The notes under the pieces are model-generated. The model saw only the letters and a list, made by a program, of their open reading frames with translations, had not been told where the DNA came from and did no database searches. A program made the translations under genes and the position numbers. Below are positions 1 through 46,093 of a DNA stretch of 46,093 bases, piece by piece (position 1 is the first letter of the stretch; every line of letters starts with the position of its first letter). This DNA is from Patescibacteria group bacterium. GTDB taxonomy: Bacteria > Patescibacteriota > Minisyncoccia > Phycocordibacterales > JBHPGB01. Location: positions 1 through 46,093 of the forward strand of contig JBHPGB010000005.1 of assembly GCA_042571085.1 (NCBI GenBank), written 5' to 3'.

Positions 1-251
1 TAATTAACATCAAATCTGTTTGCCCCTACAATCGTACCGTCAAATATTGCATTGGCGTAAGCTTGAAATATTCCACTTACACCCAAGGCTCCGTCTTTAT
101 ACTGAGATATTGCACTTATATTTATAGGCGCGGGTGTATTACCGGCCGGGGCTGTATCAGTTGGACCCGTCCAAGCGTATACATAACTTGCGCCTATTGC
201 CACTACGAAAGCAATGATAATTATTTTTATTGTTTTGATAAAATCTTGCAT
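1..251 (-). CDS. Secreted/surface protein, 5' part only (runs off window start); not in ORF track
   Basis: Manual translation from ATG at 251: MQDFIKTIKIIIIAFVVAIGASYVYAWTGPTDTAPAGNTPAPINISAISQYKDGALGV...; signal peptide followed by a WTGPT..P.GN..APIN...Q.K.G.L segment of the kind I recall from Parcubacteria surface proteins. Confidence 0.75.
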   Translation of the reverse strand, partial: MQDFIKTIKIIIIAFVVAIGASYVYAWTGPTDTAPAGNTPAPINISAISQYKDGALGVSGIFQAYANAIFDGTIVGANRFDVN

Positions 252-373
252 GATTAACTTTTTAAATATTAGTTTTAAATTACACTTATTGTACTCTTTA
301 TATGAAGCAGCTTCAATATATTTGTGGATAATAAAAAAACACCGGCCTCCGCGGGTATTTTTTACTTTAAAAT

Positions 374-718
374 CTATTGATTACTACCTGCCCTCAATGC
401 ATCTAGTTCATTAATTTGCTCATCAACATCAGCGACTATGTGGTCTTCTTTGCGTAATTCATTCAATGCTGCTGATTGCTCATCTAACTCTTCTTGTGTT
501 AGAGGCTCACTGCTACCTACCTGAGCACGTAATGCGTCTAATTCTTGAGCCTGCTTCTCTATTTCTCTATCTTGTGCACCTTTTTGATATGTTGAGAAAG
601 CAAACCATGCCCCTACTGCTACAACAATAACCAGAACGATTATTGTAATAATTTTTTCGCGAGGATGTTCTTCTCCTACTGGTACTCCTGGTGTGTTTTG
701 TTTTGTGTAATTATCCAT
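374..718 (-). CDS. Hypothetical single-TM membrane protein with acidic coiled-coil C-terminus
   Basis: 114-aa ORF, hydrophobic IITIIVLVIVVAVGAWFAF, repeated ELDALR motif. Confidence 0.75.
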   Translation of the reverse strand: MDNYTKQNTPGVPVGEEHPREKIITIIVLVIVVAVGAWFAFSTYQKGAQDREIEKQAQELDALRAQVGSSEPLTQEELDEQSAALNELRKEDHIVADVDEQINELDALRAGSNQ

Positions 719-763
719 ATTATTTCAATTGTACTCCTATAAAAACAGGTGGGCAAGATTCAT

Positions 764-786
764 TGTGGATAACAAAGTGTGAATAA
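764..786. promoter_or_regulatory. Pair of DnaA-box-like 9-mers
   Basis: TGTGGATAA (764-772) and TGTGAATAA (778-786); another TGTGGATAA at 323-331. Confidence 0.45.
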
Positions 787-931
787 CCAAACTTGCATGA
801 TTGGTTGACTTTTTTTTATTCTTGTGTATACTATGAGCATTGAAGTCCGTTATGAAACGGGCTAATTTTTTTAGAAAAATAGGAAGTGAATAAACTGCGA
901 AGCAGTGCCATGAGCGACCATATTTTTCTTA

Positions 932-1105
932 ACCCCGTGAAATGATTTTTGTGAAACAAAAATCAGGAAATTATTTTTTCAAAAATAATTTCCTATTTCA
1001 CTGGGGTGGTTTAATAAATAAAATAGAAGTGAATATTTGAACAAACCCCAGTGGAACCCTGCTATGAATTGCAGGATTCGTCTTACGACGAATATTCCAC
1101 GGGGT
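932..1105. repeat. Two nested-hairpin palindromic elements upstream of nusA
   Basis: ACCCCGTGAAAT...ATTTCACTGGGGT (~932-1007) and ACCCCAGTGGAA...TTCCACGGGGT (~1045-1105), each enclosing smaller hairpins. Confidence 0.7.
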
Positions 1106-1151
1106 GATAATTTTAATAGTCGTTCATAAATTTACTCCTTAAAAATCTATT

Positions 1152-2543
1152 ATGTTTGATTTAAAAGTATTGAAATCCGCGTTGGATCAGCTTCATGAGG
1201 AAAAAGGTATTCCGCAGGAACGTATCATAGACGCAATAGAAACAGCTCTAGCAGCTGCATACAAAAAAGATTACGGGAAAAAAGGGCAAATCGTCCGCGC
1301 TGAATTTGATATGGACACAGGTGCAACCGAATTTTCTCAGGTAAAAATAGTAGTTGATGAATCAACGGTTCGCATGCCAACAGAAGAGGATGAAGAGGCG
1401 ATGCAGGTTGAAGAAGAAAAACCAAAAAGAGTTGGTGTCGAGAAGGAAGAAGAGTTGGAAGAAGACGTACTTCCTTTGTTTAATCCAGAGCGACACATTC
1501 TTGTTGAAGATGCTCAGAAAATCAAAAAAGATGTTGAGCTTGATGAAGAAATTATATTCCCACTTGAAACAAAAGATGATTATGGTCGCATAGCTGCACA
1601 AACAGCAAAGCAAGTTATTATTCAAAAAATAAGAGAGGCAGAAAAAGACTCAGTACTAGAAGAATATGGCTCAAGAAAGGGTGACGTGGTAAGCGGTATT
1701 GTACAAAGAGTAGAACGCGGAAACGTGTTTGTTGAACTTGGCCGCGTGGTTGCAATGCTTCCATATGAAGAACAAATCCCCGGTGAACATTATCGCCAAG
1801 GTGCACGAATAAAAGCATGCATCATTGATGTGTCTGAAGGGTTGCGTGGCGTAAACATTCGCCTTTCCCGTTCTCACTCAGACTTCTTGGTAAAACTTTT
1901 TGAAGTTGAATCTCCAGAAATCGCCAATGAAGTTGTAGAAATCAAAGCTGTTGCAAGAGAACCCGGATCACGATCAAAGATTGCTGTAGTTGCACACGAT
2001 GACAAGATTGATCCTATTGGAGCACTCGTTGGACAGCGTGGTGTACGAGTAAACACAGTCTCAACAGAACTCGCAGGAGAAAAAATTGATATTATTGAAT
2101 GGTCAGAAAAACCAGAGCAATTCGTTGCAGACGCACTTTCACCAGCAAAAATTCTAAAAATTGAAACTGATGAGGAAGCTAAAGGTGCAAAAATTACTGT
2201 AGCCGATGACCAAATGTCACTCGCAATTGGAAAAGGGGGGCAAAATGTGCGACTTGCACACAAGCTTACAGGCTGGAGTATTGATATTGAAGGAGCTGAA
2301 GGCACTGGCACAGATGGAGAAGAAGCTCCTGCAGAAGACAAAGGGTCTGTAAAAACAGCTGATGAAATTGAACAAGAGGTAGAGGAAGAAGAAATTGCAG
2401 AAGATATTGTTGAGGAAGAAACTGGTGAGGTGCGCCAAGTTGAAACAGAAGATTCTGAAAACACTACACCAGAAGAAGTTGAGGAAGAAGTTGAGGAGGT
2501 TGAGGAAGCGGAAGAAGAGAAAAGTAATAAAGAAGAAAAATAA
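1152..2543 (+). CDS. nusA: Transcription termination/antitermination factor NusA with long acidic tail
   Basis: GRIAAQTAKQVIIQKIREAE, S1 domain, KH motifs AREPGSRSKIAV, DPIGALVGQRG, SLAIGKGGQNVRLA. Confidence 0.98.
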   Translation: MFDLKVLKSALDQLHEEKGIPQERIIDAIETALAAAYKKDYGKKGQIVRAEFDMDTGATEFSQVKIVVDESTVRMPTEEDEEAMQVEEEKPKRVGVEKEEELEEDVLPLFNPERHILVEDAQKIKKDVELDEEIIFPLETKDDYGRIAAQTAKQVIIQKIREAEKDSVLEEYGSRKGDVVSGIVQRVERGNVFVELGRVVAMLPYEEQIPGEHYRQGARIKACIIDVSEGLRGVNIRLSRSHSDFLVKLFEVESPEIANEVVEIKAVAREPGSRSKIAVVAHDDKIDPIGALVGQRGVRVNTVSTELAGEKIDIIEWSEKPEQFVADALSPAKILKIETDEEAKGAKITVADDQMSLAIGKGGQNVRLAHKLTGWSIDIEGAEGTGTDGEEAPAEDKGSVKTADEIEQEVEEEEIAEDIVEEETGEVRQVETEDSENTTPEEVEEEVEEVEEAEEEKSNKEEK

Positions 2544-2554
2544 GCAAAGCTTAA

Positions 2555-2649
2555 AATTCCACCACAAGGGTACTGAGATTGGCAAGTCAATCGGGAGCGT
2601 CGTTCGGACGTTGTGAAAGTAAACTTTCACTCGCTCCTCGCTAGGAATT
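2555..2649 (+). ncRNA. Candidate structured leader RNA upstream of ppa
   Basis: GC-rich multi-stem: AATTCC/GGAATT, GATTGG/TCAATC, GGAGCG/CGCTCC enclosing CGT/ACG and GTGAAAG/CTTTCAC hairpins. Confidence 0.45.
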
Positions 2650-2683
2650 ATAATCACATTATAAAATTAAAAAGTACACAATT

Positions 2684-3220
2684 ATGAACCTATGGCACGA
2701 TGTAACTTTGGGAGATGATACACCCAAAGAATTTAACACCATTATTGAGATCTCAAAAGGATCTTACAACAAATACGAAATAGATAAGGAAACAGGATTG
2801 ATTGCACTTGATCGCGCAAATTATTCACACGCACCATACCCATTTGATTACGGGTTCGCTCCACAAACACTTTGGGACGATGATGATGCTCTTGACGTTA
2901 TTGTGCTCACAACGTTCCCTCTTGATCCGGGAATTGTTGTGCGTGTGCGACCAGTTGCAGTGATGGAAATGATTGATGATGGTGAATCAGATTTCAAAGT
3001 AATCGCGGTTCCTTCAGAGGATAAGCGCTGGGAGGATGTACAAGATCTTGAAGACCTGAACAAACACGCACTAAAGGAGTACAAACACTTCTTTGAAACA
3101 TATAAAGTGTTGAAGGGTAAGGATAATGAGGTTGATATACGCGGATATAAAGGTAGAGATGAGGCGATTAAAGCTGTAGAAAAATCAATCAAAATGTATC
3201 AAGATAAATACGGAAAATAA
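2684..3220 (+). CDS. ppa: Inorganic pyrophosphatase, family I
   Basis: KYEIDK, YPFDYGFAPQT, DDDDALDVIV motif, MIDDGESDFKVIAV, HFFETYK. Confidence 0.97.
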   Translation: MNLWHDVTLGDDTPKEFNTIIEISKGSYNKYEIDKETGLIALDRANYSHAPYPFDYGFAPQTLWDDDDALDVIVLTTFPLDPGIVVRVRPVAVMEMIDDGESDFKVIAVPSEDKRWEDVQDLEDLNKHALKEYKHFFETYKVLKGKDNEVDIRGYKGRDEAIKAVEKSIKMYQDKYGK

Positions 3221-3269
3221 AAAAAATGCCGCCAAATGGCGGCATTTTTTTATTTTCCGTATTTATCTT
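3201..3269. terminator. Extended palindromic terminator overlapping ppa 3' end
   Basis: TGCCGCCA-AA-TGGCGGCA core with A/T tracts; arms extend to mirror the last ~20 nt of ppa. Confidence 0.85.
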
Positions 3270-3441
3270 TAATTATTCACACCAGATTCGCTTCGTGAAT
3301 ATCAAATATCAATAATGAGTAATCTTATCCCTGTGGAAAACCGTAGTACTGTCAGCGGTATGGTTTTCTTGTATAATCATATATAGACTAAGTGTTTTAT
3401 TTAATTACTATTATAAACTGATAACATACAAAAAATTAATT

Positions 3442-4305
3442 ATGAATAAATATATATTTACATTGTTGTTTGTTGCGCTTATGGTTACAGGCATAAGTGT
3501 TGCAAATGCTGAAGAAGATACAGACTCCTCAACAAATGGACAAACACCTACAATACACCAAGTTCAAAAAGAGGCTAGAAAAAGCTTACTAGAAAAATTA
3601 AGAGTTGAAAGACAAGAAGCCAGGGAAGCTCGTAGTGAAACAATGAATGAAACGAAAGAAGCTCGTGATGAAGCTCGTGCAGAAATGAAAGACGACTTAA
3701 AAAATGCAACGAGTACCGAAGATCGTGATGCAATAAAAGCAGTAGCGAAAGAAAAGCGAGCAGAGAAAAAAGCGGAATTAACTGAACGTGCAAAAGAAAG
3801 AATTGGCGCATATGTTGAACGAATTTTATATAGACTCGCAGCAGCACTTGATCGTCTTTCAAAGATTGCGGATCGTCTAGAAAGCCGCCTTGATAAATTA
3901 GCTGAAGCAGGTGTTGACACAACACAAATGCAAGAATATCTTGATGAGGCACGTAATAAAATAGCGGAAGCGGAAGCGGACCTTGAAGAAGCAAGTGCAT
4001 CTGTTGATGACGCACTTGAGGCAGAAGAGTCACGAGAAATGATGAAGAACGTGAAAGAAATAATTCGTGAAGCAGTAGCAAGTATCAAAGATGCACACAA
4101 GGCATTAGTAGAAGCAATAAAATCAGCAAAGGCTTCAGGAAAAGCACAGTCAGATGAAGACGAAGGTAATGAGGCTGATGAGAACGATGGTGATGATAGT
4201 AACGATGACGATAGTGACGATAATAGTGATGATGATAATGACGACGACAGTGATGACGATGATGACAATGGCACAGCTACAACAACAAACAGTACTACAA
4301 ACTAA
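3442..4305 (+). CDS. Secreted coiled-coil protein with Asp-rich low-complexity tail
   Basis: Signal peptide ending ...SVANA, long helical E/K/A-rich body, D/N-rich C-terminus. Confidence 0.85.
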   Translation: MNKYIFTLLFVALMVTGISVANAEEDTDSSTNGQTPTIHQVQKEARKSLLEKLRVERQEAREARSETMNETKEARDEARAEMKDDLKNATSTEDRDAIKAVAKEKRAEKKAELTERAKERIGAYVERILYRLAAALDRLSKIADRLESRLDKLAEAGVDTTQMQEYLDEARNKIAEAEADLEEASASVDDALEAEESREMMKNVKEIIREAVASIKDAHKALVEAIKSAKASGKAQSDEDEGNEADENDGDDSNDDDSDDNSDDDNDDDSDDDDDNGTATTTNSTTN

Positions 4306-4386
4306 AAAATTATTAACTAAAAAAATTGGTAGAGGGTAAGAAAAAATTAACAAAATACTTCTTACTATTTACCAACCACTAATCAT

Positions 4387-4791
4387 ATGAATGAATTTGA
4401 AACAAACAATCAAAACAACCAAGGCGAACAAGCTACACCTGAAGTAAGTGCGGAAGAAAGCACTTCTCCAGTAGCTTCAACTACACCAGAAACATCAATG
4501 CCTGAACCAGAGAAAAAATCTATCGGGCAAGTTATTGGTATCGTTGTAATTATTGCAGTAATCATAATAGGAGGTCTCTATTTTTATGGTAAAAGCATCT
4601 ACAAAAGCAGTCCTGTTGTTGACGACAACGTAACTGCTGAAGAAATCTTAGCGCAACCAGACGAAGAACTAACATCACTGGAACAACAGAGTGCATCTGA
4701 CAGTGTTGGTTCCATCGAGGAAGACCTTGCCAACTCAGACTTTGACATCGATGCAGAACTTGAACAAATCGATGCGGAGCTAGGTCAGTAA
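4387..4791 (+). CDS. Hypothetical single-TM membrane protein
   Basis: IGQVIGIVVIIAVIIIGGLYFYG TM; acidic C-terminal SDSVGSIEEDL..D helix. Confidence 0.8.
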   Translation: MNEFETNNQNNQGEQATPEVSAEESTSPVASTTPETSMPEPEKKSIGQVIGIVVIIAVIIIGGLYFYGKSIYKSSPVVDDNVTAEEILAQPDEELTSLEQQSASDSVGSIEEDLANSDFDIDAELEQIDAELGQ

Positions 4792-4886
4792 ACAGCAACT
4801 CCTAGTAAAAAACATCAACCAATGGTTGGTGTTTTTTTCTTTACATATTTGTAATTTGTACTCTTTGTGTTACACTAGCCCACATT

Positions 4887-5996
4887 ATGACTAATACTAC
4901 AAATACTATGGACATAGAAGTAAAAAAATTAGAAAATTCTGAAATAGAAATTACAGGTGAAATTTCAACCGAAAAATTTGAATCATACCGTGAAAAAGCT
5001 GTTAAAAAACTTGCTGAAACAGTAAACATTGACGGATTCCGTAAAGGAAATATTCCCGAAGCCGTACTGATTAAGGAGGTTGGAGAAATGGTTGTGCTTG
5101 AAGAAATGGCACAATCAGCAATTGCTGCAGAGTATCCAAATATGATTTTGGAACAAAAAATCGAAGCCATTGGCCAACCACAAATTTCAATCACAAAAAT
5201 TGCTGCTAAATCCCCTCTTGGATTTAAAATAAAAACAGCAATAATGCCAAAATTAGAATTACCAAACTACAAAGAAATTTCTGAAAAAGAAATGAAAGAG
5301 CGTGAAGAAGTTTCAGTAGAAGACAAAGAGGTTGAAGATACAATTCAGATGATCAGAAAGCAACGCGCAGCAGCAGATAAAAAAGCAACGGAAGGTGAAG
5401 AGGGAGCAGAAGGAGAAGGAGGTGACCAGAAAATTGGTGAAGAACTAACTGAAGACGAGCTTCCAGAATTCAACGATGAGTTTGTAAAAACACTCGGAGA
5501 TTTCAAAGATATTGAAGATTTCAAAGTAAAACTAAAAGAAAATCTTAAGGTAGAAAAAGAATCAAAAGCACGACAGAAAAAGCGAATGGCAATCATTGAA
5601 AAGATTATAGATGGGACAAAAGTTGATTTGCCTGAAATTGTCGTAGAAAGTGAACTAGACAGAATGATGCATCAATTCCAAGGAGACATTGCGCGCATGG
5701 GACTAAAGTTTGAGGAATATATAAAACACATCAAAAAAACAGAGGAGGATTTGAAAAAGGAATGGCGTACAGATGCAGAGAAAAGAGCAAAGACTCAACT
5801 TGTGTTAAATAAAATAGCAGTTGAAGAAAAAATTGTACCAGAAAAGGAAAAGATTGATCACGAAGTGAAGCACTTAATGGAACACTACAAAGATGCCGAC
5901 GAAAATGCAGCTCGTAGCTACGTAGAAACAATTCTCACAAACGAACTTGTCTTCCAATTCTTAGAAGGAGGAAAGGGTGAAAAAACAGATAAATAA
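4887..5996 (+). CDS. tig: Trigger factor lacking the FKBP PPIase domain
   Basis: Ribosome-binding motif IDGFRKGNIP; C-domain LPEFNDEFVKTLG; only 369 aa, with an acidic linker in place of the FKBP domain. Confidence 0.93.
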   Translation: MTNTTNTMDIEVKKLENSEIEITGEISTEKFESYREKAVKKLAETVNIDGFRKGNIPEAVLIKEVGEMVVLEEMAQSAIAAEYPNMILEQKIEAIGQPQISITKIAAKSPLGFKIKTAIMPKLELPNYKEISEKEMKEREEVSVEDKEVEDTIQMIRKQRAAADKKATEGEEGAEGEGGDQKIGEELTEDELPEFNDEFVKTLGDFKDIEDFKVKLKENLKVEKESKARQKKRMAIIEKIIDGTKVDLPEIVVESELDRMMHQFQGDIARMGLKFEEYIKHIKKTEEDLKKEWRTDAEKRAKTQLVLNKIAVEEKIVPEKEKIDHEVKHLMEHYKDADENAARSYVETILTNELVFQFLEGGKGEKTDK

Positions 5997-6038
5997 CAAA
6001 ATAATCGGCTCACAATATGTGAGCCGATTATTTTGTTA
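5994..6038. terminator. Bidirectional terminator between convergent tig and anti-sigma-like gene
   Basis: TAACAAAATAATCGGCTCACA-ATA-TGTGAGCCGATTATTTTGTTA, 21-bp arms. Confidence 0.85.
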
Positions 6039-6040
6039 AT

Positions 6041-6379
6041 TTAAGCAATGTTTTGCTCGTGTAAGAAACTATTTGCGTGACTAGTCTTAAAGATATCTCT
6101 CACAAACCACACCAATGCCACAAGCATGGCAACACTCAAAACTTGTACAATAAGCTCAGTATTTGCAAATGATGAAATTGAATATTTATATAATGCAGAT
6201 GCTCCAGAAAGAGATTGCATGTTTGCAAAAACATTTCCAAAAGATACATACAAAGTTCCTACCCAAGCAAAAGCCATCACTACATATAATTTAAAAGCTG
6301 TTGGGTTAATTATTTTTTGCAATATAAAAATCGCGTAAATATTCCGCATTATTTTTTTGTGTAATGTATTTTTTTCCAT
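6041..6379 (-). CDS. Membrane protein, putative anti-sigma factor
   Basis: Starts 2 nt after the ECF sigma stop; N-terminal LHKKIMRNI helix then TM segments. Confidence 0.65.
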   Translation of the reverse strand: MEKNTLHKKIMRNIYAIFILQKIINPTAFKLYVVMAFAWVGTLYVSFGNVFANMQSLSGASALYKYSISSFANTELIVQVLSVAMLVALVWFVRDIFKTSHANSFLHEQNIA

Positions 6380-6381
6380 AT

Positions 6382-6963
6382 TTAAATAAATTTTATACTC
6401 AGATCACGAAAAGCTTTCTTGGCACGGTGAACCCTAGTCTTAATAGTACCAACAGCGACACCTTCTTGTTCAGCAATTTCTTTATGAGTCCTACCTTCCA
6501 AAAAGTGTAGCACTAGAACACTACGTGCATGCTTAGGCAATTTCATTAATATTGAAACGACTCTGTCAGATGTTTCCATTATAAGCATCTCATCTTGTGA
6601 ATATTCTGTTAGCTGATTTATCATTTCTGAAGTGAGTTCTACACATTGTGTCTTTTTTTGTTTTTGATAATGAGTGAAAGCCGTATTCAAAAGAATCTTA
6701 TATCCCCATGAAGAAAATTGTGCACCTTCTCTCTTTTCAAATTTTTTTGCATTCAAATATATTTTAGTGAATGCCTCCTGCACAATATCTTCAGCAGCTT
6801 CTCTACTCCTAACAACTGGCTGCACTTTTCGCAAAAAAGCATCTTGATATTTAGCAACAAGTTTTGAAAAAGCTGGTGGATAATACACAGAAATTGCGAT
6901 TAGTTCTTCATCGCTTTTCTCATTAATGTCTAAATGTTTTGTGTAAAAATCTCGTAAGAGCAT
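6382..6963 (-). CDS. ECF-type RNA polymerase sigma factor
   Basis: Region 2 AEDIVQEAFTKIY..FSSWGYKI; region 4 LHFLEGRTHKEIAEQEGVAVGTIKTRVHRAK. Confidence 0.93.
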   Translation of the reverse strand: MLLRDFYTKHLDINEKSDEELIAISVYYPPAFSKLVAKYQDAFLRKVQPVVRSREAAEDIVQEAFTKIYLNAKKFEKREGAQFSSWGYKILLNTAFTHYQKQKKTQCVELTSEMINQLTEYSQDEMLIMETSDRVVSILMKLPKHARSVLVLHFLEGRTHKEIAEQEGVAVGTIKTRVHRAKKAFRDLSIKFI

Positions 6964-7060
6964 ACTTATATTCTACTATAAAATCGTGAATCATAAACGC
7001 TCCCCTGCTTGACTAGGTTTAACCTAGCCAAGTGTTGGTGGATACGCATTACGAGCAATC

Positions 7061-7203
7061 TCCAAACCTCATTTCGGCTAAAAATTTCCAGATTTTGCAT
7101 GAATACTCGTGAAAAAATTTTCAAAATATCTAAGATATTCTTCAATTTTTTTCACTTCGTCTCACACAAAATCTGAAAATTTCGCTACGAAAGCAGGTTT
7201 GGA
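7061..7203. repeat. ~140-bp imperfect inverted-repeat (MITE/REP-like) element
   Basis: TCCAAACCT...AGGTTTGGA termini, inner CAGATTTTG/CAAAATCTG and GTGAAAAAA/TTTTTTCAC stems. Confidence 0.6.
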
Positions 7204-7357
7204 CACTGCTCTTTGCCTACTAATTTCGACCCCTGTGCTCTATACGAGCTTGCTCTTATTTATTATAACCCTGCAAAAACAAAAAGGTTACATCGTTGTT
7301 TACAGCAGAAAAATTCTTGCTATACTACCCTCATACTAATACTTAATATATAAACTT

Positions 7358-7945
7358 ATGCTTATACCAACAGTTATAGAAAAATCTCAATTCGGCGAAC
7401 GAGCGTATGATATATACTCTCGCCTATTAAAGGAGCGTATTATCTTCTTAGCAGGACCAATTGATGATGCAGTCGCAAATACCATTATCGCGCAGCTTTT
7501 GTTTTTAGAATCTGAAGATCCTAAAAAAGACATTCATTTGTATATTAACTCACCTGGAGGATCTGTGGTTAGTGGTTTAGCAATCTTAGACACAATGAAT
7601 CATATCAAACCAGACGTATCTACCATTTGTGTAGGTATCGCCGCTTCAATGGGTTCATTAATTCTTTCTGCTGGCAAAAAAGGGAAACGATTTGTACTAC
7701 CAAACTCAGAAGTTATGATTCACCAACCATGGGGAGGTGTTGAGGGGCAAGCTTCAGATATAGCCATTACAGCAAAACATATTTTAAAAACTCGTGAGAA
7801 TTTAAATAAGATTTTGGCAAAAAATACAGATCAAACTCTTTCAAAAATTGAAAAAGATGTAGACCGTGACTTCTATATGAGTGCAGAGGAAGCTAAAAAA
7901 TACGGAATTATTGATAAGGTAATGAAAACAAAAAACGGAAAATAG
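7358..7945 (+). CDS. clpP: ATP-dependent Clp protease proteolytic subunit
   Basis: [31 protein letters not shown] (Ser), VMIHQP (His), [11 protein letters not shown]. Confidence 0.98.
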
Positions 7946-8268
7946 GGAAAAGATCCTTGGTTATTGATCATTAATCCCTTACAAAAAATAGCGCGGCGCA
8001 CGAAGTGCACTGTGCTATTTTTTTGTAAATTAGACAAATCAGTAAACCTTTGTTATTATCACAATATAGACAATTATTATTAAAATTCCGTCAAGATATG
8101 AAAAAACAAGTGACGGATTAGAAATATCTTACTTTACGATTTGAATATAATAAATTATGTTTTTAATGTTTAAAAAATACCTATTTAACCCTTTAAACTA
8201 CGCATATTTGCGCACTAGCTAGTCGCGCGCCTATTATTTCTTATCTGTAAAGTGAAATTAAAAACTTT

Positions 8269-9801
8269 ATGGATTTAAAACTATTTATCATATTGGTATC
8301 TGCGGGCGTCGGTTTGGCCGGCATTGCTTTAGGGTACTTTATACGTTGGGCTCTTTCTGTTGGTAAACGTGGGAGTATGGAGCTTGAGATCAAGCAAATG
8401 ACTCTTGCTGCAAAAGAAGAAGCACAAAAAATCACAGAGGAGGCAGACAAAAAAGCTTCAAAAATACTTTCTGAAGCTGAACAAAAAGAGAAGGAGAAGA
8501 AGGGTGAAATAAAGAAAATGGAAGACCGTTTTCTTAAAAAAGAGGACTATTTAGATAAACGTCAGCTTGATGTAGACTCACAAGCTGAAGACATGAAAAA
8601 GAAAATAGTAGAGATAAAAACACTGCGTGAAAATGCAGAAAAAATTGAAGAAGAAAAAAAGGTGGAATTACAAAAAATCTCAGGACTATCAAAAGAAGAG
8701 GCTTTGGTAAAGCTAAATAAAGAACTAGAAAAAGAATACGAGGAAGACTTAATGGTCCTTATGCAAAAAATGGAAAACACCAACGCGGAGCAACTGGAAA
8801 GAAAAGCACGTGATATTTTAACATCTTCAATCCAAAGGTTAGCAAACTCAACAGCCTCTGAAACAATGACCTCAAATGTGACACTTCCGTCTGATGACGT
8901 GAAAGGTAAAATCATTGGAAAGGAAGGACGTAATATTCGTGCGTTTGAACGTGCCGCTGGTGTAGATGTGATCGTAGACGATACTCCAGGAGCAATAACA
9001 ATCTCATCATTTGATCCTGTGCGTCGTCAAATCGCGCGTGTTGCTCTTGAAAATCTTATCTTGGACGGAAGGATCCAGCCTGCAAAAATTGAAGACTACA
9101 TAGCAAAAGCACGTGAAGAGATTAATAAAATCATAAAAACAAAGGGTGAAGAGGCTGTATACGAATGTGGTGTGTATGATTTAGACCCACGCATCGTTTC
9201 AATTCTTGGACGTCTTTATTTCCGAACCAGTTATGGACAGAATGTGTTGCAACACTCTATAGAAATGTCACATATCTCAGGAATGCTTGCTGAAGAGCTT
9301 GGTGTAGACGTGCAAATTGCAAAAGCAGGAGCGCTCTTGCACGACATCGGAAAGGCTGTCGACCATGAAGTACAGGGTACTCACGTGGAAATCGGCCGTA
9401 GAATTTTGCAAAAGTTTGGTGCAGATGAAAAGATCATTCTTGCAATGCAGTCTCACCATGAAGAATACCCTTACGAAACACCTGAATCTATTATTGTGCA
9501 GGTTGCTGATGCCATCTCTGGCGGACGTCCAGGTGCTCGTCGTGACTCTGTAGAGAATTACATAAAACGTCTGCAGGAATTGGAAAGTATCGCAACATCA
9601 TTTGATGGAGTAGAAAAATCTTTTGCACTTCAAGCAGGGCGTGAAATTCGAGTATTTGTACATCCTGAAAATATATCGGACATAGAAGCAAAAAATATGG
9701 CTAAAGATATAGCCAAAAGGGTTGAACAGGAGCTCAAATACCCTGGAGAGATCAAGGTACATGTAATACGGGAGACACGAGTAATAGAGTACGCACGGTA
9801 A
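8269..9801 (+). CDS. rny: Ribonuclease Y
   Basis: N-terminal TM, coiled coil, KH (KGKIIGKEGRNIR), HD domain (LLHDIGK), ADAISGGRPGAR. Confidence 0.98.
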   Translation: MDLKLFIILVSAGVGLAGIALGYFIRWALSVGKRGSMELEIKQMTLAAKEEAQKITEEADKKASKILSEAEQKEKEKKGEIKKMEDRFLKKEDYLDKRQLDVDSQAEDMKKKIVEIKTLRENAEKIEEEKKVELQKISGLSKEEALVKLNKELEKEYEEDLMVLMQKMENTNAEQLERKARDILTSSIQRLANSTASETMTSNVTLPSDDVKGKIIGKEGRNIRAFERAAGVDVIVDDTPGAITISSFDPVRRQIARVALENLILDGRIQPAKIEDYIAKAREEINKIIKTKGEEAVYECGVYDLDPRIVSILGRLYFRTSYGQNVLQHSIEMSHISGMLAEELGVDVQIAKAGALLHDIGKAVDHEVQGTHVEIGRRILQKFGADEKIILAMQSHHEEYPYETPESIIVQVADAISGGRPGARRDSVENYIKRLQELESIATSFDGVEKSFALQAGREIRVFVHPENISDIEAKNMAKDIAKRVEQELKYPGEIKVHVIRETRVIEYAR

Positions 9802-9862
9802 GACAACAATAAAAAAAACAGGGGCCGGAGCTCCTGTTTAAGATAGTCAGATCATAAATAAC

Positions 9863-10306
9863 TCATGTACCACGCACATGAAGCGCCAAACTGGGCATAA
9901 ACTGTGCCGCCTTTTTGAATTGTGGTATAAACATACTATTTAGCATATCTCTACTAAATCCCAGATCTTCGCTTGAGAGGCTGTGCATAGAAAACACGTC
10001 CCTACAAACGTTCTGTGGCAGATCTGAATGATATGTAAAACTTAACCTGGTATGTATCATACTATCACTTGGATCATAGTAGACAATCAAAAGCGCGTTT
10101 TCCATTTCGGTACTTACCTTTTCTGTACCATCACTAAGCCACACACCAACACATTCACACCTGGTACCTATCTCATCTTTCATACTACCTTGTTGAATAA
10201 AAACCCTTCCTTCAAGACCTCCATTTGTCATAAGACGACCATGTAGCATTTCGCTCACACTCTCAAGATACTCGATAGCAATTTCACAGGGTTTAATTTG
10301 AGTCAT
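9863..10306 (-). CDS. Orphan hypothetical protein
   Basis: 147-aa ORF, GGAG upstream of ATG, convergent terminator with rny. Confidence 0.6.
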   Translation of the reverse strand: MTQIKPCEIAIEYLESVSEMLHGRLMTNGGLEGRVFIQQGSMKDEIGTRCECVGVWLSDGTEKVSTEMENALLIVYYDPSDSMIHTRLSFTYHSDLPQNVCRDVFSMHSLSSEDLGFSRDMLNSMFIPQFKKAAQFMPSLALHVRGT

Positions 10307-10603
10307 TCTGGTTCTCCAGATTGTTAAATTTCATTATTCCACCTCCCAAACTACATCAAACTATACGAAAAAGCAAATTTTCGCCATTTTTATGATATGC
10401 ATTATTGATTATTGATTTTTTTCTACCCTGTGGACATCCTATTGCACTAAAAAACCCTTGTTATATAATGGTTTATAGGTTTTGAGACAAAGATTTCGTA
10501 AGAGATCTTAAAAACAGGTCGTATTTATAAATAAAATTAATATGTAAATTAATATAAGTATCCCGTATTTGTATACTTGTAATTTGTTTACAATTTATAA
10601 CAT

Positions 10604-10876
10604 ATGAATAAAGCAGCACTAGCAGAAGCTATCAGCAACAAAATTGGTAGCTCAAAAGCAGACGCAGAGCGCGCAGTTGAAACATTGATTGAAGAAATCA
10701 CTAATTCACTAAAAAAAGATGAGGAAGTTTCAATCGCAGGATTGGGAATCTTCTCAGCAAAAATGCGTGCAGCTCGCACAGCTCGTAACCCACGAACAGG
10801 TGAGCCTGTAGATGTTCCAGCAATGCGCGTACCAAAATTCCGCGCGGCTAAAGCACTCAAAGACGCAGTAAAATAA
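10604..10876 (+). CDS. hup: HU family DNA-binding protein
   Basis: MNKAAL..., GLGIF, ARNPRTGE, PKFRAAKALKDAVK. Confidence 0.97.
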   Translation: MNKAALAEAISNKIGSSKADAERAVETLIEEITNSLKKDEEVSIAGLGIFSAKMRAARTARNPRTGEPVDVPAMRVPKFRAAKALKDAVK

Positions 10877-10892
10877 AAGATTTCCAAAATTA

Positions 10893-10988
10893 GCGCAGAG
10901 CTTTGTCGGCTGCGTCATAAAAAAGTTCACAGTATTTTTATACAGCTCACTTTTTTATTCCTTGCTTCCTTGCTCTGCATCTAATTTG
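10893..10988 (+). repeat. ~95-bp dispersed repeat, copy 1
   Basis: CTTTGTCGGCTGCGTCATAAAAAAGTTCACAG...TACAGCTCACTTTTTTATTCCTTGC matches the reverse complement of 34968-35063. Confidence 0.85.
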
Positions 10989-11109
10989 TGAAAACTTTTC
11001 AATTTTTTCGTACGAAAAAATTGACCCACTTATCAAAAAATTCCACTTCACGTGGAATTTTTTGATGCTTGTGCTCAATTCACAAAAATAGATTTCTATA
11101 GAGTAAGTA

Positions 11110-11199
11110 CTATTTATTCTTGAATCGATTTCTTCGACGCATTTTCTTGCGCCTTCTTCGCTTTACAGATTTTCTTTTGTTTTTTAATGATGTTCCCAT
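11110..11199 (-). CDS. Small basic protein, bS22/AURKAIP1-COX24-like (not in ORF track)
   Basis: Manual translation MGTSLKNKRKSVKRRRRKKMRRRNRFKNK* (29 aa, K/R-rich); followed by hairpin at ~11033-11066. Confidence 0.65.
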   Translation of the reverse strand: MGTSLKNKRKSVKRRRRKKMRRRNRFKNK

Positions 11200-11293
11200 G
11201 TGTTTTGTGTCTAATATGCCGTATTCGGTATTTAGTGTGTTTTATTGAATATGTTGCCTATTAAAGCATAATTGGCTTTAATTTGCAATGAGA

Positions 11294-11359
11294 CCCACCC
11301 GCACACATAAAATAAGAGCCCGGCGTACGCCGGGCTCTTATTTTATGTGTGCGGGTGGG
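11294..11359. terminator. Perfect 66-bp palindrome downstream of and overlapping tRNA-Gly 3' end
   Basis: CCCACCCGCACACATAAAATAAGAGCCCGGCGT|ACGCCGGGCTCTTATTTTATGTGTGCGGGTGGG. Confidence 0.85.
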
Positions 11360-11420
11360 GGTAATCGAAACCCCGCCACAACCTTGGAAGGGTCGTGTTC
11401 TACCACTAAACTACACCCGC
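11350..11420 (-). tRNA. tRNA-Gly(TCC)
   Basis: GCGGGTG acceptor, TAGTGGTA D-loop, anticodon loop CTTCCAA, TTCGAT T-loop; CCA not encoded. Confidence 0.95.
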
Positions 11421-12097
11421 ATATTATTTGATTGAGAATATACCTCGTCCGACCACGCCTGTATCTTACGGGATAAGAATACACCAAATTTCTCATTTCC
11501 ACAACTCTTTATGGTTAAATGTACAGTACCATGTGGTAGCCTACCTCTTTTAGCCATTTTTTTGTTTTCTCTCCTGTCAATTTGTGTTTTACCAAATTGC
11601 CGAAGTGGTAAATTTGTCACAGCAGACCAATACTGTAGAGATTCTTTTATATTATTATCGGGATATAAATGCACAGCCACAGAAAAATTTTCATCAGACA
11701 AACCACACACATTCTTAAACCACCCAATAGAAAGTCTGATTACATCAGGATTTGCGTTTATCATTCTAATCAAACTTTGTGTCTTTGCTCCCTCGCCGAT
11801 ATATAAACCAAGTCCTAACATAAACAAATCCCTATTATTTATTCTACCAATATCTTTCTTTGCTTCTTTTCTGGCTTTTTCTATTGATTCTCTTTTTATT
11901 CTACTTTTTACTTCACCAGATTTTGCTCTTGCATTACCAATACGTTTAATTGTTTCTTCGTTTGGTGTATATGGAATATCAGCAAGCCAATAATGTAGTG
12001 TACTTTTTGAAATATTAACCTTGTCAACAATATAGTTATACGAATGCCCAGCCTTACGCAATCTTACTGCTTTTTCTTTTTCTGTGTGTTTTGTCAT
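11411..12097 (-). CDS. tRNA-adjacent protein with N-terminal HTH and LAGLIDADG-like C-terminal domain
   Basis: LRKAGHSYNYIVDKVNISKSTLHYWL HTH; LGLGLYIGEGAK helix followed by NANPDVI; stop codon lies inside tRNA-Gly 5' end. Confidence 0.8.
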   Translation of the reverse strand: MTKHTEKEKAVRLRKAGHSYNYIVDKVNISKSTLHYWLADIPYTPNEETIKRIGNARAKSGEVKSRIKRESIEKARKEAKKDIGRINNRDLFMLGLGLYIGEGAKTQSLIRMINANPDVIRLSIGWFKNVCGLSDENFSVAVHLYPDNNIKESLQYWSAVTNLPLRQFGKTQIDRRENKKMAKRGRLPHGTVHLTIKSCGNEKFGVFLSRKIQAWSDEVYSQSNNMRV

Positions 12098-12184
12098 AAG
12101 TATATCATATCATAATATAGACAAAGGTTCTATTTTATACTCATAGAAAATTCCGCTAGTAGTAAATTCTGATATAATGTAGCA

Positions 12185-13345
12185 ATGATTGAACTCGTAA
12201 AGGAATTACTAATATCCACAGGAACTGTCTTAATCGGAATCACGCTAAATATATTAGCGCTTTTTGGTCTTGGCAACTCATATCATGAACAAATAGTTGA
12301 CCAAACCCAACCCTCAAATCAACAAAAAGAAAAAATTGTCGAAGAAAAAAGTAGAGAAAAAGCTGTCATTAAAGAAGCTGTTATAAACAGTAGTGAAGAG
12401 CAAGTAGAAATTCAAGAGGTGGTAAAAACAGAAATTGTTGAAACAATACAAACGATAGTACAACCAATTATCAACCAAACACAAACAATCAACACAGATG
12501 AACTCAACACATCGGCCCGTAACGCGTTAGTAAACGTACTGTGTTCGACAAAATCATCAGGGTCGCTCAATCCTTCAAGCGGAAGCGGGGTTATTATAGA
12601 CCCGCGTGGTATCGTTCTCACAAACGCACATATAGCTCAGTATATTTTACTAGAACAACACGGAACAGGAGATTATATAAGCTGTATTTTGCGAACAGGT
12701 GCCCCAGCGTACCCAACATACCTCGCTGAAATACTTTACATTTCACCAACATGGATAAAAGGAAATGCCGAAAAAATTATTGAAAACGATCCAGTTGGAA
12801 CAGGTGAGAATGATTTTGCGCTCCTGCATATTACAAAACACATACAAGATGATGTGAATTTACCAGACCAATTTCCTTTTATTGAAATAGAAACGGACGA
12901 AAACAACATAAAGAAAAATGTGCCCGTGTTAATTGCTGGATACCCTGCTGGATTTTTAGGTGGCACAATCATACAAAAGAGTCTCTGGCCAGTCACAGCC
13001 TTTTCATATATTACTGAAGTGTTCACTTTCATATCAGGCACTATTGATCTTGTTTCCCTAAACGGAAACATTGCTGCACAAAAAGGATCATCTGGCGGAC
13101 CTGTGTTGAACGCAAACACAAGTAAACTCGTAGGAATCAGTGTCACAAGAACAGATGCTGAGCAAACAGCAGACAGGGTTCTAAATGCCATAACTATTCC
13201 GCACATCAATCGTTCTATCTTTTCAGAAATAGGTATAAATCTCGGCTCATATATTTCTGGTGACTTATCTGAAAGAGCAGACAACTTTAACAAAACAATC
13301 TCCCCTTCCCTCGCAGAACTTTTGGAGGAAGTGTTGAGAAAATAA
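12185..13345 (+). CDS. Membrane-anchored trypsin-like (S1) serine protease
   Basis: N-terminal TM; GSGVII, LTNAHI (His), NDFALL (Asp), GSSGGP (Ser); no PDZ domain seen. Confidence 0.9.
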   Translation: MIELVKELLISTGTVLIGITLNILALFGLGNSYHEQIVDQTQPSNQQKEKIVEEKSREKAVIKEAVINSSEEQVEIQEVVKTEIVETIQTIVQPIINQTQTINTDELNTSARNALVNVLCSTKSSGSLNPSSGSGVIIDPRGIVLTNAHIAQYILLEQHGTGDYISCILRTGAPAYPTYLAEILYISPTWIKGNAEKIIENDPVGTGENDFALLHITKHIQDDVNLPDQFPFIEIETDENNIKKNVPVLIAGYPAGFLGGTIIQKSLWPVTAFSYITEVFTFISGTIDLVSLNGNIAAQKGSSGGPVLNANTSKLVGISVTRTDAEQTADRVLNAITIPHINRSIFSEIGINLGSYISGDLSERADNFNKTISPSLAELLEEVLRK

Positions 13346-13640
13346 TCATCACTTGCAAAAAAAATAAGAAATGATAGTTTTGTATTGGGTATTAAGTAGT
13401 TTTTTATATTTCTCACACAATAAACAGGAGTGATTTGTATGCAAAAACGAAAAAGTAAACAAGATATAAAAAAACAAGAAGCAAAACCGCATTCGTAAAA
13501 AGAACGGAGTTCCTTCAAGAATCATTAAAAAAACAGACCGTCGCGGAAGGCCACTGTTTTAAATTTTAAAATAATACACACAAATCAAAACACCGTAATG
13601 GATTCAAAGCCCATTACGGTGTTTCTTATTAAAAATTTTA

Positions 13641-14192
13641 CTATTTTTTCAATATCCCTGCGGTAAATAAATATAATGAAGTTTTCTTTGCTTCGCTTTC
13701 TGGAATGATTTCGAGCTTATCATTATCAACAAAAATGAGGTCTCCCATAAAAGTAACTGGCTGTGGCACATATACAGCTATTTTTTTATTTTTTGATTCA
13801 TCGCTATTTTTTACCAAAGAAACATCCTCATCTGTTATAAAACCAATTTGTCTTATCCCGTCAGAAATATTCACGTATACCGGTTTTGTGAATGCTTTCT
13901 TAGCTTTCTTAGAAACATCTTCATAGTGGACTGCTACTTTAAACAAATTGGCAATTACACCTTCTGTACCTGAAAAACGTACGATGAGTTTTCGTATCCA
14001 AGAACCAAGAAAACTTGATGTTAAAAAACCAAGTAATGCAATTGAAAGAAAAGTCAGTACTAGCACAAATGAATTTGAACTTGGAATAAGCCCGCCAATA
14101 AGCGAGGTTGCTGATTTGGCGATTTGATAGAAAAGAATAATCGGTATCAAAAATACCAATCCGCTTATAAAATATTTAAATAATATTTTCAT
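13641..14192 (-). CDS. DUF502-family membrane protein
   Basis: KYFISGLVFLIP, IGFIT, VYVP..P..G.L pattern. Confidence 0.75.
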   Translation of the reverse strand: MKILFKYFISGLVFLIPIILFYQIAKSATSLIGGLIPSSNSFVLVLTFLSIALLGFLTSSFLGSWIRKLIVRFSGTEGVIANLFKVAVHYEDVSKKAKKAFTKPVYVNISDGIRQIGFITDEDVSLVKNSDESKNKKIAVYVPQPVTFMGDLIFVDNDKLEIIPESEAKKTSLYLFTAGILKK

Positions 14193-14195
14193 GAA

Positions 14196-15260
14196 TTAAT
14201 TTTTAATGAATACAGTTTGAGTAGGATAAGCCATTTCAATCCCCTCTTTAGCAAATCCTTCCATAATTTTAAAATTTATTTCTTGTCGTGCATTTGCATA
14301 ATCCACGTAATCATTTGATTCTACATAATACACAGTTGTAAATATTAGCGCTGAGTCTCCAAAATTCATAAAATGTGAGCGGTCAAAGCGAGTGTGTTCC
14401 GTACCACTGATTGCATTCCCAATTATTTCTGTAATCTTCCGTACTTTTTCTTGTGGAGTTTCATATGTTATCCCAATATCAAAACTCACTCTTCGTTCTT
14501 CAAGCTTCTTGAAATTCTGCACCCGTGCACCTGTAAGCTCGCCATTTGAAATAACAATCTCTTCTCCTTGCAAGGCTCGCAAACGAGTAGTCTTAATACC
14601 AATTTTTTGCACAACACCTGAGTGTTCCCCGGCGACGATATAATCCCCCACCTTGAATGGCTTGTCTACATGAATTGCAAATGAGCTAAAAAGGTCTGCA
14701 AGAATGTTTTGTAATGCAAAAGCAATTGCTAGGCCACCAATACCAAGACCTGCGATCATTGAGTTGATATTCACACCAAGGTTAGAAAGTATAGCAAGTG
14801 CTGCAAAAACCCACAGAGACGCCTTCAGAAGCCCTGTGATGAAAGAAATAATCCCTTTACTACCCTCATCTTCTTCCCCTTTAAAAAACTTCTTTTTAAC
14901 AACGTAGTCGATTAGGATTTGAATAGCAACAACCACCTGATATGCAACCCATATTAGAAGTAGTGTGTTTAATACTGTCTGTAATGTGGGGTGCAATACT
15001 AAGAATTGCAATGCCGCATAAAGTGCCACAAATGTGTAAAATTTAGGACGAATAGAATCTACAACTTCAATCAAAGTATCATCTATGTCTGTTTTTGTTT
15101 TCTTTGAAAGTTGTCGTAAGCTACGCAACACTATTTTCTGTAACAACATAAAAGCAAGCGAAAAAACAAGCAGCGCAACAAACGCGATCACATAATCAAT
15201 CACTGAATTTCCCCAAAAAGTCTTAAGCCATACTGGCATGTTATATATTTGTTCCATCAT
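14196..15260 (-). CDS. mscS: Mechanosensitive channel, MscS family
   Basis: AGLGIGGLAIAFALQNIL, KPFKVGDYI, IGIKTTRL, GIEMAYPTQ. Confidence 0.95.
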   Translation of the reverse strand: MMEQIYNMPVWLKTFWGNSVIDYVIAFVALLVFSLAFMLLQKIVLRSLRQLSKKTKTDIDDTLIEVVDSIRPKFYTFVALYAALQFLVLHPTLQTVLNTLLLIWVAYQVVVAIQILIDYVVKKKFFKGEEDEGSKGIISFITGLLKASLWVFAALAILSNLGVNINSMIAGLGIGGLAIAFALQNILADLFSSFAIHVDKPFKVGDYIVAGEHSGVVQKIGIKTTRLRALQGEEIVISNGELTGARVQNFKKLEERRVSFDIGITYETPQEKVRKITEIIGNAISGTEHTRFDRSHFMNFGDSALIFTTVYYVESNDYVDYANARQEINFKIMEGFAKEGIEMAYPTQTVFIKN

Positions 15261-15305
15261 ATTTTAAGTATCGTAATATGTATTCACATGTTACTCATTT
15301 TTTTG

Positions 15306-15376
15306 TCGGGATGCCGAGAATCGAACTCGGACCGCTCGGTCCCAAACCGAGTACACTACCACTATGCTACACCCCG
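15306..15376 (-). tRNA. tRNA-Pro(TGG)
   Basis: CGGGGTG acceptor, anticodon stem CTCGG/CCGAG with loop TTTGGGA, GTTCGATTC T-arm. Confidence 0.95.
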
Positions 15377-15586
15377 TTGTTTTGTTTAAAAACAATACTC
15401 ACTATACTACCATTTTTTGCTTTAAAATCAATGTATTTGTGATTATTTTAAAATGGATAACTTTAACAAAATACCCTTCATGCATATCTACCGTCTGTCA
15501 TCTCAAGGACAATATTTACTTGGTACTGTCTTTTATATGTCCTTTATATCTAGACTTGTATTTCTCACCAAATCAGACCGTATTAA

Positions 15587-16357
15587 TGTTTCACGTGAAA
15601 GTGTTTAGGTTTCTCTATCTGTGCTTACTTCGTCACTCGTCACTGTAGTTCGCGAACAACGTGACTCATGAGTGACGTGGCTATTACTCATCCAAGGTGT
15701 CGCCTTGGATGAGTTCCGCGTCTAATCCGCATTAGGTCTGCGTACAGCCTGTATTTGCTATTCTTCTAGAACAATGTTTTCTGTCATTCTAATCCTTGCT
15801 TGTTTGTTATCCATGTCTATAAACACAGCGATTATATCTAATTGCCACGCAATATTACACTCACCTGTTTCACGTGAAATATATTTATTCTCCATTAAAT
15901 ACGAGTCTATTGCTCTGTGTAAGCGTTTTATTTTATAATCATCTACTTTTTCTTCCGGTAGATCGTACACAAACCTTTCACGTGAAACAAGTGCGATGTT
16001 TTCACGTGAAACAGTTTTAACTTCAATAAAGTGAAGAATATCCTCAGTCTTCCCTATTTCACGTGAAACAATATCTATCTCACCCCATTTCTTAAGATAG
16101 TTTCTATCCAAAATATCCCAACCCTTCTTTTCTATCAAGTGTCTGCACGCAACATCTTCACCAAGATCACCAAATTTTCGTCTTTCTGTTACCATTTGGG
16201 TCAATTATAACATACTAAAGTAATGTGTTTCACGTGAAAACACAAAAACACACATCCAAAAACCCTTGTTTTTGAGCATATTAATCGGCTCAACCGGGTT
16301 GAGCCGTATTTTATGTACTAAATTTGCTTAAATTTCTAAATTGTTTCACGTGAAAGT
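15587..16357. promoter_or_regulatory. Cluster of seven parS-like palindromes
   Basis: TTTCACGTGAAA cores in 16-mers starting at 15587, 15866, 15974, 15998, 16055, 16226 and 16342; each is 1-2 mismatches from TGTTTCACGTGAAACA. Confidence 0.85.
15758..16195 (-). CDS. yraN: YraN family (UPF0102) PD-(D/E)XK-fold protein
   Basis: GDLGEDVAC..L, ILDRNY..KWGEIDIV, HFIEVKT, WQLDIIAV; ATG at 16195 preferred over TTG at 16204. Confidence 0.9.
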   Translation of the reverse strand: MVTERRKFGDLGEDVACRHLIEKKGWDILDRNYLKKWGEIDIVSREIGKTEDILHFIEVKTVSRENIALVSRERFVYDLPEEKVDDYKIKRLHRAIDSYLMENKYISRETGECNIAWQLDIIAVFIDMDNKQARIRMTENIVLEE

Positions 16358-16521
16358 ATTTTCAAACGTTACTTAAGTAACGTTTTTAATATTTTTTAGA
16401 TAAAGACACTTGATTTATGTCAACAGCTCCATAGAATACCCTTATTTTAAGCCATTTTTATAGGATAAAGACATGTTTTTACGGACGTCTTTTTCACTTA
16501 AAAAGGTCGTCTTTTATACAC

Positions 16522-16565
16522 ATATCCACTTAGTTATCCACAGTTTCCCACTTTTTTGTGAATAA
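16522..16565. promoter_or_regulatory. DnaA-box cluster
   Basis: TTATCCACA at 16534-16542 flanked by ATATCCACT, TTTCCCACT and TGTGAATAA; TTATCCACT at 16710. Confidence 0.55.
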
Positions 16566-16725
16566 AATCAATGGTTTTTGTATTTCTTAGGCTCTATTTT
16601 GTACTTTTTATGTACTTTATAATCAAAATTAATATGTCCCTTAAAAGTCTTGTTGTATTGTAAATTTCATCATGTTAGTATTAATGTAGTAGCCAAGAGC
16701 TGTTTAGACTTATCCACTCAGGAGA

Positions 16726-17025
16726 ATGCTCATGAAGATGTTTATTATGATTACTTTGTTTACTGTGATGGTCGCGATGTCTACAGTCACCAACGCTTTA
16801 AGTGCAGATGAACAAGCAGCTATTGACGCTGCCACGGATGCAAATGAGGTGTTTGAAAAAGAAGCCGCGATAGCTAAAAACAGTGAATCCTACGCTGAAG
16901 CATTCACACGCCTAAGCGATGCCAATAAAAAGCTGTTGGAGCTCTACAACAAAAGCGTGGATCCAAATGATCGCAGTGATATGCTGAGAACCCTCGTTCA
17001 GGCAGATCCTCCAGGAATGCCTTAA
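16726..17025 (+). CDS. Orphan secreted hypothetical protein
   Basis: AGGAG SD, signal peptide, helical body, downstream hairpin with T tract. Confidence 0.7.
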   Translation: MLMKMFIMITLFTVMVAMSTVTNALSADEQAAIDAATDANEVFEKEAAIAKNSESYAEAFTRLSDANKKLLELYNKSVDPNDRSDMLRTLVQADPPGMP

Positions 17026-17127
17026 TAAAAGAATTCGCATTATCATTGAAACAGGCCTTGGCCTGTTTTTTTTGCAAATACTGGAGAATTGCGTATAATA
17101 TGCGTACGAAATAGGGGAGTATCGCTT

Positions 17128-17206
17128 GCGGATATGGTTTAGTGGTAAAACAGGTCCTTGCCAAGGATCAGTCGGCAAGTTTTGAATCAGCCGATTACCC
17201 ATCTGA
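17128..17206 (+). pseudogene. Degenerate tRNA-Gly(GCC) copy
   Basis: 17128-17175 identical to the first 48 nt of the tRNA at 17235; T-arm disrupted, with a residual CGATTACCC. Confidence 0.8.
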
Positions 17207-17234
17207 TAGGGGAAGTACAATTACAATTTATTAT

Positions 17235-17305
17235 GCGGATATGGTTTAGTGGTAAAACAGGTCCTTGCCAAGGATCAGTCGGGGTTTCGATTACCCCTAT
17301 CCGCA
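17235..17305 (+). tRNA. tRNA-Gly(GCC)
   Basis: GCGGATA/TATCCGC acceptor, anticodon loop TTGCCAA, TTCGAT T-loop. Confidence 0.95.
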
Positions 17306-17348
17306 CATAGAAAAATGGCTGAATTGATTCAGAAACATTATCTAAGTT

Positions 17349-17420
17349 GCGCCTGTGGTGAAATGGATATCACAACGGTCTTCGGAACCGTTTTTGTGGG
17401 TTCGAGTCCTGCCAGGCGCA
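17349..17420 (+). tRNA. tRNA-Arg(TCG)
   Basis: GCGCCTG/CAGGCGC acceptor, stem ACGGT/ACCGT with loop CTTCGGA, GGTTCGAGTCC T-arm. Confidence 0.93.
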
Positions 17421-17615
17421 CAAAATAATAAAATCCTGTAGTTTTTTGGACTGCAGGATTTTATTATTTTTATGTATGGAAGGACTCGAACGGAACTTTT
17501 GCGCCATTGGTCTGAGCAAAAGTCAGTGGCTCTGAGGAGCTCTGCAAATATATCTTGAATACTTGGAACGATTTGAGTGGAGTGGAGGAAGAGGAGTCCT
17601 GCCAGGCGCACAAAA
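17404..17615 (+). repeat. Direct repeat of tRNA-Arg 3' end enclosing a ~170-bp element
   Basis: GAGTCCTGCCAGGCGCACAAAA at 17404-17425 and 17594-17615; internal AGGACTCGAAC is complementary to the T-arm. Confidence 0.8.
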
Positions 17616-17672
17616 CTAAAAAACAGTGAGGCACTTCGCGCCTCACTGTTTTTTAGTTTTGTTGATATAAAC

Positions 17673-18101
17673 CTACTTTGTATGATTTATCCACTGACTA
17701 TGTACGAATACATTCTCACTACTTATACGCATGAAAATTTGTGTCATGATATCCACTAAATCTCTTCTAAACCGGTATAAATCTTCTGCGATACTTTCTC
17801 TGGTGCTGTATTTTTCAAGAAACTCTTCGACTGGAATACTCAAGGCGACCATCTTTTTTCCAAACTCTATAATTTCAGTCGGGTCTTCGTGCTCAGCCAA
17901 AAGTTTTTTCTCAAGCGCAGGATAAAATTCAGCATCTTCCAATGCAAGGTGCTCCAGTAGCACATCACCAAATTCCTTCATGTGTGCCAATAACACATCA
18001 TAATCTGGCCCTACCTTTGAAGCCTCTCTTTCAAGATGCAGCATTTCCTCCTTTATTTTATTATGCTGCTTATTTAATGTTTCAATAAGATTTTCAGTCA
18101 T
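17673..18101 (-). CDS. Hemerythrin-like domain protein
   Basis: LNKQHNKI, EHLALEDAEFYPAL, RISSENVF; ATG at 18101 preferred. Confidence 0.75.
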   Translation of the reverse strand: MTENLIETLNKQHNKIKEEMLHLEREASKVGPDYDVLLAHMKEFGDVLLEHLALEDAEFYPALEKKLLAEHEDPTEIIEFGKKMVALSIPVEEFLEKYSTRESIAEDLYRFRRDLVDIMTQIFMRISSENVFVHSQWINHTK

Positions 18102-18248
18102 ATTTATATTAAGCTCAACCAAAGCAAACCTGCGCATTCCATAAAAAGTTATCTTTTGTGAGCTGTATTTTGTTAATTTTCTAAAATTGCTGTATTGTTA
18201 GAACATGTTGAGAAACTTCAGTTTCCCAATGTAATATAATAATACTAC

Positions 18249-19712
18249 ATGAATAAGAATATACCTAAGGAAATATTAGATATCATCGAAACAATACAAA
18301 ATGCCAAATTTGAAGCATATTTGATTGGTGGCTGTGTGCGTGATTTGTTGCGCGAGCAAAAACCAAAAGATTGGGACATTACCACCAGTGCAAAACCTGA
18401 AGAAATTGAAGGATTGTTTGAAGATACTTTTTATGAAAATGATTACGGAACTGTTGGTGTTGTAAATAAAGAGGTTGAAGATGAAACGCTTCGTATAATA
18501 GAAGTTACTCCATATAGGATTGAAGGAAAATATGTAGACGGACGACGTCCAGAAGAAGTACATTTCAGCGACAAGCTAGAAGACGATCTAAAGCGCCGTG
18601 ATTTTGCGATGAACGCGATCGCATATAATCCTGCTGAAGAAAAAATTGTTGACCTATACAACGGACAAGAAGATATAAAAAATAAGATAATCAAAACAGT
18701 AGGGGAGCCAGGTGAGCGCTTTGCTGAAGATTACCTGCGAATGATGCGCGCTGTGCGACTTGCAACAGAGCTTGATTTTGAAATAGACCAAGATACAAAG
18801 GAAGCAATCATTAAACACGCAGACAGTCTTCCATCAATATCCACCGAGCGCATTCGTGATGAGTTTGTAAAAATCATTTCTTCTTCAAACCCAATGAAAG
18901 GAATTTTAGCACTACACGAGCTGGGACTTTTAAAACACATTGCACCAGAGATTGAGGAAGGTGTTGACATAGACCAAAGCAGAAGCCACATATACAATGT
19001 GTGGGAACACAACTTGCGAGCATTGCAACATTCAGCAGACAGAAATTACAAACTTGAAGTAAGACTTGCTGCGCTTCTACATGATGTAGCAAAACCAGCA
19101 ACACGACGCTACTCAAAAGAAAAAGATCTATATACTTTTTATGGGCACGACGTGGTTGGTGCACGTATGACAAAAAAACTAATGGAACGACTACGTTTCT
19201 CACGAGAACAAACAGACACGGTAGTAAAATTAGTCCGCAACCATCTTTTCTTTACAGACATTGACGCAATCACACTTTCTGCAGTGCGAAGAATTATTAG
19301 AAATGTTGGTGCAGAAAATGTGTGGAATTTAATAGAGCTACGCACCTGTGACCGTATTGGAATGGGTCGTCCGAAGGAAGAGCCTTATCGATTACGTAAA
19401 TATGAATCAATGATTGAAGAGGCTATGCGTGCGCCAGTATCTGTGGGAATGCTAAAAATTGACGGTATACAAGTGTCTGAAATTGCTGGAGGTGCTGGGC
19501 CAAGAGTTGGCTGGATACTACACGCCCTTCTAGAAGACGTGCTTGATGACCCAGAATTAAATACTGAAGAATATTTAAACAATCGCGCGCAAGAATTTGC
19601 GAAGATGTCAGGTAAAGAATTAAAAGAGTTGGGAGAAAAAGGGCGGGAGAAAAAGGAAGAGGAAGAGGAGAAAGAATTGGGGGAAATAAGAAAAAAATAT
19701 AAGGTGAAGTAA
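18249..19712 (+). CDS. cca: CCA tRNA nucleotidyltransferase with HD domain
   Basis: GGCVRDLL, KDWDITT, DLKRRDFAMNA, EDYLRMMRAVR, LLHDVAKP. Confidence 0.93.
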   Translation: MNKNIPKEILDIIETIQNAKFEAYLIGGCVRDLLREQKPKDWDITTSAKPEEIEGLFEDTFYENDYGTVGVVNKEVEDETLRIIEVTPYRIEGKYVDGRRPEEVHFSDKLEDDLKRRDFAMNAIAYNPAEEKIVDLYNGQEDIKNKIIKTVGEPGERFAEDYLRMMRAVRLATELDFEIDQDTKEAIIKHADSLPSISTERIRDEFVKIISSSNPMKGILALHELGLLKHIAPEIEEGVDIDQSRSHIYNVWEHNLRALQHSADRNYKLEVRLAALLHDVAKPATRRYSKEKDLYTFYGHDVVGARMTKKLMERLRFSREQTDTVVKLVRNHLFFTDIDAITLSAVRRIIRNVGAENVWNLIELRTCDRIGMGRPKEEPYRLRKYESMIEEAMRAPVSVGMLKIDGIQVSEIAGGAGPRVGWILHALLEDVLDDPELNTEEYLNNRAQEFAKMSGKELKELGEKGREKKEEEEEKELGEIRKKYKVK

Positions 19713-19755
19713 CCAAAAAGAAAAATCGGCTCTGCCGATTTTTCTTTTTGGTTAC
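19709..19755. terminator. Palindromic terminator including cca stop codon
   Basis: GTAACCAAAAAG..ATCGGC-TCT-GCCGAT..CTTTTTGGTTAC. Confidence 0.8.
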
Positions 19756-19911
19756 GGAACCGAGCACTATTTTTACTCAAGTCTAATATTTCAATAATGG
19801 TATTTCTTGACCGATTCGCTTGTATAACCACCTTGCTTATTAAAACAAAATAGTGCTTGGTGAAATAAGTTTAAAAGTGCGCAAGTTTCACTTGTACACG
19901 TTTTGTTTACA

Positions 19912-20508
19912 ATTGAAAACCGCCGTTTCGAATAAATTCGAAACGGCGGGCGATCCATCACACTTCTACTATCCTTATTGAATTAATCCTTCAATTAAAA
20001 CTTCCTTTAGTGTAAATTGGAATAAACAGGGATTGTTTTAGGTATGATCAGGCGAGGCGAAATTGAACACAATGAGGGATGTTTAGTCTCTTATACAAAC
20101 ATCATTACTGAGTCATATAACCGAGCTTATTAGGCCGGGCAGGAACTATCCTACACTCATTGCGAGTTCTGTATACCAACAATCACATAGCAGCAATCCT
20201 TGTTGCTATATGCTTGGGGGTTGTTATGTAAAGATCAATAGGGAACTGAGGTGCAGCCTTGGCTGCGACACACACATAAAAAATTTTCAAAGATGAAATT
20301 AAATTTTCAACAATCAGTCAATTTTGAAGCTCTTAAGTCTCCAAACATCCAAAGTATACATCACGTATCCTTCGGGGTTCGATTGACATCCTGCTGAAGT
20401 TAGTCTTATTGCCCACATCTTTGTCGGCGCACACTCAATTTTTATTTGAAATAGCTCATATGCCATTCGAGGCAGCATTATTACCACCTGACATCGCTAT
20501 CTAACCCT
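19912..20508 (-). ncRNA. Candidate large structured ncRNA (~590 nt), family unidentified
   Basis: No long ORF; minus-strand TTGACA-16-TATACT promoter (20542-20515); terminator CCGCCGTTTCGAAT/ATTCGAAACGGCGG+TTTT at 19949-19916; many nested helices. Confidence 0.6.
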
Positions 20509-20701
20509 ACACGTAGTATACACGAATTAAATTATTTGTCAAGTCTAATCCTTTGCATTTTAATATTGTATATATCTAATGTATATGGTGAATTCGACCA
20601 TAAGCATGGTGATTATCACTAGTATCACCTGCAAAACCACCGCATGCACATATGTTTGTTGCATGCGGTGTTTTTTATTAAATAAAAAATTTAAATAATT
20701 A

Positions 20702-21562
20702 CTAAAGATTCAACTCAAGACCAATCGGGCAGTGATCAGACCCTTCAATTAAATCAAAAATTTCTGCCTTTTTAATTTTACCTCCTAATACTTTTGAGAC
20801 TAAGAAATAATCTATACGCCAACCAACATTTCGAGCACGTGCCATGGCACGATAGCTCCACCATGAATATTTTACTTCCTCTGGATGCATGTATCTAAAC
20901 GTATCAATAAAACCTGCTTCAATAAAATCACTGAAGCGCTCTCGTTCCTGATCAGTAAAGCCTGGATTACCAGGGTTAGATTTGGTCGTCCTATTCTCTT
21001 TGGGGTTAGCTAAATCAATCTCTTCATGAGCAACATTCATATCTCCACAAAGAACAACTGGTTTTTTCTTTTCCAAATTCTTCAAATGCTTCAACATAGC
21101 CTTATCCCAAGTATCGTACCTATAACCCAAGCGTAAAAGCCCGTGCTTTGAATTCGGTGTGTAAACCGTTACGAGAAAAAAATCTTTGAATTCTAATGTA
21201 ATAACACGCCCTTCTTCATCTTGCTCTTCTTTTTTAAGAGTACCCAAACCAAAAGTTTCAGAAATTGGTTCTATTTTTGAAAAAATTGCTGTACCAGAGT
21301 AGCCTTTTTTCTTCGCAGAATTCCAAATATGATACGGATAATCTGGAAAAAGCTTTCCTTCTTTGATATTTCCATTATCATTCGCTGATTCAAACAAGGG
21401 AGTATCTTCTTTTTCAAAAAATTCGTCTACCTGGCTCTTGTGTGCTTTTGTTTCTTGTATACAAAAAATATCCGGCTTCTCATCCTTTTCAATAAAAGTT
21501 ACAGCTCCGGGCTTCTGCACCCACGCACGTATTCCATTTACATTCCAAGAAACTATTTTCAT
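20702..21562 (-). CDS. xth: Exodeoxyribonuclease III
   Basis: SWNVNGIRA, IQETK, GYSGTA, VYTPNS, GDMNVAH, GWRIDYF, GSDHCP. Confidence 0.97.
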   Translation of the reverse strand: MKIVSWNVNGIRAWVQKPGAVTFIEKDEKPDIFCIQETKAHKSQVDEFFEKEDTPLFESANDNGNIKEGKLFPDYPYHIWNSAKKKGYSGTAIFSKIEPISETFGLGTLKKEEQDEEGRVITLEFKDFFLVTVYTPNSKHGLLRLGYRYDTWDKAMLKHLKNLEKKKPVVLCGDMNVAHEEIDLANPKENRTTKSNPGNPGFTDQERERFSDFIEAGFIDTFRYMHPEEVKYSWWSYRAMARARNVGWRIDYFLVSKVLGGKIKKAEIFDLIEGSDHCPIGLELNL

Positions 21563-21731
21563 CCCGTTAGAGATAGGAAGTAATACTTCCGTATCTAATT
21601 ACACATTGTTAAAATATTATAAAAACCTCGTTTTATTCCACATTGCCACAAAAGACAGTTTGGACATGCCCGCCACTGCCTAATCGTCCCAAATGTCAGT
21701 TAGGCGATGGCAGGCGGGTCTCTAACGGGAT
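21561..21731. mobile_element. MITE-like element at xth start codon, with nested ~53-bp hairpin insert
   Basis: ATCCCGTTAGAG...CTCTAACGGGAT termini; body homologous to 32379-32496; extra GCCCGCC..TGCC...GGCAGGCGGG hairpin. Confidence 0.8.
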
Positions 21732-21779
21732 TCATGAACACATTATAGCACTAAGCTGAAAATATTTTTATTGACATGC

Positions 21780-21808
21780 TTGACATTTACTACTATTTGG
21801 AGTATAAT
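21780..21808 (+). promoter_or_regulatory. Consensus sigma70 promoter
   Basis: TTGACA-17 nt-TATAAT. Confidence 0.8.
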
Positions 21809-21841
21809 GCAGAAAGAATTTAAAAACCAAAGGTGACTGTC

Positions 21842-22279
21842 ATGAAAAAAAATAGGAGGGAGGTTCTCTCGCTTGCTATCCTGTTTGCAGACGAAGCGGC
21901 CAGAGAAATATGTCCTGAACGCAGCACTGGTGCTATTCCACACCTAGCAGAAGAATTAGTATCATGGGAGAAAAAACATGGTAAACCGTACTTAAATAAA
22001 AAATGTGTTACGGTTGATCATTTTATAACCTTTATCACATCATCAGTACAAAAAAGGGAGGTCACTCAAGAGCTTTCCAAAACTGAGCAAAGACAAATTG
22101 GTCTGATAATCAGCATGTACCAAATCTCAAGAAAAAGATTCATCCTCTGCACGATACAAAGAAGCGTGGATGATCTTGTGAAAAGATTTGGGGCTGAGGA
22201 ACATGTCGCAAAGAAATTCTTGAAAGATATCATCGACCACATCCTCGACCACGAGTTAAAAGATGTTGAGGCAAACTAG
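21842..22279 (+). CDS. Orphan hypothetical protein
   Basis: AAGGTG SD, consensus promoter, downstream GCGCCATACAT/ATGTATGGCGC terminator. Confidence 0.65.
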   Translation: MKKNRREVLSLAILFADEAAREICPERSTGAIPHLAEELVSWEKKHGKPYLNKKCVTVDHFITFITSSVQKREVTQELSKTEQRQIGLIISMYQISRKRFILCTIQRSVDDLVKRFGAEEHVAKKFLKDIIDHILDHELKDVEAN

Positions 22280-22350
22280 CCAACGCGCCATACATACATG
22301 TATGGCGCACTTTCTTTTGAAAATATTTACAAACATGATATTGTTCAAAC

Positions 22351-22860
22351 ATGACACTCAAAAAGATGTTGAGCAAAAAAAACCTGCTTATATTTATATC
22401 ATTATTAATACTCCTTGGTGTTATGGCCGCAGCTGAAGATCTAAATCATGTACCCAAAAATGTTGATGATATTAATCATCTTGCAGAAGAAATTGCTGAA
22501 GAAAAAGGTATTGTACCAAAAACTAGATTAAAAACGGACAGCTGCACACTCTGGCCAGAAACTTGGCTTGGATCAAACATTGAAAATGAGTGCGTCGAGC
22601 ATGATATATATTATTGGATTGGGGGCACTGAAGAAGATCGTGAGCTTGTAGATCAAAATTTGCGAGAATCTGTAAATAGTATAGTGCCTTATCTTGGAGA
22701 CGTTATGTATATCGGTGTGAGAGTTGGTGGTAACCCAGAAATTCCAATTGGTCATAGATGGGGGTACGCTACACAAGCGAGTGAATATTTTAATACTAAT
22801 CAATATGGACCATATATACTTAATCAAATATGGAGAGCTTGGGTTGAAGGGGAAGAATAA
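22351..22860 (+). CDS. Secreted protein with phospholipase A2-like C..HD motif
   Basis: N-terminal TM/signal; DSCT..P, CVEHDIYYWIGG...R..VD..L, MYIGVRVGG, RWGY; overlaps thiI by 56 nt. Confidence 0.65.
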   Translation: MTLKKMLSKKNLLIFISLLILLGVMAAAEDLNHVPKNVDDINHLAEEIAEEKGIVPKTRLKTDSCTLWPETWLGSNIENECVEHDIYYWIGGTEEDRELVDQNLRESVNSIVPYLGDVMYIGVRVGGNPEIPIGHRWGYATQASEYFNTNQYGPYILNQIWRAWVEGEE

Positions 22861-23974
22861 GAATTTCTTTTTGAATAAATTGGTGGAGAATATTAAAAAG
22901 TCTGCTGATATCCATAAACTCAAGTTGGAAAAATTAGAAAATAAGCGTGATAGAATCATTGTTGATTTTGATGCATCAGAAAAAGAAGCTGTTGAATGTT
23001 TGAGGAAGGTTTTCGGAATTAAGTATTTTGTACGTGCGGATATTATTGAACCAAATATAGAGAGTATTGAAAATTATGCTCGTGGTGTATTCGTTAAATG
23101 GAAAAAAGATGGTATTGAGAGGATTTCTTTAAAAATAAACCGCGCGAACAAAGCCTTTCCATTCAAGTCGCCAGAGATTGGTGCAAAAATTGGTGAGGTT
23201 GCAAACCAAGAAGGATTAAAAATTGATTTTGCTCGCGGTGAAAAAACTCTTTTTGTAGATGTTGCAATGGATGGTGTGTATTGTTATACAGAAAAAATTG
23301 CTGGAGCAGGAGGGTTGCCAACTGGTACTGGTGGTAGGGCACTGTGCTTATTTTCCGGTGGGATTGATTCGCCAGTCGCAGCATATGCGCTGATGCGCAG
23401 AGGGGTACAGGTAGATTTTTTGCACATTCATCCGTTTGCAGATAACGAGAAAGTAACCGGTACAAAAATTGAATCACTAATAAATACTCTTAATAAATAT
23501 CAGTATCAATCTAAATTATTTTTAGCGCCTTATATAATTTTTGAACAAGCGACAATTGGAAATGTGGCATCACGGTTTGAAATGCCATTTTTCAAACACA
23601 TGATTTTATATCTTGCCGACAAACTAGCACAAGAGCATGGCTACGACGCACTTATAACTGGTGATTCACTAGGACAAGTTGCCAGCCAAACAATGGAAAA
23701 CATGAAGTCGGCATCACTTGATATCAAAACACCAATATTCCGCCCGCTCATCGGAGATGATAAGGAGGGGATTATAAAAATTGCAGAACAAATTAATACA
23801 TACGAAGATTCAATAGCACAATATCGCGATTGTTGTTCTCTTGTTTCAGATCACCCCGCAACAAAAACAAAAGAATCAGACATGCGAGACATTTTTGAAA
23901 AAATTGATAGAGATGAGTTGGCAGAAAAAATGACAAGGGAGATGAAAATTTATCCCGTTAGAAATAGGAAATAA
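22805..23974 (+). CDS. thiI: tRNA 4-thiouridine synthase ThiI (short form, no rhodanese domain)
   Basis: IKYGELGLKGKN, THUMP domain, PP-loop LFSGGIDSPVA, TGDSLGQVASQT, DCCS..HP.T; ATG at 22805. Confidence 0.93.
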   Translation: MDHIYLIKYGELGLKGKNKNFFLNKLVENIKKSADIHKLKLEKLENKRDRIIVDFDASEKEAVECLRKVFGIKYFVRADIIEPNIESIENYARGVFVKWKKDGIERISLKINRANKAFPFKSPEIGAKIGEVANQEGLKIDFARGEKTLFVDVAMDGVYCYTEKIAGAGGLPTGTGGRALCLFSGGIDSPVAAYALMRRGVQVDFLHIHPFADNEKVTGTKIESLINTLNKYQYQSKLFLAPYIIFEQATIGNVASRFEMPFFKHMILYLADKLAQEHGYDALITGDSLGQVASQTMENMKSASLDIKTPIFRPLIGDDKEGIIKIAEQINTYEDSIAQYRDCCSLVSDHPATKTKESDMRDIFEKIDRDELAEKMTREMKIYPVRNRK

Positions 23975-23998
23975 AATTTCCGCAATTTCTAACGGGAT
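23952..23998. mobile_element. Short derivative of the ATCCCGTTAGA element containing the thiI stop codon
   Basis: ATCCCGTTAGAAAT-AGGAAATAAAATTTCCGCA-ATTTCTAACGGGAT; first 31 nt match the end of the 32379 element with one mismatch. Confidence 0.8.
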
Positions 23999-24014
23999 CC
24001 AAAAAACTTAATTT

Positions 24015-24097
24015 ACCCCCCACACCCACTTTGCAATAGTCGAATCTAAGATTTAACATGCAAGCTTTGCTTGCGATTGCAAAGTAGGTGTGGGGGT
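24015..24097. repeat. Nested-hairpin inverted repeat
   Basis: CCCCCACACCCACTTTGCAAT...ATTGCAAAGTAGGTGTGGGGG. Confidence 0.7.
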
Positions 24098-24168
24098 TTG
24101 CTTTATGTGTCCAGTTTTGGTAGAAATGAGTCAGGATTAACTAGTATTAACAAACGGGGTACTAGCAT

Positions 24169-24507
24169 ATGGGTAGAACTAGCGTTAACGAACTCACGCA
24201 AGAACAAAAAGATGCTCTTGTGTATTGGTATGGGCCAGCTTGTGGGTATCACACACCTGATGCTGTACTAGCTCATTTATTTGATGAAAAATTAGCATTC
24301 GAACTTCTTAAATTAATAAATATTGAGATTGGCGAAAATTATACAGAAGAAAACCTTAAACAAGGGTTTGAAAATTCCTTATCTACAATACCGGTAACAA
24401 AAGAACAAGTAGCACTGGCCAAAAGTAAGCGAAATATTTTATGGTTAAGAGATTTTCTTATATCAAAAGGTATATTAGATAGTGATTTTTCATTTCCTGA
24501 AAAATAA
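24169..24507 (+). CDS. Hypothetical protein
   Basis: 112-aa ORF with GGGGT upstream and a downstream GC hairpin with T tract. Confidence 0.65.
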   Translation: MGRTSVNELTQEQKDALVYWYGPACGYHTPDAVLAHLFDEKLAFELLKLINIEIGENYTEENLKQGFENSLSTIPVTKEQVALAKSKRNILWLRDFLISKGILDSDFSFPEK

Positions 24508-24622
24508 TGAAGTAAATATGGAAATGATGCAAAACGCGCGGTCGCAAGACCGCGTTTTTTTATTTCATGCAAGAAAAAAGGCGCTGCTGTGAAGCGAGCG
24601 CCTTTTGCATTATGTGTTCCTA

Positions 24623-24808
24623 CTATAGACATATCAGGTGCAGTATTGCAAAAACTCCACCGAAACCTATTACGAAGTTGGTAATGCTCGAAAACAACAT
24701 GTTTGTTTTCTGAGCAAACTTGGTAAAATACCAAGCCATCCATAAAGACACACCTGTTATAAATAGTAGCGGAAGCCACATTCCAAATATTTGTACCATT
24801 TGCGACAT
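24623..24808 (-). CDS. Small two-TM membrane protein
   Basis: 61 aa, two hydrophobic segments, GAGG SD, TTGACA-17-TACTAT promoter ~24904-24876. Confidence 0.55.
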   Translation of the reverse strand: MSQMVQIFGMWLPLLFITGVSLWMAWYFTKFAQKTNMLFSSITNFVIGFGGVFAILHLICL

Positions 24809-24909
24809 TGTCGATTCCTCTGAAATTTGAATTTATTGGAAACACTACGATAAAAAGTGCTCTAATCTACCTAAAATAGTAGCATTTTTTACTGTAAATG
24901 TCAAGTATT

Positions 24910-25818
24910 TTATCGCTTTTTACCGTGGAATTGCTTGTGTACCTCACGAAGCTGTTTATCTGTAATGTGCGTATAAACCTGTGTTGTGGCGATATTTGAG
25001 TGTCCTAGCATCATTTGTACAGATCTTATGTCTGCACCATTTTGAAGCAAATCAGTCGCAAATGAGTGACGTATGATGTGTGGTGTCACCTTTTTTGAAA
25101 TTCCAGCCTTGATAGCGTAGTGTTTCACAATTCTTTCTATTGAGCGTGGTGTAATGCGCAATGATTCGTTATTCTCTTCTTTTTTTGATGCACCTTTGCC
25201 AAGCTGTATAAACATCGCTTCGTCAAAATCAGTTCGCTTTTTCAAATATTCTTTTATGGCCTCGCGTGCGGATGGGGAAATGAATACAACACGAACCTTC
25301 TCGCGCTTTCCACGCACAGAAAACTCATCTTTTGAGATATCCAAATCTTGGTTCAGATTACACAGCTCGGATACACGCAGTCCTGTAGAAAAGAATAATT
25401 CCAACATAGCCTTATCACGTAAGGATTTTATGTCTTCTCCTGTTGGAGCATCAAGTAATCTTTTCAATTCACCCTCTGATATTAGGTCCAGGCTGCGCTC
25501 GGCAACTGTAGCAAGCTCAATTTTATCAGGAGACATTGATTTTATATCTCGCTTTGCTAAATACTTAAGAAATACACGTAGTGCAATCAGGTGGTAGTTC
25601 TGTGTTTTCTTTTTAAGGTTTTCACCATCTGCTCCTGGTTGCCTATTGAGCCACAAGCGAAATTGTCGCACCTTCTCATCTGTAATTTGCTCAGGCTTCT
25701 TAGTTTTTGCAAATTCAAAAAACTTACGTAGATATCTATCGTAATTTTCAACCGTTTTCAGGCTCCGCCCACGTTCAATCTCCAAATATTCTAGAAATTC
25801 TTGTTTAATTTTCTGCAT
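24910..25818 (-). CDS. xerC: XerC/XerD-family tyrosine recombinase
   Basis: ERGRSLKTVENY, TGLRVSEL, GKREKVR, HIIRHSFATDLL, LGHSNIATTQVYTH; C vs D assignment uncertain. Confidence 0.9.
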   Translation of the reverse strand: MQKIKQEFLEYLEIERGRSLKTVENYDRYLRKFFEFAKTKKPEQITDEKVRQFRLWLNRQPGADGENLKKKTQNYHLIALRVFLKYLAKRDIKSMSPDKIELATVAERSLDLISEGELKRLLDAPTGEDIKSLRDKAMLELFFSTGLRVSELCNLNQDLDISKDEFSVRGKREKVRVVFISPSAREAIKEYLKKRTDFDEAMFIQLGKGASKKEENNESLRITPRSIERIVKHYAIKAGISKKVTPHIIRHSFATDLLQNGADIRSVQMMLGHSNIATTQVYTHITDKQLREVHKQFHGKKR

Positions 25819-25917
25819 CTATTTATTATACACTTAAGTGTCGCACAATTTAAGACTTATACGTGCATAAAGGGGTAGGGCTTGCAATTTTTGTCAAGGT
25901 GTGCTATCCTATGAGAC

Positions 25918-26187
25918 ATGCTTACAAAACGAAAAAAGGAGAATATTATAAAAAAGACCCAAATTCGTGAGGGTGATACTGGTTCTGCAGAAGTGCAAAT
26001 CGGTCTTTTGAGCAAGCGTATCGATGAATTAGCTTCTCATTTAAAGAAAAACAATAAAGACAACCACTCTCGTAGAGGACTCTTGCAAATGGTTGCGAAT
26101 CGTAGATCACATCTTAAATATCTAAAAAACAAAGATGATAAACGATACGGTAAGATTACTAAGGAGCTCGGACTTAAGAATAAATAA
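25918..26187 (+). CDS. rpsO: 30S ribosomal protein uS15
   Basis: DTGSAEVQI, HLKKN.KDNHSRRGLL. Confidence 0.98.
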   Translation: MLTKRKKENIIKKTQIREGDTGSAEVQIGLLSKRIDELASHLKKNNKDNHSRRGLLQMVANRRSHLKYLKNKDDKRYGKITKELGLKNK

Positions 26188-26300
26188 AAATCTATTTTCA
26201 AAAAACTTCCTTAGGGAAGTTTTTTTGGTTATACTAAAGATATCATTTTCAAATTTTCTCCAAATAATTTAATAGCAAAGCATATAACAATTTTAATATT

Positions 26301-26888
26301 ATGAGTGTAATTAAACACAAACAACAGCGCGTAGGCGTATTCATAGACGCGCAAAATTTATATCACAGCGCCAAAAATCTATACGGTAAAAAGGTAAACT
26401 TTGAAGCCGTACTTAAAGAGGTGGTGGGTGGTCGCCAACTTATTCGAGCGATTGCTTATGTAATCACTACTGAAAGCGGGGAAGAAAAGGGCTTTCTTGA
26501 AGCACTTGAAAAACACGGCATTGAAACTAAATCAAAAGATTTACAAGTATTTTATGGTGGAGCAAAAAAAGGAGACTGGGATGTTGGTATCGCGGTGGAT
26601 GCAATTCGCCTAGCACCAAAACTTGATGCTGTGGTAATTATTTCAGGAGATGGCGACTTTGTCCCGCTTGTGGAATATATTAAAAATGATACGCAAGTAG
26701 AAGCTGCATCATTTGGTAAATCATCTTCATCTTCACTTAAAGAAGCAGTGGATGACTTCCTAGACATGGATGAAGATCCTAGAAAATATCTGATCGGTGG
26801 TGCACAAAAAAGACAGCCCCGCGTACGTAGCAAAACACAAGCGCCGCGAACGTCTCGGGCACAAAAAAAACCAGCATCAAAGAAGTAA
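26301..26888 (+). CDS. NYN/LabA-DUF88 (PIN-like) domain protein
   Basis: VFIDAQN, KGDWDVGIAVD, SGDGDFVPL. Confidence 0.93.
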   Translation: MSVIKHKQQRVGVFIDAQNLYHSAKNLYGKKVNFEAVLKEVVGGRQLIRAIAYVITTESGEEKGFLEALEKHGIETKSKDLQVFYGGAKKGDWDVGIAVDAIRLAPKLDAVVIISGDGDFVPLVEYIKNDTQVEAASFGKSSSSSLKEAVDDFLDMDEDPRKYLIGGAQKRQPRVRSKTQAPRTSRAQKKPASKK

Positions 26889-26982
26889 AATTTGCTACTC
26901 GCTAACCATTGGTCACTTACACAAAAGCAGCACGAATTATGTTCGTGCTGCTTTTGTTTTATATGTTTTATATATTACACAA

Positions 26983-27020
26983 TACTCCAATGCATTGGAG
27001 TACTCTAATGCATTGGAGTA
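26983..27020. promoter_or_regulatory. Tandem palindromic operator array, upstream
   Basis: TACTCCAATGCATTGGAGTA overlapping TACTCTAATGCATTGGAGTA (18-bp period), immediately before TATAAT. Confidence 0.75.
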
Positions 27021-27047
27021 TTTTATAATAGGTGTTATATTTAATAT

Positions 27048-27470
27048 ATGACAATGTTATCTAGGAAAAAACTGAAGAAAGAATACCAGGAGCGTATATA
27101 TAAACGTTTTGTTAAGGATGTTATGAAACTAAAAACAAACGGAGAAACTGAGGTTTTTTTGAGAGAGTTATTAACACCGACTGAGATGTCTATGCTTACA
27201 AAAAGGTATGCTGTACTCTTACTGCTTTCACACGATTTTTCTTCATACAAAATAGCTAAGCTACTAAACATGTCTGAAACAACAATTGCACGACTATCAA
27301 GATCTGTTGAGGAGGGCAGGTTTGATTATTTTAAAAAAGAAAAGAAAAAACAATATAGTAAAGTAGAGCCAGACGAAGATTTTTTTGATTTCATAGAAAA
27401 ATTATTGATGGTTAAAAAAATGGGGAAAGATAGATGGAAATTCTTGGATGAATTATACGGAAAAGATTAG
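27048..27470 (+). CDS. TrpR/YerC-YecD family DNA-binding protein
   Basis: FLRELLTPTE..ML.KR...L.LL, SSYKIAKLLNMSETTIARLS HTH. Confidence 0.85.
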   Translation: MTMLSRKKLKKEYQERIYKRFVKDVMKLKTNGETEVFLRELLTPTEMSMLTKRYAVLLLLSHDFSSYKIAKLLNMSETTIARLSRSVEEGRFDYFKKEKKKQYSKVEPDEDFFDFIEKLLMVKKMGKDRWKFLDELYGKD

Positions 27471-27503
27471 CGTAGGGAGGTTAAAAAATACACTAAACTT
27501 AAT

Positions 27504-27541
27504 TACTCTAATGCATTGCAGTACTCCAATGCATTAGAGTA
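27504..27541. promoter_or_regulatory. Tandem palindromic operator array, downstream
   Basis: TACTCTAATGCATTGCAGTA overlapping TACTCCAATGCATTAGAGTA. Confidence 0.75.
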
Positions 27542-27705
27542 ATTTTGGTTTATGACTCTTGTTGTTTGTTTTTGTTTTATTTTTTGTTTGAATTTGAATA
27601 AAAAAATCCCAGTCCTGCAATAAGCTGGACTGGGTATTTTCAAGATAGTAGAGAATATAAAAACAGCCCCGCGGGTGGCGGGGCCAGGATTCCAAATAAT
27701 AGGAA

Positions 27706-28164
27706 TTATTTATAAATACTTGGTTGAGCGGTAATGTCAGCAACATATGCCGATAATTCGTTTCCAGCATCAATAAATTCTAAATCACCAAACAAATCAG
27801 AAAGTGTTATTTTTATAGTTTCAGTTAGTTTTGCGTAGTAAACTGGATTTCCTTGTACTGTTATTGCATTACTTGTTACCCACAGACGATCTAAACCTTC
27901 TGCAAACATAAGCAAGTGCACAAGCTTAATAAGGGTTTCGTCGCACCCCCAGATGTTTGCCCTCTGTTCATCACCAGGGTCCAAACCCCACCATCCACCA
28001 GACTCCTCATTATCACCAAAAAGATACGCATTGGTATGATTATAAACACAACCATAGACTTCAACACTCATTGGTATATATAATTTATGATCAACAATAT
28101 GAAACATTAATTGTTCAGGGTTCTGAGAAAGGGCACCATGAAACACCAGTGGTTTTAAATTCAT
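27706..28164 (-). CDS. Orphan protein with weak Nfu/NifU N-terminal-like C-terminus
   Basis: GGAGGAG SD before ATG at 28164; LMFAEGLDRLWVTSNAITV resembles the Nfu_N pattern. Confidence 0.55.
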   Translation of the reverse strand: MNLKPLVFHGALSQNPEQLMFHIVDHKLYIPMSVEVYGCVYNHTNAYLFGDNEESGGWWGLDPGDEQRANIWGCDETLIKLVHLLMFAEGLDRLWVTSNAITVQGNPVYYAKLTETIKITLSDLFGDLEFIDAGNELSAYVADITAQPSIYK

Positions 28165-28379
28165 TTTCTCCTCCGTATTGTATAAAGCGAGCAACTAAAT
28201 GGTTTTTCATTTGTTCCGAAAATATTCTGTCACAAAACACACCGGTTTGTCAAGTACAAAGATTTTGATATAGTTAGTCCAGAATTATAAAACTATTATC
28301 AATCGACCAGTCTTCAGACACACAGCATTGAAGCAAGTTTCAATACTGAAGTTTGGAGGTTGGTGTAAAAACAACTAAT

Positions 28380-30566
28380 ATGAAAATAAAAGAATTTTCT
28401 ATGGAATTGGGAGGGGAGACTCTTACTGCTCAATTTACAGACCTTGTTGACCAAGCAAATAGCTCGGTCATTATGAAACACGGTGATACAACCGTACTCG
28501 CAACCGCGGTTATGAGTCCACACAAAAGAGAAGGGCAGGACTGGTTCCCACTCACTGTAGACTATGAAGAAAAGTTTTACGCAGCCGGAGAAATTCTCGG
28601 TAGCCGATACATGCGCCGAGAAGGACGTCCGTCCGAAGAAGCAATTTTGTCTGGTAGAGTAGTGGATCGTACTATTCGTCCATTGTTCAACCAAGCAATG
28701 CGTAATGAAGTACAAGTAACAATTACTGTACTTTCTCTTGGGAAATATGACCCGGATGTACTCGCAGTAAATGCAGCATCACTGGCTCTCGCCACTTCAG
28801 ACATTCCTTGGAATGGACCAGTTTCATGTGTACGTGTAAATGATGTTGATGGAAGCCTCAAAGTAAACTCAACATATGAAGACCGCAAAGATGCGCCTCT
28901 TTCTATGATTGTTTCTGGTAAAGATGGAAAAATAAACATGATTGAAACTGGAGCAAATCAAGTCGTTGAAGACAAGATTAGCGAAGCTTTTGACTTTGCA
29001 ATAACAGACATTGAAAAAATTCAAGAGTTCCAAAAAAAGGTGGTTAGCGAAATCGGAAAAGAAAAAGCTGTGGTTGAAATAGATGAGGTAACAGAAGAAG
29101 CTAAAAAACTTTTCACTGAAAACATTGAATCAAAAATGGATGAGTTTGTTTTCTCTGGGGCAGGTAAAAAAGGAATTGGAGAATTACGAAATGAGTGGCT
29201 CGCACTTCTAAAAGAAAGCTTACCGGAAGAGAACACGTCAGTTGCATCAGAATATTACGAGAGCCAAGTTGACGAGCTTCTACACAAAGAAGCAATCGCT
29301 AACGAGAAAAGAGCTGACGGACGCAAGATGAATGAAGTCCGTGATCTGTATACACAAGCTGGTGGCGTTTCACCTGTACTACATGGTTCTGGAATCTTTT
29401 ATCGAGGAGGAACTCATGTATTGTCTGTATTGACACTCGGTGGACCACGCGACGCTTTATTTATTGACGGTATGGAAGCTCAGACAGAGAAGCGCTTTAT
29501 GCACCACTACAATTTCCCACCATACTCTGTTGGTGAAACGGGACGCATGGGTGGATTTAATCGCCGCATGATCGGACATGGGGCACTTGCAGAAAAAGCA
29601 TTGTCATACGTTATTCCTGAAAAAGAAGACTTCCCTTACACAATAAGAATCGTATCTGAATCAATGGCATCAAATGGATCTACTTCAATGGCTAGTATTT
29701 GCGGTTCAACCCTTGCGCTTCTGGATGCTGGTGTGCCAATAAAAGCACCTGTTGCAGGAATCGCAATGGGGCTCATGATGGAAGGTGATAATACATATAA
29801 AATTCTTACTGATATCCAAGGACCGGAAGATCACCACGGAGACATGGACTTCAAGGTAGCTGGTACAAAAGATGGAGTAACGGCAATTCAAATGGATATT
29901 AAAGTTGGATCTATTCCAGTCACCGTTTTGAAAGAAGCATTGGTACAAGCTCGCGAAGCACGACTACAAATTCTTGAAAAAATCCAAGAGGCAATCCCAG
30001 AAACACGAAAAGATATTTCATCAAATGCTCCTAAAATCTTAACAATGAAAATTCTTGAAGACCAGATTGGAAAAGTTATCGGACCAGGAGGAAAGGTTAT
30101 AAACAAAATTAAAGATGATACTGGTGTGACAGAAATTCAAATTGAAGATGATGGAACCGTATTCATAACAGGAAAGGAAGGAAGTGCTGAAAAAGCTCAG
30201 CAAGATATTTATGACATGACTCGGGAATACAAAGCTGGCGAAAAATTTGATGGAACCGTTATAAAAGTATTTGATTTTGGAGCACTTGTAAAAATAAATG
30301 AATTCACAGACGGGTTGGTACATGTTTCTGAGCTTGCGCCATTCCGCATTGCAAATGTTTCTGATGTTGTGAAAGAAGGAGATGTGATTCCTATTGTCGT
30401 TAAAGAAACAGATGATCGCGGTAAGATGCGTTTCTCACTGAAGGATGCTGATCCTGAATATGCGAAACGTAAAGGCGTGGAACCAAGCACAGCACCACCG
30501 CCACCGCCACGCAGCGGAGGTCATGGTAGAGGACCTGGTGGAAGAAGTCATTCACCCAGAAGGTAA
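28380..30566 (+). CDS. pnp: Polyribonucleotide nucleotidyltransferase (PNPase)
   Basis: FPLTVDYEEK, RREGRP, FMHHYNFPPYSVGE, SNGSTSMAS, GDMDFKVAGT, KH and S1 domains; ATG at 28380. Confidence 0.98.
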   Translation: MKIKEFSMELGGETLTAQFTDLVDQANSSVIMKHGDTTVLATAVMSPHKREGQDWFPLTVDYEEKFYAAGEILGSRYMRREGRPSEEAILSGRVVDRTIRPLFNQAMRNEVQVTITVLSLGKYDPDVLAVNAASLALATSDIPWNGPVSCVRVNDVDGSLKVNSTYEDRKDAPLSMIVSGKDGKINMIETGANQVVEDKISEAFDFAITDIEKIQEFQKKVVSEIGKEKAVVEIDEVTEEAKKLFTENIESKMDEFVFSGAGKKGIGELRNEWLALLKESLPEENTSVASEYYESQVDELLHKEAIANEKRADGRKMNEVRDLYTQAGGVSPVLHGSGIFYRGGTHVLSVLTLGGPRDALFIDGMEAQTEKRFMHHYNFPPYSVGETGRMGGFNRRMIGHGALAEKALSYVIPEKEDFPYTIRIVSESMASNGSTSMASICGSTLALLDAGVPIKAPVAGIAMGLMMEGDNTYKILTDIQGPEDHHGDMDFKVAGTKDGVTAIQMDIKVGSIPVTVLKEALVQAREARLQILEKIQEAIPETRKDISSNAPKILTMKILEDQIGKVIGPGGKVINKIKDDTGVTEIQIEDDGTVFITGKEGSAEKAQQDIYDMTREYKAGEKFDGTVIKVFDFGALVKINEFTDGLVHVSELAPFRIANVSDVVKEGDVIPIVVKETDDRGKMRFSLKDADPEYAKRKGVEPSTAPPPPPRSGGHGRGPGGRSHSPRR

Positions 30567-30663
30567 GTTCAAGAAAAATAGCGCGCTGCCACAGGCACGC
30601 GCTATTTTTTATATTCGCATGTAATTCACAATTTGAATTACATGCGAATAGTATTTTGCTATA

Positions 30664-32322
30664 ATGTTTTTAATGAATAAAGATCTTTCTTCTAGTGATA
30701 ATTCTTCTGTTGGACAAAGTGCAGGTGTACCCGAAGACAAACAAGCAGAAGTAAAACAAAACGTTCCTCAACAAAACTCGGATGCGTCTGGTGTTGTTTT
30801 TGATGTACCATACCAAGAAGATGATCATAAGCAAGCTGCTCCACCACAAAATTTACCAACACAAGAAAATGAAAAAAGTGCGGAAGAAGAGTCTGGTAAA
30901 ACCATAGAAATACCTGACACAGGCGTTGCAACAAAAAAGGTTGAACAAGAACTAGCGCCTGAAAAACCTGCGCCTATAATAAAACCTGAGGAAAAAACAC
31001 GGGTAGCACCTGAGCAAAAAAAACCTGAAGAACAAAGCCTGGAGGAACAGTTTGAAGCAGCAGCTCCAACACAAGCGCAAGAGCAAAAAGGAGTGCCTGA
31101 AATCAAACCCGAGGAACCAAGCTTGGAAGAACAGCTTGACGCGACGACTCCAGCCGAAACAACAAAAGAAATCCCAGAAACAAAACCTGTCCCAGAAAAA
31201 CCTGCACACGTAATGAAAGAGGTTCCTGCAATGAAAGCAGAAAAGATTCCATTGGCAGGACAAGAGGTAAAACAAACACCGGGCGAAAGAATATTGTCAC
31301 ACAGAGATACGATAAAGGTCCCAGTAGCAAAAAAAACAATTCCGGGCGATCCTCTTTTTGCTGCAAAAGTATTAGAACAACAGAAAACTCCAGTAATACG
31401 ATCTGATCAACCAACAACACCAACAGTTGAAAGAAAACCACTAACACCGGGGGCACAAAAAGCACCAGTGGTACGAACATACAAAAGTGATGTTGCTGCG
31501 GCACTCAAAAAAGGAAAGACCTCCATGACCGATCTTGTTATGGCTGAACAAAAGAAAAGAGGTGTGCAAACAGAGGGAAAAGCGAAATCTAAAAAAAATA
31601 TTTCTGTAATTATTTTGAGTATTGTACTTATCATTGCTGGAGCGTCTGCTCTTGCGTGGGTTGGTGGTTATAAATTTAGATTACAAACAACTCCTTCAGG
31701 AGGCACTTCAATAAACATACCTTCTCTGATATTCACAGAAGTAAAAGGGGAGATAAACATAACAGAAATGGCCGACGAGGCTGTCAGAGAGGCTATACAA
31801 AATGAAATAATTTCAACAAACATACGACTAGACTCAATAAAAAATGTCTTCTTCACAGAAGATGCAATCATACAGACACAAGAGGGAATGCAAGAATATA
31901 AATCAGTCGTAGAAACAAGTCCTTTCTTCGAAGCGGCAGACATCTCTTTACCAGGACGGCTTGACCGTTCGCTTGATGATGAGTTTATGTTTGGCATACA
32001 CATGTTCAACGGAAACCAGCCATTCGTAATACTAAAAACATCTTATTTCGAAAATGCATTTTCTGGCATGCTTGAATGGGAACCAACTATGGCAGAGGAT
32101 ATTTTGCCAATATTTGCATATACAGGTACTACGACCATATACAAAACACCCTTCCAAGACGAGGTGATAAAAAACAGGGATTTGCGTGTACTGAAAAATG
32201 GTGCAGGTAAAAATGAGCTGCTTTACATGTTTCTTGATAAAGAAACAGCTATAATCACTACAAACCTAAGCACATTAGATGAGGTAATTCTGCGAATCAA
32301 TAAGCGAAAAGCGAAAGAATAG
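30664..32322 (+). CDS. Membrane-anchored hypothetical protein with long P/E/K-rich disordered N-terminus
   Basis: Internal repeat KPEE.SLEEQ; RTYKSD motif; central TM; C-terminal AFSGMLEWE, FQDEVIKNRDLR. Confidence 0.85.
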   Translation: MFLMNKDLSSSDNSSVGQSAGVPEDKQAEVKQNVPQQNSDASGVVFDVPYQEDDHKQAAPPQNLPTQENEKSAEEESGKTIEIPDTGVATKKVEQELAPEKPAPIIKPEEKTRVAPEQKKPEEQSLEEQFEAAAPTQAQEQKGVPEIKPEEPSLEEQLDATTPAETTKEIPETKPVPEKPAHVMKEVPAMKAEKIPLAGQEVKQTPGERILSHRDTIKVPVAKKTIPGDPLFAAKVLEQQKTPVIRSDQPTTPTVERKPLTPGAQKAPVVRTYKSDVAAALKKGKTSMTDLVMAEQKKRGVQTEGKAKSKKNISVIILSIVLIIAGASALAWVGGYKFRLQTTPSGGTSINIPSLIFTEVKGEINITEMADEAVREAIQNEIISTNIRLDSIKNVFFTEDAIIQTQEGMQEYKSVVETSPFFEAADISLPGRLDRSLDDEFMFGIHMFNGNQPFVILKTSYFENAFSGMLEWEPTMAEDILPIFAYTGTTTIYKTPFQDEVIKNRDLRVLKNGAGKNELLYMFLDKETAIITTNLSTLDEVILRINKRKAKE

Positions 32323-32378
32323 GTGAAGACCTTTTCTTTTGCTTTTTGAGGTAGATTCTGCTAATATTCAAATTATGA

Positions 32379-32496
32379 ATCCCGTTAGAGATCTGGACTG
32401 TCTTTTATGGTAATGCGAACAAAAGCGAGATTTTAATAAATATTTTAACAAAATGTAACTAGATACGGAAATTTTATTTCCTATCTCTAACGGGAT
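32379..32496. mobile_element. MITE-like element at dksA start codon
   Basis: 14-bp perfect terminal IR ATCCCGTTAGAGAT/ATCTCTAACGGGAT; ATGAA on both sides. Confidence 0.82.
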
Positions 32497-32866
32497 GAAA
32501 AACATAGATCACTACAAACAACTTCTTGAAGAAGAAAAAGCGAAGTTAGAGGCAGAGCTTGGCAGCGTTGGGCGTGTAAACCCAGACAACCCAAATGACT
32601 GGGAATCAACACCAGAAGCAGGCGACACTAACGCAGATGCTGATAAAAACGTTCAAGCAGACGCGCGCGAAGAATTTGAAGCACGCAATGCGGTAGAAGT
32701 AACACTTGAAAGTCGTCTTATAAATGTGAAAGATGCACTTAAAAGAATTGAAGAGGGAGTATTCGGTAAGTGTGAGATAGACGGGAAAGAGATTGAGGAA
32801 GATCGTTTAGAAGCAAATCCGGCTGCACGGACATGTATAGAACACAAAGACGAAAACCTAGAATAA
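32495..32866 (+). CDS. dksA: DksA/TraR family protein
   Basis: Coiled coil; AL.RIEEG.FGKCEIDG.EI...RLEANP.ARTCIEH. Confidence 0.9.
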   Translation: MKNIDHYKQLLEEEKAKLEAELGSVGRVNPDNPNDWESTPEAGDTNADADKNVQADAREEFEARNAVEVTLESRLINVKDALKRIEEGVFGKCEIDGKEIEEDRLEANPAARTCIEHKDENLE

Positions 32867-32949
32867 AAATCAAATAAAAAATACGGCTCAACCCAGTTGA
32901 GCCGTATTTTTTATATCACTTTTGCAAACAAGTTGGTATACTTAAGCAC

Positions 32950-34518
32950 ATGAAACACTTTTCAAAAGTTTATTCTATTCAAACGACTGGTCTTAATGCG
33001 CATCCCATTAGTATTGAAACAGATATTACAGAAAGTCAACATAAAAATTCATTTAATATTGTCGGCTTGCCCGACAAGGCAGTAGAAGAAGCGCGTGATC
33101 GCGTAAGTGCCGCAATAAAAAACTCGGGATTTAATTCTCCTAAAAAAGGTGGTGGTAAAACCGTTATTTCTCTTGCGCCAGCTGATGTTAAAAAGGAAGG
33201 TCCTTTTTTTGATTTAGGAATGGCACTTGGGTATTTACTAGCAGATAAGCAAATCGCTTTTAATTCTGATAAGAAAATATTCTTGGGAGAGCTTGCTCTT
33301 GACGGGGTAGTGCGTCCAATAAAAGGAATGTTGGTACTTGCTCGCGAAGCACAGAAAAATGGTTTCGAAGAAATATACGTGCCGAAAGAAAATGCTCGTG
33401 AGGCTGCGCTGATAAAAAATATTGATGTATATGCTGTGAGCTCACTTTCTGAATTAGTTGAACATTTAAATATTTCACCAAAACAAAACAAAGGCGCGGA
33501 AAAACAAGATCGTATAAAACTTACGGCTCAAGAAGAAACACCCATTGAACAAGTACGGATCAAAACAAGTATTGATTTTGGTGATGTGCGTGGACAAGAA
33601 AATGCAAAAAGGGGGTTGGAAATTGCTGCGGCCGGGGGACACAATATTGCCATGTATGGCCCACCGGGTACTGGTAAAACAATGCTTGCTCGTGCATTTG
33701 CTGGCATATTACCATCACTTTCGTATGAGGACGTTTTAGAGGTTACTGGTATCCACTCCATAGCCGGAACACTTGAGGAAGACCTGATGACATCAGCACC
33801 ATTTAGGTCACCACATCACACCTCTTCATATGTATCTGTTGTTGGCGGAGGCACGATACCAAAGCCGGGTGAAATCACCCTCGCACATAAGGGGGTACTT
33901 TTTATGGACGAGTTTCCAGAGTTTGAAAAAAGAGTTTTAGAAAGCTTACGACAACCACTTGAAGATAGGGTGATAAACATCTCACGCGTGAAAGGTACGG
34001 AAAGATTTCCAGCAAACTTCATACTGGTTGCAGCTATGAACCCTTGCCCTTGCGGACATTTTGGTTCTGACAAACGCTCATGTACATGCACACAATCTCA
34101 ACTAAACAACTACAAAAGAAAGCTTTCTGGTCCAATCGTAGATCGTATAGATTTGTGGATTAATGTTGGGGCTGTTGACCATGATAAACTTTCTGGCACG
34201 ACGAGTAATGAAAATGAGAGCGAGAAAATTAGAAACAATGTTTGCACAGCTCGCGCGATACAAAATGAGCGACTCAAAACTTGTGATTCGTTCACAAACG
34301 GAGAAATGAGCGCGCGTGAAATAGAGCAGTATGCATTAATAGAAGAAGATGCGACACAAATATTACAAAGCGCAGCAAAAAATATAAACTTATCTCCACG
34401 TGCATATCACAAAATAATTAAAGTAGCTCGCACAATTGCAGATTTGGGCGGCTCACAATCTGTTACAAAAGATCATATTTTAGAAGCGCTTCAGTATAGA
34501 CCAAGAGAGAATCATTAA
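32950..34518 (+). CDS. comM: YifB/ComM family Mg-chelatase-like AAA ATPase
   Basis: IVGLPDKAVEE, GPPGTGKT, PFRSPHH, LFMDEFPEF, AAMNPCPCG, SGPIVDRID. Confidence 0.95.
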   Translation: MKHFSKVYSIQTTGLNAHPISIETDITESQHKNSFNIVGLPDKAVEEARDRVSAAIKNSGFNSPKKGGGKTVISLAPADVKKEGPFFDLGMALGYLLADKQIAFNSDKKIFLGELALDGVVRPIKGMLVLAREAQKNGFEEIYVPKENAREAALIKNIDVYAVSSLSELVEHLNISPKQNKGAEKQDRIKLTAQEETPIEQVRIKTSIDFGDVRGQENAKRGLEIAAAGGHNIAMYGPPGTGKTMLARAFAGILPSLSYEDVLEVTGIHSIAGTLEEDLMTSAPFRSPHHTSSYVSVVGGGTIPKPGEITLAHKGVLFMDEFPEFEKRVLESLRQPLEDRVINISRVKGTERFPANFILVAAMNPCPCGHFGSDKRSCTCTQSQLNNYKRKLSGPIVDRIDLWINVGAVDHDKLSGTTSNENESEKIRNNVCTARAIQNERLKTCDSFTNGEMSAREIEQYALIEEDATQILQSAAKNINLSPRAYHKIIKVARTIADLGGSQSVTKDHILEALQYRPRENH

Positions 34519-34584
34519 TCCTTAATCACTAACAAAAAAACGGCGGCGCACTTACGTGCGCCGCTTTTGAATTTACATTGAGTA

Positions 34585-34773
34585 CTAAGTGGTTACTCTG
34601 AATTCCTTTTTTTCAAAAACACAACCACAATGACTGCATTTCCAATGCTCTACTCCACTACCACCACCCACAAGAGTAGGGAACCAATGGTTACCCTTTT
34701 TACACTCCTTATCTTTTGTATTGTGCATTTTTTCTAAAGCCAATACCAAAAGTTTTTTCTTGCCATGAGTCAC
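34585..34773 (-). CDS. Small putative zinc-ribbon protein (start uncertain, possibly frameshifted)
   Basis: C..GNH...CSHCG motif; the SD-led ATG is in another frame. Confidence 0.45.
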   Translation of the reverse strand: MTHGKKKLLVLALEKMHNTKDKECKKGNHWFPTLVGGGSGVEHWKCSHCGCVFEKKEFRVTT

Positions 34774-34967
34774 CTCGCTAATATGAGCACTTCTGTCTAA
34801 ACACTATCACAGCTATATGAAAAAACAATCGCCGTAAGGCGATTGTTTTTTAGGGTCATTATCTAGGTTTTCGCTTTCGCGAGTTCTACATCAAATAAAT
34901 TTGATGTAGAACTCGCAATACGAATTTTGTTTAACAGCTAAATATTAGCTTCCGTTTTTAAATTCTT

Positions 34968-35063
34968 GAATTTGGATGCAATTCGAGGAGGCAAGGAATA
35001 AAAAAGTGAGCTGTACAAGAGTGCTGTGAACTTTTTTATGACGCTGCCGACAAAGAAGTGCGC
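34968..35063 (-). repeat. ~95-bp dispersed repeat, copy 2
   Basis: Reverse complement matches 10893-10988. Confidence 0.85.
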
Positions 35064-35081
35064 CGAATTCATGGATTTAAA

Positions 35082-36122
35082 TTAGAATGGGTTCTTTGCG
35101 CCCCTTACTTCAAAGTGAACATGATTTCCAGTAGACCTTCCTGTTGATCCAACATAGCCAATAATTTGTCCTTTCACTACGTATTGTCCGGAGCTCACAA
35201 TGTTTCTACTGTTGTGTGAGTATAATGTTTGCGTACCATTTGGGTGTCGTATAACAACATATTTTCCATAACCACCATTCCACCCACTATTCTTACTTAT
35301 GATCACGTCTCCAGATGCTGCAGCAAATATCGGTGTGCCGTATGGAGCAGCTATATCAATTGCGTTATATCCATGCAAATGCTGTGATTTTACACCACCA
35401 CTTATTGGACGAATATAATATCCATGATACGTTGGTGCATTTGTACCACGTACTCGAGTACCAGAGCCGCTGTATACAGGCATGCTCATTTCTCCATCAG
35501 GAATTACAACAATGTCACCAACAGCAAGCTGTGCATCGGCTGACAAGCCATTGTATTCAAGAATTTCTCCCAGATCTCCTTTGTACTTCTTTGTAATACT
35601 TGCCAATGTATCTCCTTTTTCAACAGCATAACGCACGCCCGTAATTGGTAGAATAATCAAAGTCTGTCCAACATTCACAAAGTCTCCACGCTTGATATCG
35701 TTTGCCCAAATAATCGTATTTGTCGTTACTCCAAACATTTTTGCAATCTGTGAAAGAGAGTCTCCTTCACGCACAACATACAAACTGATTTGATCCGAGC
35801 TTTGTTCGTTTTCTTCAATGTCCGCAAGTGTTCCTGATGGTCCAGACTCTGGCAATAGGGCAGTACCAGCCACGATAATAATGTCTCCACCTCCTTTAGC
35901 TGGGTTTGGATCAACATTTAATGCTGCGTGTAGAAGTGTAGCGTTTTGTGAATTGGTTTCTTTTTCTTGTGCAACAACCTTCACTCCCTTATCAAACATG
36001 TCTCCAATAAACGATAAAAATCCCGCATTCACAGAAGACGGGAGACCTAAAACAAAAAATCCAGCCAAAAACGCAAAAGAGAGCTTTTGACCGGAAAGCT
36101 TGAAAAAGTTCATTATGTTCAT
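35082..36122 (-). CDS. LysM x2 + M23 peptidase (cell-wall endopeptidase)
   Basis: YVVREGDSLSQIA and YAVEKGDTL LysM repeats; HGYNAIDIAA, YSH, GRSTGNHVHFEV. Confidence 0.95.
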   Translation of the reverse strand: MNIMNFFKLSGQKLSFAFLAGFFVLGLPSSVNAGFLSFIGDMFDKGVKVVAQEKETNSQNATLLHAALNVDPNPAKGGGDIIIVAGTALLPESGPSGTLADIEENEQSSDQISLYVVREGDSLSQIAKMFGVTTNTIIWANDIKRGDFVNVGQTLIILPITGVRYAVEKGDTLASITKKYKGDLGEILEYNGLSADAQLAVGDIVVIPDGEMSMPVYSGSGTRVRGTNAPTYHGYYIRPISGGVKSQHLHGYNAIDIAAPYGTPIFAAASGDVIISKNSGWNGGYGKYVVIRHPNGTQTLYSHNSRNIVSSGQYVVKGQIIGYVGSTGRSTGNHVHFEVRGAKNPF

Positions 36123-36474
36123 CCGACAGTTAATAGATTTATGAGCTGAGTCGGAATCTTGTTTTTTGAGTAAAATAAGCCTATATTTAGAGGTTAGCAG
36201 ACTCGCGGATTGGCCAGTTTATGGCTCAACAAGGCCGTTTTTGGTCGGTTTGTTGAATATAAACAAGCACGTCTGAAATACTGTGCTTTCTTCCTTATAG
36301 GGGCAAGTATAGCACCGCTCATACCCCTGTCAACGACCTGTGTGGATAAGAAATAAACCTGGGAGAAGGTCAAATTTCGCATAATTTTCACAAAAATATC
36401 ATCGAAAAACTTTCATTTATTTGCTGGATAAATAATTTTTATAGCTTAGTCATGCAATGTGCTATGATATGTGA

Positions 36475-38421
36475 ATGAATTACCTCGATGAACTAAATCC
36501 TGAACAAAAATCTGCAGTATTACACAAAGACGGGCCGCTTTTGATCGTAGCCGGCGCTGGAGCCGGAAAAACAAAAACACTCACACATCGAATCTTACAC
36601 CTTATTAAAGAAGGTGTTGCTCCAAAAAATATTTTAGCCATTACATTCACCAACAAAGCAGCTAAAGAGATGCTTGATAGGGTATTACGCCTGATTGAGG
36701 AGGACAAAGAGTTGGATATATCTCTTTCGTATAAGGAGCGTCCTTTTATCAGTACTTTCCACGCGCTCGGCGTTCGGATTTTGCGTGAAAACAGTGAGAA
36801 GCTAAAAGTAAATAAAAATTTCACCATTTTAGATGACGGGGACACAAACTCACTTATCAAAGAAGCGCTGAAACGAAAATCTCTTGATCCAAAACAATTT
36901 GCACCGCGAACAATAAAGTCAGCAATCTCAAAAGAAAAAAACAACCTCATAACACAGGCGCAATATTCTGAGAATGCCGGTAATCAATACTTTCCAAGAA
37001 TCGTTGCTGACGTGTGGAAAGAATATGAAAAACTTTTGAAAGAACATGGTGGGTTTGATTTTGATGATTTGATTTTGGAAACAGTTCTTCTTTTAAAGCG
37101 CGATGAGGAAGTCCGTACTCACTATCAAAATCTTTGGCAGTATATTCATATTGACGAGTACCAAGACACCAATACTGCGCAATACGAACTTTCTAAATTG
37201 CTTACTGGTGACCGAAAAAACATTTGTGTTGTTGGGGATATGGACCAATGTGTGTACTCATGGAGAGGTGCTGATTTTCGCAACATTATGAATTTTGAAA
37301 AAGATTATACTGATGCAAAGGTTGTGTTACTTGAGGAAAACTACCGTTCTACAGCAAATATTTTGGCTGCAGCAAACGATATTATAAAGAAAAACAAAGT
37401 TAGGGTGGAGAAGAATTTGTTTACACGCAAAGAGGGTGGGGAAAAGATTGGGCTTTTTTCTGGATACGACGAGAACGATGAGGCTAGTTTTGTTGCGCGA
37501 AAATCTGCCGAACTGATGCGTGACGGCATACAAGCAAAAGATATCGCTGTACTTTATCGTGCTAATTTTCAATCACGTGCTCTGGAAGAAGCGTTCTTAC
37601 ATGAAGGAGTGCCGTACCAAGTGCTTGGTGTAAAGTTTTTTGAACGAAAAGAAGTGAAGGATGTGCTCTCTTTTTTACGTGCCGCACTTAATCCTAATTC
37701 ACTTGCTGATATAAAAAGAATTATTAATGTTCCGCCACGCGGGGTAGGGAAAGTTACGCTTACTAAAATATTTGCCGGACAAGAAGATGCCTTACCTCTC
37801 AAAATGAAAGAGAAGGTTAAAAACTTCAAATCACTTTTGGAAAAAATTGACGAGCGCGCTGTGCAAAACAAAGTTTCTGATACACTAAAATTTATTGTGG
37901 CGGAAAGTGGATTTGAGGCGCATTTAAAAAAGGGTAGTGAGGAAGATAAGGAGCGATTGGAAAACATTTATGAGCTTGTAACACTCGCAACAAAATACGA
38001 CTTCCTTCCGCCAGAAGAAGCGGTACAAAAACTTTTGGAAGACGCAGCCCTTGCCTCCGATCAAGACTCTCTCGCAACCCACACAAAGAAAGAACCCGAA
38101 AACGCAGTTCGCTTAATGACAGTACACGCATCAAAAGGTTTGGAATTTCCAAATGTATTTGTTGTCGGTCTTGAGCAAGATCTATTTCCACACGGCGGTT
38201 TTGATGGCCCTGGTCATAATGAGGAGAGGGAGGAGGAAGAGCGCCGACTCTTTTACGTTGCCCTTACACGCGCCGAGCGCAAAGCAATTCTCACATATGC
38301 ATCAGTGCGAACAATTTTTGGCTCAAAGCAGGTAAACATTCCATCAGAATTCATCACAGACATTGGCGATGAATTCTTGGAAGACGAGGAATTGGGTGAG
38401 CAAACAATAGAGCTGCTTTAA
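36475..38421 (+). CDS. pcrA: UvrD/PcrA family ATP-dependent DNA helicase
   Basis: AGAGAGKT, ITFTNKAA, DEYQDTN, LEENYRS, MTVHASKGLEF, EERRLFYVALTRA. Confidence 0.96.
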   Translation: MNYLDELNPEQKSAVLHKDGPLLIVAGAGAGKTKTLTHRILHLIKEGVAPKNILAITFTNKAAKEMLDRVLRLIEEDKELDISLSYKERPFISTFHALGVRILRENSEKLKVNKNFTILDDGDTNSLIKEALKRKSLDPKQFAPRTIKSAISKEKNNLITQAQYSENAGNQYFPRIVADVWKEYEKLLKEHGGFDFDDLILETVLLLKRDEEVRTHYQNLWQYIHIDEYQDTNTAQYELSKLLTGDRKNICVVGDMDQCVYSWRGADFRNIMNFEKDYTDAKVVLLEENYRSTANILAAANDIIKKNKVRVEKNLFTRKEGGEKIGLFSGYDENDEASFVARKSAELMRDGIQAKDIAVLYRANFQSRALEEAFLHEGVPYQVLGVKFFERKEVKDVLSFLRAALNPNSLADIKRIINVPPRGVGKVTLTKIFAGQEDALPLKMKEKVKNFKSLLEKIDERAVQNKVSDTLKFIVAESGFEAHLKKGSEEDKERLENIYELVTLATKYDFLPPEEAVQKLLEDAALASDQDSLATHTKKEPENAVRLMTVHASKGLEFPNVFVVGLEQDLFPHGGFDGPGHNEEREEEERRLFYVALTRAERKAILTYASVRTIFGSKQVNIPSEFITDIGDEFLEDEELGEQTIELL

Positions 38422-38485
38422 AACCTGTTTATAATCTCAAACAAAAAGAATGATATAATCAAGATATCATTCTTTTTTATTATTT

Positions 38486-39274
38486 ATGCGTGCGAAAAAA
38501 TCATTAGGGCAAAATTTTCTGAAATCCAAGGCTGCACTTGGGGCAATTTTGCGTGCGGCCGACCTCAATGCAGGGGACACGGTGCTAGAGATTGGGCCTG
38601 GCAAGGGTGTTTTGACCGAAGGATTGCTGGATTCAGTCGGAAAAGACGGAAAAGTCGTAGCTGTTGAAAAAGACCATAGAATGGTTGGGTTTTTGCAGGA
38701 AAAATTCGCTGAGGATATAAAAACAGGAAAACTCACACTTATTCATGATGATATTTTAAGCCTAGAAACACGGGACTTAATACAGCGTTCCACACAATAC
38801 ACACTGGTTGCCAATATTCCATACTATATAACGGGTCAAATCTTCAGAAAATTTCTACAATCAGAAGACCAGCCATCAAAAATCGTACTCATGGTACAAA
38901 AAGAAGTCGCAAAGAGAATTATCGCTGCCGATAATAAAGAAAGTATTCTTTCTATTAGTGTAAAGGTGTTTGGCACACCAAAATATATACAAACAGTCCC
39001 AGCACGATATTTTTCACCAGCGCCGAAAGTAGATTCTGCGATACTTCTTATAAAACAAATACATAATCCGTTTTTATCAGGAATTGATCCCGCAGCAGGC
39101 TCAGAAAAATTCTTTAGCATAGTTCAAAAAGGGTTTTCTAGTAAGCGTAAATTACTCAAAAATAATCTTTCTTGCGATGATGAGATAATGCGAAAGTGCG
39201 AAATAGATACAAAGGCCCGTGCGGAAAATCTAACTGTAGAAAACTGGTTGTGTATTTTGAAGTATCTTGTGTGA
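38486..39274 (+). CDS. rsmA: 16S rRNA adenine dimethyltransferase
   Basis: KKSLGQNFL, LEIGPGKGVLT, ANIPYYIT, F.PAPKVDS. Confidence 0.96.
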   Translation: MRAKKSLGQNFLKSKAALGAILRAADLNAGDTVLEIGPGKGVLTEGLLDSVGKDGKVVAVEKDHRMVGFLQEKFAEDIKTGKLTLIHDDILSLETRDLIQRSTQYTLVANIPYYITGQIFRKFLQSEDQPSKIVLMVQKEVAKRIIAADNKESILSISVKVFGTPKYIQTVPARYFSPAPKVDSAILLIKQIHNPFLSGIDPAAGSEKFFSIVQKGFSSKRKLLKNNLSCDDEIMRKCEIDTKARAENLTVENWLCILKYLV

Positions 39275-39305
39275 TATACTTTAGAAAAGAAGATACTGAA
39301 TAATT

Positions 39306-40247
39306 ATGTCTAAAATTTTATCTAAAAAAGTTATTGTGTCAGTCGCTGTATTACTTGCTGTAGTGATTGTTTTTTTTATAATTTCGTACATTGGAAAAAA
39401 CGACAGAAATAATAATGAAACACCAAATACCACATACGCAAACAGTGGAACGAGTGTCAGTGATATAGACACGGATTCTGATGGTCTAAAAGACTGGGAG
39501 GAAGCATTGTGGGGGACTGATCCGCAAAAAGCAGATTCAGATGATGATGGCACAATAGATGGTGAGGAGGTACTTGCTGGTAGAAACCCTATCGTTGCTG
39601 CTCCAGACGACGAATTCACAGATGAATTTAAAAAAATATATTCTCAAATAACAGAGGAAGAAAGTGCTCCAGTCACACACACAGAGAAGTTATCCCAAGA
39701 CCTTATAAAGGGCTACATTACGCTCAAGCAAAACAACGCGCTCGGTAGCGCATCACAAGAAAACTTTCTATCAACAATAAGTAGTGGCGCAATCCCCAAC
39801 GAAACCGCAAAAGAGTATACAAAACATGATATTATAATTACATACGAAGGTGACCAGGAAACACTGCAAAATTATGCAAATAGCATGGCGGCTATTTTTG
39901 AACAAAGCGCAGATTTAGAGAATGATGCAATAATTGTAATGAATGCTCTGCGTACACAAAATGAAGATGAATTACAAAAATTAGATGTCCTGCGGACTAT
40001 GTACGAAGAAAAGGTTAGTGATTTACTTTCAATAAAAACACCACAGGCGGTTTCAAGCATACACCTTGCTATCATAAATGATTTTTCAAAACTAATCACA
40101 GCAAACACACAAATGAAAGCGTCATTTTTTGACCCTCTTTTAGGGCTAATAGGAGTAAGGACATATGCTGATACAGAGCAACTACTTATAACACATGCGG
40201 TAGAGCTTGGAACTTATTTTTGGGAAAACGGTATACAATATAAATAA
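39306..40247 (+). CDS. Membrane-anchored protein with thrombospondin type-3-like Ca-binding repeats
   Basis: TM then DTDSDGLKDWEE..WGTDP.KADSDDDG..DGEEV..GRNP. Confidence 0.8.
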   Translation: MSKILSKKVIVSVAVLLAVVIVFFIISYIGKNDRNNNETPNTTYANSGTSVSDIDTDSDGLKDWEEALWGTDPQKADSDDDGTIDGEEVLAGRNPIVAAPDDEFTDEFKKIYSQITEEESAPVTHTEKLSQDLIKGYITLKQNNALGSASQENFLSTISSGAIPNETAKEYTKHDIIITYEGDQETLQNYANSMAAIFEQSADLENDAIIVMNALRTQNEDELQKLDVLRTMYEEKVSDLLSIKTPQAVSSIHLAIINDFSKLITANTQMKASFFDPLLGLIGVRTYADTEQLLITHAVELGTYFWENGIQYK

Positions 40248-40253
40248 TAATTC

Positions 40254-41840
40254 ATGAATATTTTTTTGAAAAAAGCAACATCAACATTTCTCATTATATT
40301 TTTAAGCGTGTCTTTTGTATTTCCTGCATTTCCACAAAAAGCCAATGCAGGTGCGTCTGCCGTAGTGGAAGTTGGAGCAAATGTTGCTGTAAACATTTTG
40401 AGTCAGGTCAGTAACGCGATAAGTGCGGCGGCAGACGCAATAACATCTGAGGCAATACTATCTATCGAAATAAAAGAATATATTTTGGATGGTATCGTTC
40501 CATTCATGCGTGAGGCATTAATCAAATCACTCACCTCAAGTATTATAAATTGGATTAATAGTGGTTTTGAAGGCGACCCGATGTTTGTTACAGACCTAGA
40601 AGGATTCCTTCTTGATGTTGCAAACGAGACATCATCAAAATTCATATCAGACCTAGGAGCAACTGATTTATGTTCTCCTTTCAGGCCTCAAATTATGTTG
40701 CAGATGTCATCTAGAAGCACTTATATGGACAGGGCTGAGTGTACAGTACTTGATGTGATAGATAATTATGAAGCTTTCCAAGACGATTTCGAATATGGTG
40801 GATGGAATGCTTTTGTTTCTATCCTTGAACCTCAAAATAATTATTACGGGTCTATGTACATGGCAACAGAAGAGAATGCTGAGCGCTTGTCTCTAGCTAT
40901 ACAAATAAACCAAACGAAGCTTGATTGGGGACAAGGATTTCTTTCATGGGAAGAGTGTATTACATATGGCGATGATGGTGAATGTTGGGAATCAAGTATT
41001 GTAACGCCTGGATCTATTGTGTACGGACAATTAAATGAAGTAATGCCAACTGGATTAAGAAACCTTGAATTAGCAGATGAAATAAATGAAATCATTGGAG
41101 CACTTCTTACTCAACTCATGAAAGAAGCGCTCGGTTCAGGTGGCGGACTATACGGAGCATCGCACTCTTCTAGAGGATCTGTACCACTTACAGACACTCT
41201 TACGACAGGTAATGCAGATGCGGATGAACTCAAAGAAAATATATCTGAACAGATATATAGAGACGTGAGAAACGAGGAGGACTTCCTCTACATCAAGGAA
41301 GACTCGTTAGCTGCAGTAAATGTTGCAGAAAGAAAACTAGAAGATGCACAAGCGTGTTATCAAGCAAAGGCTGATGCTGGAATCACTCTATATGGAACAT
41401 TTCCAACAACATGGGGAGAACCTGTAACACTAAGCTTAACACCGGCCGATGCACAAAGAGAGGTAGCTTCCATTCAAACAATATTAAACGAACAAGTATA
41501 CCCACTTAATAACAATAGAAACGGGAGGCTTACATTAGATATACAAGACGCTGAAGAGAATATAGATATTATGGAAGATCTTGAGTACGATTTAAACAAC
41601 ACATCAAACATAAGTAGGCTTAATAAAATTTTGGAAGAATATCAAAGCTTTAGAACGAGCGGGTACATACATTCATTCAAAGATATCCTTGATGCGAAAT
41701 ATGAGCGTGACGGACGTCCGGGTGTGGATGATGGAATAGTTGGCAACATGAATACATTAAAATTAGAAGCAGAGCAAAACGAACGAGATTGTAGAACATA
41801 TAACCTGACACAAGAAGATCTCAATCAAGAAGCTGGGTAA
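40254..41840 (+). CDS. Secreted hypothetical protein (possible secretion-system/pilus accessory)
   Basis: Signal peptide ...PQKANA; WINSGF.G.P.FV, CSPF, GGW..F, NN.YG, WGQGFLS, TPG, ADEINEI motifs. Confidence 0.8.
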   Translation: MNIFLKKATSTFLIIFLSVSFVFPAFPQKANAGASAVVEVGANVAVNILSQVSNAISAAADAITSEAILSIEIKEYILDGIVPFMREALIKSLTSSIINWINSGFEGDPMFVTDLEGFLLDVANETSSKFISDLGATDLCSPFRPQIMLQMSSRSTYMDRAECTVLDVIDNYEAFQDDFEYGGWNAFVSILEPQNNYYGSMYMATEENAERLSLAIQINQTKLDWGQGFLSWEECITYGDDGECWESSIVTPGSIVYGQLNEVMPTGLRNLELADEINEIIGALLTQLMKEALGSGGGLYGASHSSRGSVPLTDTLTTGNADADELKENISEQIYRDVRNEEDFLYIKEDSLAAVNVAERKLEDAQACYQAKADAGITLYGTFPTTWGEPVTLSLTPADAQREVASIQTILNEQVYPLNNNRNGRLTLDIQDAEENIDIMEDLEYDLNNTSNISRLNKILEEYQSFRTSGYIHSFKDILDAKYERDGRPGVDDGIVGNMNTLKLEAEQNERDCRTYNLTQEDLNQEAG

Positions 41841-41921
41841 ATTTACAACAGCCTAAACAAAAAACTCTAGAGTTAACTCTAGAGTTTTTTGTTTGTATTA
41901 AATTCTCTGTATTGTAATTAC

Positions 41922-42923
41922 CTAATCCCTGCTAAACCAGCCTCGAATCGTAGAAAAGATTGAGCGTATCACGCCAGTCTTTACTTCACCAACAGATGCC
42001 TGCATAGACTCTTCATCTCCATCTTCATCATCAGACCCATCGTGCCCGATTGTTTCAAAATCTATATTTGGATACTGTCCGTTAGATTTTGATTTTTCTA
42101 TAAGTACTTTTGTTTTATTAATCTCGTTTAGCTGACTTTCTGTAAGAGAAAGTTTGCTACCACAATAAATCTCATTTATTTTCTTTTGTGTTGTGTAGTA
42201 CACATAGCCAGTAGGAGAGTCTATTCCCCATGGAACAAGCACATCTTCCGCATATTTTAGTTGGAAAGAAGACACAGCATCAAATGTAGCCTGATTAAAT
42301 ACTCCTATTACTTCAAGATTTGTAAATCCTTCAAAGTCTTTAAGAAAAGTTTGGAGTTTTTTAACTTCACCAACATCATTATCATCACCCATTCTTAAAT
42401 AGCTTGAAAGGTAATAATTACATGACAAAGGTTCGCCTCCTGTAACACCTGCTGGATACTGGAATGTTGTCTTTTCACTTCCTACTCTTGCATAATTATT
42501 AACCCTTGATTCTGGTCGGAAGAAATACTGAGTGTCAGGATTAAGATTTGTAATAATCACAACATGATTTGTAACAAGCCTGTCATCCTGTGGCGTGCTG
42601 AAATCATACCCGCGATTTACATCGCTAACATCAAGAACGTTCATTACTTTCTGAGATTCAAAGCCGTACATAACTCTGCTAGTAGCTGGCTTGTCTGTTT
42701 CCCATGTAAGCCGTGCTGTATTTGCTGTGATATATGTAAGATTTTCGTTGAAAATACTAAGAGAGTCAAAAACTGGACCATTTCCACCACCGGTTGCCTG
42801 AAAATTAGGTTCGTCATAATCAGCAAATGCAGGATTCACGGCTAAAATAAACAACATTGCTGTAATTGCAGTAATTTTTATAAAAAGTGATGTGGCTCTT
42901 AAAAATGTATTTTCTTTTTTCAT
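41922..42923 (-). CDS. Secreted protein with FN3-like and peptidoglycan-binding domains
   Basis: Signal peptide; WETDKPATSRVMYG..H.V.ITNL.PDTQY; V.KLQTFL..G.F...T..AV..FQ..TGYV...T; ATG at 42923. Confidence 0.85.
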   Translation of the reverse strand: MKKENTFLRATSLFIKITAITAMLFILAVNPAFADYDEPNFQATGGGNGPVFDSLSIFNENLTYITANTARLTWETDKPATSRVMYGFESQKVMNVLDVSDVNRGYDFSTPQDDRLVTNHVVIITNLNPDTQYFFRPESRVNNYARVGSEKTTFQYPAGVTGGEPLSCNYYLSSYLRMGDDNDVGEVKKLQTFLKDFEGFTNLEVIGVFNQATFDAVSSFQLKYAEDVLVPWGIDSPTGYVYYTTQKKINEIYCGSKLSLTESQLNEINKTKVLIEKSKSNGQYPNIDFETIGHDGSDDEDGDEESMQASVGEVKTGVIRSIFSTIRGWFSRD

Positions 42924-43225
42924 ATATCCACACTCTACTCTAACTTTTTTATATGGCAAGCGAAAAAAACACCTTATGTAACACAAAAAATACCATGTCT
43001 AGGCTCACTTTGGAGCTCAAATCAACATCAAAAATGTCCTTTATAAACAAAGTTTCATTTGAGCCGTTTTTTCATAGCCTAAAGGACATTTTTCACACGC
43101 TCAAACCTGTAAGATACCGCAAAAATCACCAAAATCCAAAAATCAATTTGAGCAATATCCTCATAAAAAGAGGGGATCGGCACAAAATACAAAAAACGGT
43201 TTATCCACAGGTTATGCTTGAGGAC

Positions 43226-43255
43226 TTGACAAATCGGTATTATGGGTGCTATAAT
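43226..43255 (+). promoter_or_regulatory. Sigma70 promoter preceded by a DnaA box
   Basis: TTGACA-18-TATAAT with extended TG; TTATCCACA at 43201-43209. Confidence 0.65.
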
Positions 43256-43314
43256 ATGGGCAGAATTTAGCTGTTTAAACCACTCAAATGCCACTTGGTT
43301 GGCAGGAGGTTATC

Positions 43315-43761
43315 ATGAAAACTTTAACGAATCTTATCGTTGTAGTAATTCTGGTGGCCTTCAGCGCCACTACAAACCAGGTCTTTGCAGGGCCTGAATC
43401 AATCGCTCTTACTGAAGGGTCCTATGAGGTGGCTTGGTTTAAGGATTCAAGATGTTCTGAGGTGAAAGAGGCTGTTGAGTCTGTGGTAGCACATAAGAAA
43501 TTCTGGGGGAGTGTAGAGGCTTCATTTACAGCCCTGCTCGACTCTGCAAATAGCTACCGTAAGAAAAATGGTCTTCCTTTAGTAAACCAAGATATGGAGG
43601 CCTTCCTTAGAAAGCTTTCCAAAGCCGGTTTTTCCGAGTCAATTGACGTAAACAGGATCTACTACAACTGCTTAGATGAAGGCGAATTCTTTCCACCAGA
43701 AGATCGTGGGAAGTTGGCCAAAATAAAAAACAAAACAAGACCTAGAACAGCAGGGCAGTGA
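43315..43761 (+). CDS. Orphan secreted hypothetical protein
   Basis: GGAGGT SD, signal peptide ...VFA, two Cys, downstream hairpin with T tract. Confidence 0.7.
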   Translation: MKTLTNLIVVVILVAFSATTNQVFAGPESIALTEGSYEVAWFKDSRCSEVKEAVESVVAHKKFWGSVEASFTALLDSANSYRKKNGLPLVNQDMEAFLRKLSKAGFSESIDVNRIYYNCLDEGEFFPPEDRGKLAKIKNKTRPRTAGQ

Positions 43762-43878
43762 GGTTTTGTTTTAACACTTTGAGACCGGGGCGCATGCTCC
43801 GGTTTTTTCTTGATACATATCCACTTTTTTTATGTCTGTAGAGTAAAAATTTTGATACAATTAGGTCAAGTCTTTCGT

Positions 43879-45720
43879 GTGAAAAAACAAGTAAAAAATA
43901 TTTATAATATCAGCATAAAAAAACTCATTCCTTTTCTTTTGGTGAGTGTGTTTTTGTTTTCTCCTTTTATGGCTACTGCTCAGGGTGGTTCGTTAGGTAG
44001 CAACATACCAGTACCACCAACCTACGGCGACAGCCCTTTTGAATGTAACATGATAACGAAACCGGTCGAATGTGTTGGTTCTATTATCTACAATGTGTTC
44101 TTCGTAACATCAGCAAAAATTATGGCATCTGGAGCATTCGTATTTGATTTGCTTGTGGCATTCTCTATGAGCAGAGATATGTTGAACGCACAATTTGTAA
44201 AAGATTCGTGGTCAGTCATGCGAGATCTCGCAAACATGCTCTTTATATTTATTTTACTCTTCATTGCCATCGCCACAATCTTACAGCTGAGTAAGTATAA
44301 CGCAAAAGAGCTACTTACAAGACTTATTATTTTCGCACTTTTAGTAAACTTTAGTTTGTTTGTTTCTCGTGTGGTCATAGATGCTGGAAATATTACAGCC
44401 CTGTTCTTTTATGATGGTATAGCTGTCTCTTCTGCGCCAGGAGCAAGCACACCATACAGCCCAGATGCTTTTCTTAAAAGTCCTCTTGATGTAGAAATTA
44501 AAAGTATCGCAGCAGGGCTTGGTTCAAGTATTGATCCTCAAAACTTATTTAGAGATTATAGTAAAGGAAAGGTGATGGAAGAAAACGCAGGATCACTTAT
44601 TTTTATATACATAGCTGGTACAATCCTCTTTCTTGCCGCCGCATGGATATTTTTCTCAATTGCATTTTTATTCCTTGGAAGGTTGGTGGTCTTATGGTTC
44701 TTAATGGCGCTTGCGCCATTGGCTTTTGTCGCCATGATTCCTAAAACAGGAAAAATTGGTGGCTATGCGCAAAAATGGTGGTCTGAACTTTTCAGTAAAT
44801 CATTTTGTATTACTGTGTTTATGTTCTTCTTGTGGCTTATTGCTATGTTTGGACAAAACAATGTTATAAAAGATATTTTGAAAGATCCAGCATCACCAGA
44901 TTTCAATATTGTGGCAACTGTAACAGTAATAATTCTTCACTTTGGAGTATTAATTGGAATGCTCTTTGCTGCAAAAAAAATTACAATGGGTATGTGTAAT
45001 CAGATTGGTAATGAATCAATTAATATAGGAAAGAAGCTTGCTGGCTTTGCAGGTATGGCGGTTGGTGGTGGAGTTGGTGTGGTTGGCAGAAGGGTTGGTG
45101 GTAGATTTGCAAGACAATACCTAAACAAAACAGGTGCTTCTGGTGCATTGAAGCGAGAAGAATTGGCTGGTGGAGGTTTTGCTAGTAAAGCTATTGGACG
45201 AAGTCTTGCTGCAGCAGAACGTGGCAGCTGGGATGTGAGAGCTCCTATCGGTGCAACTGCTGAAAAAATACCATTAGCAAAAGAAGTAGGAATTGATGTT
45301 GGTGCACTTGGTACTCCACAAAAGGGTGGCGTAGAGCAAACATTCAAGGATATGGTTAAAGGGCAACAAAGCTATATCAATAAATTCAAAACAGATGCTG
45401 AGAAGAAAATGGCTGCAGAATATGTTGCTGGCGGTGGAGCTCTTGGTTGGATACCTGGGTACACTGGGGTTAGTCGTCTAGAAGCAGACGCACGACAAAA
45501 AGCAGGAAAAGATACACAAAAGAAAATTCAAGCAAAAGAATTTTACAAAACAAATAAAGACAAGTTGATAAAACTTGAAGACGAGCTTTCTCAAATAAAA
45601 GCAGAGCCTGTTGTAGATAAAACAGCTGTCGCAAATAAAGAGATAGAAATAAGAGAAGTTAAAAGAAAGGTCCAAAAGTATAAAGAGCAGGAGAAAAAGG
45701 ATGCGGAAGCAGCGAAATAA
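43879..45720 (+). CDS. VirB6/TrbL-like polytopic membrane protein
   Basis: W..MRDLANMLFIFILL.IAIATIL, L..LII.ALLVNFS, R...LW..M.LAPLAF, WW..L; Gly-rich C-terminus; GTG start at 43879 inferred. Confidence 0.75.
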   Translation: MKKQVKNIYNISIKKLIPFLLVSVFLFSPFMATAQGGSLGSNIPVPPTYGDSPFECNMITKPVECVGSIIYNVFFVTSAKIMASGAFVFDLLVAFSMSRDMLNAQFVKDSWSVMRDLANMLFIFILLFIAIATILQLSKYNAKELLTRLIIFALLVNFSLFVSRVVIDAGNITALFFYDGIAVSSAPGASTPYSPDAFLKSPLDVEIKSIAAGLGSSIDPQNLFRDYSKGKVMEENAGSLIFIYIAGTILFLAAAWIFFSIAFLFLGRLVVLWFLMALAPLAFVAMIPKTGKIGGYAQKWWSELFSKSFCITVFMFFLWLIAMFGQNNVIKDILKDPASPDFNIVATVTVIILHFGVLIGMLFAAKKITMGMCNQIGNESINIGKKLAGFAGMAVGGGVGVVGRRVGGRFARQYLNKTGASGALKREELAGGGFASKAIGRSLAAAERGSWDVRAPIGATAEKIPLAKEVGIDVGALGTPQKGGVEQTFKDMVKGQQSYINKFKTDAEKKMAAEYVAGGGALGWIPGYTGVSRLEADARQKAGKDTQKKIQAKEFYKTNKDKLIKLEDELSQIKAEPVVDKTAVANKEIEIREVKRKVQKYKEQEKKDAEAAK

Positions 45721-45749
45721 AATATATAAAAAAAATAAATATTAAAACC

Positions 45750-46079
45750 ATGCATTACACACCAGAACAACTTAAAGAAAGATTGGGTAAACTGCCTGAA
45801 ACAATTCAAAAAGCAATTGCCTCTGTTGAAGTTGAGCAAAAAATATTAGGAATTGCAAAAAAACACGACCTCCACATAGATCAAACAGGAGAGCTTTTGT
45901 ATGAAACAGGTTTGGTAATGTTTGGTCTGACACCAGCACCAAACTATCAAAAAAACCTTTCAACTCATCTTAAAATAGACTCTGAAACAGCCAGAAGTAT
46001 CGCGGTAGATATAAACAAAGAAGTGTTTGAGGAAATAAAAGGCGCTCTTGTGGAGGTCGTGTTTTTTTGCAATTCCTAA
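45750..46079 (+). CDS. Hypothetical protein; C-terminus probably artifactual
   Basis: LP..IQ.AI.S, I.KKH.L..DQ.G.L, VM.GL, A..IA.DIN.EVF..IK; last codons derive from a fold-back. Confidence 0.7.
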   Translation: MHYTPEQLKERLGKLPETIQKAIASVEVEQKILGIAKKHDLHIDQTGELLYETGLVMFGLTPAPNYQKNLSTHLKIDSETARSIAVDINKEVFEEIKGALVEVVFFCNS

Positions 46080-46093
46080 TATTTTTTGCTCAA

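What the first reader, a model, noticed from the sequence alone, without database searches (positions are those of the whole stretch)
19912..20542. Candidate ~590-nt large, ornate ncRNA with its own promoter and terminator between cca and xth
Seen: in a gene-dense genome, a ~1-kb gap has no ORF of 60 aa or more inside it. On the minus strand a TTGACA-16-TATACT promoter (20542-20515) and an intrinsic terminator (19949-19916) delimit ~590 nt. Long-range nested helices are visible: GATTGTT/GGTAT (20184-20173) pairs with ATACC..AACAATC (20045-20031), enclosing GAAC..GCAATGAG/CTCATTGT.GTTC, which closes a multiloop of hairpins (GTAGGA/TCCTGC, CCG.../...CGG, GATGTTTG/TAAACATC). Further stems include CATATAGCA/TGCTATGTG, TTATGT/ACATAA, GCAGCC/GGCTGC, TGCC/GGCA and ATTGAA/TTCAAT. 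Most wobble pairs read as G-U on the minus strand. It lacks RNase P, tmRNA and SRP signatures. Inference: an independently transcribed large structured RNA in the size class of ROOL/OLE/GOLLD, possibly a new class.
Basis: partly seen in the sequence, partly recalled or inferred. Interest (0 to 1): 0.85.

Follow-up and report, generated by a model that had tools for sequence, protein, structure and literature searches.

The report
Orphan promoter-to-terminator noncoding unit
A roughly 590-base stretch between two genes of a tiny bacterial genome looks like its own transcription unit with no protein in it, but it has no relatives and its middle differs between close strains, so it is probably a lineage-specific RNA and not a new conserved ornate RNA class.

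Summary
The sequence features are real. On the minus strand there is a TTGACA-16-TATACT promoter (20542-20515), a 13-bp intrinsic terminator (19949-19920 plus a T run), and about 594 nt between them with no ORF over 57 aa. The gap is the 4th largest of 655 in a 637-kb genome. The promoter core matches a strong promoter type seen in 28 of 401 genomes of the order, where it drives rRNA, tRNA and a small acidic protein.

The "large ornate RNA class" reading is not supported.
- No Rfam family matches.
- BLAST found no homologue in 401 order-level and 401 phylum-level genomes.
- Two single-sequence covariance models found only themselves in 151 genomes each.
- In a near relative (contigs of a public run), the interior 20063-20452 is replaced by 224 unlike bases. 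Only the promoter plus about 55 nt at the 5' end and about 150 nt at the 3' end are kept.
- Folding energy is modest: z -2.5 without the terminator, about the 10% tail of this genome's background.

tmRNA, RNase P and SRP RNA are excluded. No expression data exist.

Best reading: a lineage-specific, fast-evolving noncoding transcript. Interest is low to moderate.

The parts
20515..20542 (-). sigma-70-type promoter, TTGACA-16-TATACT. The 29-nt core 20543-20515 is of an order-wide strong promoter type.
   Evidence: 11 of 12 matches; the same 29-mer with 2 or fewer mismatches occurs in 28 of 401 order genomes, with 0 hits for the reversed control, and is identical in G225; in relatives this type stands upstream of 23S rRNA, tRNAs and a small acidic ORF.
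19915..20508 (-). predicted primary transcript, about 594 nt. Both ends are inferred from the promoter and terminator, not measured.
   Evidence: No ORF over 57 aa. No Rfam match.
20453..20508 (-). 5' segment kept in a near relative. It is predicted to pair with 20027-20054.
   Evidence: an X1 contig covers 20453-20544 with 5 differences, and an X2 contig covers 20459-20664 with 0; pair probabilities 0.43-0.63.
20063..20452 (-). interior 390 nt that holds most of the predicted hairpins. It is replaced by 224 unlike bases in a near relative.
   Evidence: joint 20062/20453 in X1; the X2 contig diverges before 20459; z is -2.73 on the minus strand and -1.33 on the plus strand.
19950..20062 (-). 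3' segment kept in the near relative, with one 24-nt insertion behind 20017. On its own it has no energy excess.
   Evidence: X1 covers 19790-20062 with 4 differences. (z +0.26).
19912..19949 (-). intrinsic terminator: 13-bp stem, 4-nt loop, T run.
   Evidence: I5; mean pair probability 0.96.
20317..20478 (-). 54-codon ORF with AGGTGG 5 nt upstream. It is probably not coding.
   Evidence: ORF and upstream bases. (no homologue). (codon score 0.011, below 98% of real gene fragments and reached by 20.5% of decoy ORFs). (no Pfam match).
20633..20675 (-). terminator hairpin of the upstream ExoIII-family gene. It separates that gene from the candidate's promoter.
   Evidence: I3.
19709..19755 (.). 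22-bp perfect hairpin, a bidirectional terminator after the CCA-enzyme gene.
   Evidence: I1; hairpin-only Rfam noise.
20702..21562 (-). ExoIII-family nuclease gene (xth-like), upstream neighbour.
   Evidence: PF03372, 1.2e-27.
18249..19712 (+). CCA-adding enzyme-like gene (PolyA_pol head, RNA-binding and HD domains), convergent neighbour.

Best explanation
The stretch is a self-contained transcription unit on the minus strand. A strong sigma-70-type promoter of the kind this bacterial order uses for rRNA, tRNA and an abundant small protein starts an RNA near 20508. A strong intrinsic terminator ends it near 19915. The RNA of about 594 nt most likely encodes no protein.

It is a lineage-restricted, fast-evolving noncoding transcript, not a conserved ornate RNA. 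In a near relative only the promoter, the first 55 nt or so and the last 150 nt or so are kept. These two kept ends are predicted to pair with each other, closing off an interior of local hairpins that is exchanged between strains.

Shown from sequence: the signals, the absence of coding signal, the absence of homologues, and the strain-level replacement. Inferred: that the unit is transcribed, where its ends lie, the end-to-end pairing, and any function. My guess at function is a dispensable regulatory or decoy-type RNA whose interior is free to vary.
For: - Promoter and terminator lie on the same strand in the right order.
- The promoter core is identical or nearly so to a type found in 28 of 401 order genomes, with 0 reversed-control hits. 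That type lies upstream of 23S rRNA, tRNAs and a small ORF in relatives.
- There is no ORF over 57 aa.
- The best small ORF has no homologue in 5.8 billion proteins and non-coding-like codon usage.
- Ten of the 15 stop-to-stop frames of at least 35 aa that one search lists over 19760-20690 were scanned against Pfam, with no hit beyond one at E 0.08. Dropped were three plus-strand frames inside the gap (36, 35 and 46 aa; the 46-aa one begins at the end of the CCA-enzyme gene) and two long minus-strand frames antisense to that gene.
- There is no remnant of genes that neighbour xth in relatives.
- No Rfam family matches at E of 10 or less apart from terminator-hairpin noise.
- The fold is more stable on the minus strand than on the plus strand.
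- The unit sits in the 4th largest gap of a genome whose median gap is 68 nt.
- Near-relative contigs keep 20453-20544 and 19790-20062 but not the interior.
- The kept ends pair at p about 0.6.
- A similar promoter-to-terminator orphan in G035 is likewise found in only 1 of 19 genomes of its family, itself. Such units therefore turn over quickly in this order.
Against: - There are no expression data of any kind.
- An 11-of-12 promoter match alone is at chance level genome-wide.
- The energy excess without the terminator (z -2.48) lies in the 10% tail of random genomic windows.
- G+C (39%) is at the genome mean (37.9%), unlike RNase P (43.7%), rRNA (46.5%) and tRNAs (51-60%), although the tmRNA is 36.5%.
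- The replaced interior and the lack of any homologue fit non-functional DNA as well.
- The 54-codon ORF has a plausible Shine-Dalgarno sequence.
Confidence: 0.5

Rival explanations
1. One reading: a conserved, large, ornate structured RNA in the size class of ROOL/OLE/GOLLD that founds a new class.
For: The size, its own promoter and terminator, many stable local hairpins, z -3.5 and strand-specific for 20230-20510, comparable to this genome's RNase P at -3.54, and no known family.
Against: - No homologue in 61, 401 (order) and 401 (phylum) genomes by BLAST.
- Covariance models R1 and R2 found only themselves in 151 genomes each.
- R1 against 31 promoter-type and xth loci with filters off reached at best 21 bits, not in a matching place.
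- The interior that carries most of the helices is replaced in a near relative.
- The outermost helix has p of 0.01 or less.
- G+C is not raised.
- Background windows reach the same z in 5-10% of cases.
Confidence: 0.08
2. An mRNA for one or more very small proteins, for example the 54-codon ORF 20478-20317, with a long 3' untranslated part.
For: AGGTGG lies 5 nt before the ATG. The same promoter type drives a 35-40-codon acidic ORF in four relatives.
Against: No homologue and no Pfam match. The codon score is below 98% of real gene fragments. In the near relative only about the first 8 codons fall in the kept segment. The ORF covers only 165 of about 594 nt.
Confidence: 0.15
3. Non-functional hypervariable intergenic DNA: a recombination or indel hotspot, or the remnant of lost genes or a small mobile cassette. 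On this reading the promoter and terminator are leftovers and the hairpins are chance.
For: - There is a mosaic of kept and replaced blocks in near relatives, also between xth and the promoter, where 182 nt are replaced by 376.
- No homologues were found anywhere searched.
- The fold statistics are modest.
- A 19-nt imperfect direct repeat brackets the unit at 20549-20531 and 19787-19769.
- Several other unexplained gaps of 600-1260 nt exist in the same genome.
Against: A 637-kb genome with a 68-nt median gap rarely keeps 1 kb of junk. The promoter core is kept downstream of xth in three runs, even where the transcribed part differs. There is no trace of a decayed gene. There is no match to phages, plasmids or viral contigs.
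Confidence: 0.25
4. A highly divergent copy of a universal RNA (tmRNA, SRP RNA, RNase P RNA) or a self-splicing intron.
For: At first neither tmRNA nor SRP RNA was found in the genome.
Against: - RNase P RNA is at C2:96387-96745.
- tmRNA is at C1:50327-50874, just downstream of smpB.
- The SRP proteins are also not found: there is no SRP54-type GTPase domain or M domain in the genome, and neither SRP RNA nor the M domain was found in 31 order genomes.
- No intron or other family matches at E of 10 or less.
- ARAGORN finds nothing there.
Confidence: 0.02

Closest known systems
Large ornate bacterial RNAs (OLE, GOLLD, ROOL)
   Same: Several hundred nucleotides long, no coding capacity, many predicted hairpins, apparently its own transcription unit.
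   Different: Those classes are defined by many homologues with conserved sequence blocks and covarying helices (recalled; I saw only the search listing and abstract of PMC12286853). Here no homologue exists in what was searched, there is no Rfam match, and the interior is not kept even in a near relative.
Species-specific orphan bacterial sRNA / noncoding transcripts
   Same: A sigma-70 promoter, an intrinsic terminator, no conserved ORF, and a distribution restricted to close strains.
   Different: At about 594 nt it is several times longer than typical sRNAs. It sits in a much-reduced genome, and it uses a promoter of the type that relatives use for stable RNAs.
tmRNA
   Same: The kept 5' and 3' parts are predicted to pair around a variable interior. 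The size is like this genome's own 548-nt tmRNA.
   Different: There is no tRNA-like domain and no RF00023 or ARAGORN match. The real tmRNA lies next to smpB on another contig.

Membership tests
Any Rfam 15 family (including OLE, GOLLD, ROOL, group I/II introns, 6S, RNase P, tmRNA, SRP; that these are in the library is recalled, apart from the accessions searched by number) | Covariance-model match at or near the family's gathering score | tested here: not met
   only 4 tRNAs in the whole window; on 19700-20750 at E of 10 or less, only hairpin-type noise on the two terminators; the best score is 30.9 bits against a cut-off of 48.
Large ornate RNA class (new or known) | Multiple homologues in other genomes | tested here: not met
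   BLAST found only 18-44-nt matches to the promoter or the AT-rich part. R1 and R2 found only themselves in 151 genomes each. One search gave no credible hit. A family-level xth relative lacks the unit.
Large ornate RNA class (new or known) | Base pairs supported by covariation | not testable with these tools
   There is no alignment to count on. The only variant data give 3 visible substitutions in the kept 3' part. One is a C-to-U change opposite G that keeps a pair, one breaks an end pair, and one lies in a loop.
Large ornate RNA class (new or known) | Fold clearly more stable than background | tested here: inconclusive
   z is -2.48 without the terminator and -3.50 for 20230-20510. In the genome background, 9 of 91 windows reach -2.5 or lower and 5 of 91 reach -3.5 or lower.
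tmRNA | tRNA-like domain formed by the two ends, a tag reading frame, and a match to RF00023 or ARAGORN | tested here: not met
   The genome's tmRNA is at C1:50327-50874.
SRP RNA | Helix-8 motif, a match to RF00169 or RF01854, and an Ffh partner | tested here: not met
   No Ffh or FtsY domains in the genome.
Independent bacterial transcription unit | Promoter and intrinsic terminator on one strand, insulated from neighbouring genes | tested here: met
   The xth gene's own terminator lies at 20633-20675 and the cca terminator at 19709-19755. This is sequence-level evidence only; no transcript data exist.

The most novel reading that the evidence does not exclude
The unit may be one of a hidden set of strongly promoted, species-specific large RNAs in this SRP-less, reduced-genome order. 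In such RNAs a short kept 5' end and a kept 3' end pair to close a hairpin-rich interior that is swapped between strains. Function would then reside in a variable cassette (for example host- or phage-directed recognition) framed by a constant scaffold. Comparable orphan promoter-to-terminator units of about 490 and 670 nt exist in G035 and G017.
Probability: 0.1. Interest if true: 0.65.

Novelty: new member of a known kind. Interest (0 to 1): 0.3.

Why it matters
If it is transcribed, this would be an unusually long orphan RNA under a stable-RNA-type promoter in a 637-kb genome that has little room for spare DNA. Its swap-in interior would be worth a look in metatranscriptomes of sediment Patescibacteria-like bacteria. 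As it stands, the finding mainly serves as a caution. A clean promoter, a clean terminator and many hand-drawn helices do not make a conserved ornate RNA. Homologues and covariation are missing, and close strains do not keep the helices.

Tried and rejected
- **Known families.** Rfam on the whole window and a permissive scan of the gap gave nothing.
- **tmRNA.** Not here. It was found next to smpB on another contig.
- **SRP RNA.** Rejected: there is no model or motif match and the partner proteins are not found.
- **Alternative genetic code.** Table 25 opens no long frame.
- **Decayed gene.** There is no Pfam signal in the 10 of 15 stop-to-stop frames scanned, and no tblastn trace of genes that neighbour xth in the relatives L014 and L015.
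- **Small protein.** The 54-codon ORF has no homologue and non-coding-like codon usage.
- **Synteny route.** xth relatives from metagenomes (80 loci kept, best 74% and 71% identity) do not carry the unit downstream.
- **Promoter route.** The 31-nt matches in G017 and G035 led to an order-wide promoter type. The transcribed parts downstream are unrelated to the window by blastn, nhmmer and alignment.
- **G035 orphan unit.** Not found in 18 other genomes of its family.
- **Repeats.** There is no tandem or array structure, so it is not a CRISPR- or TIGR-like array.
- **Mobile or viral origin.** No match in phage records, plasmid records or viral contigs.
- **Expression.** No RNA holder was listed by the look-up of sequencing runs. 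The three runs laid are DNA contigs, so nothing can be said about transcription. Parts of the stretch without cover in those runs are not evidence.
- **Literature.** Searches for SRP RNA or the signal recognition particle in the Candidate Phyla Radiation or Patescibacteria (one passage of PMC8321541 read) and for noncoding RNA with covariation in Patescibacteria turned up nothing on this kind of unit. Supplementary files were not consulted.

Full report
**Setting.** The window is contig C5 of a 637,548-bp, 21-contig genome, 94% complete, with 37.9% G+C. Its nearest held relatives are all only "same order". The finding lies between a CCA-adding-enzyme-like gene (18249-19712, +) and an ExoIII-family nuclease gene (20702-21562, -).

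**Observation.**
- The scan finds TTGACA-16-TATACT at 20542-20515 on the minus strand (11 of 12 matches). It also finds a 13-bp, 8-G-C hairpin at 19949-19920 followed by a T run.
- The nuclease gene has its own terminator hairpin at 20633-20675. The CCA-enzyme gene has a 22-bp perfect hairpin at 19709-19755. The unit is therefore insulated on both sides.
- No ORF of 60 aa or more lies inside the gap. The longest is 57 aa under table 11, and table 25 does not open a long frame.
- With a simple greedy ORF map, the 989-nt gap is the 4th largest of 655 gaps, against a median of 68 nt.
- The outermost long-range helix appears only when 20025-20190 is folded alone. In the full-length ensemble it has probability 0.00-0.01, because its 3' arm pairs with the 5' end of the transcript instead (20509-20485 with 20027-20054, p 0.43-0.63).

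**More than chance?**
- Energy z-scores are -4.15 (minus) and -3.47 (plus) with the terminator.
- Without it they are -2.48 and -1.33. For 20230-20510 they are -3.50 and -0.79. The kept 3' part scores +0.26. This genome's RNase P RNA scores -3.54.
- Among 91 random 281-nt windows of the genome, the mean z is -0.69. Five windows reach -3.5 or lower and 9 reach -2.5 or lower.
- The structure signal is therefore suggestive for the 5' half and unremarkable overall.
- G+C of the candidate is 39%, at the genome mean. RNase P is 43.7%, 23S 46.5% and tRNAs 51-60%, but the tmRNA is 36.5%.
- An 11-of-12 promoter match alone is not enriched genome-wide: 33 sites against 27-46 in block shuffles.

**The promoter is credible for another reason.**
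- BLAST of the unit against 60 relatives gave only two 31-nt matches, both to the promoter.
- A pattern built from these matches occurs in 28 of 401 order genomes with 0 hits for the reversed control. One genome of another family (G225) has the identical 29-mer.
- Downstream of this promoter type, relatives have 23S rRNA (L098), tRNAs (L095, L096, L117, L116) and a 35-40-codon acidic ORF. Some have ORF-free stretches that end in terminators and have no Rfam match: G017 about 670 nt and G035 about 490 nt.
- The window's promoter is therefore of a strong, widely used type.
- This does not make the loci homologous. The transcribed parts share nothing by blastn, nhmmer or alignment.

**What it is not.**
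- No Rfam family matches. The whole window at gathering scores gave only 4 tRNAs. The gap at E of 10 or less gave only terminator-hairpin noise.
- RNase P RNA is on contig C2.
- tmRNA was at first missed, although 56 of 61 order genomes have one over the cut-off. A permissive scan of the genome's large gaps then found it at C1:50327-50874 (548 nt, 50.2 bits), just downstream of smpB.
- SRP RNA is not found in the genome, nor in 31 order genomes.
- The Ffh M domain is not found in 31 order genomes either. The genome has no SRP54-type GTPase domain at all. No SRP RNA is therefore expected.
- There is no repeat array.
- There is no similarity to phage records, plasmid records or viral contigs.

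**Coding tests.**
- The only ORF with a plausible ribosome-binding site (54 codons, 20478-20317, with AGGTGG 5 nt upstream) has no homologue among about 5.8 billion proteins.
- Its codon score is 0.011. That is below 98% of real gene fragments and is reached by 20.5% of decoy ORFs.
- Ten of the 15 stop-to-stop frames of at least 35 aa listed were scanned against Pfam. They gave no hit beyond one at E 0.08.
- Proteins that neighbour xth in two metagenomic relatives leave no tblastn trace in the gap.

**Homologues.**
- None was found. BLAST against 61 relatives gave only the promoter matches.
- Against 401 order genomes, 62 had matches at E of 0.05 or less. Apart from the self-match these were 18-44 nt, mostly in the AT-rich stretch, and the best had E 2e-4.
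- Against 401 phylum genomes, 3 others matched, each over 29-39 nt of the same AT-rich stretch.
- Single-sequence covariance models of 20300-20432 (R1) and 20025-20190 (R2) hit only themselves in 151 genomes each.
- R1 with filters off on 31 loci gave at best 21.2 bits (E 0.016), at a place unrelated to the promoter.
- xth relatives at 74% and 71% protein identity do not have the unit downstream.
- Single-sequence models are weak tools for distant relatives, so this does not prove absence.

**Near relatives.** Three DNA runs hold parts of the stretch. Laying their contigs gave the following.
- An 1114-nt contig of run X1 matches 20727-20851 (0 differences), 20453-20544 (5 differences) and 19790-20062 (4 differences and a 24-nt insertion). 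It replaces 20063-20452 (390 nt) with 224 unlike bases, and 20545-20726 (182 nt) with 376.
- A contig of X2 is identical over 20459-20664 and then diverges.
- A more distant contig of X3 has an xth-like end joined to the 31-nt promoter core, followed by unlike sequence.
- The promoter is therefore kept downstream of xth, and the two ends of the transcript are kept in X1.
- The kept ends are the ones predicted to pair.
- The three substitutions visible in the kept 3' part are uninformative: one keeps a pair as G-U, one breaks an end pair, and one lies in a loop.
- The replacement sequences themselves could not be read with the tools.

**A parallel case.** The G035 orphan unit (same promoter type, ORF-free, terminator-ended) is found in only 1 of 19 genomes of its family, namely itself. 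That set includes 6 other species of its genus. Units of this kind turn over fast in this order.

**Verdict.**
- The sequence-level observation is largely right, and the unit is probably real as a transcription unit. It is not a member of any known RNA family.
- The evidence does not support a conserved ornate RNA. There are no homologues and no covariation, the interior is strain-variable, and the fold statistics are modest.
- I favour a lineage-specific, fast-evolving noncoding transcript (0.5). The rivals are non-functional hypervariable DNA (0.25), a small-protein mRNA (0.15) and the ornate-class reading (0.08).
- The most novel reading still open is a constant paired scaffold that frames a swappable interior, possibly one of several such species-specific RNAs in the order (0.1).

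Noticed in passing
whole genome G000 and 30 order relatives: The SRP pathway seems to be missing. SRP RNA (RF00169) is found in 0 of 31 genomes and the Ffh M domain (PF02978) in 0 of 31. G000 has no SRP54-type GTPase domain (PF00448), so neither Ffh nor FtsY, and no match to the large SRP RNA model. Controls ring in 12-14 of 14 reference genomes. The two literature searches found no paper that reports this.
   Followed up: partly
G000:C1:50327-50874 (-), locus L164 28-575: The genome's tmRNA is unusually long (548 nt) and divergent (50.2 bits against a cut-off of 47). Relatives have 365-479 nt and 75-155 bits. It lies directly downstream of smpB (C1:50932-51360). The genome-wide search and ARAGORN both missed it.
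   Followed up: partly
L095, L096, L116, L117 (about 70-210 nt downstream of the promoter): A conserved 35-40-codon acidic Ala/Glu/Thr-rich ORF under the same strong promoter type, followed by a terminator and then a tRNA, in genomes of three families.
   Followed up: partly
L094 = G017:C10 about 56400-57080; L113 = G035:C12 about 36997-36500: Two further ORF-free, terminator-ended units of about 670 and 490 nt behind the same promoter type, with no Rfam match. The G035 unit is absent from 18 other genomes of its family.
   Followed up: partly
window 19756-19900: The stretch between the candidate's terminator and the cca terminator holds a 15-bp long-range stem (19759-19773 with 19847-19861). 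It folds with z -3.29 on the plus strand and -2.17 on the minus strand. Contigs of three runs match parts of it with at most one difference each. It could be a separate small RNA.
   Followed up: partly
window 20549-20531 and 19787-19769: A 19-nt imperfect direct repeat (16 of 19) brackets the unit. One copy overlaps the -35 region. The X1 match starts at 20544 and its contig ends at 19790. By a rough estimate of my own this is about chance level (roughly 0.3 such repeats expected per kb).
   Followed up: no
G000:C8:2600-3650 (L153): tRNA-model matches of 108 and 164 nt next to the 5S rRNA gene, possibly tRNA genes with insertions or introns.
   Followed up: no
G000: C2:67613-68876, C19:1579-2601, C9:26233-27047, C5:16204-16912, C8:21341-22173: Other ORF-poor gaps of 700-1260 nt with no Rfam match at E of 0.01 or less. 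One of them has only two weak sub-threshold matches (L20 leader, sraL).
   Followed up: no
G000:C4:34279-34307 (+): A second copy of the strong promoter type (2 mismatches), about 350 nt upstream of a 1052-codon ORF. This implies a long leader.
   Followed up: no
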